This document shows positions 1-64,000 of a stretch of 64,000 nucleotides of DNA, one piece after another. Every line of letters begins with the position of its first letter. Position 1 is the first letter of the stretch. The notes under the pieces were generated by a model that did not search any database, was not told where the DNA came from, and worked only from the letters and a program-made list of their open reading frames with translations. The stretch is from Savitreella phatthalungensis (Eukaryota): the NCBI GenBank assembly GCA_051599415.1, contig AP039705.1:186001-250000 (forward strand), in the 5' to 3' direction. A program made the position numbers and the translations under genes.

Positions 1-211
1 TCTTGTGAGATGTGTTTGTGTGACGAAGTGCTTTTCTGTGTTGATCAATTCAATTGGCTGGCCGTGTTAATTTTGCACTGTGGACGCGTCTGTCACAAGA
101 TCAGAAAACATCATCATTTCTCTCATACGCACGTATATAAGGTAAAGTTGTACGACAGAGCCAGTCATGGATGAAATAACTATCTGAGGGAGATTCTGAG
201 CTTGTTCGAAA

Positions 212-1454
212 ATGCTGGGTGAGTTGGGCGTGCTGACTGGTTTGGCATTGGTGGAAGTGCTGATGTGGGAACGGGCTCGGCAAGCTTTTCCACATTTAGG
301 TCCTGCCATGTTTAACGCTACGCTTGCGGCACTGAGCGATGGTATTGCACAGGCGATCGACAGTCACAGTCGGAGGATTGGTGGTCGACGGAAGGATGTT
401 GTCGATGATGGAGACGAGGACGGAGGCGATGATGAGGAATTGGACGCGCATCGGTGTGCTGTCTTTGCATTCTGGTCGCTGATTTCGACCATGGTGATCG
501 TTGTGCCGTGGGTCGGGATACTGCATCGGACAGGATACTCTCCCCTGATTTGTGCGGTCCTCGATCAGACTGTGATGGCGCCTGTGCTCGTGGCATCGCA
601 GTTGCTATATACGGCAGTGGTCGACATTGTGCTCCCGCCGACCAGTTCGGGCAAGACGTCACGCGCGGCCACACCACGGAATGGCAAACAGTCTCCGCTG
701 GGGGTCGAGGACGCTGACGACACAGGTCTCGGTGGTGCGGTCGGAAGCCGACCTGACTTGCGGTCCCGGCGGTCTGGTAGGGGGATCCTGAGTAGGACGT
801 CATCTGTGGAGAACGGGCTTGGGAAGGGGATCAATGAAGTACGACCTCTAGCTGTTAATGTGCCTGCGCATGCACCGGCGCCTGTGGAAGGGAAGCCAAG
901 GGATACAATTGGCGGAGGTGGAGGACGACGGAAAGTGCTGAGCGCTCATTCAATCCCTCCAACGCCACGGACCTTGTCTGGGACGATGACGCCTGCCGCT
1001 GTGCCACGCAGCCCGAGCAAGGGCGCTGCTGGTAGAGGCGATGATTTGATGGGGACGGCAATCGTGCCTGCGGAGATGCTGGTGAAGAGATTGAGCGAGC
1101 AGCTTCAAGAGGGTGCCGGTCCGACATCGACGCTGACGACAATCATGTCGCGCTTCCGGCAACTGCTGCGGGAGCGGTGGTATCGGAATTGGCGCGACGG
1201 TTGCGTTGTCTGGGGAACCGTGGGTTTAATATCGTTCACGTATGTGCCTGTCCACCGACGACCTGCCTTTGGCGCCCTCATCGGCGTCTTTTGGAACATC
1301 GTAAGCATTTCTGGACATTTCTGTATCGCTCCGCATACTGACAAGCTTCGCTTAGTACTTCTGCCTTGTCAATAGCGAGTCGCCGGGGACCACAGGCGGA
1401 CCACTTGCTCAGGAGATTCAGAGTCCGCTAAAGGCATTGCCCAAGCGGGCTTGA
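212..1454 (+). CDS. Mpv17/PMP22-family membrane protein, spliced (intron 1301-1355; possible extra in-frame intron 219-257)
   Basis: Mpv17-like motifs 'ALSDGIAQ', 'DQTVMAP', 'VWGTVGLISFTYVPVHRRPAF..IGVFWNI'. Intron GTAAGC(1301)..CTGAC..TAG(1355) restores 'WNIYFCLVNS' and ends at TGA 1452-1454. Confidence 0.75.
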
Positions 1455-1517
1455 TCCGGATTGGTGAGAATCCATGCATTCATTCAGTCATGACCTTGTG
1501 CAAGATGAAGCTGCGTC

Positions 1518-2349
1518 TCACTTGGCCTTGGCGTGCTCGACGAACTCGTCAAAGACGAGAGGCCAGGCGTCTTCTTCGTCGTATCCTTCGAAGGTGTCTT
1601 GGTTGACGATGTTGAGGAAGTCGTAGAGGAGGTTCCATGTATCTCTGTTGACAGCTTTTGCCTTTTGCTGGAGGAACGCCTTCCACTGTGTGAGTCTCTT
1701 GAAGCCTCTGACGCCTTGGTCGGCGGTGAAGAGGAGGTCCCAGTAGACGCAGGCGACGTCTAGCGGGAGTGTGCGCGAGGGTGGCTGGAGTGCGAGGGTG
1801 AAGGTGTGTAGGTACGTCCGCTTGAACAGCTCTTTGTCCTGGTCGAGTTGCGTTGTCAGGGACCCTGCAACGCGCTGCATGTCTTCCAGCCGGTACACCC
1901 CTAGCCCGCGCCACCCACTCACAAACCCATCCTTCTCCATCACACCCGTAGACGGGCAACCTAGCAGTGTCTGCAACGCCAACACACCTGGCTCTTCCAG
2001 ATCGATACCGAGGTCGTCTGAAAAGTACCGCATCGTGCCGTCGATGTCTACACGAAGGTCTCCTTTGGTCTCTGTGTACGTGTCGAAGATTTTGTCTAGA
2101 TTCTTGAGGTCTGCCTTGGATGGACCCTGAGGGGCTGCAGATCCGCCGCCGGGAGCAGAGCGTGCTGTGAGGTATGTATCGATCGCGGCATCCAATGTGT
2201 TCCGATGTGCTTTCAGGTATTTGAGCGCTGATGACTCGCTAGCTCCTGTACTGTAATCGTGTCAATCTTGCTGTTCACACGGGACGTATGCGGCAATGTG
2301 GAACTTACATATCTCTGAACTTGGCTACGAGCTGCCGCTGCGACGACAT
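1518..2349 (-). CDS. DCN1: DCN1 (defective in cullin neddylation), UBA-like plus PONY/cullin-binding domain; intron 2251-2308
   Basis: Exon 1 ATG at 2349 plus a GTAAGT..TTGAC..CAG intron gives MSSQRQLVAKFRDITGASESSALKYLK. C-terminus 'DTWNLLYDF...YDEEDAWPLVFDEFVE' is the DCN1 signature. Confidence 0.92.
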
Positions 2350-2594
2350 GGTCACCTGAGATAGAAGAGGAGGTGTAAGAAACTGCTCTTCAAGGATACT
2401 GGTAGGTAAATGGGTCTTGTGATATGACGCCAGCTGTGGTTAATGATGCAGGCTGCATTCCCACTGTAGATGCACGTGCAGGATATTTACTTCATGCAGT
2501 ACACCTTTGGAAAGCCACAATCGCAAGAGTGTTGACTTGTGTATCCATCTATAGATGTACTTTACAGTGTTCTATGTGCTGCTCTTTACATTTG

Positions 2595-3716
2595 TCATGG
2601 ACTTTGGGTGTCTGGCTGAGCGACGAGGGATTCGAGGTACGGTCGCTGTGAGTCTGTGATATTGAGGGTGGCGAGAGCGGCATGCCAGGCATCCCACCAC
2701 CAGACGTGTAGCCAAGGGTCATTTTCGTCGTTTCTGCCGGTTGAGGAGCTGGCTATGGTGCGTGAGACTGGATCCTTCCATGGTTTGTCGCAGATGAAGT
2801 GTAGGTTCTTGACGTCTCCGTCGCGCCAGTGGTTGCTGTGCCAGTCTCTGGAGATCTTGACGGCGTTGTACGTGTACGAGAGCGATCGCCAGCACGTAGC
2901 ATCGCTGTCTTCCCCTCCACCCTCCCGCACACCAAACAGACCGGTCAGCACATCCTGGTCAGGAAACTGGAACAGCTCGCCATCGCGTGGCGATCGCATG
3001 TATGCTTGCATCTTGTCCCACCATGTCGGATCTGGCGTCATGACGACAAGACCAGAGTTCAATTGCTGACAACCGAAGTCGGCTGCGAGGTCTGTGGGTG
3101 CTGGATGCATGAGTGCTTGCTCTGGATTGGTGGCTTTGGTGAACGGACAGTTTTCGGGGATCCAGTTATCGGGCGCCCAGTCAGAGCGGTCGATGTTGCA
3201 GATGCAGCCGTGTGCAGAGAGAATACCATTGCCATTGTCGGGCAGTGGCGCGTAGAACAACTCGTCCATGTTCTGGAGGACGAGCATGTCGTTGTCAATC
3301 ATGACTACTCGGCGGTATCCCTCTAGGGTCAGACAACGTAGCTTTGTCCAGGTGTCTGCGAATCGCTCTGCGATCAGGGACACCTTGGGCGGTGGGAGGA
3401 TCGGGTCGACGTGGACAGCGCGTATGCCGAGGGATGCGATGACATCACGTGCGTTTTGGGAGAGCGTGTCTGTGTAGAGGACAATGAGCGGGAAGGCGGA
3501 CTCAACTGCACGGAGAGAGTAGTGTAGGACGATCAAGCCAGGCAGATATGTCTCTCGAGTGAGCAACGTCGCCCAGCAGCCAGCTTCAGGGTACGGTGTG
3601 CATTCTAATCCGAGTCTGGAGATCTCGGCTGTGAGATGTGTTTGTGTGCCAGGTCCAGGCCGTGGTACGCCAAGAGTGTATGATGCCGGACAATGCTCTT
3701 GGACGCCGGTAGTCAT
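2595..3716 (-). CDS. Glycosyltransferase family 8 (glycogenin/galactinol-synthase-like)
   Basis: WATLLT..YLPG, 'WTKL', DxD motif 'IDNDMLVLQNMDELF', 'LNSGLVV', 'FPDQD', 'HFICDKPW'. First ATG at 3716. Confidence 0.88.
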   Translation of the reverse strand: MTTGVQEHCPASYTLGVPRPGPGTQTHLTAEISRLGLECTPYPEAGCWATLLTRETYLPGLIVLHYSLRAVESAFPLIVLYTDTLSQNARDVIASLGIRAVHVDPILPPPKVSLIAERFADTWTKLRCLTLEGYRRVVMIDNDMLVLQNMDELFYAPLPDNGNGILSAHGCICNIDRSDWAPDNWIPENCPFTKATNPEQALMHPAPTDLAADFGCQQLNSGLVVMTPDPTWWDKMQAYMRSPRDGELFQFPDQDVLTGLFGVREGGGEDSDATCWRSLSYTYNAVKISRDWHSNHWRDGDVKNLHFICDKPWKDPVSRTIASSSTGRNDENDPWLHVWWWDAWHAALATLNITDSQRPYLESLVAQPDTQSP

Positions 3717-4145
3717 GACTCTGGAAGAGCACAGAAGTGGGTTGATGTGCTGACGGATGATCGCATGGCTTACTCGCTCGCTTGATGAAGACAAAATGGT
3801 TGATTGTAATGCTCGAGAGTGAGAAACCAGATCTTCGATTCATCTCAAAACAGTCGATCTCAATTCTCGATCTGGATCTGACATAGTAAGAGTCGAATTT
3901 CAGATTGACAAATCCAATTGGTCGATTACCCGTCAATCTCAGCAGGTCACACACATCCATTTGCACACACTTGAAAGACAGCAAGCACTCTTAGGAGTCA
4001 ATGAACATCACCCCATCCGCGAAAGTGTGATACGTTGACGCAGATGAAGTGGATAGTAGGGTAGAGATGGGTTTTTATGGTCATACATAATGGGTTTACA
4101 GACGGCAGAGCGGGATTGGAAGATTTTCATGGACAGCTGAGCTGT

Positions 4146-5612
4146 TCAGGGCCTGCGGTTGATTTGGTGGAGGTGAGACGCGCCATACGGTGCAGGCTGG
4201 CCTGCTGGAGTACTTGTCCCTGTACCTGAGGCTGATCCCGAATGTGATCCTGACGTTGGACCGTGGTGGAACCCGTTTGAGAGCGGCGCTGGCGTGGAGT
4301 TTCGACCTACAATGGTCTCATAGGGCGTGGATGATCGTGCTGATGAGGGTCCTGCTGAGGCGGTGTTGTTCATGTCATAGGCGGGCAAGGAATGGTGGTC
4401 AGTGATGTCGTGGTACATTGGAGGAATCTCGTTGTCCCAGGAGATGCCTAGACCGCCGCGCTCCGTGACTGTGACTGGGAATTGCATCCGCAGGACTCTG
4501 GCAGAGCCTGATGGCAGAGACTCAACCCACCTGCCTGGTCCTCGAGGAGAGATGACGACCTCGTATACAATCGCCTCGATTACGAGCGTGTGAGAGACGA
4601 CGATGCCTGAACCACCTTCAGCTGCGTCTTCGACATCGCAACACGGCTTCGCCGCCAGATGCGTAGAGAATTCCACCTCCATCTCGATCCGCCCATTCTC
4701 GTGCGCGGTCCAGTCGGCCTTCCAACCTTCCTTGAGGTCGCCTGCGCCGACGATACGCGTGTCGGAGTACTCTATCCCGCCCGGTGATTCAGCTGTCGCG
4801 TTGTTGCCCGACACTCGGGATTTGTGTGTTTTGCATGCGGGCGAGATCACCTTGGACAGCTCGTCAATCCGCCAGTTGACCTTTTTCAGCTTCCATCGCT
4901 GTGTATTGGTCGGTGTGGCAGGCTGGACGCCTGTGAATGCGAGCGTGCCCATCCAGTGACTTCCAGGGTTGCAGACCGTAGGCATGATGAGGACCGCTGT
5001 AAGAGACGTCGGCGGGAAGACGCGCTGTGAGGTCTTGTCTCCAGATGGGAGAATGGCACGTGCAAGCTTGAGTGGTCGGTTAGCCACCATCGCCTTGTAC
5101 TGTTGCGGATTAGGCTGAATGGTCGCCACGAGCTCGTACTCGATCATGGCAAGTGCACTGGAAGTTGTCGCGGGCAGAGAACCTGCGAAGAGGTAGCTGA
5201 AGGGATAGGCGTGAGTACCCTGTAGAAGTGTCAGAGGATTCTCAAAGAAGTTCCAGGACTTGAGAGTGTTTGTGCGCGTCTTGCAGGTCTTGCATGTTGG
5301 ATGAATCGGTCGACGCGTGGAGATGTTCATGTTGAGTTCCATTCGCATCTGCTGGAGCTCGAGCGATTTCGAGAGGACTGTGACTTTGAGACATCCGCTC
5401 ATCAATGCACCGGAGGAGTCATTTGCTGGGCCATAGCAGACGAGCGGTGGTGACTCGAATGAGAGGTCAACTGAGAGATCTGTACAGGTCGGAAGTGCCG
5501 AAGGGACTGCCCCGCTGGACTTGCGTCTCAGCGGGAGTTTCTCAGAGTGTATGCGGTTCAGCCTTGAGGAAGAAGAAGGTATGTCAGATGAGATGTTCAC
5601 GTGGAAATGCAC
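4146..5612 (-). CDS. LDB19: Arrestin-related trafficking adaptor, LDB19/ART1 family (start codon unresolved)
   Basis: 'ESPPLVCYG...SSGALMSG', 'HAYPFSYLFAGSLPAT', 'RVFPPT', 'WKLKKVNWRIDE', 'ARVLRMQF..TERGGLGISWDNEIPPMY', with PY motifs PPMY and LPAY. Confidence 0.88.
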   Translation of the reverse strand: MHFHVNISSDIPSSSSRLNRIHSEKLPLRRKSSGAVPSALPTCTDLSVDLSFESPPLVCYGPANDSSGALMSGCLKVTVLSKSLELQQMRMELNMNISTRRPIHPTCKTCKTRTNTLKSWNFFENPLTLLQGTHAYPFSYLFAGSLPATTSSALAMIEYELVATIQPNPQQYKAMVANRPLKLARAILPSGDKTSQRVFPPTSLTAVLIMPTVCNPGSHWMGTLAFTGVQPATPTNTQRWKLKKVNWRIDELSKVISPACKTHKSRVSGNNATAESPGGIEYSDTRIVGAGDLKEGWKADWTAHENGRIEMEVEFSTHLAAKPCCDVEDAAEGGSGIVVSHTLVIEAIVYEVVISPRGPGRWVESLPSGSARVLRMQFPVTVTERGGLGISWDNEIPPMYHDITDHHSLPAYDMNNTASAGPSSARSSTPYETIVGRNSTPAPLSNGFHHGPTSGSHSGSASGTGTSTPAGQPAPYGASHLHQINRRP

Positions 5613-6528
5613 GATGGGGACGAGTGTTGCTTACTTGACTGTTTGTGTAGAAGGCGCGTGTGCAGGTGGCTGTAGCGAGTCAAAGGCGTCGATTGAAAAG
5701 TGTCGGATCCTTCAGAGCAAAACTCTTGCGGTGAGATAGAGAGAGACAGAGTAGATTGGGTTGATGAGTGTGGATTGCTGATGTGTTGAGCTGAATCTAG
5801 CTGTTACGTTGACTCCGAGGAAGCGAGTGACCGAGTTGGAAATTGGAATGATGAGTTAGAGTGGTAGCGACGTTGATGGCGCGCGTCGCTTGGAAAGGGA
5901 CTTGTTGATCACGGTTGATGGGAGGCTATATGGAGTACATCTCCAAGGTGTCTCTGTGTCTACGAGCGTGTATGATTGTGTGGGTGAGTAAGTGAGTGGA
6001 TGGTATATAGTGTGTATAGAGTAGTGTGGGTCGATCGCGTAACTGAGTTACAGACTCCAGCTCTGAAGATTTTAAAAATGAAAAGGCTTAGACATACATA
6101 CGTGAACGTTCGAGCAAATACACCTACTAAATACGTTGATATTGATCATGTGCAGATTGAAATTTCTAACTGTAACCTGTCAAATTTCAAATTGAATGAG
6201 AAACGTTCAACATGCAGGAGATTAAGATTGATCAGTGTACTTATTGTACAGATGCACCCATACACCATCAGATACTCACTCACTAGCTCACACACTAGCT
6301 CTCATCAAGTATGACTGTTCCAGAAGTCTCTGGTCAGATGACGCGCTCTCTTATCATCACGATCGCGATCACAATCACAATCAGCAGTCGATGCACATGC
6401 AGGAGAAAGTTTTTGATCTCGGTAGGCGTATGTAAGAATAGGGGAGGGGATATGATAACACTTGGCCTACTAGATAGGAAGTGGATGATAGAAGGGGTTT
6501 TTCTTCGGGGAGGAAATCAGGGTCCCAC

Positions 6529-7851
6529 TCAGACACCCTTGTCGAGGATGTTGGTGACGAGACCAGTACCGACAGTACGGCCTCCTTCACGGATGGTGAA
6601 TCTGGATCCTTGCTCTAGGGCGATTGGGTGGACAAGCTCGCATTGGAGATCGACTGTGTCGCCCGGCATGACGAGTTCTCCCTCTGGTGCACCCTCCTTG
6701 CGGGTCAGGACGATGGTGACGTCTGCCGTGCGGATGAACATCTGTGGGCGGTAGTGGTCAGCAAATCCTGTGCGGCGGCCTCCTTCGTCCTTTGTCAGGA
6801 TGTAGAAGGATGCGTCAAACTTCTTGTGTGCCTTGACGGTGTTGGGAGCGGTGATGACCATGCCACGACGGACCTGCTCGCGCTTGATGCCACGGAGCAG
6901 GAGACCGCAGTTGTCGCCGGCCGTCGCTGCGTCCAGCTCCTTCTTGAATGCCTCAACACCAGTGATGGTGGTCTTCAGCGGTGGTCCGAATCCGACAATC
7001 TCGACTTCCGCTCCCTTCTTCAGCTGTCCACGCTCGACGCGGCCCGTGACGACCGTACCTCTGCCAGAGATCGAGAATGTGTCTTCGCACGGCATGAGGA
7101 ACGGCTTTGCGAGGTCACGCTCTGGCACAGGAATGTAGTCGTCCACGGCTGCCATCAGCTTGTCGATGGCCTGTTCGCCGATCTCTGGGTCACGTCCCTC
7201 GAGAGCGGCAAGTGCGGAACCCATGACGATCGGCGTATTGTCACCATCAAAGTCGTATGTGGCAAGGAGCTCGCGCATCTCCATCTCCACGAGCTCGAGC
7301 ATCTCCTTGTCGTCTACGGCATCCACCTTGTTGATGAAGACCACAAGCTTCTGGATACCGACCTGCTTGGCCAGCAGCAGGTGCTCGCGTGTCTGTGGCA
7401 TTTGACCGTCCGTGGCAGAGACGACGATGATGGCACCGTCCATCTGGGATGCGCCAGTAATCATGTTCTTGATGTAGTCTGCGTGTCCCGGGCAGTCGAC
7501 ATGGGAGTAGTGACGGGAGGCTGTCTGGTACTCGACGTGTGCAGTGGCGATGGTGATACCACGTGCCTTCTCTTCAGGTGCCTTGTCGATCTGGTTGTAG
7601 TCCATGAAGGATGCGCCTCCCTTTGCAGAGAGGACCTTTGTGATGGCGGCTGTGAGCGTGGTCTTGCCATGGTCGACGTGGCCGATAGTACCGATGTTGA
7701 GATGAGGCTTTGACCGGTCGAATGTAGCGTGACGGCGGCTTGCAGGGATAGCCGATGTGGATGTTGCGACTCTTGAGCATGAAAGAGTTGCTGGCCTTGC
7801 GGCTAGCGACTGGGCTGTATGCCTCAATAGACCAAGGACCGATCTGGACAT
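6529..7851 (-). CDS. TUF1: Mitochondrial elongation factor Tu
   Basis: [29 protein letters not shown] motifs. Arg/Ser-rich presequence from ATG 7851. Confidence 0.97.
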
Positions 7852-8445
7852 CTTGAGACCGTGTGTCACTGGTTCAAAAGATGGACAGTCTAGATGGTTA
7901 GAGGTCTTTAAGAGTTGCGTGAGTCTTTGCAAGTATACCCTTAAGAAGGTTGGTCTAGTACTTACTGTGTGAGTGTAAACTTTTTTTCCTTCGGAATTGT
8001 ACAGAGTGAATACTGGAGATGTTTTAACACGTGCTGAGGTCAGCGACTGACCTTATATGCACTGCCCTGCACTGCACTCTAGAATTTAATTTGATATTTA
8101 TTAATTGTATACACTCCAACTGTCCACTGTATACTGCATAGATCTATAGTATACTCGATAAGATGATTGAAATATATCGTGCACATATCGGATTCTGGAT
8201 CTGAATTGCACTTCACGCACGCACAGATGCAGCATTGACTGCACTGTGAAGAGTGAGAGCAACAGGAGTCATGACGCACACTAGTCCCAATGCACAAAGT
8301 AAAGGTGGGTTCAACGAGGTGAAGATGCACGCAAGGATCATCAGACAGCTCCCACTCACGTGCCTCTAGCCCAAAGGCCTCACCTCATCATAAGACCTCC
8401 GGTCGGCAGTGCAGTTACAGCAGCAGCAGCAGCAGCGGTGTAGAG

Positions 8446-9423
8446 ATGTCTCGCTCTTTAGAATCTGCACGGAAGTACTGCCTGGACACGTTGCAGCGGT
8501 ACGACTACCCTAGCTACTTGTTGTATGGTCGATGTCCTGGTCGTGGTCGGGATGCGTTTCTGGCTCTGCGGGCATTTAATGTTGACCTTGCGCTTGTGCC
8601 TGACCAGGTGAGCCAGGCTGTTGTGGGTCGGATGCGATATCAGTTCTGGACTGAGACTGTGGACAAGTGTTTCCGCGGCACTCCGCCTGCCCAGCCAGTA
8701 GCCCTCCTCCTCCACCACGTGCTAGACACCTGTCCACCCAACAACACACTCACAAAGCCCTACCTGCTCAGAATGATCGCCGAGCGCGAGACCAGGATCG
8801 ACGACATGTCCTTCCCGACCATCGACAAGGCCGAGCGGTATGCCGAGCGGACGAGTTCTACATTGCTGTACCTGCAGCTTGAGTCGCTTGGGATTCGACT
8901 GCCTGCTGTGGACGACTGCGCTCAGCATGTGGGATTGGCGACTGGTCTCGTGTCGCTGGTGCGCGGGTTTGGGTATTACCTTGAGCGCCGCCAGGTGGTG
9001 ATTCCTGCCGACTTGTGTGCTCACGCTGGTGTTCGGCAGGAGGACCTCCTCCGTGCTGTCGGCGCCACGCACAACACGGCTACCCCGGAGTCGCTCAAAT
9101 CTCCACCGGCACCGCTAGCCGCCAGAATCGATCCACAGCTCCGGTCACGGCTACAGGACGCGACGTTTGCCATGGCCACGCGTGCCAATGATCACTTGAT
9201 TTCCGCAGCGGTTAGGATCAGGGACGATCTGGGAGGGAAGGGTGGATCGCAGAGGGAAGAGAAGCTGGCAAAGGTCGCTGACGACGCAAAGTCAGTCCTC
9301 CTAGCTAGAATACCCGCCAAGCTGTTCCTAGAGCGACTCGAGAAACACGACTTTGATCCAACAGCGCCAGCACTACTCAAAAGAGAGTGGAAGCTGCCGT
9401 GGCGGCTGTGGCGAGGCGAGTAA
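8446..9423 (+). CDS. NDUFAF6: Complex I assembly factor 6 (squalene/phytoene synthase-fold)
   Basis: 'YCLDTLQRYDYPSYL', 'LRAFNVDLA', 'GRMRYQFW', 'YAERTSSTLLYL', 'LERLEKHDFD', 'WKLPWRLW'. Confidence 0.88.
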   Translation: MSRSLESARKYCLDTLQRYDYPSYLLYGRCPGRGRDAFLALRAFNVDLALVPDQVSQAVVGRMRYQFWTETVDKCFRGTPPAQPVALLLHHVLDTCPPNNTLTKPYLLRMIAERETRIDDMSFPTIDKAERYAERTSSTLLYLQLESLGIRLPAVDDCAQHVGLATGLVSLVRGFGYYLERRQVVIPADLCAHAGVRQEDLLRAVGATHNTATPESLKSPPAPLAARIDPQLRSRLQDATFAMATRANDHLISAAVRIRDDLGGKGGSQREEKLAKVADDAKSVLLARIPAKLFLERLEKHDFDPTAPALLKREWKLPWRLWRGE

Positions 9424-9612
9424 GAGACGACACATGGAGATGATGGATATCAGCATCGAAGGAATTTTGCATGACCTGGAAAGACATATGATAAGGACGC
9501 ATAAAGACTATGGAGAAAATATTGGTGAGAAGGGAAAAGAGTCCGAGGATGGAACATAGACGTCGGAGATGAGTGAGAAGATGGAGCCAGTGGACAAGGC
9601 CACACGGGATAG

Positions 9613-11241
9613 TTATACACGCCAATCGGGCTGACCGACTTGGAGGTCGAGGATATTGCGCTCGTACCGCCTGAGGTCCGGTGAGTCGAGCGGGTTGGGA
9701 CCGTCAGTCTGGTCATGCTTGTACTGGTGCTGGTGCTTGGTCGACATGGATAGTCGCGGCTGGTGGCCGACCGGTTTTGAATGGACGTAGCGCGATCTGC
9801 TATTCACAGGATTTCCTGGCGCCGCGCCTGCAGATGCAGCGGCTGCAGCAGCAGCGAATGCTGCACCCCGGTCGCTCATGGAACTCTGCTGGCGGTGCGA
9901 TCGAGGTGGGGAGCTGCTGAAATGCGTGTACGATGAGCCCATGCCGGACGATGATCGACCACTCACAATATCCTGGTTGAATCCGAGACCCTGCACAGGA
10001 TAAGGTGTGAGTGGGACAAATCCACTCATTGCGGCTGCCGCGGCCGCTGCTGCTGCCGCTGCTGTTGCATGGACAGATGGCGTGCGACCATGAGATGGGC
10101 CGCCGATCGATGCAGAGGATGTATGCGGGATGGCTGGCGTCTGGAGGGGCGACTGGTAGTGACCTTGTTCGAGCAATGTGGGTGACGCGTTCTCCGGACG
10201 GTTCTGCCACTTCACCTTGAGTGGTCGCCCTTTTACGATCCTGTCCCTGAGGATGACGATAGCAAGAGCAGCCTGGGCGTGCGTCCTGAGCGTACTGAAT
10301 GCAAATCCCCTGTCGCTGAAACACTTGATTCCGACGAGTTCGAGGTGTGTTGCCGCTGCGGCACCGCCGATCGACGCTTCTGCGGAGAAGAGTGGCTCGA
10401 TGTCGTTCTCGTCCACGTCCGGTGCGAGGTTGCCGAGGTAGACGGTCCGGAGGTCTTCTGGTGTCTGGTCACTGATTCGTCGGTACTCGGAAGATGCGAG
10501 GATATCGCCGACAGAGAGCTCTTGCCGTGATCCTGGACCATTCGATTGTCTCGGGAGCATGTCTCGCTCTGGTGGTGTGGACTTCATCAGGTTTGCCCAA
10601 TTCGTGCGGATATTCCGTGATCCCAACCGGACACCGTTCATCCGATCAAGAGCATGCTCTGCCTCACGCCGATCTCTGAAGGAGACAAAGCCGTAACCAC
10701 GGGATCTGCCTGTCTGCATATCCCAGAGGACTCTAGCGTCTGAGATGCTTCCGAAGCCTTCAAACGCACGGTATAGCCAGTCATCGTTGATCTCTGCCGC
10801 GAGGTCGCCGACGAAGATTGTGTAGTGTGAAGCTGTCTCTGCGCGCGCGCTCGCCGAGACACTCCCCTGGAAAGCCCAGTTGACCTTGATCTGACGAAGT
10901 GCTAGGGTGCGGCCGTTGAGGAGGTCGATCGCTTGCTCTGCCGAAACAGAGTCCTCATACTGTACAAATGCATAGACGTTCTCATGCGTAGGTGTTGACT
11001 TGTCGACTAGCTTGACGGAGAGGATGGGTCCACAGACACTGAATACCTCTTGGATCACACGTTCGTCGGCAGAGCCCTGACCTAGGCCGCCGACGTAGAT
11101 TGTGCGTTTTGCCTCGAGGGAGTCAGTGATTGAGATGGTCGGACATCCACGTGGTGGAGCAGATGGTGGCTGTGGCTGTGGCTGTGACTGTGACTGACGC
11201 TGTGGATGACTGGATGGCTGAGCGTGGCCTACGCCGAGCAT
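9613..11241 (-). CDS. Three-RRM RNA-binding protein, Pub1/TIA-1 family
   Basis: 'IKVNWAFQ', 'IFVGDLAAEIND', 'ARVLWDMQTGRSRGYGFVSF', 'LGSRNIRTNWA', third RRM 'VYLGNL', low-complexity Ala/Ser/Gln tail. Confidence 0.88.
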   Translation of the reverse strand: MLGVGHAQPSSHPQRQSQSQPQPQPPSAPPRGCPTISITDSLEAKRTIYVGGLGQGSADERVIQEVFSVCGPILSVKLVDKSTPTHENVYAFVQYEDSVSAEQAIDLLNGRTLALRQIKVNWAFQGSVSASARAETASHYTIFVGDLAAEINDDWLYRAFEGFGSISDARVLWDMQTGRSRGYGFVSFRDRREAEHALDRMNGVRLGSRNIRTNWANLMKSTPPERDMLPRQSNGPGSRQELSVGDILASSEYRRISDQTPEDLRTVYLGNLAPDVDENDIEPLFSAEASIGGAAAATHLELVGIKCFSDRGFAFSTLRTHAQAALAIVILRDRIVKGRPLKVKWQNRPENASPTLLEQGHYQSPLQTPAIPHTSSASIGGPSHGRTPSVHATAAAAAAAAAAAMSGFVPLTPYPVQGLGFNQDIVSGRSSSGMGSSYTHFSSSPPRSHRQQSSMSDRGAAFAAAAAAASAGAAPGNPVNSRSRYVHSKPVGHQPRLSMSTKHQHQYKHDQTDGPNPLDSPDLRRYERNILDLQVGQPDWRV

Positions 11242-12480
11242 GGCCGTCTCGGTGGTGAAGATGTGACTTACAGCTCGGATTGTGGGATAGTTGACCGTGA
11301 AGTGGAGGCTTTATACAGCGAAATTTCGATGATGTCGTGGCTGTACTGAGCGGTAGCCTCTGTTGAGCAGATTGGTCGCCAGCGAGAGCCTGATTTCTTG
11401 TGGTGGAGAATGTGTAAAGAGTAAAAGGCTGAGCCAGGCAGCGTTTGATGATGACTTCGTTTGTGAGGATCGAGGCGTGTAGAGCCTGTACGCTGTGAGC
11501 TGTGTGCTGCGTAATGTTTTGGTGGTAACGAGTAAGATGGAGATGCCAGTGTATGGTTATAGAGTGAGTGGGAGAGAGAGTGTTCGTGTGCAGGCGTGTG
11601 TATGAGTGGGTTGGTTGGTTGGTTGGTTGCATAGTGTATGTGAGTGGTGTGAAGTGTATGAGTATGTGTGTGACCTGACCCAAGTGTCCGAAAGTGATTT
11701 GTTGATTTGTTTTGCTTATTCCCAATTAGGACTCAACTTTTTGCCATGGAGTGCTCTGCTCTATTCAGAAATCAGTTACCATGCATCCATGTGTACGGTA
11801 CCTGTATAACCTATAACTGAAGTAGTAGAAGAATAAGAATAAGAATATTTGTGGAGAGACAGAGAGTGTGAATTAGATAGTACTTGAATACTTGGAAATG
11901 CAAGCATACAGTACTGGTGAATTTACACTCTTCCAGCCCCAGCCAAAAATCAGAGTCCGTTGCGATGCTTAAAATACATCCATCATTTCTATGAGTGCTC
12001 TGACTGTGCCAGATTAGCGCTTAAAGAATTGTTATTGGCAGAGGCTGGATTTGACTGTTACAGACCGTTGAGAATTGAAATTCAGATTCAGAATCAGATC
12101 CAAATTCAAATTCAAATCTAAATCCAGAACTAAATCCAAATCCAATTAAATCCATGATGGAATTGGGCGAATGTGGTCTACTGCTCGTGGGTCAATGTCG
12201 ATAGTTCTGTATTCCAACTCTAATTGGGAATTGAATGGATTTCGCCGTTGCTATGCAAGCTGAGATCCAATCCACGTCCATAGATCTAATCAAAATCAAT
12301 GCACAAAGGCAGTTCAACTTTTGCAACCCGTGCATCCTCCAATCCAATTCAGCAGCTTTCAATTCATATGCAGGGAAACAATACCTTTGACCTCTCAATC
12401 CACCAAACATATTTCTACGCTCCTAATCATCGTATCAGAGTGACAGAATTGAGCAGCGTTAATCAACCATCTCCATTCAG

Positions 12481-12548
12481 CACAACCACAAGCACGAGCA
12501 CCCAGCACGAGCAACAAGCACGAGCAACAAGCACGAGCAAGCAGCACG
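12481..12548. repeat. Short tandem AGCACGAGCA(ACA)-type minisatellite in the Pub1-like/Med2-like intergenic region
   Basis: ..caagcacgagcacccagcacgagcaacaagcacgagcaacaagcacgagcaagcagcacg.., five GCACG cores. Confidence 0.7.
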
Positions 12549-12876
12549 GGTCTCTCACAACTCCAGAATCCATCTCGGTACGTGCATCCGTGTCCGTGCA
12601 TATCTCGTGTTTAAAACCTTCTGAACACAATTCAGATCAATCCCTACCCTTGCACGCACCGTCCTGCAACGATCCACATAACACTAAACAGCTGAGCAGG
12701 GGTCTGGATCTCTTACCATAGACGCGCTTGCTTTTATCATCCCCCCGGCTGCTTCATTCGTCGCTCTTGAGCCACTCCACCCTTCTCCCGTACTCAAATA
12801 AACAGGCGCTCTCTCTTTGTTCCATTAGCAGCTTCCACGGGATCGAGCCTGATCGGCTGGCTTGGGGTCCCAAAGC

Positions 12877-13920
12877 ATGGCGCAGGACACAATGACGGCC
12901 GCCAGGGCTCTCCAGACCTCTCTGGATGCAGTCTTTGTCGGTCTAGGGAACCTGTTCTACGAGCGTAACAAGGCGATCAAGCGCAAGGCGGACCCGCCCG
13001 CGCACCTGCTCGCTGCATGCAGTCGGCAGGTCCACAAGGGCAAGGACGATTTCCTCGACCACCTGGACCTTCTCGAGATCAAGCTCAACCGTGCTGAAGA
13101 AATCCTCGAGCGAGAACACCGTCGGAGACTCGAGCGCGGTGACGACGCCCTTCAGAAGTCAGGTGGTGGTGCTGGGTCGAATGGGAAGGAGTCGAAGACT
13201 GCGATGACACCGGGTGGTGATAGTGTTGGTGGGACGGCGGGTGGCGCGCCTGGATCTGCAGGCAGCAAGGGTGAGCACACTGCCAATAGCATCAACTCTG
13301 TACCTGCAAGCGCAGACACACCTGGCAGCAAAGGCGGTATACCAGCCGCCACACCTGCATCCATCAACACCGTAGGCGCCGGCATGACACCGGCAGATCC
13401 ACCAGGCATCGACACAAAGGCACTCGCGAGCTTGGAAGTTGCTTCATCAGGACAGGAACACGTGCAGGGTCAGGGACAAGAAGATGGTCTTGGTGGTGGT
13501 GAGATGCTGAACCCGGACGATCTGATGGATTTCCCTATGCTGGAGAACCCGCTCGAGGGATTTGATCTCGGTGGTGACGGCATGCTTGACGTGTCGGCGC
13601 CGGCTGATGGTCTCGCCGGCGTCACGGGCACGGGATTAGGCTTGACGCCTGCGAACGCCGGACTCGATGCTGATGGCGATCCTGCAGCAGCCGGCCTTAC
13701 CGTCGAGACTGCACGTGACAGCTTGGCAGATATCGGCGCGCCTCTGACGGGCATGTCAACAGGCACGAACGGCGGGCTAGGTGGCGGCAATCCCTTCGAT
13801 GGCCTCTACTTTGGCGACGAAGGTGAAGACGGCGGCGATGGAGCAGCAAACCTCTTTGATGGCTTCCTCGAAGGAGCCGACGGTGGAGCGTTTGACTTTG
13901 GCTCGATGATGCAGGATTAA
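12877..13920 (+). CDS. Uncharacterised protein: N-terminal helical/coiled-coil region and acidic Gly/Asp/Phe-rich tail (possibly Mediator Med2-like)
   Basis: 347-codon ORF from ATG 12877. Helix 'DFLDHLDLLEIKLNRAEEILERE'. Acidic-aromatic C-terminus resembles an activation domain. The Med2 assignment is a guess. Confidence 0.6.
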   Translation: MAQDTMTAARALQTSLDAVFVGLGNLFYERNKAIKRKADPPAHLLAACSRQVHKGKDDFLDHLDLLEIKLNRAEEILEREHRRRLERGDDALQKSGGGAGSNGKESKTAMTPGGDSVGGTAGGAPGSAGSKGEHTANSINSVPASADTPGSKGGIPAATPASINTVGAGMTPADPPGIDTKALASLEVASSGQEHVQGQGQEDGLGGGEMLNPDDLMDFPMLENPLEGFDLGGDGMLDVSAPADGLAGVTGTGLGLTPANAGLDADGDPAAAGLTVETARDSLADIGAPLTGMSTGTNGGLGGGNPFDGLYFGDEGEDGGDGAANLFDGFLEGADGGAFDFGSMMQD

Positions 13921-13998
13921 TGACGATAAAAATGACGAGCACCAATGCATGCCGCGTGTACCACGCTCACTTGTACTCATTACACCTGGAGCGTCATC

Positions 13999-15088
13999 TC
14001 ATGCATCGACCTGCGGTAATTTCGGCCAGTGCTTTGGCAAGAAAGGCTTCACTAGCTTGCCGTCGACATCAGCCTTTGCGAGCAGTCCATCTTGCACACC
14101 TTTCAAGCGGACGAGGGCGATGCCGACGTCGCCTACGCGGGCAAGGAGCTTTCCAGCACTGCGTTTTCGGGCTGCCTCAGTCCCATCTGCGGACGTCCAG
14201 GCTAACGAAGAGCCTTCAGAGAACGTCTGGATCTCGAGATTGTCCTCTGTCAGGCCAGCGTCGATTGATGCGGGAACGTTGTTGGGACCGTCGATGCCAA
14301 GTCTGACGGGTACGATACGTTTTCGAATCACGCCTGTGTGGTACGTCCTGACGGTGAGTTCCTGACCGAGGTAGCAACCCTTGTGGAAGTTGAGGCCATG
14401 GTTGAGGTCGATATTGGACTCCATTGGCAGTGCCGCGCCGGAAGCCAACTCGCCTGCGCCTTCCGGCACACCGACCATATACCGTCGACGTGCGTACGTG
14501 GCCTGAGGATGTCGCGCCAGGGAAGACAGTACGCTCGAGTCTGGTGGCAGGAGTAATCTCGTGCCGAGCCCCGGCGCCCGTGGGTCAGCCATCGACACTG
14601 CATTCGCCAAATCACCATCCGGCAGCGTATCCTCATCCACAGCGTAGACTGAAAGCTCACCTGCATCAATAGCCCGCAACTCAAACTTCGACCGAAGCTT
14701 GAAAGCACGCAGGTGTTCCACGAAGCCGTCCTTCTGGCTCGCGTCGCAATCGATATAGCATGCGGGAATATCTGAGTTGCTCTGATCGACGTAGATGAAT
14801 GCATCGTAGAGAACTCGTCCCGAAGCCGCAAGGAACGCCGTGTACTGACTTGACGGCGTCTTCAGGTTGTTTGTGGTGAAAGACTGGAGGTATTTGAATG
14901 TGTCTCTGCCGGCCATGTGCAGGACAGCACGGCCTGACAGATGCGTCGACATTCCACCGATGACTCCAGTCAGTGGTAGAGGAAGCGCGTCACTTACGTC
15001 GTTCCTGGAGTAGACAGCTGCGCGTTGTGTGTGATGGCTTTACATGTAACCACTGTCTACGTCGTTGAGGATGACATATTCTTGACAT
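13999..15088 (-). CDS. IBA57: Mitochondrial Fe-S cluster assembly factor IBA57/CAF17 (GcvT fold); probable 5' exon 14998-15088
   Basis: 'KGCYLGQELTVRTYHTGVIRKRIVP' signature. Main exon ORF 13999-14952. GTAAGT donor at 14997 joins an Arg-rich upstream exon in frame. Confidence 0.9.
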
Positions 15089-15479
15089 TTTAGCTCACGT
15101 GCTTGTTGAGCCACAAGTGGCGTCTACCCACTCATTTTCCATAGCGCCGGTTCGATGCTCTGATTCTGGCGCTCAATCTCCATCTTCACTCTTGAAGCGC
15201 GGGTCGAGTGGATGCGCTAACGAAGAAGCGAGTGAGATCAGCAATTTCACCATCACTCGTTGAAACTGCGCGTCGTGCCGTCTAGCAGGAGTCGCGGATC
15301 CACCTATCGGCTCCTCTCAGGTGCTTATCGAGGCGCGGGCACTCGGACGGTGAGGCAGACGACCTTGCGATCGTCGGCCGACCGACAGCCTTCCTGTGTG
15401 ACACTCCAGAGCGCGATCAGGTGAACCCAGCTGTTCAGTTCAGGCACACTCTCTTCTTAATCGACATTCGGTGCGACCG

Positions 15480-16433
15480 ATGAGCGCGACACAGGCCGCG
15501 CAGGATGAAGCGCTCGCCGCACTACGAAACTTCATGAAGAAACGAACGTGCTACGACGTGCTACCGGTGTCGTTCAGGTTGATCGTGCTAGATACGTCGC
15601 TGCTGGTGAAGAAGGCGCTGACGCTGTTGATCCAGAATGGGATCGTGAGCTGTCCGCTGTGGAACAGTGAGAAGTCGACGTTTGCTGGACTTCTGACGGC
15701 GTTTGACTTCATTAACGTTATCCAATACTACTATCAATACTCGAGCTATCCTGACGCCGTTGCGCAGATCGAGAACTTTAGGCTCGATGGACTGCGCGAG
15801 GTCGAGCGCAAGGTCGGAGCAATCCCACCAGAAACCCTGAGCATCTCGCCTGAGGCGAACCTGTACGAGGCCTGCCTGGCTATCCACCGAGCTAAGGCAA
15901 GGCGTATACCTCTCATCGACAAGGATGACGAGACGGGAAACGACATGCTGGTGAGCGTTTTGACGCAGTACCGGATTTTGAAGTGGCTAGCCATCAACTG
16001 CGAGCACACGATGCGATTGCATATGCCGATCTCGGAACTGCCAATAGGCACGTATGGGCCCGATCTGGCGCACGCGACAATGGACTCGCCAGTATCGGAC
16101 ATGATTCACCTGATGTCACGGCGGAAGATCGCGGCCGTGCCGGTGGTCGATCCTCAGGGAGTCTGCCTGAACATCTTCGAGGCTGTGGATGTGCTGACGC
16201 TGATCCAGGATGGCGCATGGCACGATCTCGAGCTCACGGTAGGTGAAGCGCTCCTTCGAAGACCAGACGACTTTGCTGGCGTCATCACATGCACCGTCAA
16301 CGATACCCTGGAAGCCGTCTTCGACGCTGTCAGGAGAGACAGAGTACATCGACTTGTCATTGTCGAGCCAGGCACAAATCTGCTCAAAGGCATGCTCTCC
16401 CTCAGTGATATCCTCGGCTACATCTTGCGCTGA
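15480..16433 (+). CDS. SNF4: AMPK/Snf1 gamma subunit with four CBS domains
   Basis: 'CYDVLPVSFRLIVLDTSLLVKKAL', 'FAGLLTAFDFINVIQYY', 'SVLTQYRILK', 'RVHRLVIV..LSLSDILGYI'. Confidence 0.96.
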   Translation: MSATQAAQDEALAALRNFMKKRTCYDVLPVSFRLIVLDTSLLVKKALTLLIQNGIVSCPLWNSEKSTFAGLLTAFDFINVIQYYYQYSSYPDAVAQIENFRLDGLREVERKVGAIPPETLSISPEANLYEACLAIHRAKARRIPLIDKDDETGNDMLVSVLTQYRILKWLAINCEHTMRLHMPISELPIGTYGPDLAHATMDSPVSDMIHLMSRRKIAAVPVVDPQGVCLNIFEAVDVLTLIQDGAWHDLELTVGEALLRRPDDFAGVITCTVNDTLEAVFDAVRRDRVHRLVIVEPGTNLLKGMLSLSDILGYILR

Positions 16434-19400
16434 GGACAAACATGCATCTGACGGGATTTTGAAATCGGGCAGAGTTCGACAGAGCTGATGGTGCAGCTCC
16501 AGCTCGAGGAGATACTGACGACTATGATAGAACATATATGTACGCACATAGGTAGGCGTGTCATGGGTGTATCCAGCATGGCAGATACAAGCACGTTTAT
16601 GCACGGACGCAGAAAGCGCAGAGAGCCCTGAAGGCTGACTGGAAGGCTTGTACGAGAGCGACGTAGCAGTCCAAGGGTATTAGCATGCTCTAGACTTCTC
16701 AGCAGAGGCTTCCCAGGTGAGACTGTAAGAAAGACTGAACAACACGAATGACAATGTGTGACTTCAAGTTTAGTAGAGGGTCGTGACAGTCATCAGGTGT
16801 CCGGGCGTAATGACGGCGTGCACGTGCTCTACTGATCGGACTAGTGCGTTTTGCCAGCAAAAGGGACGAAACGGTCAATCTGTGTCCTGACATCTCAAGG
16901 CTCAGTTCGCCAATGCTGCGAGATCCAGCACAAGCTAGACAGCATCGATTTGTGCATCGCATCTGCTTCTGAGTATCCGCATGTCGAGTTCTTTCACGAG
17001 TCAGATCATTGTAAATCCAATGTGCAGGCAGGCGTGCATCGACGGCCAGCCTTTGGCTCGGAGCATTACAGACGATACAATAGTCGACGAGCAACGTGTA
17101 TCAAGGTCGATTGCGCTCGACGCGTGAAATTGCCTATTCCCAACCAGTCAATCCTCGTTTAGCCTCTTCCAGATATCGCCGTTGATGGAAATTTCGTAGT
17201 TCAGTCTGGGACAAGTCGAGTCAAACTCGTGGCTCTATGGAAAATTGCACAGAGTATCGATTCCCCGTCCAGCTATCGACTTTGATGACTGAGCGGATGT
17301 CGTAGATCCTCGTGTGCGCGTGCTCACGCTTGAGCGTCTCGATCTATGGTCGTGTCGGAGATTGATGTCTCGCCCGCTGATTCTCGAAGATCACCTGCTT
17401 GCGCCGGCGGTCAGCCTAGGAATCCCATTGCGCCTGCTTCTAGTCTTCATCGAGTTTGAGCAGATCGATCTTCTTCGTACTGGTGTGACAATTTTGCCGG
17501 CCATCCATACTCAATTAGCACAGGCACCGCGTCACATGCACCAAAGCTCCAACGACCACTATTCCCCAATTCGTCTACAGGCGGCTCCGGACATGTGTCA
17601 CTCGCCTTCGACAAAGAAGCTCGCACGACCTCTAGACAAGCTGACCCTGCAGAACAGAAGATCTATCGTTTATTCGACGGTTTACATCGAGAGCGTATCG
17701 ATTGTCAGTCGACGCTCGCGTCGAAATTCTGTGCGGAGACACTAGAGACGTTGTGCGTGCTTTTTGACACTCCGGATTCGTTTACTAGGAATGGAGAAGA
17801 CGTACGGAGTGAATGCCACTGTAGAATGTAATTGAATTTAAGCGTTCGGAACGAAAACAATGTCCATTATGCCCAAATGACGTGTTCCATCTCACAGGTC
17901 TTCGGGCAGTAGGTTACGGGGTACCAGTCGCGCATCGATGATTGCGACTGGTCAGGGAGGCACTAAATTGCGCGAGAAGTCCGCGGAAGGCGTCTGGTAC
18001 GCGGTCTATAGAACGCGAGGAAAGAAAGTTTGTGGACGTAGAGAGACTTACGACCGAGAAGGCGTCGAATTTACGAGGCCAAGGAGATCATCCTTGTCCA
18101 ATAACGACGATCTCTGTTATGTTTAAGGGCGAATTCAATTGCCAAGGAAGTTAGATCTGATTTGGTCCAAACAATCACAGAAAAAATCAACGACAGCAGT
18201 TGCATATCCTCTCTGTACCTGTACCATTTGGATCGAGGTATCAAGTAATGAGGTTGGAAGATGATGCGCCGTCCTTGAGATGGGAATATCCGATCGTCTT
18301 TCCTGTTTTTCTCATCAGCTGCGGACAAGCGAGACTCTGATGATAGTGCGCGTGACCATGTATCAGAAGCTTTGGAGCGTGTCGGTCAGTCATTGCCATA
18401 TTTGAAAGCTAAACACTAGCTGAACAAGGATAATTCATCAGAACTGCATTCGAGTCGCATGTGCTGGGTGTTATTCTTGCCGCGCGCGCATGTAGCCTGT
18501 CAGCACACTAAGCAGGGTCAAATAAATGGGAAATTCGAAATTCTATTCAAGGAGATTGCTTCATCTACCAGAGACATTACCTGGACAGGACCAAATTTAT
18601 GGTTGTCCCTGACTAGATTGGAAATCAACTTCAGAGACCTCCTTGATCATGAGCCAGACTCTGACAAGAGCCCAATTGCGATTTGGTTGATCGCACCTCT
18701 GCCAGACATACATCATTTTCACTTGCTCGCTTTCCCTGATCTATTGCCATGGGACGGCGTTTGTGATTCGTGGCGTAGAATGGCGGCACGTTACCTAGGT
18801 TAGGTTCATCTCATCTCACTTTCCTGCTCACACGCTTTTTGCCCCCACAGTCTGATGAGATGCTCTGAAAGGTGCCAAAACAAATGGATACTCGACGTGG
18901 CTTCATCTCTGCTGCTACTCCCTGGTCTCTGCCTTGTCAGCCAGGTGTTACTGTCGACTTGCATCAGACATCAACCCTATTCGCTGGAAATTCGCCGCTA
19001 ATCTGGATACCGTCATAGTTCTAGGTCAGTTCTTCTCGACTGTCTCTCTCGCTGGCATTGCCCGGATTGTTTTCATCAGACATTGTGCCGTAGCGAGAGC
19101 GCTACAGAGTAGGTAGCGAGGTCGAATCAGTTTCCCTTGAGCAATAGAGAAGAAGCGTATTCCTCACAATCTCGAGCACGACCCAACTTTATCTTCGATA
19201 AGACGCCTTCGCCCGGCATCTGGCGTCGTTTGTCATTCGACATATCCTCAAAACACACTATATTGTGCGACATAGTCGTGCCTTGTCTTGCTCGCTTGGT
19301 TGATTCTTATATTCAATCAAGGAGTTACAGAAATCTCAAATCTCAAATCCAAGGCATCGGCAACAAAGCCCGTGGCGCCGAGGCGTCTAATTCTGCCAGG

Positions 19401-20026
19401 CCCATTACCAGTCTGAGTAACCAAGCTCGTCCCAAGACCCCTCGCGTCAGCAAGCGAGCGAGGAGGGATACGTGCTGAACAGGTTTGACGATCTTGACCT
19501 GGTCACAGAAATCCTGCGGTCCAACCGGCAAGTGAGCCCGACTGAAGCTCGATTGAGCGATCGAACCACCTCGATTCAGGTGCTCAACAGCTACAAAACA
19601 GGTTATCCGGATAATCACACAAGGAACCAGAAGTCGCGACGGTCAGCTGGGTCCTGACCGGTGAATTTGAGCGACAAGCTAATCCAAGAGGTTGCTGCGA
19701 AGATCTGCACTCTACGCGCAAACACGGTAACCTGGTACTCGATAGCGAAGGTCACGGAGACGATCACCGTATAACCTGAGACAGTCCCTGAGCAATCTGG
19801 TCGACACGACGAACGCATTGGAAGAGCAGTTCGAGTCCCTGCAGTACAGGATCACGCTCTAATTTCAAACACAACGAGCTCGTTTAGTGAAACTGACCAA
19901 CATCGTTCACGCGAGGTCTCTCACGCGCACAGCACGCCTGCCCTATATATATTCGCTGACAAGCGTCGCGTGAGTCTCTCGCACGAGCCTGCTAAGCAAC
20001 CTCGCACGGCCCAATTTCTGTGGGAC

Positions 20027-22105
20027 ATGTACTCTACTATGCATTCCCATATGAATGCAACGCTACTCAGTGATGGTATGAGTGTCAGAGGACCGACCAG
20101 AGATAAACGTGCAGCTCTACTGGGCAGCACGCCTCCAAGTATCGTCCAGTTCGACGCCTTCATCTCCCGTCCGTCACAGACAGAACATCTGCAACCCACA
20201 TTGAACGACCTTCCCAAGATTAGCCGGTCACCAATCGCGGCAGATCGACTGATGGCAGCAGCTCAGGGGATGTCGCACTCGCGGACGATGTCCACTCAAA
20301 CATTGCAGCCACAGCGCTCGCCAGAACCTGAAGCTAGTCACGAGTCCGGTTGGTTCAGACGATTCCGCAAGCCATCCGAGCAAAAGCTCAACCTACACCT
20401 GTCTTCTTCGCCGGCGTCGAGCACGCATTCAGAGCATATGATGGGTGTCACAGCGAGCAGCCAAACAGGAACCGCGGTCAAGCGTTCGCGCAGCACGAAG
20501 AAGCTGTTTGCAAAGTCGCGAACGAGTGACGAGATCACAGCGTCAGCAGGCGCCACTGATCGCGTGGCTATCTTGGGCCAGTCCTCCCGGCGAGTGGTCG
20601 ACATTGGCGGGATCGACGAGCAGGCCTCTCGACTGCTGCCATCTCGACTGATTCATCGTCGGAGCATCAAGGTGCCATATATCGTCGACGCCTGCGTCTC
20701 TTTCCTCCTCAGCAAGGACGGCGTCAGTAGCCCAGGTATTTTCCGGATCAACGGCAGCGGCACGGCAGTTAAGACCCTGCTCGAGCACTTCTCCAAGGTC
20801 TCAGAGCCACAAGAACGCATCCCGCTCGACGAGCTCGATCTGCCATCCACTGGTGATCTCACGGTGTACGATGTGGCCTCGTGCCTGAAGAAGTACTTGG
20901 TCAGTTTACCGGCAGGTCTGCTTGGTCAAAACGTTTGTGATCTATTGTATGAAATTGCCAATGCAGAGGACGATGCAGAGGATGACGGAGAGAGTATCTG
21001 CGAGGATATCGCTGCGGCTGTTGCGACCATCGTCGATCGCCACAAGCTCAACACGTTGTGTGTCGTCATGGGTCTGCTCGTGCTCGTGCGGGAGAAGGCA
21101 GAACAGATGGTGGCCGCAGGAGCGGCTCGCGATTCTGGGTACATGACTGCGTCATCTATTGCTATCGTCTTTGCGCCTGTCTGCGTCGGTCAGATCGCAG
21201 CATCCACAGCCCCTGTCGGCATGGCTGAAATGACTCGCACACTGACTCAGACGAGCGGGAAATCTGTCTCTGACGCTGAGCGCGACTCGCTCATCGAGAC
21301 AGAGCTTCGCAATACCAAACGTGGCTCTGTGGTCATGCGCTTCCTCGTTAGCCACTGGGCTGGTGTAGTCAAATACCTCGGCGACGATCAGCTTGCCCAG
21401 GGACTCGACCGCCTCGATCACAATCTGCACATGCTCGATATCGCGGCAAGTTCTTCTCCTTCTTACGAGGATGGCCTGTCACCGGTGCTGCCGACCACGA
21501 ACGATCGTACCCCTGCTCTGACTGCAGATTCTTCCCCATCGATGCAGAGCGACCACATGCCAGATACCGGAGGCGGTAGCGGATCAGTCGGAGGGCTGTC
21601 ACCTGAGGTTGTGCGAGCTGCAGCGTCTGCGACGCTTTTGCTTGACACCTCGATCATGAACGCGGCGGACACCGACGACTCTGACGCGGAAGTGCTCGGA
21701 CGAGTCGAGCATGAGCTGCCATTTATCAACAAGGACACATCCATCGGACTCGCCACCGGTGGTCTTCACATCACATCGCTGCCTTTCGATGAGAAGAGGC
21801 CGTCAGAGTCGAGTGCCGGACACTCCTCGTCATCACAACATCAGGCCCAACACATGGACGATCCTCGTGATGCCAGGACAGACTCGATCAGGAGCTTGAC
21901 ATCAGTCAGGAGCATCGCATTTGACGACACCATTGCGCTGAAACGACAGATTGCCGAGCTCGAAGTCGCGCTCTACCGTGCTAGGCAGGAAGTTGACCTG
22001 GCGAACGATCAAGTCTCACAGCTGATGGATGTCAATATTTCCCTTCGAGCTGAGAACAAGCAGCTCAAGCGATCAGGATACGTCGTCCAGGACTCACAAA
22101 ATTGA
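20027..22105 (+). CDS. RhoGAP-domain protein with C-terminal coiled coil
   Basis: 'VPYIVDACVSFL', arginine finger 'GIFRING', 'DVASCLKKYL..LP..L', 'MTASSIAIVFAP'. Confidence 0.85.
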   Translation: MYSTMHSHMNATLLSDGMSVRGPTRDKRAALLGSTPPSIVQFDAFISRPSQTEHLQPTLNDLPKISRSPIAADRLMAAAQGMSHSRTMSTQTLQPQRSPEPEASHESGWFRRFRKPSEQKLNLHLSSSPASSTHSEHMMGVTASSQTGTAVKRSRSTKKLFAKSRTSDEITASAGATDRVAILGQSSRRVVDIGGIDEQASRLLPSRLIHRRSIKVPYIVDACVSFLLSKDGVSSPGIFRINGSGTAVKTLLEHFSKVSEPQERIPLDELDLPSTGDLTVYDVASCLKKYLVSLPAGLLGQNVCDLLYEIANAEDDAEDDGESICEDIAAAVATIVDRHKLNTLCVVMGLLVLVREKAEQMVAAGAARDSGYMTASSIAIVFAPVCVGQIAASTAPVGMAEMTRTLTQTSGKSVSDAERDSLIETELRNTKRGSVVMRFLVSHWAGVVKYLGDDQLAQGLDRLDHNLHMLDIAASSSPSYEDGLSPVLPTTNDRTPALTADSSPSMQSDHMPDTGGGSGSVGGLSPEVVRAAASATLLLDTSIMNAADTDDSDAEVLGRVEHELPFINKDTSIGLATGGLHITSLPFDEKRPSESSAGHSSSSQHQAQHMDDPRDARTDSIRSLTSVRSIAFDDTIALKRQIAELEVALYRARQEVDLANDQVSQLMDVNISLRAENKQLKRSGYVVQDSQN

Positions 22106-23961
22106 GACTAGTTGATCACAGACAGACTAATAATCAACTGATGTCTTCCTACAGATGGATGTATGCGGCGACTGAGAATTGCTGAAGTGGGTTTAGTTTG
22201 CACTGTCTGAACACTGTGTAGCCTTTGACGTCCTGGTTTGTCGGTCAAGGCCGCTTCACGTGTATGTTATGGTGGCATCGATCCTTTACGAATCAGATCG
22301 AGAGTAATGAAGCTCAAGCTAAAGCTGGTAGCACAGTATCCTCACGCGTATTGTGCATATAATTCAGATACCTGTGTCTCAATTAAGTGATTGACGATGA
22401 CGATGACCTATACCCATTGGCCAACGTGCCCCTCACGCTGATATCAAGCAAGGTAACTATGCATGGATGGTGTACCTGCACTACTGAACCTATTGCCCAC
22501 CGTGGATTTATGACTAGGTTCTGACTAGGTGGAAGAGGGAGAAAGTTGGGTGTGATGGCTTAACGCGAAATTCGGATCTTCCGGCAAAGCAATCCCAGCC
22601 CAGTCAAACATAAAGGCAAGGTGAGGTAGGGTAGACCAGGGTAAATGAGAAATGAAGTGCGCGTCAGAGACAAAAGGGAAATGGGACGATAAAGCGCGTC
22701 TGACACGCGAATCAAGGAATTTCAAATATCCTCCAAATCCAACCATTATATTTATAGCATCCAACATTTTTGATATCAAATCATGCATGAATCAATCCTA
22801 ACCTGGCAGCTCAAAATTGATTCAGCCGTTGAAGTGAAAATGTTACCTGGTATATCCATGGTTATGCAATTTAATCGGATCCACTTGCGAGTGGTTTGGG
22901 AGTGACCAAATGATATCAACGGCTGAATCTAGCAACACTGGATAGTATCAGGATTCAATCTCCGAGTGGGTAAACCAATCGCCGCACTTCTCTCGGCCAT
23001 TGTAACCTTTCTCACTTTTTCAAACAGAGTAGTAACTGTCACAAGGTGAATCTCCAGCAATCCAAGATTTACGGTGGGATATTCACACTGTCGTTATATA
23101 TGGTTCTCCATTGTCATGAATCTACAGAGCAATAGTCTAAGCTCTGCGTACAGACTTGACTGTTTTCCTGGTAGGCTGCCACTTCACTATCTCCAGCGGT
23201 TGTCGGACAAAATGCTCAACTGAGTCAAATTACCTTTGGTTCTCCCTCACTGCAGGTCCAACTACTGGCTGTCCTTAGTTACTAGACTTATGTCTTCCTT
23301 CTTCCTCCTGCTTCGCTTTCTCCCGTTTGACCGCTGTAGCCCTTTATCATGGCTTCCAACACACTCAGTCTGTAGAGGCGGTGACGGGAGAAATGACTGT
23401 AGGGGATATCATGTAGACCTTCCGCGATGAGCACGCAAGAGATAGTCCACCCTTTACCCCACGCATCAACTGCAACCTAAGCCTAGTTAGAGAGAGTTGA
23501 GCCGGGGCTTTTTGTTCAAGTCTTTACTTGCATGCACTGACTGACCAACTGAGTGACGGACTGGCTCTCATTGCTTTCTTTCCATACTCTTTCACTCGCT
23601 TGCCAAACTACCTCAATCGTTCGTGTGCTTGTCCCAGGTGATACATCACAAAATGGCCGGATAGCTCCCCACCATCTTATAATCCCCGGGTCTCGTTCCC
23701 TACCGCATACTATCCGTGGTCTATGCCTCACTGCCTATAGGTCATCAAAATCACCATCATTCAGAAGTTTCGAAAGGCCGCACGGCGGCCGGGAGCAAGT
23801 CAAAAGATAAGGGTCAGGCGAGCCGTCGCCAATACGGCTAAGAACGATTGATCGTCCTCACAGCCACGAACACACCTTGTCACGGAAGATCAAGGATCCA
23901 CATTCGTTTCTGAATAAGATCTTGAACAATACTGCAAAGACAATCGCCGGCATCCATACCG

Positions 23962-26049
23962 ATGAACTTCAGCCGCACGACTGGGCTGTATGATCCATTT
24001 GTCGATCTGCAAACTCACCAGCCATACTCGCATGGTCAACAAACCACAGAAGAGGCCCAGTTGCCATGGCAGACACAGCAGCAGGCTCCGGGAGGTTCTC
24101 GAATGAGACGAACACAATCTCAGCAGCAGATGGGAGTCGCTGGCCGCAGACGATCTCGAGCGTCCACGATCTCGTCAGGTGCAGGTGCAGCAGGTCTGCC
24201 GCCGAGCACTGCCGCAAAGACGAAGGCCAATCGACCACGAGCCATCAAACTGCCGCCGCAGAGCTTCAGCTCCGGTTTCCCGTACTCCGCAGGCTCGATT
24301 CCGGCCGTCTCGTCACCGCTCGCAACGCCGTCGATCTATGCTGGCCAGCACGGAGCGACATCGCATGCAATGTCACGCTCGGTCAGTAACAGATCTTTCG
24401 CTGGACACCCTTACATGTCGACGTCCGCGATTGAGTCCCCAGTCCGGTCCGAGTTCGGTTTTGGGTTCGGGTTCACAACAAGTGACGGCCCGTGGCCAGC
24501 AGCGTACGACCTCACCATGGGCGCTTCCTCCATTGTGGCACCGCACCAGTCGATTGCGGGACATGCCCAGCCGCATCACCACAGACATCACTCTGTCGCT
24601 GGTGGCGAGAAGTTCGATCGCCCACTTTTCCGCAGGACAAAGTCAATCAAGCTCGACAGATCTCTACCTGGCACAAACAGCGGCAGCACAACTCCGACAA
24701 AGAACGTCTCCATGATCATTCGGGACGGTGTAGCGCAGCTGGTAGAACAGCCGGCCAAGGCCATCGAGCGCCTAGCAATCCGCTCGCCAACAGTCGAGCG
24801 TGGCGGATTTCAACTTCAGCGCACGCCCAGCAGTAGTGTAGCCGCTGCCGGATTGGAGTCACAACGTCAGAGCGCTATCGGCGGAGCTGAGTTCGACAAG
24901 AGCCCGATCAAAGCACTCTCACGTCAGAGCAGCCTTGCGATGGCTCGCTCATACTCTGAAGTGTCCCTGTCGGCTGTCGCAGAAGAACGCCTCGCTTCGT
25001 CGCTCAGACTCGAAGATGCGTGCGAGCAGATGGGCTCTCCATCGCAACAGCAGCCGGCACAAATGTCTGCCAGTTCGAAAGAAGCTTCCAAGACTAACGC
25101 TCGTGCCCGTGCCACATCAACCATCTCGTCCATAAGCGTTCGTACACCCACGTCTTCGCCGCCTTTGCCACAATCCGTTCTGGCTGCGCTGTACGCGCAG
25201 GACGACGAGGATGATAATGGCGGGCGCGACTCTGCGACAGACTCGGACGCGTGCTCTGATCCAGGCATGCCTTCGTATACACTCGATCAAGCTCAGCGCG
25301 ATAACGCGTCGCCTGCCAATGCAGAGGAAGATGCACGCGCGGCAGTGAAGAAGTTGTTTGACCGTCAGCGTCAGCGACAAGGTGGAGTCCCAGTGCTCAC
25401 AGGCCAAAGCCAGCATGAGATGATGGACGTGGATCTGCCCATGTGGTCTGGGAACTTGGCCTCCGAAGACCTGCTTACGGCCGGCCTCGGCCGCACCGAT
25501 GGATTTGTCACCATGCCACTCACGCCGTCTTCGCAACGCGTCATCGAGCAAGCTCGTCGCAAGCAAGCTGCCAGCTCGCACAACAACCCATTAGCATGCG
25601 ACGGCTGTGGCATGGTCTTCAGGTCAGAAGAACTGCTGCTGCGTCATGCCAGCAACCACGTCCAGCTGCACGCGCCCTCCTTACACCCAGCTTCGCGCCC
25701 GTCGGCATCTGGTCTTGGCTGCACGCTCGCACCGAAGTTGCCGTCTGCGCAGCAAGCCTTCGACGCCAGCGATTTCTGGCGTCCCGCAGAGCTCGACATC
25801 GACATGGATCTGCTGGACCACGACATGTTTGCAGACAACACGCGGTTCGACAGCCACGCAGACACGGCAGCAGCAAATAAATCTTCGACCTCCATGCTGC
25901 AACCCTCGCCATTCACAGAGGACATTGAAGTCTTCAATGGTCCCACTCCGCAAGCCGCAAGACAGAGTGCGGTGACAACACAAGCCAAAGATGGCGATGA
26001 AACTGAGGACGAGGAGCTATTCGCCGACATTCTCCTTGGCAATGACTGA
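23962..26049 (+). CDS. Ser-rich low-complexity protein with a single C2H2 zinc finger
   Basis: 695-codon ORF containing CDGCGMVFRSEELLLRHASNH (C-x2-C-x12-H-x3-H). Confidence 0.7.
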   Translation: MNFSRTTGLYDPFVDLQTHQPYSHGQQTTEEAQLPWQTQQQAPGGSRMRRTQSQQQMGVAGRRRSRASTISSGAGAAGLPPSTAAKTKANRPRAIKLPPQSFSSGFPYSAGSIPAVSSPLATPSIYAGQHGATSHAMSRSVSNRSFAGHPYMSTSAIESPVRSEFGFGFGFTTSDGPWPAAYDLTMGASSIVAPHQSIAGHAQPHHHRHHSVAGGEKFDRPLFRRTKSIKLDRSLPGTNSGSTTPTKNVSMIIRDGVAQLVEQPAKAIERLAIRSPTVERGGFQLQRTPSSSVAAAGLESQRQSAIGGAEFDKSPIKALSRQSSLAMARSYSEVSLSAVAEERLASSLRLEDACEQMGSPSQQQPAQMSASSKEASKTNARARATSTISSISVRTPTSSPPLPQSVLAALYAQDDEDDNGGRDSATDSDACSDPGMPSYTLDQAQRDNASPANAEEDARAAVKKLFDRQRQRQGGVPVLTGQSQHEMMDVDLPMWSGNLASEDLLTAGLGRTDGFVTMPLTPSSQRVIEQARRKQAASSHNNPLACDGCGMVFRSEELLLRHASNHVQLHAPSLHPASRPSASGLGCTLAPKLPSAQQAFDASDFWRPAELDIDMDLLDHDMFADNTRFDSHADTAAANKSSTSMLQPSPFTEDIEVFNGPTPQAARQSAVTTQAKDGDETEDEELFADILLGND

Positions 26050-27573
26050 ACTGCAGCCACATTGGCGGAATCGCATGAGAAGCGTCACCGATCAGTCACA
26101 CATCACATCTATGCATACGCACATACACGCATTCGCATATACATTTACACTATTCTCCAGCACGTTGATGGCAGGAACACTTTACACGGCCACCGCCGCA
26201 TATAAATAGAAACGAACAAGAGGACCAGAGACAAAGGAACAGGAGGGACGGTACAGGGAGGATTAGAGGGAAATCGGATTATAGCACTAGCGTTACTTAT
26301 CATCGTTTCATCAGGAGAATCGCATCTTCTCGTTGCATCACCGACAAGGCCACGGACTCGTCCTGTAGCTACAGTCGGGCCTATGTCCTCGCCCTAATTC
26401 AGGTTCGGGACAGGACTCGAGCTGTATCGGTCGGGTGCTAATCCGCTCAATCAGCCAGTGCGACTTTCCTAAAAATAGTCACGTGTCGCATTCGAACCGG
26501 TGCATATATCGAGCGGATGACAATTGTAAGGCACGATCGATTCAATCTTTCCCTGCCAGTATTAGAAACAAGACACCGTCAATCATTCTTCATGACTTTG
26601 ACCCTGCCATCGCAGGCGGCAAATGCAAGTCCCGCAGGCGTCCTGTCGACCTTGCTCTGCCTGACACCTCCGTTGTTCCAGGTCGATCTTGGTATTGCGA
26701 CATGACGCCTTTCATTGCTCGCGGAATTTGCTTGTCTCTGTGTACGCGGGAGGTGCTGTACGTGAAGGTGGTCGAGATGAAGCGATGACGATCTATTCGA
26801 TAGGGACAACCGACTATTCTATTGGCTTGAAGATACTCGCGGATATGGTGCCACCGATAGTAACCTCGGCACCACAGTCTCTGAGCTTCCATCTCCACCA
26901 TGCCTTGCCCAACTTCCCCCTTAGCAGGTGACGCGTTCTCAGACAACGCATCAGTCTGCTGTCCTGCTTTCGCACGCGCCATACAGGGCAGGTACTGTCG
27001 ATGCGTTTCGTGGATCGCGTCACCGTACGGGTTGTCGACGTGTTTGTGAAGTCGAGGACTGGATGAAAGAGTAATGGAGACCCTGTGACGATACTAAATC
27101 CGACAATTTGCACGTCAGGGCGAGGCGTTCCCTTCCAATGGGAACGACCCCATGAGCGTTTCTTTTCTATACCCAAATTTCCGAGGGTCTCCTTTGCTCT
27201 ATCATTCGTCGAAGCCGCGGTTTCGGGAGTGTCTTGCGCAGCAGATAGCTTTTGGATCACGAGAATGAATCCTTCTACAACTCTACAGCGACGCAATCTC
27301 TTTTTCAAGCGCGAGTGCATGACCATGTTGGTGCGGCAAAAGAATCATCTAGTGTGTCGTGTGTCTTCGAACACGTGCATCTGGGCTATGTGGCTTTAAT
27401 CGCTACGGCTTTTTCCCCACATTTTTCGTCCACGCGTGAAGCCCTCGGCGTGGGACCCAACCGCGCCACGGCTGCAGCCGATCCCACATCTGCCTGCCTC
27501 TTCTTCGGACACAGGATGAAAAGGTGGCCAGCCAACTGTATCTTGAACCCGAGAACCTCCATTGGCCGTCGAC

Positions 27574-28485
27574 ATGTCTGCTGACGCCGCTGCTTCTGAG
27601 TTGACGCTGGAGAAGCATGCGCTTCCCGGGATGACGGACGGTCTGGCCTCGTCTGCGGGCAAGGCCTTCCACCTGAGCGTGATCACGATCCGTCGTCCTC
27701 GGAAACTGAACGCGATGTCGCACTTCCACTACACGCGGCTGCGCCAGCTGCTCGAGCAGGTGGATGCGGACGACTGTACTGCCGCGACACTCATCGTCGG
27801 CATCGGCAAGTTCTTCTCCGCCGGCGCAGACTTTACAAGCATCAACAGCTTCGACGAGGCAGACAAGAAAGCGGGAGCCGACAAGGCGGCCGAGATGGAG
27901 CCAAAGTCTGCCTTCATCGCACGGTTCGCAGCGGGTAACGGCGATATCACTCAGGCCTTCCTCAACCACAGACATCCACTCTTTGTCGGCCTGAACGGTC
28001 CGGCGGTCGGGGTGTCTGCGGCGATGGTCGCTTACGCGGACGTGGTTGTGGCGAGTCCGTCGACGTATTTGCTGACGCCGTTTGCGTCGCTCGGACTGGC
28101 GCCGGAGGCAGGCGCTTCCTTCATGCTTCCCTACAAGCTTGGACCGATGGTGGCGAATCGGCTGCTGCTCGGAGGCGAGGCCGTCAGGTATGATGACCTC
28201 GCCCGTGCTGGCTTCATCGCACGCACACTCAGCGATGCTGACGACGCCAAGAAGGGAGAGGGCAGCTTCGCCAGGGCTTGCATCGACACCGTCACCGAGT
28301 ATCTGAGCGATCGCAACTTGAGCAGCCTTAGGTGGGCCAAACAGCTCATGACCAGATCGATTAGGGACAAGGTGGAGAGTCACAATTGGTCTGAGGTCCT
28401 CCTCGCAGGACAGGCATTTGGTTCGGGCGTACCGCAGTCTGAGTTCGCCAGACTGGCGAGCGGCGCTAAGCGCCACAAACTTTAA
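27574..28485 (+). CDS. ECI1: Peroxisomal delta3,delta2-enoyl-CoA isomerase (crotonase family)
   Basis: 'GKFFSAGADF', 'LNGPAVGVSAA', 'LLTPFASLGLAPEAGAS'. C-terminal PTS1-like -HKL. Confidence 0.9.
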   Translation: MSADAAASELTLEKHALPGMTDGLASSAGKAFHLSVITIRRPRKLNAMSHFHYTRLRQLLEQVDADDCTAATLIVGIGKFFSAGADFTSINSFDEADKKAGADKAAEMEPKSAFIARFAAGNGDITQAFLNHRHPLFVGLNGPAVGVSAAMVAYADVVVASPSTYLLTPFASLGLAPEAGASFMLPYKLGPMVANRLLLGGEAVRYDDLARAGFIARTLSDADDAKKGEGSFARACIDTVTEYLSDRNLSSLRWAKQLMTRSIRDKVESHNWSEVLLAGQAFGSGVPQSEFARLASGAKRHKL

Positions 28486-28550
28486 ATGCCGTCGTGCGTG
28501 CTCTCTCGAGTTGTAGCCCACTTGATTTGTTATGTACATGTGAAAGCTAT

Positions 28551-30578
28551 CTAGATGCGGATGATATCAACTCGCGTCCTGTTCCACAGCTCGTGCGGAA
28601 TCAGTGTACCGTCTTGCGGTGTGTCTGTGGTTGACTCGCGTGGACGAATGACGACCTTTGCAAAAGTTCCTGCGCCTCGACGCTTGGCCAGGGTCCCCGG
28701 ATTGATCACGACAGTCCCGCTGATAACCCGAGCGAATGCGCTCATCTCAGACGGCAGCAGCATGATGTCTGGTGTCCGTGTACCGAAGTCCGCCAAGCCG
28801 CTGTATCCCCAATCAATGCTGGCAGACAATCCGCCGGCCGAGCCAGCATTGCCACTTGTTGCTGCGCCCAATGGGTCGGCTAAGACTGCCAGGTCGGCGT
28901 CAGTCTCGTCAGTCGCAACAGGCACCGTTTGTGTAACAGCAGCCTGCTGTGTTGGTGCTGGAACAGGATAGAGTGGGAAGAAGCGGCGCTGCTGGAGGAC
29001 GTGGGCGGCCGCACGTGCCAACGCATTCTTCTCCGGCGGATCTCTGGAGCACTCTGACAAGGCGAGATGCTTCACAATATCGAGCGAGCATGCGCCGAAT
29101 GAGGCCTCGTCAAGCGAGAACAGTGCTGGATTCGGTAAACATCTCGCACCAGATGTTTTTGACATGCCCAAAGCCGAACGCGGTAGGGCGTCCTGAGGAA
29201 AGCACGGATGTCTCGTCAGGACGTCGAGCGGATGAGGAATAATCAGCAGGCCAGGCAACCCACGCAGGATCGGGGAGACGAGGACGCGGAACAGATCATC
29301 CAAGGTCTCGCATGGTGAGTCGTCACCGTCTTCGAGCTTGATGGTTTCAGGAGCATCGAAGTCTCCCGATCTGAGCATCGGATGTGAAACATCGAGCAGG
29401 GGTCCAAGCAAGATGATCTGGTCTGGCTTGTGTTGAGCGGCAACACTTGCAAGCTGCCTGAGAGGTTCAAATAGTAAATCCGAGTCGGTCGTGAATGGAC
29501 CAGCGGCCACGATACAGGTTGTCGGCGACTGGGCAAATTCAGCCGGAGCGCTTGCAGAAGGAGGCAGCAGAGGCACGTTGATGATCTCCTCGACACGGAA
29601 CGCGGCACCTCCTGCGTTGCTGCCGCGGAGTGCGACCAGCTGGCCCGGGAAAAGTGAGAAGCTAGATAGCTGGGATAGATCCAGCCGTGTGCGAGAGCCT
29701 GTCCCTAGACGCCTGGAGGTCTCGAGCAGCACTGACTGTGGATTCAGTCTGCCGCCACCAATACTGTCACAGACTATGCGACCGATGCAGAGCACCGTCT
29801 GCTGTGATTCTCGGGCGGGATTCGCAAGCTCATCTTCCGCCATATCGAGGTGTGCTAGCACAACGTCAGCCCAGCTGTCAATCTGCTCGTCCAGAATCTC
29901 CGCGGTCTCAGACAGCTTTTGATACATCGGTCTATAGCCGTACTTCTTTGGGTCGAAGTTGGCTACGAGAGCTGGCGCCACTACTCTTGACGTAGGCTCG
30001 GCAGTGATCGACCCTGGATTGAGCACCTGTACGATCGTGCCGGGTTCTTTCCGATCTCCGAAGGGTGTTTTGGGAGTTCCGAGCGAGGTGTTCGTGCCAC
30101 CGTGACGTTGCGAATTCGGTGTTGTGCTGGTAAGAGGTTTCTCATAGTCAGTTCCAGAGCGAGAAGGCGTGCTGATCGGTTGCGCGTTCGAGATGGCCCG
30201 CTTAGCGGTCGAAAGCGGTTCACGCTTCACCTTTTTTACAGGTGTCATGTCTGAGCCGAGGAAGTCATCGAATCCACCGGAGGCAAGCGCTGTTGCGCCC
30301 AGCTTCCTGCTACTAGCAGGCGTGGTACCTCCCGTTGACTGCCCAGCCCTGAGTCTTGCCTGATTCTCGAACTCGATCTGGTTTTGAATATCTTGCTTGA
30401 ACAAGGCGACATTGTCGACATTGAGCTGTGGGTCATTGCCCATCTTAAAGGTCCATGACTCCCATTTGAAGAAGAGATCATCATCTGAGATGTCGTAGAG
30501 CCTGTTGATGGACCGAAGCATGGAGGCTACGTCAGTCGAGACACCACCAAATCTCGCGACTTGCTCGAGCGTTGCCAT
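28551..30578 (-). CDS. POL12: DNA polymerase alpha-primase subunit B
   Basis: 'DLFFKWESW', 'YRPMYQKLSE', 'IGRIVCDS', 'SLFPGQLVALRGSN', 'AAGPFTTDSDLLFEPL', 'PDIMLLPS', 'INPGTL..GTFA'. Confidence 0.95.
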   Translation of the reverse strand: MATLEQVARFGGVSTDVASMLRSINRLYDISDDDLFFKWESWTFKMGNDPQLNVDNVALFKQDIQNQIEFENQARLRAGQSTGGTTPASSRKLGATALASGGFDDFLGSDMTPVKKVKREPLSTAKRAISNAQPISTPSRSGTDYEKPLTSTTPNSQRHGGTNTSLGTPKTPFGDRKEPGTIVQVLNPGSITAEPTSRVVAPALVANFDPKKYGYRPMYQKLSETAEILDEQIDSWADVVLAHLDMAEDELANPARESQQTVLCIGRIVCDSIGGGRLNPQSVLLETSRRLGTGSRTRLDLSQLSSFSLFPGQLVALRGSNAGGAAFRVEEIINVPLLPPSASAPAEFAQSPTTCIVAAGPFTTDSDLLFEPLRQLASVAAQHKPDQIILLGPLLDVSHPMLRSGDFDAPETIKLEDGDDSPCETLDDLFRVLVSPILRGLPGLLIIPHPLDVLTRHPCFPQDALPRSALGMSKTSGARCLPNPALFSLDEASFGACSLDIVKHLALSECSRDPPEKNALARAAAHVLQQRRFFPLYPVPAPTQQAAVTQTVPVATDETDADLAVLADPLGAATSGNAGSAGGLSASIDWGYSGLADFGTRTPDIMLLPSEMSAFARVISGTVVINPGTLAKRRGAGTFAKVVIRPRESTTDTPQDGTLIPHELWNRTRVDIIRI

Positions 30579-30720
30579 CTCGTGATGCCTCTGCAGCTCG
30601 CCACTTTCTCTGATTTGCAAAGATACCTATTGGATAACTGCAGGCAGGCTAGCGTCCTTTGATCCCTGTCACTCTTGACTCTGACCTCTTTCCTGTATGA
30701 CTGAAGTGCTGAAAGTTTGA

Positions 30721-30764
30721 ACGCGTCTTTACCATTGACGCGAATGTAATTTGATGAAGCGCGT
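30721..30764. promoter_or_regulatory. MCB (MBF-binding) boxes upstream of POL12
   Basis: ACGCGT at 30721, ACGCGA at 30738 and GCGCGT at 30759, 140-190 bp upstream of the POL12 ATG. Confidence 0.6.
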
Positions 30765-31591
30765 ACAGCACTCACGTGAATTCACTGCATTAAATTTATC
30801 CTGATTGGAATTGAACGCACGTGTATCGATGATCAATCTCCGAGTGCTAGAGGAACACGTGCCTGTACACTCAATGCACCTTCTCCGGCTACTCTCGCCC
30901 GCCTCACTTTACACAGAACAATTCTTGGCTGCATGCTCGTACATCAGGTTAATTTCGACGCATTGGCAAGCAAATAGAGGAAGCTCGCGTGTGAGGTCAA
31001 TGTCAAGCACTTTAGATAAGCGCGAGAGTTACTGGGCCCAAGGCCGGTAAGGAAAAGATGGAGATGATCTACGCCACCGCGCAATAATATACTGATAGGT
31101 AGGCACGTAAATGGTGTGATTCATTTGCAAAAGAACACACAAACAAAGTCACTGATGTGAGTCTTGTGATCTTCTCTGACGTGATGTCAGCTTGAGCACT
31201 GGATTTGGACCGCTCAAGCACTGAATTCGAATTGTGGCAACGGCACGCTTTCTCGGCCAGCCTGAGTATCTTCAAGGCTCCGATTTGAGGTCAAGCCTCG
31301 AATATCAACAATAGTATGAAAGTGTCCGTTGCGATTTCCTCAAGTCGAGTGGTTCGGAGATTTGCAAAAGCCTTTCTTGCAGCACAATTCCCGCCGCCAT
31401 CAGCTGTACCAGATTCTCAACCAGAATCAGGTAGTCCACTTTCGATAGTCAGTCCAACAGACGTAGTCGCGCGTCACTTCTCAACTCATTTTATCTCCAC
31501 CAGACGCAGTATAAATTCCTCGTCGGATCGCTGCTCAGTTACGTCGGTCGACACGAACCTCTGATCTGTCGCCCTTGGACATCGATTGCCT

Positions 31592-32503
31592 ATGGGTTGT
31601 TACGTTCGCCGCCACAAAGACAAGCGCCAGTGGACAACGATTCGCTCGGCATCGAAAAATGCTGTCGGTGAGCATGAAATCGTGCGAATCTTCGGCAATC
31701 CTCCGCATATTCCAGAGCAGCAGTATTTGAAAGAGGAATGCCCATATGGTAGTCCACCAGACAACGCGATTGCGTGGACTGCCTCGAGTCTGCACAAACC
31801 GAAACTCGTCGGGCGGCTACAATCGTTCGTTTGGCTGCCGGATGGGGTCGATAGCTTGTATGATCCGACCCAAGGACGCACGGAACGATTTGAAAGCCTA
31901 CTGCTGATCGATGACCTCTCATTTATCGATCTGTATTGGGACCGTCAAAATTGCCGGCTTTCCCGAGCCTGGGCCGGGACGCGCACAGTCGAGCTCCTCC
32001 CGGATGGAAAGACTGCCAAGATTACGTCAACTCATCAGATTGATTCTGGCTGTTTCGAGAGGCTGTACATCCCTGAGTCCGACTTCGAAGACGTCGTCTA
32101 CGCATTCCGACTTCCGAACGACATTGTTGTAAAGCGTGGAAAGATGCTCCACCCAAGAACCAACGAGATGCGCCACTTCGAGGAAGTCTGGGAAGAAATT
32201 GACGTGAAAGCAACATCGAGTTTCGTCAGTGAGCATAAAATGAGGTCCGCAGACTTCTCGTGGAGGAAGCCCGAGCCAGGTGGCACACCCACGTATCGCA
32301 CTAGCCGCGTGCACATTCAAATCAACAATATAGCTGCGATTGTGAATGTTGACTGGCACAACAGACTCTCCGTTGCCACTTACAGAGCACAATCAACCCG
32401 AGGCCCTTACCTTCCCACTTTCATCGTCGGACCAGCGTTTACTACGCATTACAAGAGACCGAGTAAGGCTGACCGAAAACAAGAATACAGCGTGCTGCTC
32501 TGA
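31592..32503 (+). CDS. HRI1-like protein (divergent)
   Basis: Pattern 'FIDL...AWAG...H(Q)IDS...LPND.VV..G.MLHPRT..M..FEEVW' resembles the HRI1 family. Confidence 0.65.
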   Translation: MGCYVRRHKDKRQWTTIRSASKNAVGEHEIVRIFGNPPHIPEQQYLKEECPYGSPPDNAIAWTASSLHKPKLVGRLQSFVWLPDGVDSLYDPTQGRTERFESLLLIDDLSFIDLYWDRQNCRLSRAWAGTRTVELLPDGKTAKITSTHQIDSGCFERLYIPESDFEDVVYAFRLPNDIVVKRGKMLHPRTNEMRHFEEVWEEIDVKATSSFVSEHKMRSADFSWRKPEPGGTPTYRTSRVHIQINNIAAIVNVDWHNRLSVATYRAQSTRGPYLPTFIVGPAFTTHYKRPSKADRKQEYSVLL

Positions 32504-32804
32504 ATCAATTTTCGACTGTCTCCTCGCAACACGACTTTGCATTCCACTAGCGCTAAACAAGCAGCAGCACGTTCTGTTGCTCTGCAACATCGATCGATGG
32601 CCAGTAAGGTCGACGACTTGTGTTACTGAACGCCTATGCTTCACCCGATTTCGAATTACTTTCAACACCATGTCAACACATTTTCAACATGAAAAGTTCG
32701 TGCTGAATCAATTTCATTCAACAGCAAGCCTTGCAGTCGTTAATTGATTTTCATTCGTTTGGTCTAGTCTGACCCGTAATTGAGGCAACTTGTGTTGATG
32801 CCCA

Positions 32805-33830
32805 TCAGCAACTTTGGGTGGCATCGCTATTGGAACGGAGCTTCTCCGGCGCATGGAGTGATCTTGCTGTCGATCCAGAATTTCGCCTCGGGGAAGCGAC
32901 GCCGCCTGAGACCATAGTCTCCGATATAGCGCGCTTTCTGTTGACAGCCATTAATTTTTGTTTGTTCTCAATGATCTCCTCATCCGTCCTCCAGGCGTGG
33001 ACAAATAGCGCAATGAATGCCAGGAGGACCAGTACCATCGGCACAGCATCGAAAGCCAGAATGTAAGCCTCTGTGCGGTTGATCTTGCCGGACCAGCCAT
33101 CCAGCAGCTCGACGAAGCGATAGACGTTCCGAAGGTAGATGAGCACGTTAACGACAAGTCCGGTCCATACAAGTAGACGAGAGTATGGCAGAGCGTTCCC
33201 GTATGAGTCGGTCTTGGCGTTCCAGGGTAGCAAGCGTTTCGTGCCGCCTGCTTTGTAAATAAAGCCAACGGCGAGCACGGTGAAGACGCTCATGGCTGCC
33301 ACTTGAATAGCAATGCCGCCGACGATGATCTTTGATCCCTTGTTAGCGAGCTTCTCGGTGTCTGCCGCAGCAGCCATACTGCCGCCGACAGCCTGGACGA
33401 TCAGTGAGGCTAGATCAGCACCACAAAAGAGGATGAGGTAGGTTCGGGGTGAGAGCCATGAATGCTGAGGCGCGCGTTGGATCGCGATGCCGAGTAAGAG
33501 GTAGAGTCCAGCTGAGAAGAAGAGCGGCGCAATGACAAGAATCGCGAATTGGAAGCTGAACAGGTCATTGCTGCACGGATCCGCATAGCCGATGATACGG
33601 CCGATCCAGCCGGCTGTCGATAGTATGCCGCCGAGCAGGACGGACACGATCCAGGGGTGTCGTCGCACACGCAAGGCAACGACGGTCGAAAGCAGACTGA
33701 ACATGGCCACGAAGATGATGCCGGCAGCAAGACTGGGTCTATAGCCCCAGGAAGATTGGTACGCGGCTGTCGCGATGGTGCATCCTTTTTGTGCAGCTGT
33801 CTGAGCAGCTCTGGTGAATAGTCGTGACAT
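32805..33830 (-). CDS. RTA1/RSB1-family 7-TM lipid-translocating exporter-like protein
   Basis: 'WGYRPSLAAG', 'GWIGR', 'IAPLFFSAGLY', 'F..ADLASLIVQAVGG', 'RNVYRFVEL..GW', 'FDAVPM'. Confidence 0.92.
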   Translation of the reverse strand: MSRLFTRAAQTAAQKGCTIATAAYQSSWGYRPSLAAGIIFVAMFSLLSTVVALRVRRHPWIVSVLLGGILSTAGWIGRIIGYADPCSNDLFSFQFAILVIAPLFFSAGLYLLLGIAIQRAPQHSWLSPRTYLILFCGADLASLIVQAVGGSMAAAADTEKLANKGSKIIVGGIAIQVAAMSVFTVLAVGFIYKAGGTKRLLPWNAKTDSYGNALPYSRLLVWTGLVVNVLIYLRNVYRFVELLDGWSGKINRTEAYILAFDAVPMVLVLLAFIALFVHAWRTDEEIIENKQKLMAVNRKRAISETMVSGGVASPRRNSGSTARSLHAPEKLRSNSDATQSC

Positions 33831-36211
33831 TCAGGGCTGCCTCTGTGATCTGTAGCGTCTGGGTGAAACGCAGGGCACTTGCTTCAGCAGACAACCAAGT
33901 GAGCGATGAAGTGACTTATAACGTCCTTCAGGATCTTATCTGTCTGGTCTTTCGTCCACCTGTTCGCTCGTTCAGAAGTGGTAGGCAAGTGCAGTCACTG
34001 TTACCAAGATTGTCAAACAGCTCGTCAATCACATCTGATCAGGAGGTGGAGCAGCAATTGGGACGTGGGACGTGCCTTGTGGTCAACCTGGTTCCCACTC
34101 TGCTGACTGCCACGCCAATCCGTGTCTCCACAGAGCTTGCATCTACGCTATTGGAACATCCAACACTGTAAGCATTAGCTTTGGCCAGAATCTGGGCAGA
34201 TCATCCAGTGATTTGTAGACTGCAAAGTGCTAATCGAGTCTCACATTAATTACCATTTCAAGCTAGGCGAGCTCGTTGGTTTCGACTGAGCCCCTCTGTG
34301 TGTCTACAATTGATGAAAACAAGCTCATCGACCGTTTCAGATCGGGCATATCGCGCCATCTGACTTCCTCCTCCGGCATCGGTGGCTTTCCCAGCTCAGT
34401 ATGAAGCAGAGTATATCTTCAGCCTGAGCACCACTGTGGCAGATTGAGTTACCGCTGGTCGCATGGGTATATACGATTAAAATTAAAAAATCCCTCGTAC
34501 ACTTTTCGATCTCGTCTTCATTTGTGATTGTTCCTTGGCCAGCTTGCTTACGGAGACTTTTCGCGTTACGCTCTTGTATGGATGATCCAATCACGTTGTC
34601 CAAGATTATCGAACAGCCGAAAACGAGGAAATTTGTTTCGGTCTGGACACAGATTGAGAGATCGATAAATAGAAAGCCGGTCGATCGTCTGTGCTCTCGC
34701 AATCAATTTGGCTAATTTCCTGACCTCGGTCAGGTTATCACAATCCAAGAATTGCAGGCGCAGAAACAGAGACCAGCCCTCTCGATGAGTATTTTGCCAG
34801 GGCAAAAGGCGACTCAGAAGAGCACTGGACAATTTTCGAGTCTCGAACGTGATTGTGTATCATTTGGGACAATCCTCTTTTTGTCTAGCGAGGAATGCAC
34901 ATCGAGGCGCAGCTTTGGTCGACGCCAACTTTGGCAATCGTGCTGCCTCTTCAGTATGGGATCGCGCTCAGCTTTCGATGACGGCTTGCCTTGTCATCTT
35001 CCGTGCAATCAGTGTCAGTTGCCTGTATTCGAGAAACAACCACTTAGACAGTTTCGAGACTCATTTGCATCAGTGCTACGGGGTACGAAGCGCTCGAGAA
35101 TCGCGAATGAATTGGAGTGAATTCGGCCTTACTTGATTTGTGGGAGCAGAAACAGGCCGATCTTGACGCATCTGTGTCGCAGGGCAACTGAGGATGTGTG
35201 CTATTCAATATGTGCCCTGTACCCTTACAAAATAGATATGAAATAGATAGATTCTCCCCCTTCACTTGGAATGCAGGATGAGAACGACAAATTGCCACGG
35301 CGGGTAATGAGTGGAATCGACAAAGATCGCGCGGGCTCATGAATGCCGCCTGCTTCAAGCGCTCAGCGACTCGATTCCGCTCGATCAGCAAACGTGAACA
35401 GCGCAGGACCTGAGTGAAGCCGTCAAATTCTCGCATAGTGAATCCTCTTTGCCGCTACCAAGCGTCGTTGGCCAGCAGAACAGCGAGCTAGCTGGATGAG
35501 TCACGCCGAGGCATTTCGGCTCGTTTGATATATTTTTGGCCACTTCACTCTGAACCCACTTGCCAATGTCTTTGATGTGCACGTGCTAGTCTGGAGCCTG
35601 GCTCACCTGGAACATTTCCGACCATAACATGCGTAGCACGCATTCATTGGACCCTCAATTCCTGGAAGCCTATCTGTAGATCTGATGATACCGCACGGAG
35701 AGCGCGTGATGCATTTGCCTGTCCAGGTATGGCTGGTTGCTGCTTGACCTGCACATTGCTGGAGAGAATCATTCTACAGCTCTGTCTTTTTAAAAGAATT
35801 ATACTATCTGCACAATTCAGAGGAGTATTCGGCCATCTGTGTGAATGATTTCCTGTATTGATCCTCATGCCGCCATCACCGCGAACAACTTCTCCCATCG
35901 TTTGTGACGAAATTGTATTTGCAAAAGTCATTCGTGCATCTCCAGAATTATGCAGCCTCGGATGTTAGTGCTGCCAACCATTGAGTACAGACTTCAATAT
36001 CTAATGAACATTGCAATTGACAGTGATCTACCATATCAATAGGTAAAAATATCGAATTAGAACTGCTTTGATTCCGTCCAAATTTGTATCGCATCAGTGT
36101 GTTATTGGCCTGGAATTAGAGGCAAGTAAATCAGCCACTTTGGGCGGATGCAGGTCTCCCAAAATTCCATCCACGTCTCCGTGGTGACGGAACTGTGCGT
36201 CTGAGTGCATT

Positions 36212-36237
36212 GCTGCTGCTGCTGCTGCTGCTGCTGC
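36212..36237. repeat. (CTG)n microsatellite upstream of PTC1
   Basis: About 8 perfect CTG units. Confidence 0.85.
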
Positions 36238-36434
36238 GCTCAATCCACACTGCTGTACCCCACGCACCAACCCTCAGAATACTGCTGGGCTGCCAGCAAT
36301 CCCTCAGGCTTGTCCTCGCCAAGTCTTGCCATCCTGCTGTGAAACTTGCAGATTCTCGGGTTTCAATAAGACCTCTGGGTCGATCAGCTGACTAGGCAGG
36401 TCGTCGCTACTTGCTCCAGTGCCAGGTCGCTCGC

Positions 36435-38045
36435 ATGACGACTCCGCAGACAGGCAAGCGTAGGTCTCTCTCCGTCACACTAGCTCAGCTTTCGCGGATG
36501 AGACCGTTCGCCAACAATAGCCCTCAAGAGAATCAGGCGATGCAGAATCGCACCAGCAGACGCAGACAATCGCTAGAGGAGAGCGCGGCGTCGGCACAAC
36601 AGCAGACGATCAACAGCGCAGGCGAGCAGCGCGTCAGGTCTGCCAATTCCTTCCGTGTTGGGGTCACCGAAGACAGGAATCGAAAATGTAGGCGGACTAT
36701 GGAGGATACGCATTCGTTCGTTTGCGACTATATGCACGAGCAGGACTGTGGCTATTTTGCCATTTTCGACGGTCATGCCGGCAAACAGGCAGCCGAATAC
36801 TGCGGCTCTCGCTTCCATATCATACTAGCAGACATCATCAAGCGCAACCCGGATCGACCCATCACTGATCTGCTCGATGCCACTTTCACCTATGTCGACG
36901 CTGCCATGGAGAAGATGCATTTCAGGAATCAAGGCTGTACCGCAGCGACAGCCTTACTTAGATGGGAGCAGAGACGAATGGCCTCTCGGCCGTCCGTTGC
37001 GAGCAGCTCGACTCCTGCACCAGAGGTCTTACAAACACCAAAAGTGAGCCAGCGAAAATCCGGAGCTGGTGACCTAATCCCGCCAGCAACATCGAGCTTG
37101 CGGCGCCTCTCGCAGGGCGGCTCGTCTGCACAAGCTCCGGCCGTCTTTGCCGATGACGAGAGTGTCGCAGATACGGAAACGCCTGTTGACGAACGACGCG
37201 AGTCGGTACTGAGTAACTCCGCTGTTTCCGTCACCTCAGAGCACCCGAATCAGCAAGACATCCGAAACGAACGTCGCCAAGTGCTGTACACCGCCAACGC
37301 TGGCGATGCTCGTGTGGTGTTGTGTCGGAAGGGTGCGGCTGTCAGGCTGAGCTACGATCACAAAGGTTCAGATGCCCAGGAAGGCGTGCGCGTACAAAAT
37401 GCTGGAGGAACGATTCTCAACAATCGCGTCAATGGCGTGCTCGCTGTGACAAGAGCACTTGGCGACTCTTACATGAAGGAGCTCGTGACAGCACATCCTT
37501 ACACAACCGAAACCGTCCTGATTCCTGGAGAGGACGAGTTCATGATCTTGGCGTGCGATGGACTTTGGGATGTGTGTACCGACCAGGAGGCCGTCGACCT
37601 CGTCCGCGGGATCGAAGATCCCAACGCGGCCTCGAAAGTCCTCGTAGAACACGCACTGCGCGAGTACTCGACGGACAACCTGACGGTCATGGTGGTGCGC
37701 CTTGGTGTGAATGGCAGCTCAAATCGGGAGCGTGCCGCGGAAGCCTCTAGCACAGGCGCTGATCTTGAACGGGAAGTCTCCAATATCAGCCAGGCTGTCA
37801 GTGTTACTTCCGATGCTCACGCAGGAAGAGCTCCACCCGTTTCGCTTGAGTCTCCCCTGCGATCCGAGACCAGACATACCGGAGAGAACCCGGCCTCAGC
37901 AGCGGCCTCGAGCCCTGTGGCACCAAGTTCAGGTCAAGGCCAGGTAGAATTCGGTGCACCTCTCCAGCAGGTCGTCTCGCCATCGCGTGTCGCCGCTTCA
38001 CCAAATATGACCGCTGTCCAGGAGGAACGAGAAGGGGCAGAGTGA
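36435..38045 (+). CDS. PTC1: Type 2C protein phosphatase, Ptc1-like
   Basis: 'RRTMEDTH', '[11 protein letters not shown]', '[10 protein letters not shown]', '[10 protein letters not shown]', '[14 protein letters not shown]', '[10 protein letters not shown]', '[10 protein letters not shown]'. Confidence 0.93.
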
Positions 38046-38193
38046 CCATGCGCCGAAGAGCGGGCCAGGAGAACAAGAGTATTTTACGAAAAGAACAAGA
38101 GTGATGCATGCATGTTGACTGTTTTACCTAGTGTACATCTATCCTTCATTGCCTGTCAAAACTATGAGTTAGCGTTTGAGATGAGAATCATGT

Positions 38194-41100
38194 TCAACGC
38201 TTCAATGTCCGTTGTTTCTCTGCTCCACCTCGGACGACCTTGCGCTCGACAAACAGTCCTTTGCGTGCGCGTATGGTATCGACATAGCGACGAGCTTCGA
38301 TCTCGCGATCTCCCATCACACCGAAGTCCTCAAGCTCGTCTTCCGTCCGAGGTACCCAGAAAGGATCCTGGTCGAGGAGCTCGAAACCCTTGAAGACGAG
38401 TTGCGGCTGTGCCTGTCCGGATGTCTGCTTCCGCAAGTGGTCGCCAAAACCGAAGGATTCAACGACCGGTAAGGTGGCGCCGACTGAGAAAAATGGAGTT
38501 CCTTCCTTGATCTCCTCAGAGAGAACGCGACCTCGACGCTTCGACAAGACTGCATAGACGCGGCCGAGCACGTCAGCCGAGCACTGCACCTCGCATGAGT
38601 AAGTTGCTAGCATCAGTCGTGGCGACCAATCGGAAGTGAATGCCGTGTTGAAAGCCTCTCTGAATTGAGTGACGAACGCACCTCGCACTGTGGGCGAAAG
38701 CAGTCGCGCTTCCTGATCAGCCAGCTCCGTCTCGGTAGGCGCCGAAGAGACCTTGAACTCTTCCACCACAACACACACGCCATGACAGGGCTCGTGGCAC
38801 AGTGGACCGAGGTCTGTGGCCAGCTGGAATGCAGAGATGATAAAATCCTCGAAATTCCGAAGTGTCCACTTACCCTCACTGCTGCCCATGTCTAGGTTGC
38901 TAATGGAGGCTTCCAAGAAACCGCTTGCGCTCAGATCCTGCAGCAACCGTCGCGCCTGGCCAGTTGCATCGACGAGAACATTTGGTCCAATCCGCCGCGG
39001 CCCGAAGGCGATGATGCGCTCGACATGGGCTGCAAGATCACGTGCATCCTTTGACTGCTCGAAGAGCTGTCTGAGATCATCGAGCATGTCGCTTGCGCTC
39101 TTCATCTGCGATTCAGCGCCGGAATCATTGATCGCGCCTGTCGTCGCCGCTGCTGATGCGACAGCAAGGGCAATATCGTCATCGTTCTCGAGCTCACGAG
39201 CTGCCTTTCCAGCATTCTCATCTCCTTCATGTTCCTCGAGTGCTCGAGCACGATCGAGCTGCAAGTGCCGGATCGATGCGGCATGGCGAACGAGGTAATC
39301 AACAACCTCGGAAGGCAGTGGACGAATGCGCAGAGAGAATTGGATTGCTTCATCAGCGATACTGCATAGCATCGTGCCCCGAGGCAAGGCTTTGTTGTAC
39401 GGTGGCTTCATGTCGAGACCTCGAACGATGGTCTCGCGGAATGGCACAATCGGCGCAGAAGCCTGGATCTCACAACGCGCGAAACGCTCGCGCAGATCCT
39501 TCAGACAGCGTTCAAGGTGCAGCTCGCCGGCTGTCAGAATCACATGCTCACCGGATTCTTGTAGACGGACCTCGACGCAAGAATCGGCTTGGTTCAGCAG
39601 TCGTAGACCTTCTATTAATTTCGGAAGGTCTTGGGGATGTGCAGGTTCGAGCGCCACTCTGACAATTGGAGCACCAATTGACGAGATCCCGGCGAGATTG
39701 TAACCGGTCTCGATCGAGCACAGCGTCCCGTTCTTCAGCAACTTGCCTTCGAGACCCCGGATTCCAAACACGTTTCCGGCAGGAACTTCCTCGATGGCGA
39801 CCAGGTCTCGTCCCATCATGAGGTAGAGCTTCTCCACTACGATTTCCACCCGGTGTTTGTCAGGCCTGGCTGGATCGAATTTTGGGCCGAGCGCGTAGAG
39901 CTTGTCACCGACTTTGATCTTGCCGCAATAGAGTCGCGCAAAGCCGACGAGTACATCATCATCTTTAGCTTCGTCATCCGTATCCTGCTGCGTGACATCA
40001 TCTGTGGGCTCTGTGCCGTTCTCGGCAGCCGTACGCCTGCGTGTTGAGGCGGCACGCATCTCATCCGCAGTAAGCTGACGTCTCTGATTTTCTGGAAGCT
40101 CTTTCCGCGGGATTGCCACCATTTTGCTGACATAGGCCAAAGCCGCTGAGTCGGACTGGCCGGAACAACTTACTGCCGCGGCTTTGAGAGTGCCATCCAC
40201 CTGGTCAGCAGAGATCGATTTGTCGAGGATGTCTGGCAGCCGGGATTCTTGAGCTGCGACAGGTGAAGGCAGGTACTCAACCACAGAGATCAAGATGGCA
40301 GATGAAAGAGGCAACCACTGATGCATAATGTTACGCAGCAAGCCCTGGTAGTCTTTCGACTTGACATCCCGCGGGAGAATTTTGAGATTCAGCGTCTTGA
40401 TGATCTTCTCAATTTTCTCCGTGTCGCGTTCGAGAACGGCTGAATGATAGACAGCCCAGATGTTGTCGAGTACGAACTGTACAAACATAGGCTTCAGAGC
40501 ACGGCCCTTCAGATGTCTCTGTGGAATGACCTTTCTCGTCTTTGGATCGAGATAGAAATCACCCCAAAGTACTTTCTTGAGGAGCGTACGCTTTATGCCA
40601 AGCTTCTGTTCATACAGGGCGGCAAATTGATCCACGCGGAATGCCCAACCATCATATGCACTGGCAAGGACCACATTGCCCTTCTCTGGCGCGAAGTAGA
40701 TATCCTCATCATCCTTTTCGTCGAAATCATCTCCCGGCAGGTCATCCCCAGATCCTGTTTCTCCTGCCTTTCTCCGCTCTTCTGCACGCTCTTCGAGCTT
40801 CTCTCGCCAGCGAAGGTCGTCTATGATGCGCTCGCCAGCGAAGAAGGAGCCCATGACGGCATTGACCTGCTCAAGCAGCCGGACGAGATGGACGTGAGCC
40901 TCAGTGGGTGATAATTTGAGCTCTGTGATGAGTCTGTCGAGCTTGTTGATCACTAAGACTGGCTTGATCCTTTCTTCCCATGCCTGCCGTAGGACTGTTA
41001 TTGTCTGAGAACAAACGCCCTCCACGGCGTCCACCAGAACAATCGCACCATCGCACAGCCGTGATGCTGTTGACACTTCGCTGGCGAAATCGACGTGGCC

Positions 41101-41415
41101 TGGGGAGTCGATCAGATTTAGCAAATACTCTTCTGTTGTCTCTGCTCTATCGTCCTGGCCAGAGCGTCTGCGGAGTTGGAAGTAGAGGGAGACCGCTGAC
41201 GATTTCATTGTGATGCCGCGTTCCATCTCGTCAGGTCTACTGTCCAGGTAGCGTACTGTACCGGCGAGCTTTGTGGAGATGATGCCATTTGATGCAAGCA
41301 GATTGTCTGCCAAGGTCGTCTTGCCATGGTCGACATGCGCAAGAAGGCAGAAATTTCGAACATTTGCCGGCCTGCTTTGAAGTTCGACCAGCTTGCCAGG
41401 CTTGACGAGCGACAT
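38194..41415 (-). CDS. RIA1: Elongation factor-like GTPase EFL1/RIA1 (60S maturation)
   Basis: AHVDHGKTT, 'GITMKSS', 'LIDSPGHVDF', NKLD. EF-2-like domains. C-terminus 'RKGLFVERKVV..AEKQRTLKR'. Confidence 0.95.
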   Translation of the reverse strand: MSLVKPGKLVELQSRPANVRNFCLLAHVDHGKTTLADNLLASNGIISTKLAGTVRYLDSRPDEMERGITMKSSAVSLYFQLRRRSGQDDRAETTEEYLLNLIDSPGHVDFASEVSTASRLCDGAIVLVDAVEGVCSQTITVLRQAWEERIKPVLVINKLDRLITELKLSPTEAHVHLVRLLEQVNAVMGSFFAGERIIDDLRWREKLEERAEERRKAGETGSGDDLPGDDFDEKDDEDIYFAPEKGNVVLASAYDGWAFRVDQFAALYEQKLGIKRTLLKKVLWGDFYLDPKTRKVIPQRHLKGRALKPMFVQFVLDNIWAVYHSAVLERDTEKIEKIIKTLNLKILPRDVKSKDYQGLLRNIMHQWLPLSSAILISVVEYLPSPVAAQESRLPDILDKSISADQVDGTLKAAAVSCSGQSDSAALAYVSKMVAIPRKELPENQRRQLTADEMRAASTRRRTAAENGTEPTDDVTQQDTDDEAKDDDVLVGFARLYCGKIKVGDKLYALGPKFDPARPDKHRVEIVVEKLYLMMGRDLVAIEEVPAGNVFGIRGLEGKLLKNGTLCSIETGYNLAGISSIGAPIVRVALEPAHPQDLPKLIEGLRLLNQADSCVEVRLQESGEHVILTAGELHLERCLKDLRERFARCEIQASAPIVPFRETIVRGLDMKPPYNKALPRGTMLCSIADEAIQFSLRIRPLPSEVVDYLVRHAASIRHLQLDRARALEEHEGDENAGKAARELENDDDIALAVASAAATTGAINDSGAESQMKSASDMLDDLRQLFEQSKDARDLAAHVERIIAFGPRRIGPNVLVDATGQARRLLQDLSASGFLEASISNLDMGSSEGKWTLRNFEDFIISAFQLATDLGPLCHEPCHGVCVVVEEFKVSSAPTETELADQEARLLSPTVRGAFVTQFREAFNTAFTSDWSPRLMLATYSCEVQCSADVLGRVYAVLSKRRGRVLSEEIKEGTPFFSVGATLPVVESFGFGDHLRKQTSGQAQPQLVFKGFELLDQDPFWVPRTEDELEDFGVMGDREIEARRYVDTIRARKGLFVERKVVRGGAEKQRTLKR

Positions 41416-42883
41416 GATGAAAGCACCACTAGTTCGTGACCCGCGTTGTGACCACTATCCTTTGCCGTATCGTGTAATATGACGTGTTCGAGAAGGAACG
41501 GGAGGATTCAGAGAAGGACGAGGCAGGAGAAGGGCATATCATGTGAGGTTTCGAGTCTTAAGATATTTTATCGAAGCTTAATTTGATCGGCTGCGTCATT
41601 TTTCATATATGTGCCTGTAGCTGGATTGACTGACTGTTTGACTGATTGATTGATTGATCGATTGAGATTTTGATTGATCGCCAGGGTGGTCATAAGAAAG
41701 GGCTAGGATGGATGTGCATGCATTAACAGGAGAGGACATCAGACACACGCACATACACAAAGTGCCCCGGTGGATCGACGCATGTCACAAGATGATTATG
41801 AGCCTACTCGGATGGTTGTAAATAGACGGCCTTTTGGCTTGATGCCTGCTCGTGGTACAGACAAGCTCTTGACAGAGACACGGCATCCATTTGATTCCAC
41901 GTCTACTGCGGCGAGCTGTGCAATCGAAAGCGGCAGCACAGCACAGCACAGCACAGATACAGTAGGAGTCGATCGAGACAACTTCTTCCCAATGGTAGGC
42001 TCTAACGTAAGGTAAGGTCAATCCAGATTTGTAGCCATTTTCCGAGATTGATCGTGCATCCAACCGAATTTATTCTACTCAAATTCTCCTCCGCAACAAA
42101 TTACTGATGGACTATTCAAATTTAGATAAATTCATTGACGCATTTGGAGACTTGTCTAATGATCGATTCTGGTTCAGTCTGCATTGTGTCTATTGTTTTT
42201 GAATAGTCAGCTGGTAGATCGATTTCCAACAATACGCGTACGTTGTGCAAATGATGGATTGCATGAGAACTGGATTTCGATTATGATATGATTTGATCTT
42301 GTATATTATTTCAGTTCTGGAATTAGTATTGCGTCGTTAGGCAATTCTTTGGATTTCAATTGAATTCGAATTCAATTTAAATTGCTTGCCTAGCTGTTGC
42401 TCGTACTCTTGTCGTAACCCAACCCTTACGGAATTCAACTCGATCCAACAGCTTGCACCTAAAGCTGCTCCTCGAGCAATCTTGGCATCAGCATCAATCA
42501 GCACAGCTCAATTGATTCAATTGCGGAGACGATCGACACAAAAGACCTCGAAGACTTCTCAGACGAGAAAAAGGTCATCCCCCATCGTGGAGGAACCCTC
42601 AAAAGTCTTGACCTTCAACACTCTCCCAGGGCGATTTACTTTGACGAAGCCAGTCTTCTTGTCATTCGTTTGCTCTTGGTCAGACCGTCAAGCAAGATTA
42701 GCCGGGCTGACCGATTGATCTCTGACGCTTCTCAATAAAGATCAGATTAGTAGTAGACGTCCAAGCGCCTTACATTCCAACTACTCATTGAATTCTGTTC
42801 GGCTTTGGCGATGCTTTGACTATAAGGACCGCTCCCCAAAACAGATTCCCCCACCAATAGATCGACATTGCTCACTGCACTCA

Positions 42884-44092
42884 ATGGCGGGCTCAACTTC
42901 AGAGTTGCTACAGGCCCGTAACAGCGCTTTGATCGGGAAGATGCGCGTGGACATGCCACCGCCTTCAACTCTGCCCAGAGCCATCAGCGGCTTGTCTGAA
43001 TTCGTCGGTGAGCAAGCGTCCGCTCCTCTCTCCACACCAGGTAATGTCGGCGTCCTGATGTCCGATGATGAAGATGACGAGGTCGCCAACCAGCTGCGCG
43101 CAGACGAGATGATTCATTCGCAACAGGTGCTCAGGACAGGATGGCTGTGGAAGAAAGGTGGCCGGACCCTGCGGATGTGGAAGAGACGGTGGTTTGTGCT
43201 TCGCAGAGACAGTTTGACTTATTATCAAGACAACCAGGAGATCGAAGCTCGCAAAGTGGTGCTGGTAGACGATCTGAGCGGCGTCACGTACCGCGAAATC
43301 TCTCACAAGCCGACTGTGTGCTTTTATCATGGACCGAAGGAGATTCATCTTCAAGCACGATCGGCTGACGATGCTCGAGAATGGGTAAAGGCGCTCAAAA
43401 CAGCAGCTTATGGCGCAGAATCTATGCAGCAAAGCCCAGTTGAAGCTCGCCTCCCTCCTCCTCTCTCATCTCCGACGCGGCCGAATTTTGCCAGCGAGAG
43501 AAGGCCGAGCTCGGCTGTTATCGCTGCAACCCGTTCGCGAAACCACAGCATCGCAAGCGCAACAGCGGGTCTGCCGAGTCCCGGTGGGCTCATGAGTTCA
43601 TCCCTCCCGGAAGAAGACTATATGTCTCCGAACGATTTTTCGGACAACGAACAAGGTCTCGGGACGAGTACAGATCCAGTCGAGTCCGAGCTAGCACCTG
43701 CGCTCGCGTCGTCAAGCCTGACACAAGCTTCATTCACACTTGGCACGGACACAGACGGGCAGGACAAGGTGATTGTCCAGGGCTGGCTCCGCCGCAGGCA
43801 CCAGCGGACAGGTCGATGGTCCAAGCGCGTCTGGGCAGTCGTCCGTCCCTACGGGCTCTACTTGTATCCTGAACGGGACGAGTATCAAGCCCTCCTCGTT
43901 CTGTCGTTCAAACGCGAGATCATTGACGTTAGCGAGCTTGAACCGCAGACCCTCGGCAAAGGCCGACACAGCCAGTTCTGCTTCCAGGTTATCACCAAAC
44001 AGCACAGGGCGCTCAGATTCTCCTGCGAGACAGAATCAGAGCTCGATCGCTGGCTCGGCGGGTTAAAGAGCAGGATTACACATGAGTTATAA
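42884..44092 (+). CDS. Tandem PH-domain protein, Opy1-like
   Basis: PH1 'GWLWKKGG..WKRRWFVLR..LTYY...EWVKALK' and PH2 'QGWLRR..WSKRVWAVVR...WLGGLKS'. Confidence 0.85.
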   Translation: MAGSTSELLQARNSALIGKMRVDMPPPSTLPRAISGLSEFVGEQASAPLSTPGNVGVLMSDDEDDEVANQLRADEMIHSQQVLRTGWLWKKGGRTLRMWKRRWFVLRRDSLTYYQDNQEIEARKVVLVDDLSGVTYREISHKPTVCFYHGPKEIHLQARSADDAREWVKALKTAAYGAESMQQSPVEARLPPPLSSPTRPNFASERRPSSAVIAATRSRNHSIASATAGLPSPGGLMSSSLPEEDYMSPNDFSDNEQGLGTSTDPVESELAPALASSSLTQASFTLGTDTDGQDKVIVQGWLRRRHQRTGRWSKRVWAVVRPYGLYLYPERDEYQALLVLSFKREIIDVSELEPQTLGKGRHSQFCFQVITKQHRALRFSCETESELDRWLGGLKSRITHEL

Positions 44093-45595
44093 TATGTATG
44101 AATGAGATGAACTTTACGGAGCTAACGAAGAGCGGGAGCTGATGCACGCAAGCGTCACTGACGGCGATGCTATCTGCCAACGATATATTGCCTATCTGTG
44201 AACCTGAGCTTTCCTCGTCTTGAAGCAAGCTTATGGGCTACACATGACTCACGAGGGCCGAAGACGATACAAGCGCTTGGCCACGTCCTCAGGCGAAGAG
44301 TCTTTGCGGCGAGCTTGCCACGATTGGAAGCGAGCGGCGAGCTTGCTACGGCTGCAATTGAGCGGTGAATCAGCTGCCAACACGTAGCGACTGCGATGGA
44401 CCTCAGTCGCGATGCGAGAATTGATGGGCGTGATGCCGAGCTTTCAGGACTCTTCACCGACCAGCTACACCCTTCTGTGCTTCACATTCCGACCCGGGTA
44501 AAGCACAACTCATTTGCGGAATCTATAGCCTGCATGTCATACGCTTCCCAATTGTTTACAAACTCCATCCATACGATGCACGTTTACAAGAGTGCGGAAT
44601 TCACTGTGAAGCCTGGGCATGTGCTGAACAGAGCACAACTCGTGTTCTTTTGACTCTGTAAGACTTGTCTACGACAGGCAGCCGTTCATGGAGCGCGTCA
44701 GACGCAGAGAGCCCATTGGCCGTCACCAGGAAACACTGATCGAACAATACAACGTGACTTACGGACATGGACACAAGCACTCTGAACTTTCAGGTTACCT
44801 TACCCGGTGGCCCGAACTATGGCTTCTTTGCATTGCATCGCGATGATTTGTTGTCCGACGAATTCCTCATGACGCGAAAACGATTCAGCCCACGAATTAC
44901 AGATGCAGGGTTCATGCACCTCATACTGGGGGAATTAGTTTGAATGATGAAAAGTTCGATTTCCACTTTGGCGCTTTCTCCGCCTATCTAAAGACGATCA
45001 GAATCGAGTGAATTCGTGAATTTTGCATCCGATATCTGTCTCTATTTGTCCAATTTTCCTCCAGAGCGACGTGTATGCACACAATGTAGCTTTCGCCAAC
45101 ACCTATTTCATGCTTTGGTTGTGGTGCGCAGGCCTTTTCCGATGTCGTCAGGCGTCACGGTCGAATAGAATAGCTCCAGAAGTCGCCGACCGCGATTCGC
45201 TCTAAATTCAGAGTCGAATTTGAATTATATTGCCTTTGGAACGTGGTCAGCTACATTTGATACGAGCTGTAGCATTCACGTCTCTGTGCACATTCGACCA
45301 CCATACCCTCCAAACACTGATCCAAAGGATACACCAAGGCTATCTCAGTCAGCCAGAGCCAGCAGCGACGAACATCTGAAGCCTCAACCAGCCAGTTTCA
45401 CCGTTGGCAACCGATTCAGTCCCAGACCTCAGTAGCATCCACAGTCGATTTTAAACATACACCATTACAAGAGCTCCCCTGTGACATCTAGCAATATCGC
45501 CATACCCGCCCTACTTTTCCACACTACTTCGCAGGTCTTCAGATCAGCAACGCACACACGCGCGCGTCGTTCAGACTAGCCAAACGTCGACGGAC

Positions 45596-46915
45596 ATGCT
45601 CACGTTCGCACTCAGCCCAAGCGTGCACGAAAATGCCGAGGCTGTCAACGCAGCGCAGGCGGTACTCCGGGCAAAAAGGGTGATCGTCCTCACAGGCGCT
45701 GGAATTTCTTGCAGCGCTGGTATCCCTGACTTTCGTTCACTTCATGGCTTCCGCAAGGCAGAGGTCAGTCAAAAGGCCCATGAGCCTCCTCCTTCACCGC
45801 CTGCCACGCCCCGACGACGGTCGGCAAGGGTGGCATCGACCCAACTGTCTTCAGAGCTCGAGTTTTGTTCACAGAGCAGCGTCTCGAGTACGTCGAGCGA
45901 GACTTCTGATACTACAAATTCAAGAAAGCGCAAGCGCAGCGCGTCTCCACCGATTATCAAGGGCGCTGAGCTTTTCGACGTCTCACTTTTCAAGGCCGAG
46001 CACACCACTCGTGCCTTCTATCAATTCATGAATCGGATGCGAAACGAGGCTGTGCTCGCAAAGCCGACCGCTATGCACAAGCTGATGAGAACATTGCGTG
46101 ACAACGGTAAGCTTGTGCGGTGCTATACTCAAAACATTGACGGCCTCGAGCGCGAGGCTGGCTTGAGCACGAACACCCTCGACGGAGTCAAGGGTAATGA
46201 TGCCTTACAACTTCACGGCGACCTGCATACTTTGCGATGTGATCGATGCGCGGAGCGCGTGTCTTACGAGTCCGATCTGCATGACGAGACCATGTCACAA
46301 GGTGAAGCACCCGAGTGTCCGCGCTGCGCGGAGCAGTGCGCCTTGCGCATTGCTCTAGGGAAGAGGAATGTGGCAGTTGGCCTGTTGCGACCAGACGTTG
46401 TGCTCTACGGAGAGGCGCATCCGTCGGCGGATATCATTTCCAAGGCGGTTGGAGCCGACCTACGGCGTCGGCCCGATTGTGTTCTTGTTTGTGGTACAAG
46501 CCTCAAGATTCCGGGCTTCAAGGCGCTCGTCAAGCAATTCGCTGCACAAGCTAAGGCCTCGAAGAAGGGAGGTGCTGTCATCTTCGTCAATATGGAAGCC
46601 CCAGCTGTCGAATGGAAAACCGTTTTCGATGCCCACTTCCAAGGACCAACTGATAGCTTCTGCGATCTTCTGCAACGCACTCGACCGGCCTTCTTCAAGG
46701 AGCAGACAACCCTCGATTTCCCAGAAATCAAGCCACATTTATCACTTGCCCACGAACAGATCCTGATCGAGCGACCGGCTTCGCCGCCCGGCACACCGCG
46801 AAAGCGCGGCAAGCCCAACTCGTCAAATGTACCGGTCCGAGCAAAAAGCAAATGCTCTGCGCAGGTCGAAGAACAAGATGGCAAGGAAAATGTTGCCCCT
46901 CTCTTGCAAGTTTGA
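45596..46915 (+). CDS. NAD-dependent deacetylase, sirtuin of the Hst3/Hst4 class
   Basis: GAGISCSAGIPDFRS, YTQNIDGLE, LHG, Zn cysteines CxxC/CxxC, 'LRPDVVLYGEAHP', 'GTSLKIPG'. Confidence 0.93.
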   Translation: MLTFALSPSVHENAEAVNAAQAVLRAKRVIVLTGAGISCSAGIPDFRSLHGFRKAEVSQKAHEPPPSPPATPRRRSARVASTQLSSELEFCSQSSVSSTSSETSDTTNSRKRKRSASPPIIKGAELFDVSLFKAEHTTRAFYQFMNRMRNEAVLAKPTAMHKLMRTLRDNGKLVRCYTQNIDGLEREAGLSTNTLDGVKGNDALQLHGDLHTLRCDRCAERVSYESDLHDETMSQGEAPECPRCAEQCALRIALGKRNVAVGLLRPDVVLYGEAHPSADIISKAVGADLRRRPDCVLVCGTSLKIPGFKALVKQFAAQAKASKKGGAVIFVNMEAPAVEWKTVFDAHFQGPTDSFCDLLQRTRPAFFKEQTTLDFPEIKPHLSLAHEQILIERPASPPGTPRKRGKPNSSNVPVRAKSKCSAQVEEQDGKENVAPLLQV

Positions 46916-47377
46916 CAGATCGCCCTGAACTGAGGATGCACGGATTTTCCACAGTACGACTCTGTCTTACTGTCGAGGCAGTGGCAGCTGACCACCAGAC
47001 TATCCGTACGCCGTGCTGCTGCGTAAAATCACCCATGTTCAGCGCTTCACGAGCAATCTACCATACAAAGCGTGTATACAAGCATTCTTGTCTCTTCTAC
47101 GATTGTAACCTCAATTGCAAATATAATTAATCACCGCGATTCTTTGTGGAAGAGATCATTTAATCAAACCTTGTTTGTAAAGTCTTGACCGCCGTCAGCT
47201 CCGTTCCATCCTAGAAGCGTTTTGCCAGTCGCCCCAATTTTTGTGATCCACTGACCAGCCAGGTAGTCAGTCGCTCTACCACCAGACGTGAACGTGCAAG
47301 GATAGAGACAATGAAATTTGACCAGGTACACCTGATTTGCGCTTCACCACTACTTTTCCTGAACAGTCTAGCACATC

Positions 47378-47881
47378 ATGCTTCTGTACAAGGATGTGTT
47401 CTCAGGCGACGAGATGGTCTCGGACGCCTACGACCTCAAGCTCGTTGACGATGTCGTTTTCGAGGCTGACTGCGCGATGATCACAGTCGGCGGAGAATCT
47501 TTCGACACTGGCGCGAACGCGTCCGCCGAGGAGGCAGAGGAGGGCGCTGACGACGCTGCTGAGAAGGTCAACAACATCATCCACACCTTCCACCTCCAGC
47601 AAACTTCTTTCGACAAGAAGTCCTACATGACCTACGTCAAGGGCTTCATGAAGAAGACGAAAAAGCACCTCGAGGAGAACAAGCCAGACCGTGTGCCAGC
47701 CTTCGAGAAGGGCATCGCCACATTTGTCAAGAAGGTCCTCGCCAACTTCGGCGACTACGAATTCTACACCGGCGAGTCAATGGACCCTGACGGCATGATC
47801 GCTCTGCTGAACTACCGCGAAGATGGCACCACTCCGTACTTTAGCTTTATTCGCGATGCGTTGAAGGAGGAGAAGTTCTAG
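47378..47881 (+). CDS. TMA19: Translationally controlled tumour protein
   Basis: 'MLLYKDVFSGDEMVSDAY', 'GANASAEE', 'FYTGESMDPDGMIALLNYREDG'. Confidence 0.97.
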   Translation: MLLYKDVFSGDEMVSDAYDLKLVDDVVFEADCAMITVGGESFDTGANASAEEAEEGADDAAEKVNNIIHTFHLQQTSFDKKSYMTYVKGFMKKTKKHLEENKPDRVPAFEKGIATFVKKVLANFGDYEFYTGESMDPDGMIALLNYREDGTTPYFSFIRDALKEEKF

Positions 47882-48083
47882 AGAACACGTTCACCTCCGA
47901 CTCGCCTCGAACCTATGCTATAGATGTTGCCCTTTTTATCTTCTCAATTCTTGCCATGCGTGAGTTTCTGCTAAATGACTTAGAATCCCTTGTCTTCCGA
48001 CAGCGCTTTCACTTTGATACGCACGACTATAGCTTTCTCCATGAGCTGCGCAGTAGCTTTGCGTTTGAGATCACCAGCAGACG

Positions 48084-49073
48084 ATGCCAAGGAAAGGTCC
48101 GCGATCGCGTTCGACGAGAGATATATGGTATACACAGTGTCGTCCACGATATCTCTTTTGCATTGATTTCGAGGCGACATGCTTCGAGGATGAGCAGCTG
48201 ACGCGGCTTCCGAAAGCTGATAGACCCAATTCCGCGCCCGTCTCCCCGACACATCTGGAGTTGACGAGCAGCGAGAGACCAAGGACGACAGAGAATCGAC
48301 CGCATTTGGCTTGCTCTCGTGATGTTCGCGGGCATACGAGCTTACGTTCTGGCGGAGCAAGACGACGCGATTGCGGCACAGAGTTTCTTCGCATTGACGG
48401 GCATCGATTACAAGAGATAATCGAGTTTCCGATCGTCCTCATGGATCTGCATACCGGTACGGTGCTCGACACTTTCCAGCGCTACGTTCGTCCAGTCAAG
48501 AACCCGCTGCTCTCCTCATTCTGCACCTCGCTGACGGGCATTTCGCAGGCTCAGGTCGATGGCGCGGAAGATTTCGATGCGGTGCTCTGCCAAGCTGTTG
48601 AATGGTTGGCAGCGAAGACCGCTGAGTACTCTATGCAACCTCTCGTCGAAAACGATTCTCCGGGCACGATCGACGGCCTCACGGGGCAACTGTGCGGTTT
48701 GAATGTGGGCGAGCGAGATGAGACTATCCTCGTCAACGATTCTCAGCGCAACTGGGCGATTGCCACAGATACCAGGCGAGACCTGTCTTACTTTTTCACC
48801 CACCAGCTCCGTGCACTGGGGTACACCAGATGCCCCCGGGTGTTCACTGGCGCATACGTCGACACTCGCTCTTCTTTCGCACGATTCACTGAGGCGGGAC
48901 GATTGACGCTGCCAGAGCAACTCCGGGTCGTTCGATTGACATTTCAGGGTGCTGAACACTCCGGACTCGACGACGCTACAAACGTGGCACGCCTTGCCGC
49001 TGAGCTGCACAGACGCGGAGCACGCCTTCGCACGAACGCCTACTATCTTTACGAACCTCGGGCCGAGCGATGA
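48084..49073 (+). CDS. DEDDh 3'-5' exoribonuclease, ERI1-like
   Basis: ExoI 'IDFEATC', 'EIIEFP', 'FQRYVRP..NP.LSSFCTSLTGISQ..VD', ExoIII 'HSGLDDATN'. Confidence 0.88.
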   Translation: MPRKGPRSRSTRDIWYTQCRPRYLFCIDFEATCFEDEQLTRLPKADRPNSAPVSPTHLELTSSERPRTTENRPHLACSRDVRGHTSLRSGGARRRDCGTEFLRIDGHRLQEIIEFPIVLMDLHTGTVLDTFQRYVRPVKNPLLSSFCTSLTGISQAQVDGAEDFDAVLCQAVEWLAAKTAEYSMQPLVENDSPGTIDGLTGQLCGLNVGERDETILVNDSQRNWAIATDTRRDLSYFFTHQLRALGYTRCPRVFTGAYVDTRSSFARFTEAGRLTLPEQLRVVRLTFQGAEHSGLDDATNVARLAAELHRRGARLRTNAYYLYEPRAER

Positions 49074-49175
49074 AATACGTCCTCGCCATTGACTATGATA
49101 ATTATGACATGACATGATATAGAATAGGTACAATGTCTACACGGCATATCCAGGGACAATGTCTACACAACATAT

Positions 49176-50510
49176 TCAGGTGTTCGACTCAAGCGGTGTG
49201 CCAGAGTAACTGACCGTGCTACGACGCAAGATCGGTTTGCTGGTAAGGATAGTGGCCAAAAGCTTTTGCAGAGCACGTAAGTCATAGCGCGCCAGCCCTT
49301 GGCTTTGCAGCGCAACACGATCAGGCTGTGCTGGCATGGGTATGATGCCGGCATTGCGCAAAATCGCCTCGTCGACAGTTGGCACATTTGCCGAGCCCGA
49401 CGGATTGCGCAAGTAGACAAGATGCGTGCAGATTTCCCGCCAGGTCGTGCCTGTGCCGCAAGCTCGACAGAGGGCATTGAGATAGTCGTTCGCACTATAG
49501 GCAGGCGTCTCCCGGTCGTGTGTTCCGTTGAGGAGTAAGATCTTGGGGGACTTGCTGTTGCGAACGGCGCCAGCCGTCCCAACAGGCAGCAGAAGCGGCA
49601 CAAGCGATGTATACAGTGAGCCAGGCGCAAAGATGATGCAATCAGCCGCTGCTAATGCTTTGATACAGGCCGGCGCAGCGACCGGCACGATGCGTTGGCC
49701 GTACTGATCAATGTAAGAGATCTCTCTGATGCGACTGCGTAAAGGCTCGATCGTGTCCTTGTCGAAGTGAATCGATCCAGCAGAGAAGTGCGTTCCTGAC
49801 ACCGCCGGCGAAGCACTTGGATGGGATATCTCATTTTGCCCAGCAATCACGGTGCCATCCTCGAGTGTGGCAGCAATTGGTGTCCCTTCCACGGTCTCGA
49901 TGATCGGCAGCACATCTGCATGCTCCGGTATTCCGGCCAATTTCCCGAGCACAAATACGGCTGTCTCAACGGAACCGAAGAAGAGACGCATTCCCGTGAG
50001 TACAAAATTGCCGACAGAGCCATTGCTGAAGTCGAACGGTCGGGTCCGACTCGACAGCTTGGCCACTTCACCCTGGAAGACAATCAAGTAGCTTCTCAGC
50101 GCTTGTGCCCGCTCACGCGATATTCCTGCATAGAGATCAGGATCACGAGCCTCCAGTAGGTCAAAGAACTGCAATCGTGCAGTGACAGAGTCGACAGACA
50201 GGCGGTGACTCAGTAGCCGCCTCGTAGCGGCTAGTCGCTCATCTCCGGTTCTGCCTTGATGACCCGCGCGCGCTTGGCCAATCTCAGCAGAGCTTAGCAA
50301 TGGCGGAATTTCATCGTCTGGAATCAGACGAACCAACCTTGAGCGAAGATCGCCGACACCAGGACCACCAAGTACGCGCAATATCTCGGATGTCGATCCG
50401 CCATTATCGCTGCAGGGCAAAATATAGCTTGTATGATTGTCAGAAAGCGCTTGAAGGACGGGAACAATAGCATTGCCGCCAGTGCCTCCTGACAGGCAAG
50501 CGATACGCAT
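49176..50510 (-). CDS. CofD/YvcK (UPF0052) family protein, YNL011C-like
   Basis: 'SGGTGGN', 'SDNGGSTSEILRVLGGPGVGDLRSRL', 'GSVGN', 'GQNEISHP', 'GSLYTS', 'NGTHDRET'. Start could instead be the upstream ATG at 50579. Confidence 0.88.
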   Translation of the reverse strand: MRIACLSGGTGGNAIVPVLQALSDNHTSYILPCSDNGGSTSEILRVLGGPGVGDLRSRLVRLIPDDEIPPLLSSAEIGQARAGHQGRTGDERLAATRRLLSHRLSVDSVTARLQFFDLLEARDPDLYAGISRERAQALRSYLIVFQGEVAKLSSRTRPFDFSNGSVGNFVLTGMRLFFGSVETAVFVLGKLAGIPEHADVLPIIETVEGTPIAATLEDGTVIAGQNEISHPSASPAVSGTHFSAGSIHFDKDTIEPLRSRIREISYIDQYGQRIVPVAAPACIKALAAADCIIFAPGSLYTSLVPLLLPVGTAGAVRNSKSPKILLLNGTHDRETPAYSANDYLNALCRACGTGTTWREICTHLVYLRNPSGSANVPTVDEAILRNAGIIPMPAQPDRVALQSQGLARYDLRALQKLLATILTSKPILRRSTVSYSGTPLESNT

Positions 50511-50686
50511 GCAAAGTCCAGGTCGAGGAAGGGCAGCTTCTGGTCTCTTGTGCCCACGTCTTTGAAAGGACCGCTGCATACGAGCTTGTAATCTTACCCG
50601 ATTAGGCAATTTTCACAGCCGCACCAAGAAGCTATAACGGGTCCGCGCGTCACGACGCTACTGGACCAGGTCCTTCTTCTACGATC

Positions 50687-51082
50687 ATGTCTATAGCGCG
50701 CCTGCCACGACACGTTGTTCGCACAGAGCTGGTACGAGCCAGCGGACGGCATGAATTACTCCTATGGAAGAATCGATATTATGTGCTCGCGCGCGATACC
50801 GAGAAGAAGAGCACGAATACACGGGACACTCACGGCAACCAGCCAGCAAGTGACTCTCAGATCGACAAAAAGGAGAGCAGAAAAGACCTGTCCACGACCG
50901 AGCGCGATGAACAGCTCATGCAGGCATACCGGGAAAAGCTAGGTGGAGACGCTACCGCGCAATTCGAAGACGGCAAAGCGAGCGAAATGAAACGCAGCGT
51001 ACGGAACAACATGTTCAGATGTAAGTGCGATCTGTTGCGAAAGCTCTGATTTAAGGCAGCAATTGACCAAACAGACATCTGA
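50687..51082 (+). CDS. Small conserved-type fungal hypothetical protein; intron 51021-51074
   Basis: GTAAGT..TTGAC..CAG intron converts the end to '...EDGKASEMKRSVRNNMFRYI*'. Confidence 0.7.
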
Positions 51083-51349
51083 AGAAGTCAGTGATCACAA
51101 AGCACAGCGGAAACATTTGTATTCGCCATGTCTATATTGAGGATTTGAGTATAGTTGAGCGCTCGCGTTAATCATCTCTATACGAGAACATGAGCTGGAT
51201 GGTTGTTGTCGGCTTGTGTATTCGCGAAGAGGCCGAAGTCGAGAGAACAATGGAGAATTTTGTGTCGTATCCATGAAATCTGCTTCAGATGTGACTCGCG
51301 TCCCACTCAGGTCGTTTCGAGCAGAAGCGCGGAGCTCGGTCAAGACGCC

Positions 51350-51520
51350 TTAGCGCATCTTCTGGAAGCCGATGTCCTTCGAGTTCTCGCGGAAGCACTG
51401 ACGGCACAAGTTCATCTCATACTTGCGAATCAAACCGGCGACGTGGCCGCACTTGCGGCAACCGCGCGAGCCCTTGCCGTAGGTGTGTGGGCGGGAGTTC
51501 CAGACAGCGGAGTGAGCCAT
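51350..51520 (-). CDS. RPS29: 40S ribosomal protein S29 (uS14)
   Basis: [45 protein letters not shown]. Confidence 0.97.
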
Positions 51521-52188
51521 GATGGGTGGTTGTTGAAATCGGCGGGTCAAACTAGTATGTGTTCCTTTCTGGTGCTCGCGATGCGCACACCAACTGTTTG
51601 CAGCTCGTACGTTCTGTTGCTACTGTCTCAGCAGATACTGAATCTCCGCCTTGCACCCGCACGAGGACACATGTCTGGCTCCAACGATGGAATTGGACTT
51701 AGGAAACGCTGTCATGCAGAACCCGTGATTGTCGAAATTCACGGTCACACGCTCTAAGGTCACTGATCACTTTTTCGGGGTCGCGCTGAAATAAATTCGG
51801 AAGCCATAAAATATCATGTTACTCATGATCCACTTGATTGCCCCAATCCGCCGTTTGCAGATCGCATTTGGGTGTCAGTCATTCGCCCGGACATGATCGA
51901 GTCAAACACAGGGAAACATGCATGCCATCAGGTAGACTGTATCTTAATCCTGTCATGATGCTTCTCTGGTACCCATTACGCGAGTCGTTTTTACCAGACT
52001 ATGTCGACCAGGCGACCGACACGCCTGCCTTGTGCGGCAGCAATACGTTGGTGGCCAGCAGAAATTATTTGTATCGACTTGTGGTTGCACACGCGATTGC
52101 GCTCGCAATTGAGCTAGTTACTGCCACATGTAGTGTTCGGCCAAAATGCGTCTCGATGTTCACCGCGTGAGGAACACGTGCCTGATGT

Positions 52189-52415
52189 CCTGATAAACAC
52201 CGATTGATCTTTATCGACATACAGTATGTATGTCGGGGTTTTATCATGATCAGATAAGATCCTGAACTCTAACATGGAGCTGAACACCTTACGAAAGTAT
52301 CACGAAGCGCACTGGATCTAACTTCTTGCAAATCCACATATGATTGATCGATTGATTTACGGATACGGATCTGACCCTATGGAGATGGGCCGGTCGTCAA
52401 TTTAGTTGCTGATAA
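52189..52415. promoter_or_regulatory. Cluster of GATA boxes including an SreA/Fep1-type ATCAGATAA upstream of hapX
   Basis: TGATAA ~52191, TTATC 52211 and 52241, ATCAGATAA 52249-52257, TGATAA ~52410. Confidence 0.65.
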
Positions 52416-52636
52416 AGCTCACGTACTTGGTGATCCGTTTTGGCAGGCTTCATGGACGGTGCATCCGAAGCCAGGATGGTCTGAAACAAATTGTGTTACG
52501 TTTTACGAAGTCCGTGAAATACGATCCTCTGCAAAGCTCTCATATCTGATCTTTGAGAATCCTCTTATAAAGCGCGATCGATGCCGGTATTCAGCCTGCT
52601 TCCGAGGGTAATGACAGGCGCTCGTCATAGTGTACC

Positions 52637-53854
52637 ATGACCTACAAGATTCCGCCAGCGGCCATCATTCCATCGGACAGGCGAAGAGTTTCTCAAAACG
52701 AGACGAGTAATGCAATGAGCAATGAATCGGGGAGCGGGATCTCCCTGTCTAAGACGTGGCGCCTGCCAGCGCGCCCCAAGCCAGGTCGCAAGCCGGCGCC
52801 GGATACTCCAGACAATAAGCGCAAGCAGCAGAATCGACAAGCACAGCGCTCTTTTCGTGAACGAAGAGCTGCCAAATTACAAGATCTTGAAGGAGAAATG
52901 CGCCACACATCAGAGCAGCATGCGAAAGAGATGCATTTCGCAGAAAAAGAGAAGGAGCGATTAAGCAGCGATAATATACGCCTACGGCAAATGGTCCAGG
53001 CTTTAACTCTAGAGCTCGAGCGAGCAAGGAGCGTCGCAGCATCAATGCAGTCTGATTCGCCAAAACCACGGCCATTACGGTCATTCGATGGGCAAAGGCT
53101 CAGTATCGCAAGCGTGGTTAATCCTGAGCAACCTGCCGATGCGACCTCCATACCATCTTCGATGTCCACAGGTATACCCATGACGCCTCCAATGGAGATC
53201 ATCAGCGAACAGCCAGCGGTTCCCCAAGACAGTTGGAATCTCGACCGCGACCTGCTGGGAAAGTCTGTGCCGCTTCTGAGGAAGAAGCGCAAATTCGAGC
53301 AATCATGCGGTTTCTGTAGCGCGGGGATGCCTTGCGTATGCGACGAAGAATCCGAGGCGCTCAAGGTCGTTCGAGACACCAGTCTTGGCTGTGGCAAGGC
53401 TGACTGCTGCCGTGGTCGATCGCGCATCACACCCGATGATTCATCAACTGCGCTCAGCGCCACAGAGCAAGTGGTTGCTGGCGGGCCCGAAGGCGAAGGC
53501 GCAGTGTGCACTGGTGATCCCGGCAGTTGCGGACAGTGTCAGCGCGATCCGATGTCAACGCTTTTCTGCCAGTCACTCGCAGCAAAGGGTGTCGACTTGA
53601 TCGCAGGTGGACGGAGACCCAGGAGTTTCGCCACCTTTGAGCACTCTTCAGTTCGTGAAGACCACTTGGCTGACGACTCCTCTGCTGACACTGTGTACAT
53701 ACCTTGCTCTGCAGCTTACCAGTCCCTATCACGCCACCCGAGGTTTGGCGAAGCAGAGCTTGCCACCATTGTTGGTCTCATGCGTGTTCGGGAGGGGCGT
53801 GGCGTCGACGTCGAAAGCGTCCGATCAGCCTTACAGGAGCTTGATAGGATCTGA
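52637..53854 (+). CDS. hapX: Iron-responsive bZIP transcription factor HapX
   Basis: Hap4-like 'SKTWRLPARPKPGRKP', bZIP 'KRKQQNRQAQRSFRERR', Cys-rich regions CGFC..PCVC and 'PGSCGQCQRDPMSTLFC', 'IPCSAAYQSLSRHP'. Start could be the Met at 52712. Confidence 0.92.
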   Translation: MTYKIPPAAIIPSDRRRVSQNETSNAMSNESGSGISLSKTWRLPARPKPGRKPAPDTPDNKRKQQNRQAQRSFRERRAAKLQDLEGEMRHTSEQHAKEMHFAEKEKERLSSDNIRLRQMVQALTLELERARSVAASMQSDSPKPRPLRSFDGQRLSIASVVNPEQPADATSIPSSMSTGIPMTPPMEIISEQPAVPQDSWNLDRDLLGKSVPLLRKKRKFEQSCGFCSAGMPCVCDEESEALKVVRDTSLGCGKADCCRGRSRITPDDSSTALSATEQVVAGGPEGEGAVCTGDPGSCGQCQRDPMSTLFCQSLAAKGVDLIAGGRRPRSFATFEHSSVREDHLADDSSADTVYIPCSAAYQSLSRHPRFGEAELATIVGLMRVREGRGVDVESVRSALQELDRI

Positions 53855-55170
53855 ATCTTGGCACGCACAGGGGCCTTCTATCAGATCGATACCCGCAGTC
53901 GCTTCTGTGATTTTTGCCCAGCGACTGTGTTGTTCTTTTGGGGCCAATGATTAAAGCCGTGAGGTGACATCCAGCTTACGCAGATCGAAATCTGTGCTCT
54001 TGTTTCAACCGGGATCGTCTCCACACAAAGTCATGTATCCGTGTCTGTCAACACTGTCCCTTCTTGACAGGCGCACGCGTGGCTGTTGCGAGCCGGCGTC
54101 TCCATGAGAAAACTTACGAACATGTGGATCATTAACGCTCTTAAATGAAGATTCGTCGCCGAAAGGACGCTACATCAGCCTGGACGTCGATTGTGTCCCA
54201 GACGTGAATGTTTCGCGCTCGGTGGAATGGGTTTGATCAAGAGGCAAGCCTAAGATGAGCCATAACTTGCGACACAGGACGATTGGCCAAAATACGGAAC
54301 TAACGAGTCGGATCGCCTTTTACGGCTAAGGACACGCTTCTCATACAATGCCGATGTCAAGTGAGAAATACGGTTCGGAACGCAGCTCACGCGCTTGCCA
54401 GGACAAGAGGTCGCGCCAGTTCTGCTGTGCATGAGCGGGATGCAGCGCGCTGCTTTGGCGACCCGGTCTGAAGATGACTCGAGCAGTGGAACGCTAATGG
54501 GAGTAGACGTGGCCGAACAGCGGATGTGTACACGCGTCTGCAGTCGGCCATGCTCAGGCCGTCAGCAATGCCGGCTCGTATGATGCACATCGAGCTGCAG
54601 CTGAACAACGCAGCCGCCGATCTGAACAGCCCTGGGCAGCCATTCCATTATCTATATCGAGAGCCTTGTGCCTAGGAATTATTGCATTTTAGTACCTTTC
54701 TTAGAAGCTCCTTGATCAATCCTTTGTAACATTCCACCTCACCCTAACAGCAGGATCGTTCGCGCCCGCGTCACGCCCTCGCGCGAGGTAGACCCGATCA
54801 GCTGATATTGAGATTTGCTTCCTGCTATGCTGCATGGAAATAAACAATGATTTGGGCGTCACCGACTGCATTGTGTCGCCTCGACTCAACAGTGAAAGCC
54901 TTGCGCACGTAGAAAAGGCGCGACCGCCCGTCAGGTAGACTTACGCTCATTAGCAGGATATCGATGATTGCGCCATTATCGCACGAAGCTCGCTCGCATC
55001 GATTTCAGCTCAAGATTCAACCGTTTATGTTCACAAAACCTTTGCCACGATATCTACCGTGTCACGCGATGTCCGGACTCTCCAATGAGGATTCTCCTTC
55101 TCTCAGTCAACAGCGCAAGGCTCAGACTATCGTTGTCCCAACAAGATTCATGCGATTGTCTTCTCGATGA

Positions 55171-55524
55171 TCGAACTGAAAGTGGGCCACCCATTCGAAG
55201 TTTACAAGGTCCAGGCAAGCACTTTGGGCCTGGTGGAACACTTGGTTATGCTGTCATGCGTTTATCTTTTCAATTATCGTGTTGGTGGTCACAATCGTTG
55301 ACCTGATTCTGTTCTTCATCAAGCAACTCTTGTCTTTCGTTGTCGTGTCCACCAGCAGCACTCAGTTTTCCGCCATCTTCGTTCCGTCTATAATGGCTTA
55401 TCGGATCATGTGCAGTTGCTTCTCCGACGACGCATCCTCGCAAAACTCAATGCTCTGTGCAACTTCCGATCTTTACATCGGCGATTCTACACTACTTTTC
55501 CACGAGTGGGCCTGGAGCTTGTGA
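55171..55524 (+). pseudogene. Frameshifted, 5'-truncated inverted copy of the orphan membrane-protein gene
   Basis: Encodes RTES.PI..GPGKH, then a 1-nt deletion (GGGCC-TGGTGG versus GGGTTTTGGTGG at ~55229), then WWNTWLCCHAF...LFHE homologous to the minus-strand gene. Confidence 0.75.
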
Positions 55525-55892
55525 AAGCTGTTTGCGGCCGCTGCGCAAGCTTCATCGCCGAGTCGTGAAAGAACAATGTGAAGTCACCGATGTGAAGGTC
55601 GGAAGTTTCATAGAGCAGTGAGTATTGCCGGGATGCGTCGTCGGAGAGCCAGCTGCATATGATCCGATAAGTCATAAGAGACAAAACGAAGATCGCGGAA
55701 AACTGAGCGCTGCTGGTCGATACGACAACCAGAGACAAGGGTTGCTTGATGAAGAACAGAATCAGGTCAATGATTGTGACCACCAACACGATGATTGAAA
55801 AGATAAACGCATGACAGCATAACCAAGTGTTCCACCAAAACCCAGAATGCTTGCCTGGACCTCGTCGGATGGGCGTCTCACTTTCAGTTCGA
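55171..55892. repeat. Long imperfect inverted repeat, arms ~55171-55521 and ~55546-55892, loop ~24 nt
   Basis: TCGAACTGAAAGTG (55171) is the reverse complement of CACTTTCAGTTCGA (55879-55892). Hand alignment of 276 nt gave 36 differences (~87% identity). Confidence 0.95.
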
Positions 55893-56027
55893 GCGCTGCC
55901 TGGTCGCTCGTTTTCCTCTGCGACCCGGTCAGCCTGCGTATTCATCTCCATGGCTTGTATGTGTTTTAACTGGTCTACGTGAGTGGCTGGATCAATGCTT
56001 TTATCGCATGTCGGACTCACTATTCAT
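55487..56027 (-). CDS. Orphan small membrane protein (~164 aa, about 2 hydrophobic segments); intron 55975-56020
   Basis: CAACAAC-ATG AAT A | GTGAGT...CTCACGTAG | AC CAG splices in frame to MNNQLKHIQAMEMNTQ...WWNTWLCCHAFIFSIIVLVVTIIDLILFFIKQPLSLVVVSTSSAQFSAIFVLSLMTYRIICSW. No recognisable family. Confidence 0.65.
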
Positions 56028-56615
56028 GTTGTTGGTGTTTGCGAGCAAGGGAGGCGCAGAACAGATGAACGCGCATCCGCCGCGCAGACTATTGTGTGAG
56101 GCCCGAGCTGTCCGTCGTCAGCTGTGTTGCCAAAAATAAACTTGGTTCAATAGAAACGCCTCGTGCGTAGTAAATACTGATAGACAGCTCGCGTATTCTA
56201 CGCAAGAAGTGATCGATCCTAGGCTACCGTTGAGGCGAGTTCAGCAGAGATCAGTGCGATCTTATTCCTGACGAAAGCCATAAAGTGGGCAATTTGCCAG
56301 CCCCGTGCTGGTATTCGAGAGCAAATTCTGACGCCTCAAGAAGTCTGCATCTCAGTGTCAGACTGAGCAGCTGTGTGACGCGTACAGTAATGGCCGAGCT
56401 CGCGCGCGCGTGAGGCTCCTCGAATGCTGAGCTAGCATTTGATGCGGCCTGGACTTTCTGCATTTAAGCAAGCGTGCAATTAACCACGTCAGAGATCAGA
56501 CCGGTCTGGTGCCGGAATCTTCTTGCACAAAGGCAAAAATGCGGCACACTCCCTGTCACCTGATTCTATTTAAGCGCGCGCGAATCCCTGATAGACTCGT
56601 GACTGGAACCAAGCT

Positions 56616-57653
56616 ATGGGTCATCTCAACGTACAGGTTTGCAACGGCCACAATGTCGAGCTGTACACCAGCAATGCGGTGCCTGCTCCACTTCAGGTGC
56701 CTGGCTGCCACTTCGCCATCACCGCGCAGCTAGAGGGAGTGCTGACACAAGCGCATCTGGATATGTGTGAGCTACGCATATGCCTGAGGGAAGTTCATTC
56801 AATCCACAGCGTTGTGGAACATGGACAAACATTGCAAGCCGACGACGAAAAGCTGGGCGCCGCTTTGGACATGGGACATATTAACGTCATTTCTCATCCC
56901 AGAGAGCTTGCGATAAACATGTATGAACATTACCATCCATCCGATCCCCAGACGGAGGTCATACACAGGTCTACAGGCGACGATGAGCAGTGTATCTGCC
57001 TCTCCCGCAAAAACGGCCGCCAGCTCATGATGCTGAGCACTTCTGATGCCATAACGCTGAAGAGCGGACCTTGCTCATCTACAGAAGATGGTGTTCACGC
57101 AAGCCTTGCACCGGTCAACCATGGCTCACAGGCAGTAGTGCCTGGGGTCGTTCAAATGTTGGGATTCAGATTACCACTGACGACACTCATGAAGCCTTGC
57201 GTGGCTGTGCAGGTTAGTGTCACCGGAAGCATGTATCCTGATAGATTTGTCTGTCTGCGTACCTCGGAACTCGGGCGAGCCATGCAGGCCCAAGCTGTCG
57301 TCCGTGAAGGATGCCTGAAATGGGCAGAGCTTCACCCAAGTACAGGTCTCGATTCATGGTGGTATGCTCAAGAGGGACTCAACATACATTTCTACGGTCG
57401 CCGATCTACCGCTGAAGAGAGACTTCCAGCATATGAAGAAATCGCTGACTCTCGCAAAGCCAAGCGAGCTGACGTGGATGTGCGCTCGCGAAACTTCATG
57501 CGAGCCGGCAAGCGTCTGCTATATGCAAATGAATTGCTCCGCGGTCGGCTGGATTATGTAGCCTGGGACGACAAGCTTCAAGCATGGCTGGCAAAGTTTC
57601 CGGACGGGGAGCTGAAGACTGATCTCATCATGGTGAGAATCTATCCGAGCTAG
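56616..57653 (+). CDS. Orphan hypothetical protein (345 aa) with an LPAY motif
   Basis: Long ATG-initiated ORF, TATA-like TATTTAAG ~48 bp upstream. No family recognised. Confidence 0.6.
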   Translation: MGHLNVQVCNGHNVELYTSNAVPAPLQVPGCHFAITAQLEGVLTQAHLDMCELRICLREVHSIHSVVEHGQTLQADDEKLGAALDMGHINVISHPRELAINMYEHYHPSDPQTEVIHRSTGDDEQCICLSRKNGRQLMMLSTSDAITLKSGPCSSTEDGVHASLAPVNHGSQAVVPGVVQMLGFRLPLTTLMKPCVAVQVSVTGSMYPDRFVCLRTSELGRAMQAQAVVREGCLKWAELHPSTGLDSWWYAQEGLNIHFYGRRSTAEERLPAYEEIADSRKAKRADVDVRSRNFMRAGKRLLYANELLRGRLDYVAWDDKLQAWLAKFPDGELKTDLIMVRIYPS

Positions 57654-58710
57654 AGATGTGGCATCCAAGTCTCTCTCCGTCCGTCTGAGCTGACAATTTA
57701 CCGTATATCTCAACCCAATTCTTTTGTGCTCAAAGTCCGCGCCCGTGTTGCCAAAATTGTGAAAGGTGTTGACCTTGGCCTGCGGGGCTACTCCATCATC
57801 AATGCTTCAAGTCTACATCTGCTTCCGCAGTCGTCATAGTAGAGATCACGTCGTGGCGTTGTTAAGATACTTCTTACATTTGAGATGTCGTCGCCCCGCT
57901 GAGATGCGACGGATTATAATCGAGCGATGGATAAATGGGCAACTGATTAGTATTCGGTGATCCGATGCGGTATGTAGCTCGCATAATCCTTCAGCGGCCT
58001 CAGCAAGGTAAAGAGCATTCATAAAATCAGAGACGCGAGACAATCAGTCTGAGAAAACTCTGCTCGCTCGTCAGCACTCGGCTAAGACATCCAGTGATAA
58101 CTCCATCCGTACGCGTCAAGGACGGGAGGAACACATATATTGTTGAGTTGACATGGCCCGATAATTGACGAGCTCGAAGGATAGCTAGCGTCTCTCACGA
58201 TCTTTGCTGGCTCGCCGCAGCTCGGAACATAGAATTGTAGGCAAATTGCGCGATCCGTCAATCATCACGGGCCGCCCTGTAGAAGCGCACAGACTAACAT
58301 AAGATAAGCGTGTACACCGCGGGGATCAAGATTGTTCATGCCGCCGCTCAGTCGCCTCGAGTCAATCATCGGCTTCGACGAGCGCTGAATGGTCGGCGCA
58401 CATTTGCGCGATTCTTGCAGAAAGCATTTTTCGATACTACGCCTTCAGTTGGATTGGGATGATATGGTTCGCGGAGCCACCTCGTTGGAGATATGTAGCA
58501 GACAAGATTCTGTCTCAAGAACACTCGCGACAAGCATGACCAGTGCTCCCGGCGGCTGAGAACGTACACTTGAAATCAGCTTGTCGACCGGCCACATCGC
58601 TGAATGTACTAAAGGTGTTCCAGGTAAGCGACTCATCCAGCAGTCGACCGACCAGTATTGTCTCCGGAAGAGCACGTTATGTTGTCGGGGAAGAGCAAAA
58701 ATGAAAAAAT

Positions 58711-58810
58711 CGCTGCTTAAAGGACTCGAACCTTTGCACGTAAACGTAAATGATAATTCTAACCCTTTCGTAGTTCGAATCATTCCCCTTAACCACTCGG
58801 GCAAAGCAGC
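58711..58810 (-). tRNA. tRNA-Ser(CGA) with a 19-nt intron (58755-58773)
   Basis: Acceptor stem GCTGCTT/AAGCAGC with discriminator G. D-loop GAGTGGTTAA. Anticodon stem AATGA/TCATT with TT-CGA-A. Long variable arm ACGT-TT-ACGT. T-arm AAAGG-TTCGAGT-CCTTT. Downstream T6 terminator. Confidence 0.93.
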
Positions 58811-59287
58811 CTCGTGCTTGATTGGACATATAAGACGTATATAAAGGAAGGAGATTATACGTACTTTCTGGTCTGCAGCGGACTCTCCGTACGCGTCAGG
58901 CGAAATAGGTTAATGTACAGGATAAGGTTTTGTCCGTGCTGCTCACCATGAACCGTGATGGACATTACATTAAACTACACCTGACGACAGATGCTGCAAG
59001 CAAGATGAGCCCAGCAGGTAATTGACCCTCTCGAGTCCCAGCGACGACTGCTCATCTTTTAGAAATCGCGTTACCGCAAGATCACGAGCCCGCGCTCGAC
59101 GACGAGGTGCCAAATCAGGAAGCGATCAACGGAATCGCTCGAGCGCGTCAGTCGAAGTCGTCCGCATGGCAAGACCTCGGACTTGAGCGTCTGCTGTAGT
59201 AATAGCCTGATGAATTCATTGCAATCTCTCCTCTCGACGGATTTAGAGTTCTGTATTTTTCCGCGGATGTAATAACATAACAATGAC

Positions 59288-60742
59288 ATGGTCAATTACT
59301 CCGTACGGCAGGTGAGCGAGGTCTGCGTTTCCGGCTTGACTTTGCCATGGCAAGGTCCACTCGACGAGCCGCAGCAGGAGCTGTTAGAATATAGGCCGCC
59401 GTTGTTACGCCGACGCACACGTGCATCAACGATCACAGAGCCGAGCTCTTCACGGCACGGGCGACTTCGAAGCACACTCGGCAGACATCGGTGCAAAGCG
59501 ATTTTCGCGCTATTCGCGGATGGCGAGCGGATATATGTCTCCGAGGAGGTGAAAGGGGCATGGACGACAACGTTCTTGCCCTTTCGCTGTCAAGCCGCCG
59601 CGCGACAGGTCGAGATCCAAGTGTTCGTGCGTGCTGAAGAAGATTGGAGAAGGCTCTTGCGGAGGACGATCGATTTAACGACACTCGTACCGGTCGATCC
59701 TCTGGTTGGTCCACCTAACAGGGTTTTGTTGCACATTGGGGGTAGATGGTGCTGCGAGGGAACGCCTGAAACATCGTCGAAGTGTTCGAGCTACACATAC
59801 GCAGCCTTGATGAGGTTACTGACCGCTTCTGAATTCTGTCATGACACAGCATCCGGAACAGAGCAACTACGGCACGAAACGGCGGGCATTTTAAGGAGTT
59901 TGAAGGACGATTTCGTCCGTGCTCAAGATCGCATTCGCCGGACCACGCATGCGCTCAATATTAAACGCGCTCAAGCTAATGCGGATCGGGCTCGGCTAGC
60001 CCGAATGGCTACGCGACTAACGCAACGACGCAATGGAATGCAAGAGTGTAAGAAGAGGCATAAATCGGATGCTGTCGCGTATACTGTGGTGGTCACCGAA
60101 GTGACAAAGCGTAAGGACTTAGCCCGACTGGTGGCAATGGAAATCCGCCGCGCGCAACGAGGCCTCGTTGGGAGTTTGTCGCTGATCTACCCGATTGATG
60201 GGGGAAGACGCTCGATCCGAAGTGTGCAGCTCTTAGTGCAAAACGAGCTGACAATGGGTGCAAGCGAACCTTGCGGGTATGGCTTCCTCAGCCATCTCGT
60301 GATGTTGCTCGCATACTATCTGCAGGTGCCGCTGCGTTATCCAATGCGTTTGATGGGTAGCACAAGCTCCATACTGGATCCGGTGTCAATCATGCCATCG
60401 ACATCCGATCCCCTCTACCTTGGGCCGCCATACTCTCCGAAATTCGATCGCCGTTATCCTCTCTTTCCTGTACGCGGTACGCCGGAACGGCACCTCTTTG
60501 CACTTTTCTTACTCAATAAGAACGTTGAGCAGTTGCTGCAGGCTCGTGGACTAGTCTGCGGTGACTTGCGCGATCCTCTCGGAAACCTCAACGCTTTGAT
60601 CTTTTGGATCATGTCCATCACAGAAGAGGAGCGTGATTTCGTCCCACAAGAGGTCGGCGAAGGCCTGGAGATCGTCGATCACGCTGATATGCTCAGAGCT
60701 CGGACGCATTCCTTAGCGCGAGCAACCAAAGAGCGCGAATGA
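59288..60742 (+). CDS. UVRAG/Vps38 (Atg14-related) PI3K complex subunit
   Basis: 'RIYVSEEV', 'SYTYAALMRL', coiled coil, 'L..IYPI', 'G..SHLV..LAYYLQVPLRYP...GSTSSI.D', 'F..ALFLLNKNVEQL'. Confidence 0.85.
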   Translation: MVNYSVRQVSEVCVSGLTLPWQGPLDEPQQELLEYRPPLLRRRTRASTITEPSSSRHGRLRSTLGRHRCKAIFALFADGERIYVSEEVKGAWTTTFLPFRCQAAARQVEIQVFVRAEEDWRRLLRRTIDLTTLVPVDPLVGPPNRVLLHIGGRWCCEGTPETSSKCSSYTYAALMRLLTASEFCHDTASGTEQLRHETAGILRSLKDDFVRAQDRIRRTTHALNIKRAQANADRARLARMATRLTQRRNGMQECKKRHKSDAVAYTVVVTEVTKRKDLARLVAMEIRRAQRGLVGSLSLIYPIDGGRRSIRSVQLLVQNELTMGASEPCGYGFLSHLVMLLAYYLQVPLRYPMRLMGSTSSILDPVSIMPSTSDPLYLGPPYSPKFDRRYPLFPVRGTPERHLFALFLLNKNVEQLLQARGLVCGDLRDPLGNLNALIFWIMSITEEERDFVPQEVGEGLEIVDHADMLRARTHSLARATKERE

Positions 60743-60916
60743 GATACCGGGGTCAAGCGCTCTCGACCTGTTCGCAAGCCCTGGCTGATCAAGATTTGAG
60801 CCTTGGAGTCGTAAGTGAACATCGTTCGGTAACCTTGCCTTTCAATTATGTGCGACGCGGGAAGCTCACCTAGGACTTGCCAGCCCGTGCTTAGCTCCGT
60901 CTAATGAAGCGTTCCT

Positions 60917-61495
60917 TCAGATGAAGGGTTTTGCAACCTTTCGCTCCTCGATAGCACCCCTCTCAGTGACCATTGTGCGCCAATCCTGCGGATACATCGG
61001 CGCACCCGCCTCATCCCAGGCAAACAGGACGCCCAAGTCGTTTGCCGCGGTCGATAAAAAATAATTTTGACCATCGCCAAGAGATATGACTTCCGCGCGC
61101 ACAATGTCGCCCGGCCGGAAAGACGATGTGATCCTGACTCTGTCCTTCTCTGTCGCACGTACATCTGCAGGGCGTATCACTCCAGCAAAATCATCAACGA
61201 GTGGCGTGTCGCCGACTGCGACAATCTGACAAACTGCTTGCAGCTTGTTCGTGCGAAGAACGCGTGCTAGCACGATCGAGCCGACCAATGGTAGTCCAGC
61301 TGCCGTCTCAATTTTGCCCTCAACACCGCCTTTGCTTCTTCGAACAACGCTTATCAGCGGGAGTCCCTCTTGTGGCTCGGTCCTGACGAGACCGACCAAC
61401 GTTGCGACAATCACTTCGCCTCGGATCTCCGTGCCGGGTCCCACCTGATTCTCTGCAGCAAGCCCTATTTCATCACCTATAGAAACCACGGACAT
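60917..61495 (-). CDS. CSL4: Exosome cap subunit Csl4
   Basis: 'GPGT', 'LPLVGSIVLARV', 'FAGVIR..DVRATEKD', 'SFRPGDIVRAEVISLGDGQNYFLSTA.NDLGV', 'RKVAKP'. Confidence 0.95.
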   Translation of the reverse strand: MSVVSIGDEIGLAAENQVGPGTEIRGEVIVATLVGLVRTEPQEGLPLISVVRRSKGGVEGKIETAAGLPLVGSIVLARVLRTNKLQAVCQIVAVGDTPLVDDFAGVIRPADVRATEKDRVRITSSFRPGDIVRAEVISLGDGQNYFLSTAANDLGVLFAWDEAGAPMYPQDWRTMVTERGAIEERKVAKPFI

Positions 61496-61686
61496 GGCTG
61501 TCGTTCCTTTTCTCGTCGCTTCTATTCTTATAGTCGTAAATATTCTTCGTGCTCCATCCTAAAAGTTACGTAGCCATAGCAGTGCACATTCGTCAGAAAC
61601 GTGGTGAAGATCGTAAAACACCGCGCGACAGCGTGTGACCCTACACAAAGCGCAAATGGCTATTCGTGAATCGTCGAGACGGTGAG

Positions 61687-62853
61687 ATGGCTGATGGGAC
61701 AAGTGATGTCTTAACCGCTGTGGCACGACCTTCCGCTGGCAACGCGAGCGACGTACGTAATGATGGACGACAGGACCCACAAGGATCCACTGCCGGCCAC
61801 GAAACTCTGTTTGTTCGCTCGCCGACACCGATGCCTCTCTCGGGCCCGCCCAAAGGATCCCTGCGAGAAAGGCTCCGCAGAGTGCTCGGAAAACCTCCGT
61901 CCGCGATCTATGGCAATGGTAATGGCAACAAGTCACAGGACGACGTGTCAATCTCGTCAACAGCTTCGTCTGCCTCGATCATGCTCAGAAAGATGAGTGC
62001 CCAGTTGTCGAAGCGCACTGCGAGACTCGGCGGACTCTTTTCCGGCTCGAATTCGATCACCTCGCAAGATAGACAATCGCACATTGCTGCAACGAGACAA
62101 GTCAGCCTGGTGGTAGCCGAAAGGTCAGAGCCGGTGACGCACTCAGGCTTTGCTCACTTGCGCGCGGATTCTTTGTCTGATCTGCGCCATCTTCGAGGAC
62201 AGTCCGACGCGAGCGTTGCAAGCTCGAAAAGCTCCTCGCAGCGGAAACCGCTAGAGACGAGCTCGTTGGCATCGGCGAATGTGGATGACCACGGCGGCAT
62301 TGCATTTCCACGTCTATCCGAGGAGCAGACGTCTGAAAGACGACCGAGCATGCACCTTGAAAGGCCATTGCCATCAGACCTACGCCGTGAGAGCAAGGAC
62401 GCCCGTTGGACCTCCCGTTTTCGCCGTGCCCAACCCGTAGAGCCCGTGCACTTGGCGGCTGGAAGGCGCTCTGAAGCTGTACTGGTAGATCGATCACCTT
62501 ACAGGGGCAAAGGAATTCTTCGTGCGGCGAAGACTGCTCCCGTCATCTGCGACTTCAAGGTCGATTTCAGCAGCGAAGTCGATCTCACACTTGTCTTTGA
62601 GGAAAACGCACCCGAGTCGTCCGACGCAGATCAAAAAGAGACGATCGGCAGTGGACGCCTGTCCTTCAATCCTCGTGTGACAATTCACGACACATACGAT
62701 TTAGGCGAGTATGACCGTCGAGGAGACGTTGCAACGTGCAATCGTCTGACGCCGCTGCTTGCGCAGCAAATCAAGGAGGAACTTAACAGCTACAAGATGG
62801 ATGAGATGGAGGTCGCTGAGGAAAGTCGCATCTACACTCAGTTCTTTTCATAG
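61687..62853 (+). CDS. Bni4-like PP1 (Glc7)-targeting protein
   Basis: C-terminus 'LSFNPRVTIHDTY...EYDRRGDVATCNRLTPLLAQQIKEELNSYKM.EMEV.EESRIYTQFF'. Confidence 0.85.
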   Translation: MADGTSDVLTAVARPSAGNASDVRNDGRQDPQGSTAGHETLFVRSPTPMPLSGPPKGSLRERLRRVLGKPPSAIYGNGNGNKSQDDVSISSTASSASIMLRKMSAQLSKRTARLGGLFSGSNSITSQDRQSHIAATRQVSLVVAERSEPVTHSGFAHLRADSLSDLRHLRGQSDASVASSKSSSQRKPLETSSLASANVDDHGGIAFPRLSEEQTSERRPSMHLERPLPSDLRRESKDARWTSRFRRAQPVEPVHLAAGRRSEAVLVDRSPYRGKGILRAAKTAPVICDFKVDFSSEVDLTLVFEENAPESSDADQKETIGSGRLSFNPRVTIHDTYDLGEYDRRGDVATCNRLTPLLAQQIKEELNSYKMDEMEVAEESRIYTQFFS

Positions 62854-63046
62854 GAACAACTTAATGATCTAGCTCAATGAATGATTTGGCATTTGGGGTC
62901 CTGCTGCTTGTAGACGGGTGTCATATGTACATATACTAGCAGTCTGTATTGTTTATTCCGTATACTGTATGTAAATTTATAAAGTTTGTGTATGCGGCCA
63001 GTCAATGTCGTGAGGTCATACTGTATCTGAATTGAGTTGGCATTTG

Positions 63047-63081
63047 ACGCGTTCTTTCAAATATATTGCATTTCGACGCGT
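63047..63081. promoter_or_regulatory. Two perfect MCB boxes upstream of the ams2-like gene
   Basis: ACGCGT at 63047-63052 and 63076-63081. Confidence 0.65.
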
Positions 63082-63107
63082 CCGGTATTAGACAGTACGA
63101 CACGAGC

Positions 63108-64000
63108 ATGGCTTCGGTGAATTGCCCGCTCAAGGTCTACTATACCATCGGTGAGCTTCGATTTGTCGCACGCGGCGGGCAAGTCAAGGTGACGCGTCTA
63201 CCATCTTCCAGAGAGCTCGCTTCTGTTGATCTGCGTCCCTGCGTATGTGCCGTCGTCAACGCATCCCCCGAACTCGTGAACAACAAAGCAAGCGACTTTT
63301 CTGTCTACACGGCTGACGCAACGGAAGTACACGACGGAGAGCTTTATGAAGGGCAGGGTCTTCTGTCATGGAATCTGGCTCAACCAACGCGTGGACCGCG
63401 TATCGTCTCGGGCCATTTGAAGCCAGGCCTCTCCGGGATGGTGTTCGAGGTGCGGATGAAGCTGACTCGAGTCGACAATGCGTCGCAGACAGATTTTGCG
63501 CTCAATATGGCATTGTTTGAACGCGTCGCCAGACAATTGCCAGCTTCGTTTGATTTCACAAAGTGGGCCGAAGTATGCCGGTCGACACACGCACTCCTGT
63601 TGACTCGAGGCACGACTGACAATACGGTGCCGACGGCAATAACGACCCTCCACAAAGTGCGTGAGCTTGTGGATAAGGGTGCTCAACAAGTCGATTCCCC
63701 GCCGCAGATGAAGACGTTTGCTCCGCCTCCAGCTGGAGATATCCCACGAGGGATGAAACGCAAATTAGCAGCGACGGATTCTGCTCGGTCGTTCGCGCCC
63801 ATTGCATCAGTCGCTGGCGCTCAGGCGGCAGCGATGAGGAAGGGGCTAAAGATGGTCGACGCGGGAGGTGCTCGTTACTGTGGAAACTGTCGAGCTCCCC
63901 AGGCTCGTGGGAAATGGCGGATGGTGTCGGTCGCAGGTATACAGACAGCGCTGTGCGCAGCTTGCAGTGGATATTTCAAACACAACGGTAAAATGCGGCC
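63108..64000 (+). CDS. Ams2/Spt21-family GATA-type transcription factor (runs off the window; absent from the ORF track)
   Basis: Manual translation is open to the end of the window: 'LKVYYT', 'DLRPCVCAVVNASPELV', 'DFSVYTAD..E..GQGLLSW', then zinc finger CGNC-x21-CAAC. Confidence 0.85.
   Translation, partial: MASVNCPLKVYYTIGELRFVARGGQVKVTRLPSSRELASVDLRPCVCAVVNASPELVNNKASDFSVYTADATEVHDGELYEGQGLLSWNLAQPTRGPRIVSGHLKPGLSGMVFEVRMKLTRVDNASQTDFALNMALFERVARQLPASFDFTKWAEVCRSTHALLLTRGTTDNTVPTAITTLHKVRELVDKGAQQVDSPPQMKTFAPPPAGDIPRGMKRKLAATDSARSFAPIASVAGAQAAAMRKGLKMVDAGGARYCGNCRAPQARGKWRMVSVAGIQTALCAACSGYFKHNGKMR

Follow-up and report, generated by a model that had tools for sequence, protein, structure and literature searches.

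A near-palindrome carrying a candidate small reading frame in a Taphrinomycotina-like genome: a probable local inverted duplication

Introduction

When a small reading frame lies directly beside an inverted copy of itself, is the arrangement put to use, as a source of double-stranded RNA (dsRNA) that silences the frame or its relatives, or is it simply what a local rearrangement has left behind? The question is raised by a near-palindromic locus in the 64-kb stretch of DNA analysed here (the whole of which is referred to as ‘the window’), where a hydrophobic open reading frame (ORF), P0001, runs from one arm of an inverted repeat across its centre and into the other. The original prediction described an orphan membrane-protein gene fused tail-to-tail with its own inverted pseudogene, and proposed that a long hairpin RNA from this locus could silence the gene itself or paralogues belonging to a membrane-protein family.

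Such a proposal has precedent in Drosophila, where hairpin-RNA (hpRNA) loci are reported to silence young selfish genes (PMC10317233, PMC10292708). As described in these reports, the Drosophila loci (Nmy/Tmy and others) are also inverted duplications of gene-derived sequence and potential sources of endo-siRNAs directed against the parent, although the fly hairpin locus stands apart from its targets, has testis expression, and has been shown genetically to suppress selfish genes. The palindrome considered here differs from Drosophila hpRNAs in that one arm would itself be the only known target.

Results

The window contains a single long inverted repeat

A search of the whole window for repeats of at least 40 nt returned one inverted pair, the palindrome, and no direct families; the pair sits at the position given by the original prediction, with ungapped arms (55231–55511 and 55557–55837) of 281 nt each that are 87% complementary. 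Similarity extends across two small indels into further outer blocks (Table 1), and gapped blastn comparison of 55171–55892 with its own reverse complement matched at 82% over 738 columns, giving a near-palindrome of roughly 720 bases overall. The spacer is indeed short, and the length of about 24 nt originally put on it falls between two ways of counting, the 45 nt that separate the ungapped arms and the 11-nt terminal loop as far as which the stem pairs inward when the minus strand is folded as RNA.

Table 1. Coordinates of the palindrome and of the reading frames within it (positions are those of the window).
Feature	Position	Strand	Details
Left arm of inverted repeat	55171–55511		ungapped core 55231–55511
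Left-arm outer blocks	55204–55228, 55171–55198		reached over a 1-nt, then a 6-nt indel
Palindrome centre	55512–55556		45 nt separating the ungapped arms; partly self-complementary
Right arm of inverted repeat	55557–55892		ungapped core 55557–55837
Right-arm outer blocks	55841–55865, 55865–55892		pair with 55204–55228 and 55171–55198, respectively
Near-identical tract	55231–55327, mirror 55741–55837		2 differences in 97 nt
ORF P0001	55487–55951	-	ATG 55951, 154 codons, TAG 55487–55489
Optional first exon (predicted)	56021–56027	-	ATG 56027; intron candidate 55975–56020
Left-arm copy P0002	55180–55524	+	114 codons bounded by two TGA stops
Left upstream frame	55085–55306	+	ATG 55085, 73 codons, stop 55304–55306

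The predicted fold of the minus strand between 55150 and 55910 has an energy of -526 kcal/mol, compared with -227 +/- 6 kcal/mol for 20 shuffles (z = -46). This potential holds for a transcript of either strand, and repeat search and folding agree on an imperfect duplex of ~340 bp, so the expectation that transcription in either direction would give long imperfect dsRNA was borne out. When the locus was compared with Rfam at E ≤ 1, the only match was to MIR1031, which scored 37 and 34 bits on the two strands where the gathering score is 100, and it is a generic long-hairpin match. A tRNA scan of the window found no tRNAs, and a scan for promoters and terminators of bacterial type is uninformative in fungal DNA.

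Divergence between the arms is greatest at the centre

Over the ungapped alignment the arms differ at 37/281 positions, by 25 transitions and 12 transversions; with 12 of 37 differences being transversions (25:12), repeat-induced point mutation (RIP) was ruled out as the cause of the divergence. The differences are unevenly spread, numbering 2, 14 and 21 in successive 93-nt thirds from the outer end to the centre, and arm identity, taken over successive steps of 30 nt, declines from 100% to 67% beside the centre, the centre itself being the most diverged portion of the palindrome. Decay that is strongest at the centre has been described for palindromes stabilised by central changes.

At the other extreme is a near-identical outer tract of 97 nt, made up of perfect runs of 44, 21 and 30 bp, compared with 35 differences in the inner 186 nt; at the rate of the inner part, the outer 93 nt would hold no more than two differences with a probability of 4e-6. 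In this outer third, one synonymous and one non-synonymous change are all that separate the arms, which places the near-identity at the nucleotide level. Similarity falls again outside 55231, and the palindrome ends, at 55171 and 55892, in unrelated flanks. Gene conversion between the arms is the likeliest explanation of the tract.

The palindrome lies in a gene-dense region of a Taphrinomycotina-like genome

Besides the palindrome, the window encodes EF-Tu, squalene synthase, RRM and PP2C proteins, DNA polymerase alpha subunit B, EFL1, Sir2, a CofD-like protein and an exosome subunit, among others, and is in this respect ordinary gene-dense chromosomal DNA. Five long ORFs of 355–707 codons (59276–60742, 61639–62853, 12853–13920 and 23926–26049, all on the plus strand, and 27403–28566 on the minus strand) had no Pfam match and may be further lineage-restricted genes.

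One of the conserved proteins, P0006 (38194–41454, minus strand), is the EFL1/Ria1 orthologue, and its best match other than itself was 73% identical, with identities of 62% to Taphrina deformans, 60% to Protomyces lactucae-debilis and 51% to Saitoella. On these protein matches, the host, a yeast-like fungus from a sparsely sampled group, belongs to a Taphrinomycotina-like lineage that has no close named relative in the protein collection.

The palindrome occupies a 2.7-kb interval between a Hap4-motif gene (52631–53854, plus strand) and P0005 (about 56616–57653, plus strand). The former, an ORF of 407 codons, contains the 17-residue Hap2/3/5-binding Hap4 motif (E = 2e-5), and its predicted product, the upstream neighbour of the palindrome, is a HapX/Hap4-type regulator. 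P0005 (345 aa) is among the called proteins of the collection and has no Pfam domain; it found no match besides itself among proteins of 193–616 aa, and is a second orphan at the locus. The interval between them is, for this gene-dense window, one of the longest to contain no long ORF, which makes an uncalled transcription unit plausible.

Reading frames remain open in both arms

The minus-strand frame that holds P0001 is open from 56023 to 55487. Residues 21–135 of P0001 come from the right arm, while its final ~16 codons and its stop are situated past the centre, antisense to the left arm, so that the original prediction had placed the ORF correctly in ending it within the left arm (55487). 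The product has two strong hydrophobic stretches, at about residues 39–70 and 72–102. Upstream, a candidate intron of 46 nt (55975–56020; GT..AG, with the 5′ site GTGAGT) would join P0001 to an optional exon that adds 10 residues in frame; the spliced 164-aa product originally proposed is thus in frame as computed, and stays a predicted form.

The left arm had been described as a frameshifted copy, a description that did not survive for the main repeat, where the frame of P0002 is open and aligns with P0001 over 97 residues without gaps (77% identical). What P0002 has no sign of is an ATG ahead of its hydrophobic part. The nearby frame that begins with ATG 55085 reads the counterpart of P0001 residues ~22–37 and then passes out of register at ~55229, where a 1-nt indel, the sole break of frame in the left arm, parts it from P0002; the 6-nt indel between the arms keeps the frame. 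‘An intact copy and a start-less copy’ is a fair description of the pair, provided that the frame is a gene at all.

A protein-coding gene is possible at this locus

That proviso is central to one account of the locus, in which the right arm contains a real, young membrane-protein gene accompanied by an inverted pseudogene, or the two arms contain convergent functional paralogues, and the palindrome is incidental. An ORF intact from ATG to stop in the right arm, and 97 codons that stay open in both arms, are what such an account would lead one to expect of the frames, although the left copy has no usable start. AlphaFold2, given the single P0001 sequence, predicted two long hydrophobic helices (pLDDT about 79–86), but any hydrophobic string gives helices, and the model overall is poor (mean pLDDT 62, pTM 0.34), its weakness making it unfit for a fold search.

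Relatives of P0001 were sought widely, and its description as an orphan held, with no real homologue among 1.84 billion proteins or in metagenome contigs. A word-indexed search of 5.8 billion proteins gave 17 word-sharing candidates, of which none scored (0/17). Two matches at E ≤ 0.001 (4e-5 and 6e-5) were obtained by phmmer from 1,835,955,588 representative proteins; both are internally repetitive and were matched over 24–41 residues, in 5 and 7 stretches, and they are for this reason read as repeat-inflated chance matches. A DNA-level scan of metagenome contigs for relatives of the arms confirmed 0/108 pattern matches, Pfam produced just a sub-threshold match to Otopetrin (16.2 bits, against a cut-off of 27.8), and the ESM Atlas yielded no usable match. 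The ESM recognition of P0001, at 1628, was under 2300, the level reached by 91/100 proteins of known families. Within the window, blastn found no further copy or paralogue of the arms; the ‘paralogues of a membrane-protein family’ that had been envisaged were absent from the window, and no such family was found in the databases searched.

Neither frame was among the proteins of a collection that does include P0005 and P0006 from the same contig, indicating that its pipeline left the ORF uncalled. Having neither a homologue nor a gene call counts against a gene, but in this lineage little weight can be placed on being an orphan, given that the best non-self match even of EFL1 is 73% identical and that P0005, a called neighbour, is also without a homologue.

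Comparison of the arms in the ORF frame lends the gene some encouragement, with a dN/dS of 0.35 (15.5 synonymous and 21.5 non-synonymous differences), arm differences distributed as 13, 7 and 17 over codon positions 1, 2 and 3, and the in-frame 6-nt indel. In neutral simulations with a uniform rate, so few amino-acid changes arose with P = 0.045–0.065, the lack of a stop in either arm with P = 0.23–0.24, and the two jointly with P = 0.014–0.019. Simulating only the inner 62 codons, which hold 35/37 of the differences, the probability of amino-acid differences as few as or fewer than those observed was 0.09–0.13. The constraint signal between the arms is not significant, therefore, once the gradient in rate is modelled. 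Codon usage in the ORF frame, at 0.08 bits per codon, was the best of six frames, but the score is ambiguous, being above 0.053 (95th percentile for off-frame chunks) and below 0.13 (25th percentile for coding chunks).

Stop-free frames of 281–364 codons also occur at 6619–7713 (plus strand), 27547–28485 (plus strand) and 52693–53538 (minus strand), each antisense to or overlapping a longer ORF: EF-Tu and the Hap4-motif gene, which are supported by Pfam, and 27403–28566, which has no Pfam match. With spurious frames of 200–360 codons lying over real genes, ORF length means little, and by itself is no evidence of a gene here.

A real, young membrane-protein gene confined to this lineage is a possible reading of the right-arm ORF, though the balance tips against it; were it otherwise, the frame would be open owing to a pyrimidine-rich strand and few substitutions. 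As an explanation of the locus as a whole, a gene with its pseudogene or paralogue and an incidental palindrome is somewhat unlikely.

Silencing by hairpin RNA is improbable

The hairpin-RNA reading holds that a read-through P0001 mRNA would fold into ~340 bp of dsRNA, to be processed by Dicer into siRNAs that silence the gene or unseen paralogues. The potential for a duplex is extreme, the outer third alone pairing perfectly over stretches of 44, 30 and 21 bp, and, since the P0001 stop falls inside the opposite arm, any ordinary 3′ UTR would be self-complementary. Long inverted repeats are, however, very common and do not imply transcription into hairpin RNA (PMC8728187), and here the arms have drifted to 13% difference, with 67% identity beside the centre. 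Palindromic loci are reported to be many of the most prolific siRNA loci of the yeast Naumovozyma castellii (PMC7528652). Dicer and Argonaute are reported as present in both Schizosaccharomyces and T. deformans, the latter being the nearest named relative, and as absent in Pneumocystis; by that report of T. deformans, RNAi is possible in this host (PMC4159005). No Dicer or Argonaute domain was present in the 30 window ORFs scanned. No second copy was present in the window and no family in the searched databases, and within that scope the right-arm ORF is the only candidate target. The published systems would make hairpin silencing possible, though not special, and we consider it improbable for this locus.

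A narrower version would make P0001, as a young membrane-protein gene, a natural self-targeting hairpin gene of an early-diverging ascomycete, its mRNA closing with the same coding body in inverted form. Every transcript would then contain a duplex of ~100–340 bp, to be cut by Dicer or another RNase III, and the outcome would be autoregulation in cis together with siRNAs that check the gene or unseen paralogues; the near-identical outer 97 bp would then have been kept for the purposes of duplex and siRNA formation. This is a more doubtful proposition still than hairpin silencing in general.

Neither a transposon nor an assembly error is likely to account for the structure

In overall shape, with long arms and a short spacer, the palindrome resembles the remains of a transposon of the foldback or MITE type, with the arms as its terminal inverted repeats. 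Its boundaries, however, share no direct repeat (55170/55171 compared with 55892/55893), and the lack of a target-site duplication at the outer ends led us to reject transposon insertion as the origin. It is moreover a single copy in 64 kb, no relative was confirmed in the metagenome scan, and the depth of the arm unitig in the read data described below resembles that of the flanks (depth not being equivalent to copy number). Very few DNA transposons are reported from Taphrinomycotina (PMC5751038), and a relic of this type is very unlikely.

Read support was examined by comparing the region with the unitig sets of four runs (X1–X4), whose kind was guessed to be DNA; none of the five runs listed for this stretch was an RNA run. 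In X1, a 579-nt unitig (55245–55823) spans the palindrome centre with 0 differences at a depth of 42 (flank pieces 46 and 59). The X1 graph is interrupted only at identical 31-mers common to both arms (55245–55260 and 55794–55837), and a 44-nt piece identical between the arms has a depth of 73, compared with 42–59 elsewhere, although depth does not equate to copy number. X1 is possibly the source sample of the assembly, and its unitig is thus not independent support. In X2, from the same sample as X1, pieces end at 55255 and resume at 55580, with an additional 172-nt piece at 55289–55460 (depth 2.8); 55461–55579 is left uncovered, and the depths of adjacent pieces are 631, 2.8 and 101, where X1 is even at 42–59. 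This uneven cover could be due to an RNA library, amplification bias or hairpin drop-out. X3 and X4, which carry another organism label, contributed short, low-depth flank pieces, 95–99% alike, and did not cover the repeat, which is no evidence of its absence.

Fold-back artefacts are exact copies with identical arms. The X2 data (no unitig over 55461–55579 and just a low-depth left-arm piece) might be thought to point to an artefact of assembly or of the library, for instance a chimeric fold-back read, but such an origin for the palindrome is hardly credible, as the arms differ by indels and at 37/281 positions and the X1 unitig crosses the centre without a difference at a depth like that of the flanks.

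Discussion

On balance, the locus is probably a fairly old, local fold-back inverted duplication of about 360 bp, present as a single copy in the window, that carries a candidate small ORF. A segment containing most of a small hydrophobic frame would have been copied in reverse directly beside itself, creating a near-perfect palindrome, the centre of which would then have diverged to a 45-nt asymmetric spacer. The arms would have come to differ by 13% through mutations of an ordinary spectrum, and the outer 97 bp would have been re-homogenised, most likely through inter-arm gene conversion. The right copy would have retained its ATG and 154-codon ORF, and the left copy, in which the frame is still open, would either have lost a usable start or never have had one. 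Any hairpin RNA would be an incidental by-product of read-through transcription, and the palindrome itself appears to have no dedicated function.

Fold-back or template-switch duplications, and palindromes modified at the centre, are characterised by an adjacent inverted copy with almost no spacer, a centre that is the most diverged part, and the lack of a target-site duplication. The palindrome shares adjacency, a tiny spacer, a diverged centre and the absence of a target-site duplication with fold-back duplications, although the mechanism by which it folded back is not reconstructable from one sequence without an outgroup.

Repeats of this shape are abundant: LIRBase lists 6,619,473 long inverted repeats from 424 eukaryotic genomes, and the palindrome fits the definition given there, of two arms and a loop capable of forming a stem-loop (PMC8728187). 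It stands out from the repeats as that database describes them only by the unusual lineage of its host and by an ORF that spans the centre. The siRNA loci of N. castellii are likewise described as short-loop genomic inverted repeats, in a compact, yeast-type genome, with transcripts that would fold into a long hairpin (PMC7528652). In that description, the loci are defined by sequenced 22–23-nt Dicer products, whereas the palindrome has been seen only as DNA, and its host, unlike the budding yeast N. castellii, is of a distant, Taphrinomycotina-like lineage. A limited literature search, which supports no claim of absence, found no endogenous hairpin-RNA locus reported for the Taphrina-like lineage.

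For annotation, the locus illustrates that a hydrophobic frame which stays open in both of two diverged copies does not suffice for calling a gene. At present the palindrome is a structural variant of an ordinary kind, one of the millions of long inverted repeats that have been catalogued in eukaryotes. Were it transcribed and diced, it would give a Taphrina-like lineage a hairpin-RNA locus that is both natural and endogenous, and would offer a clean example of gene silencing by an inverted copy of the gene itself.
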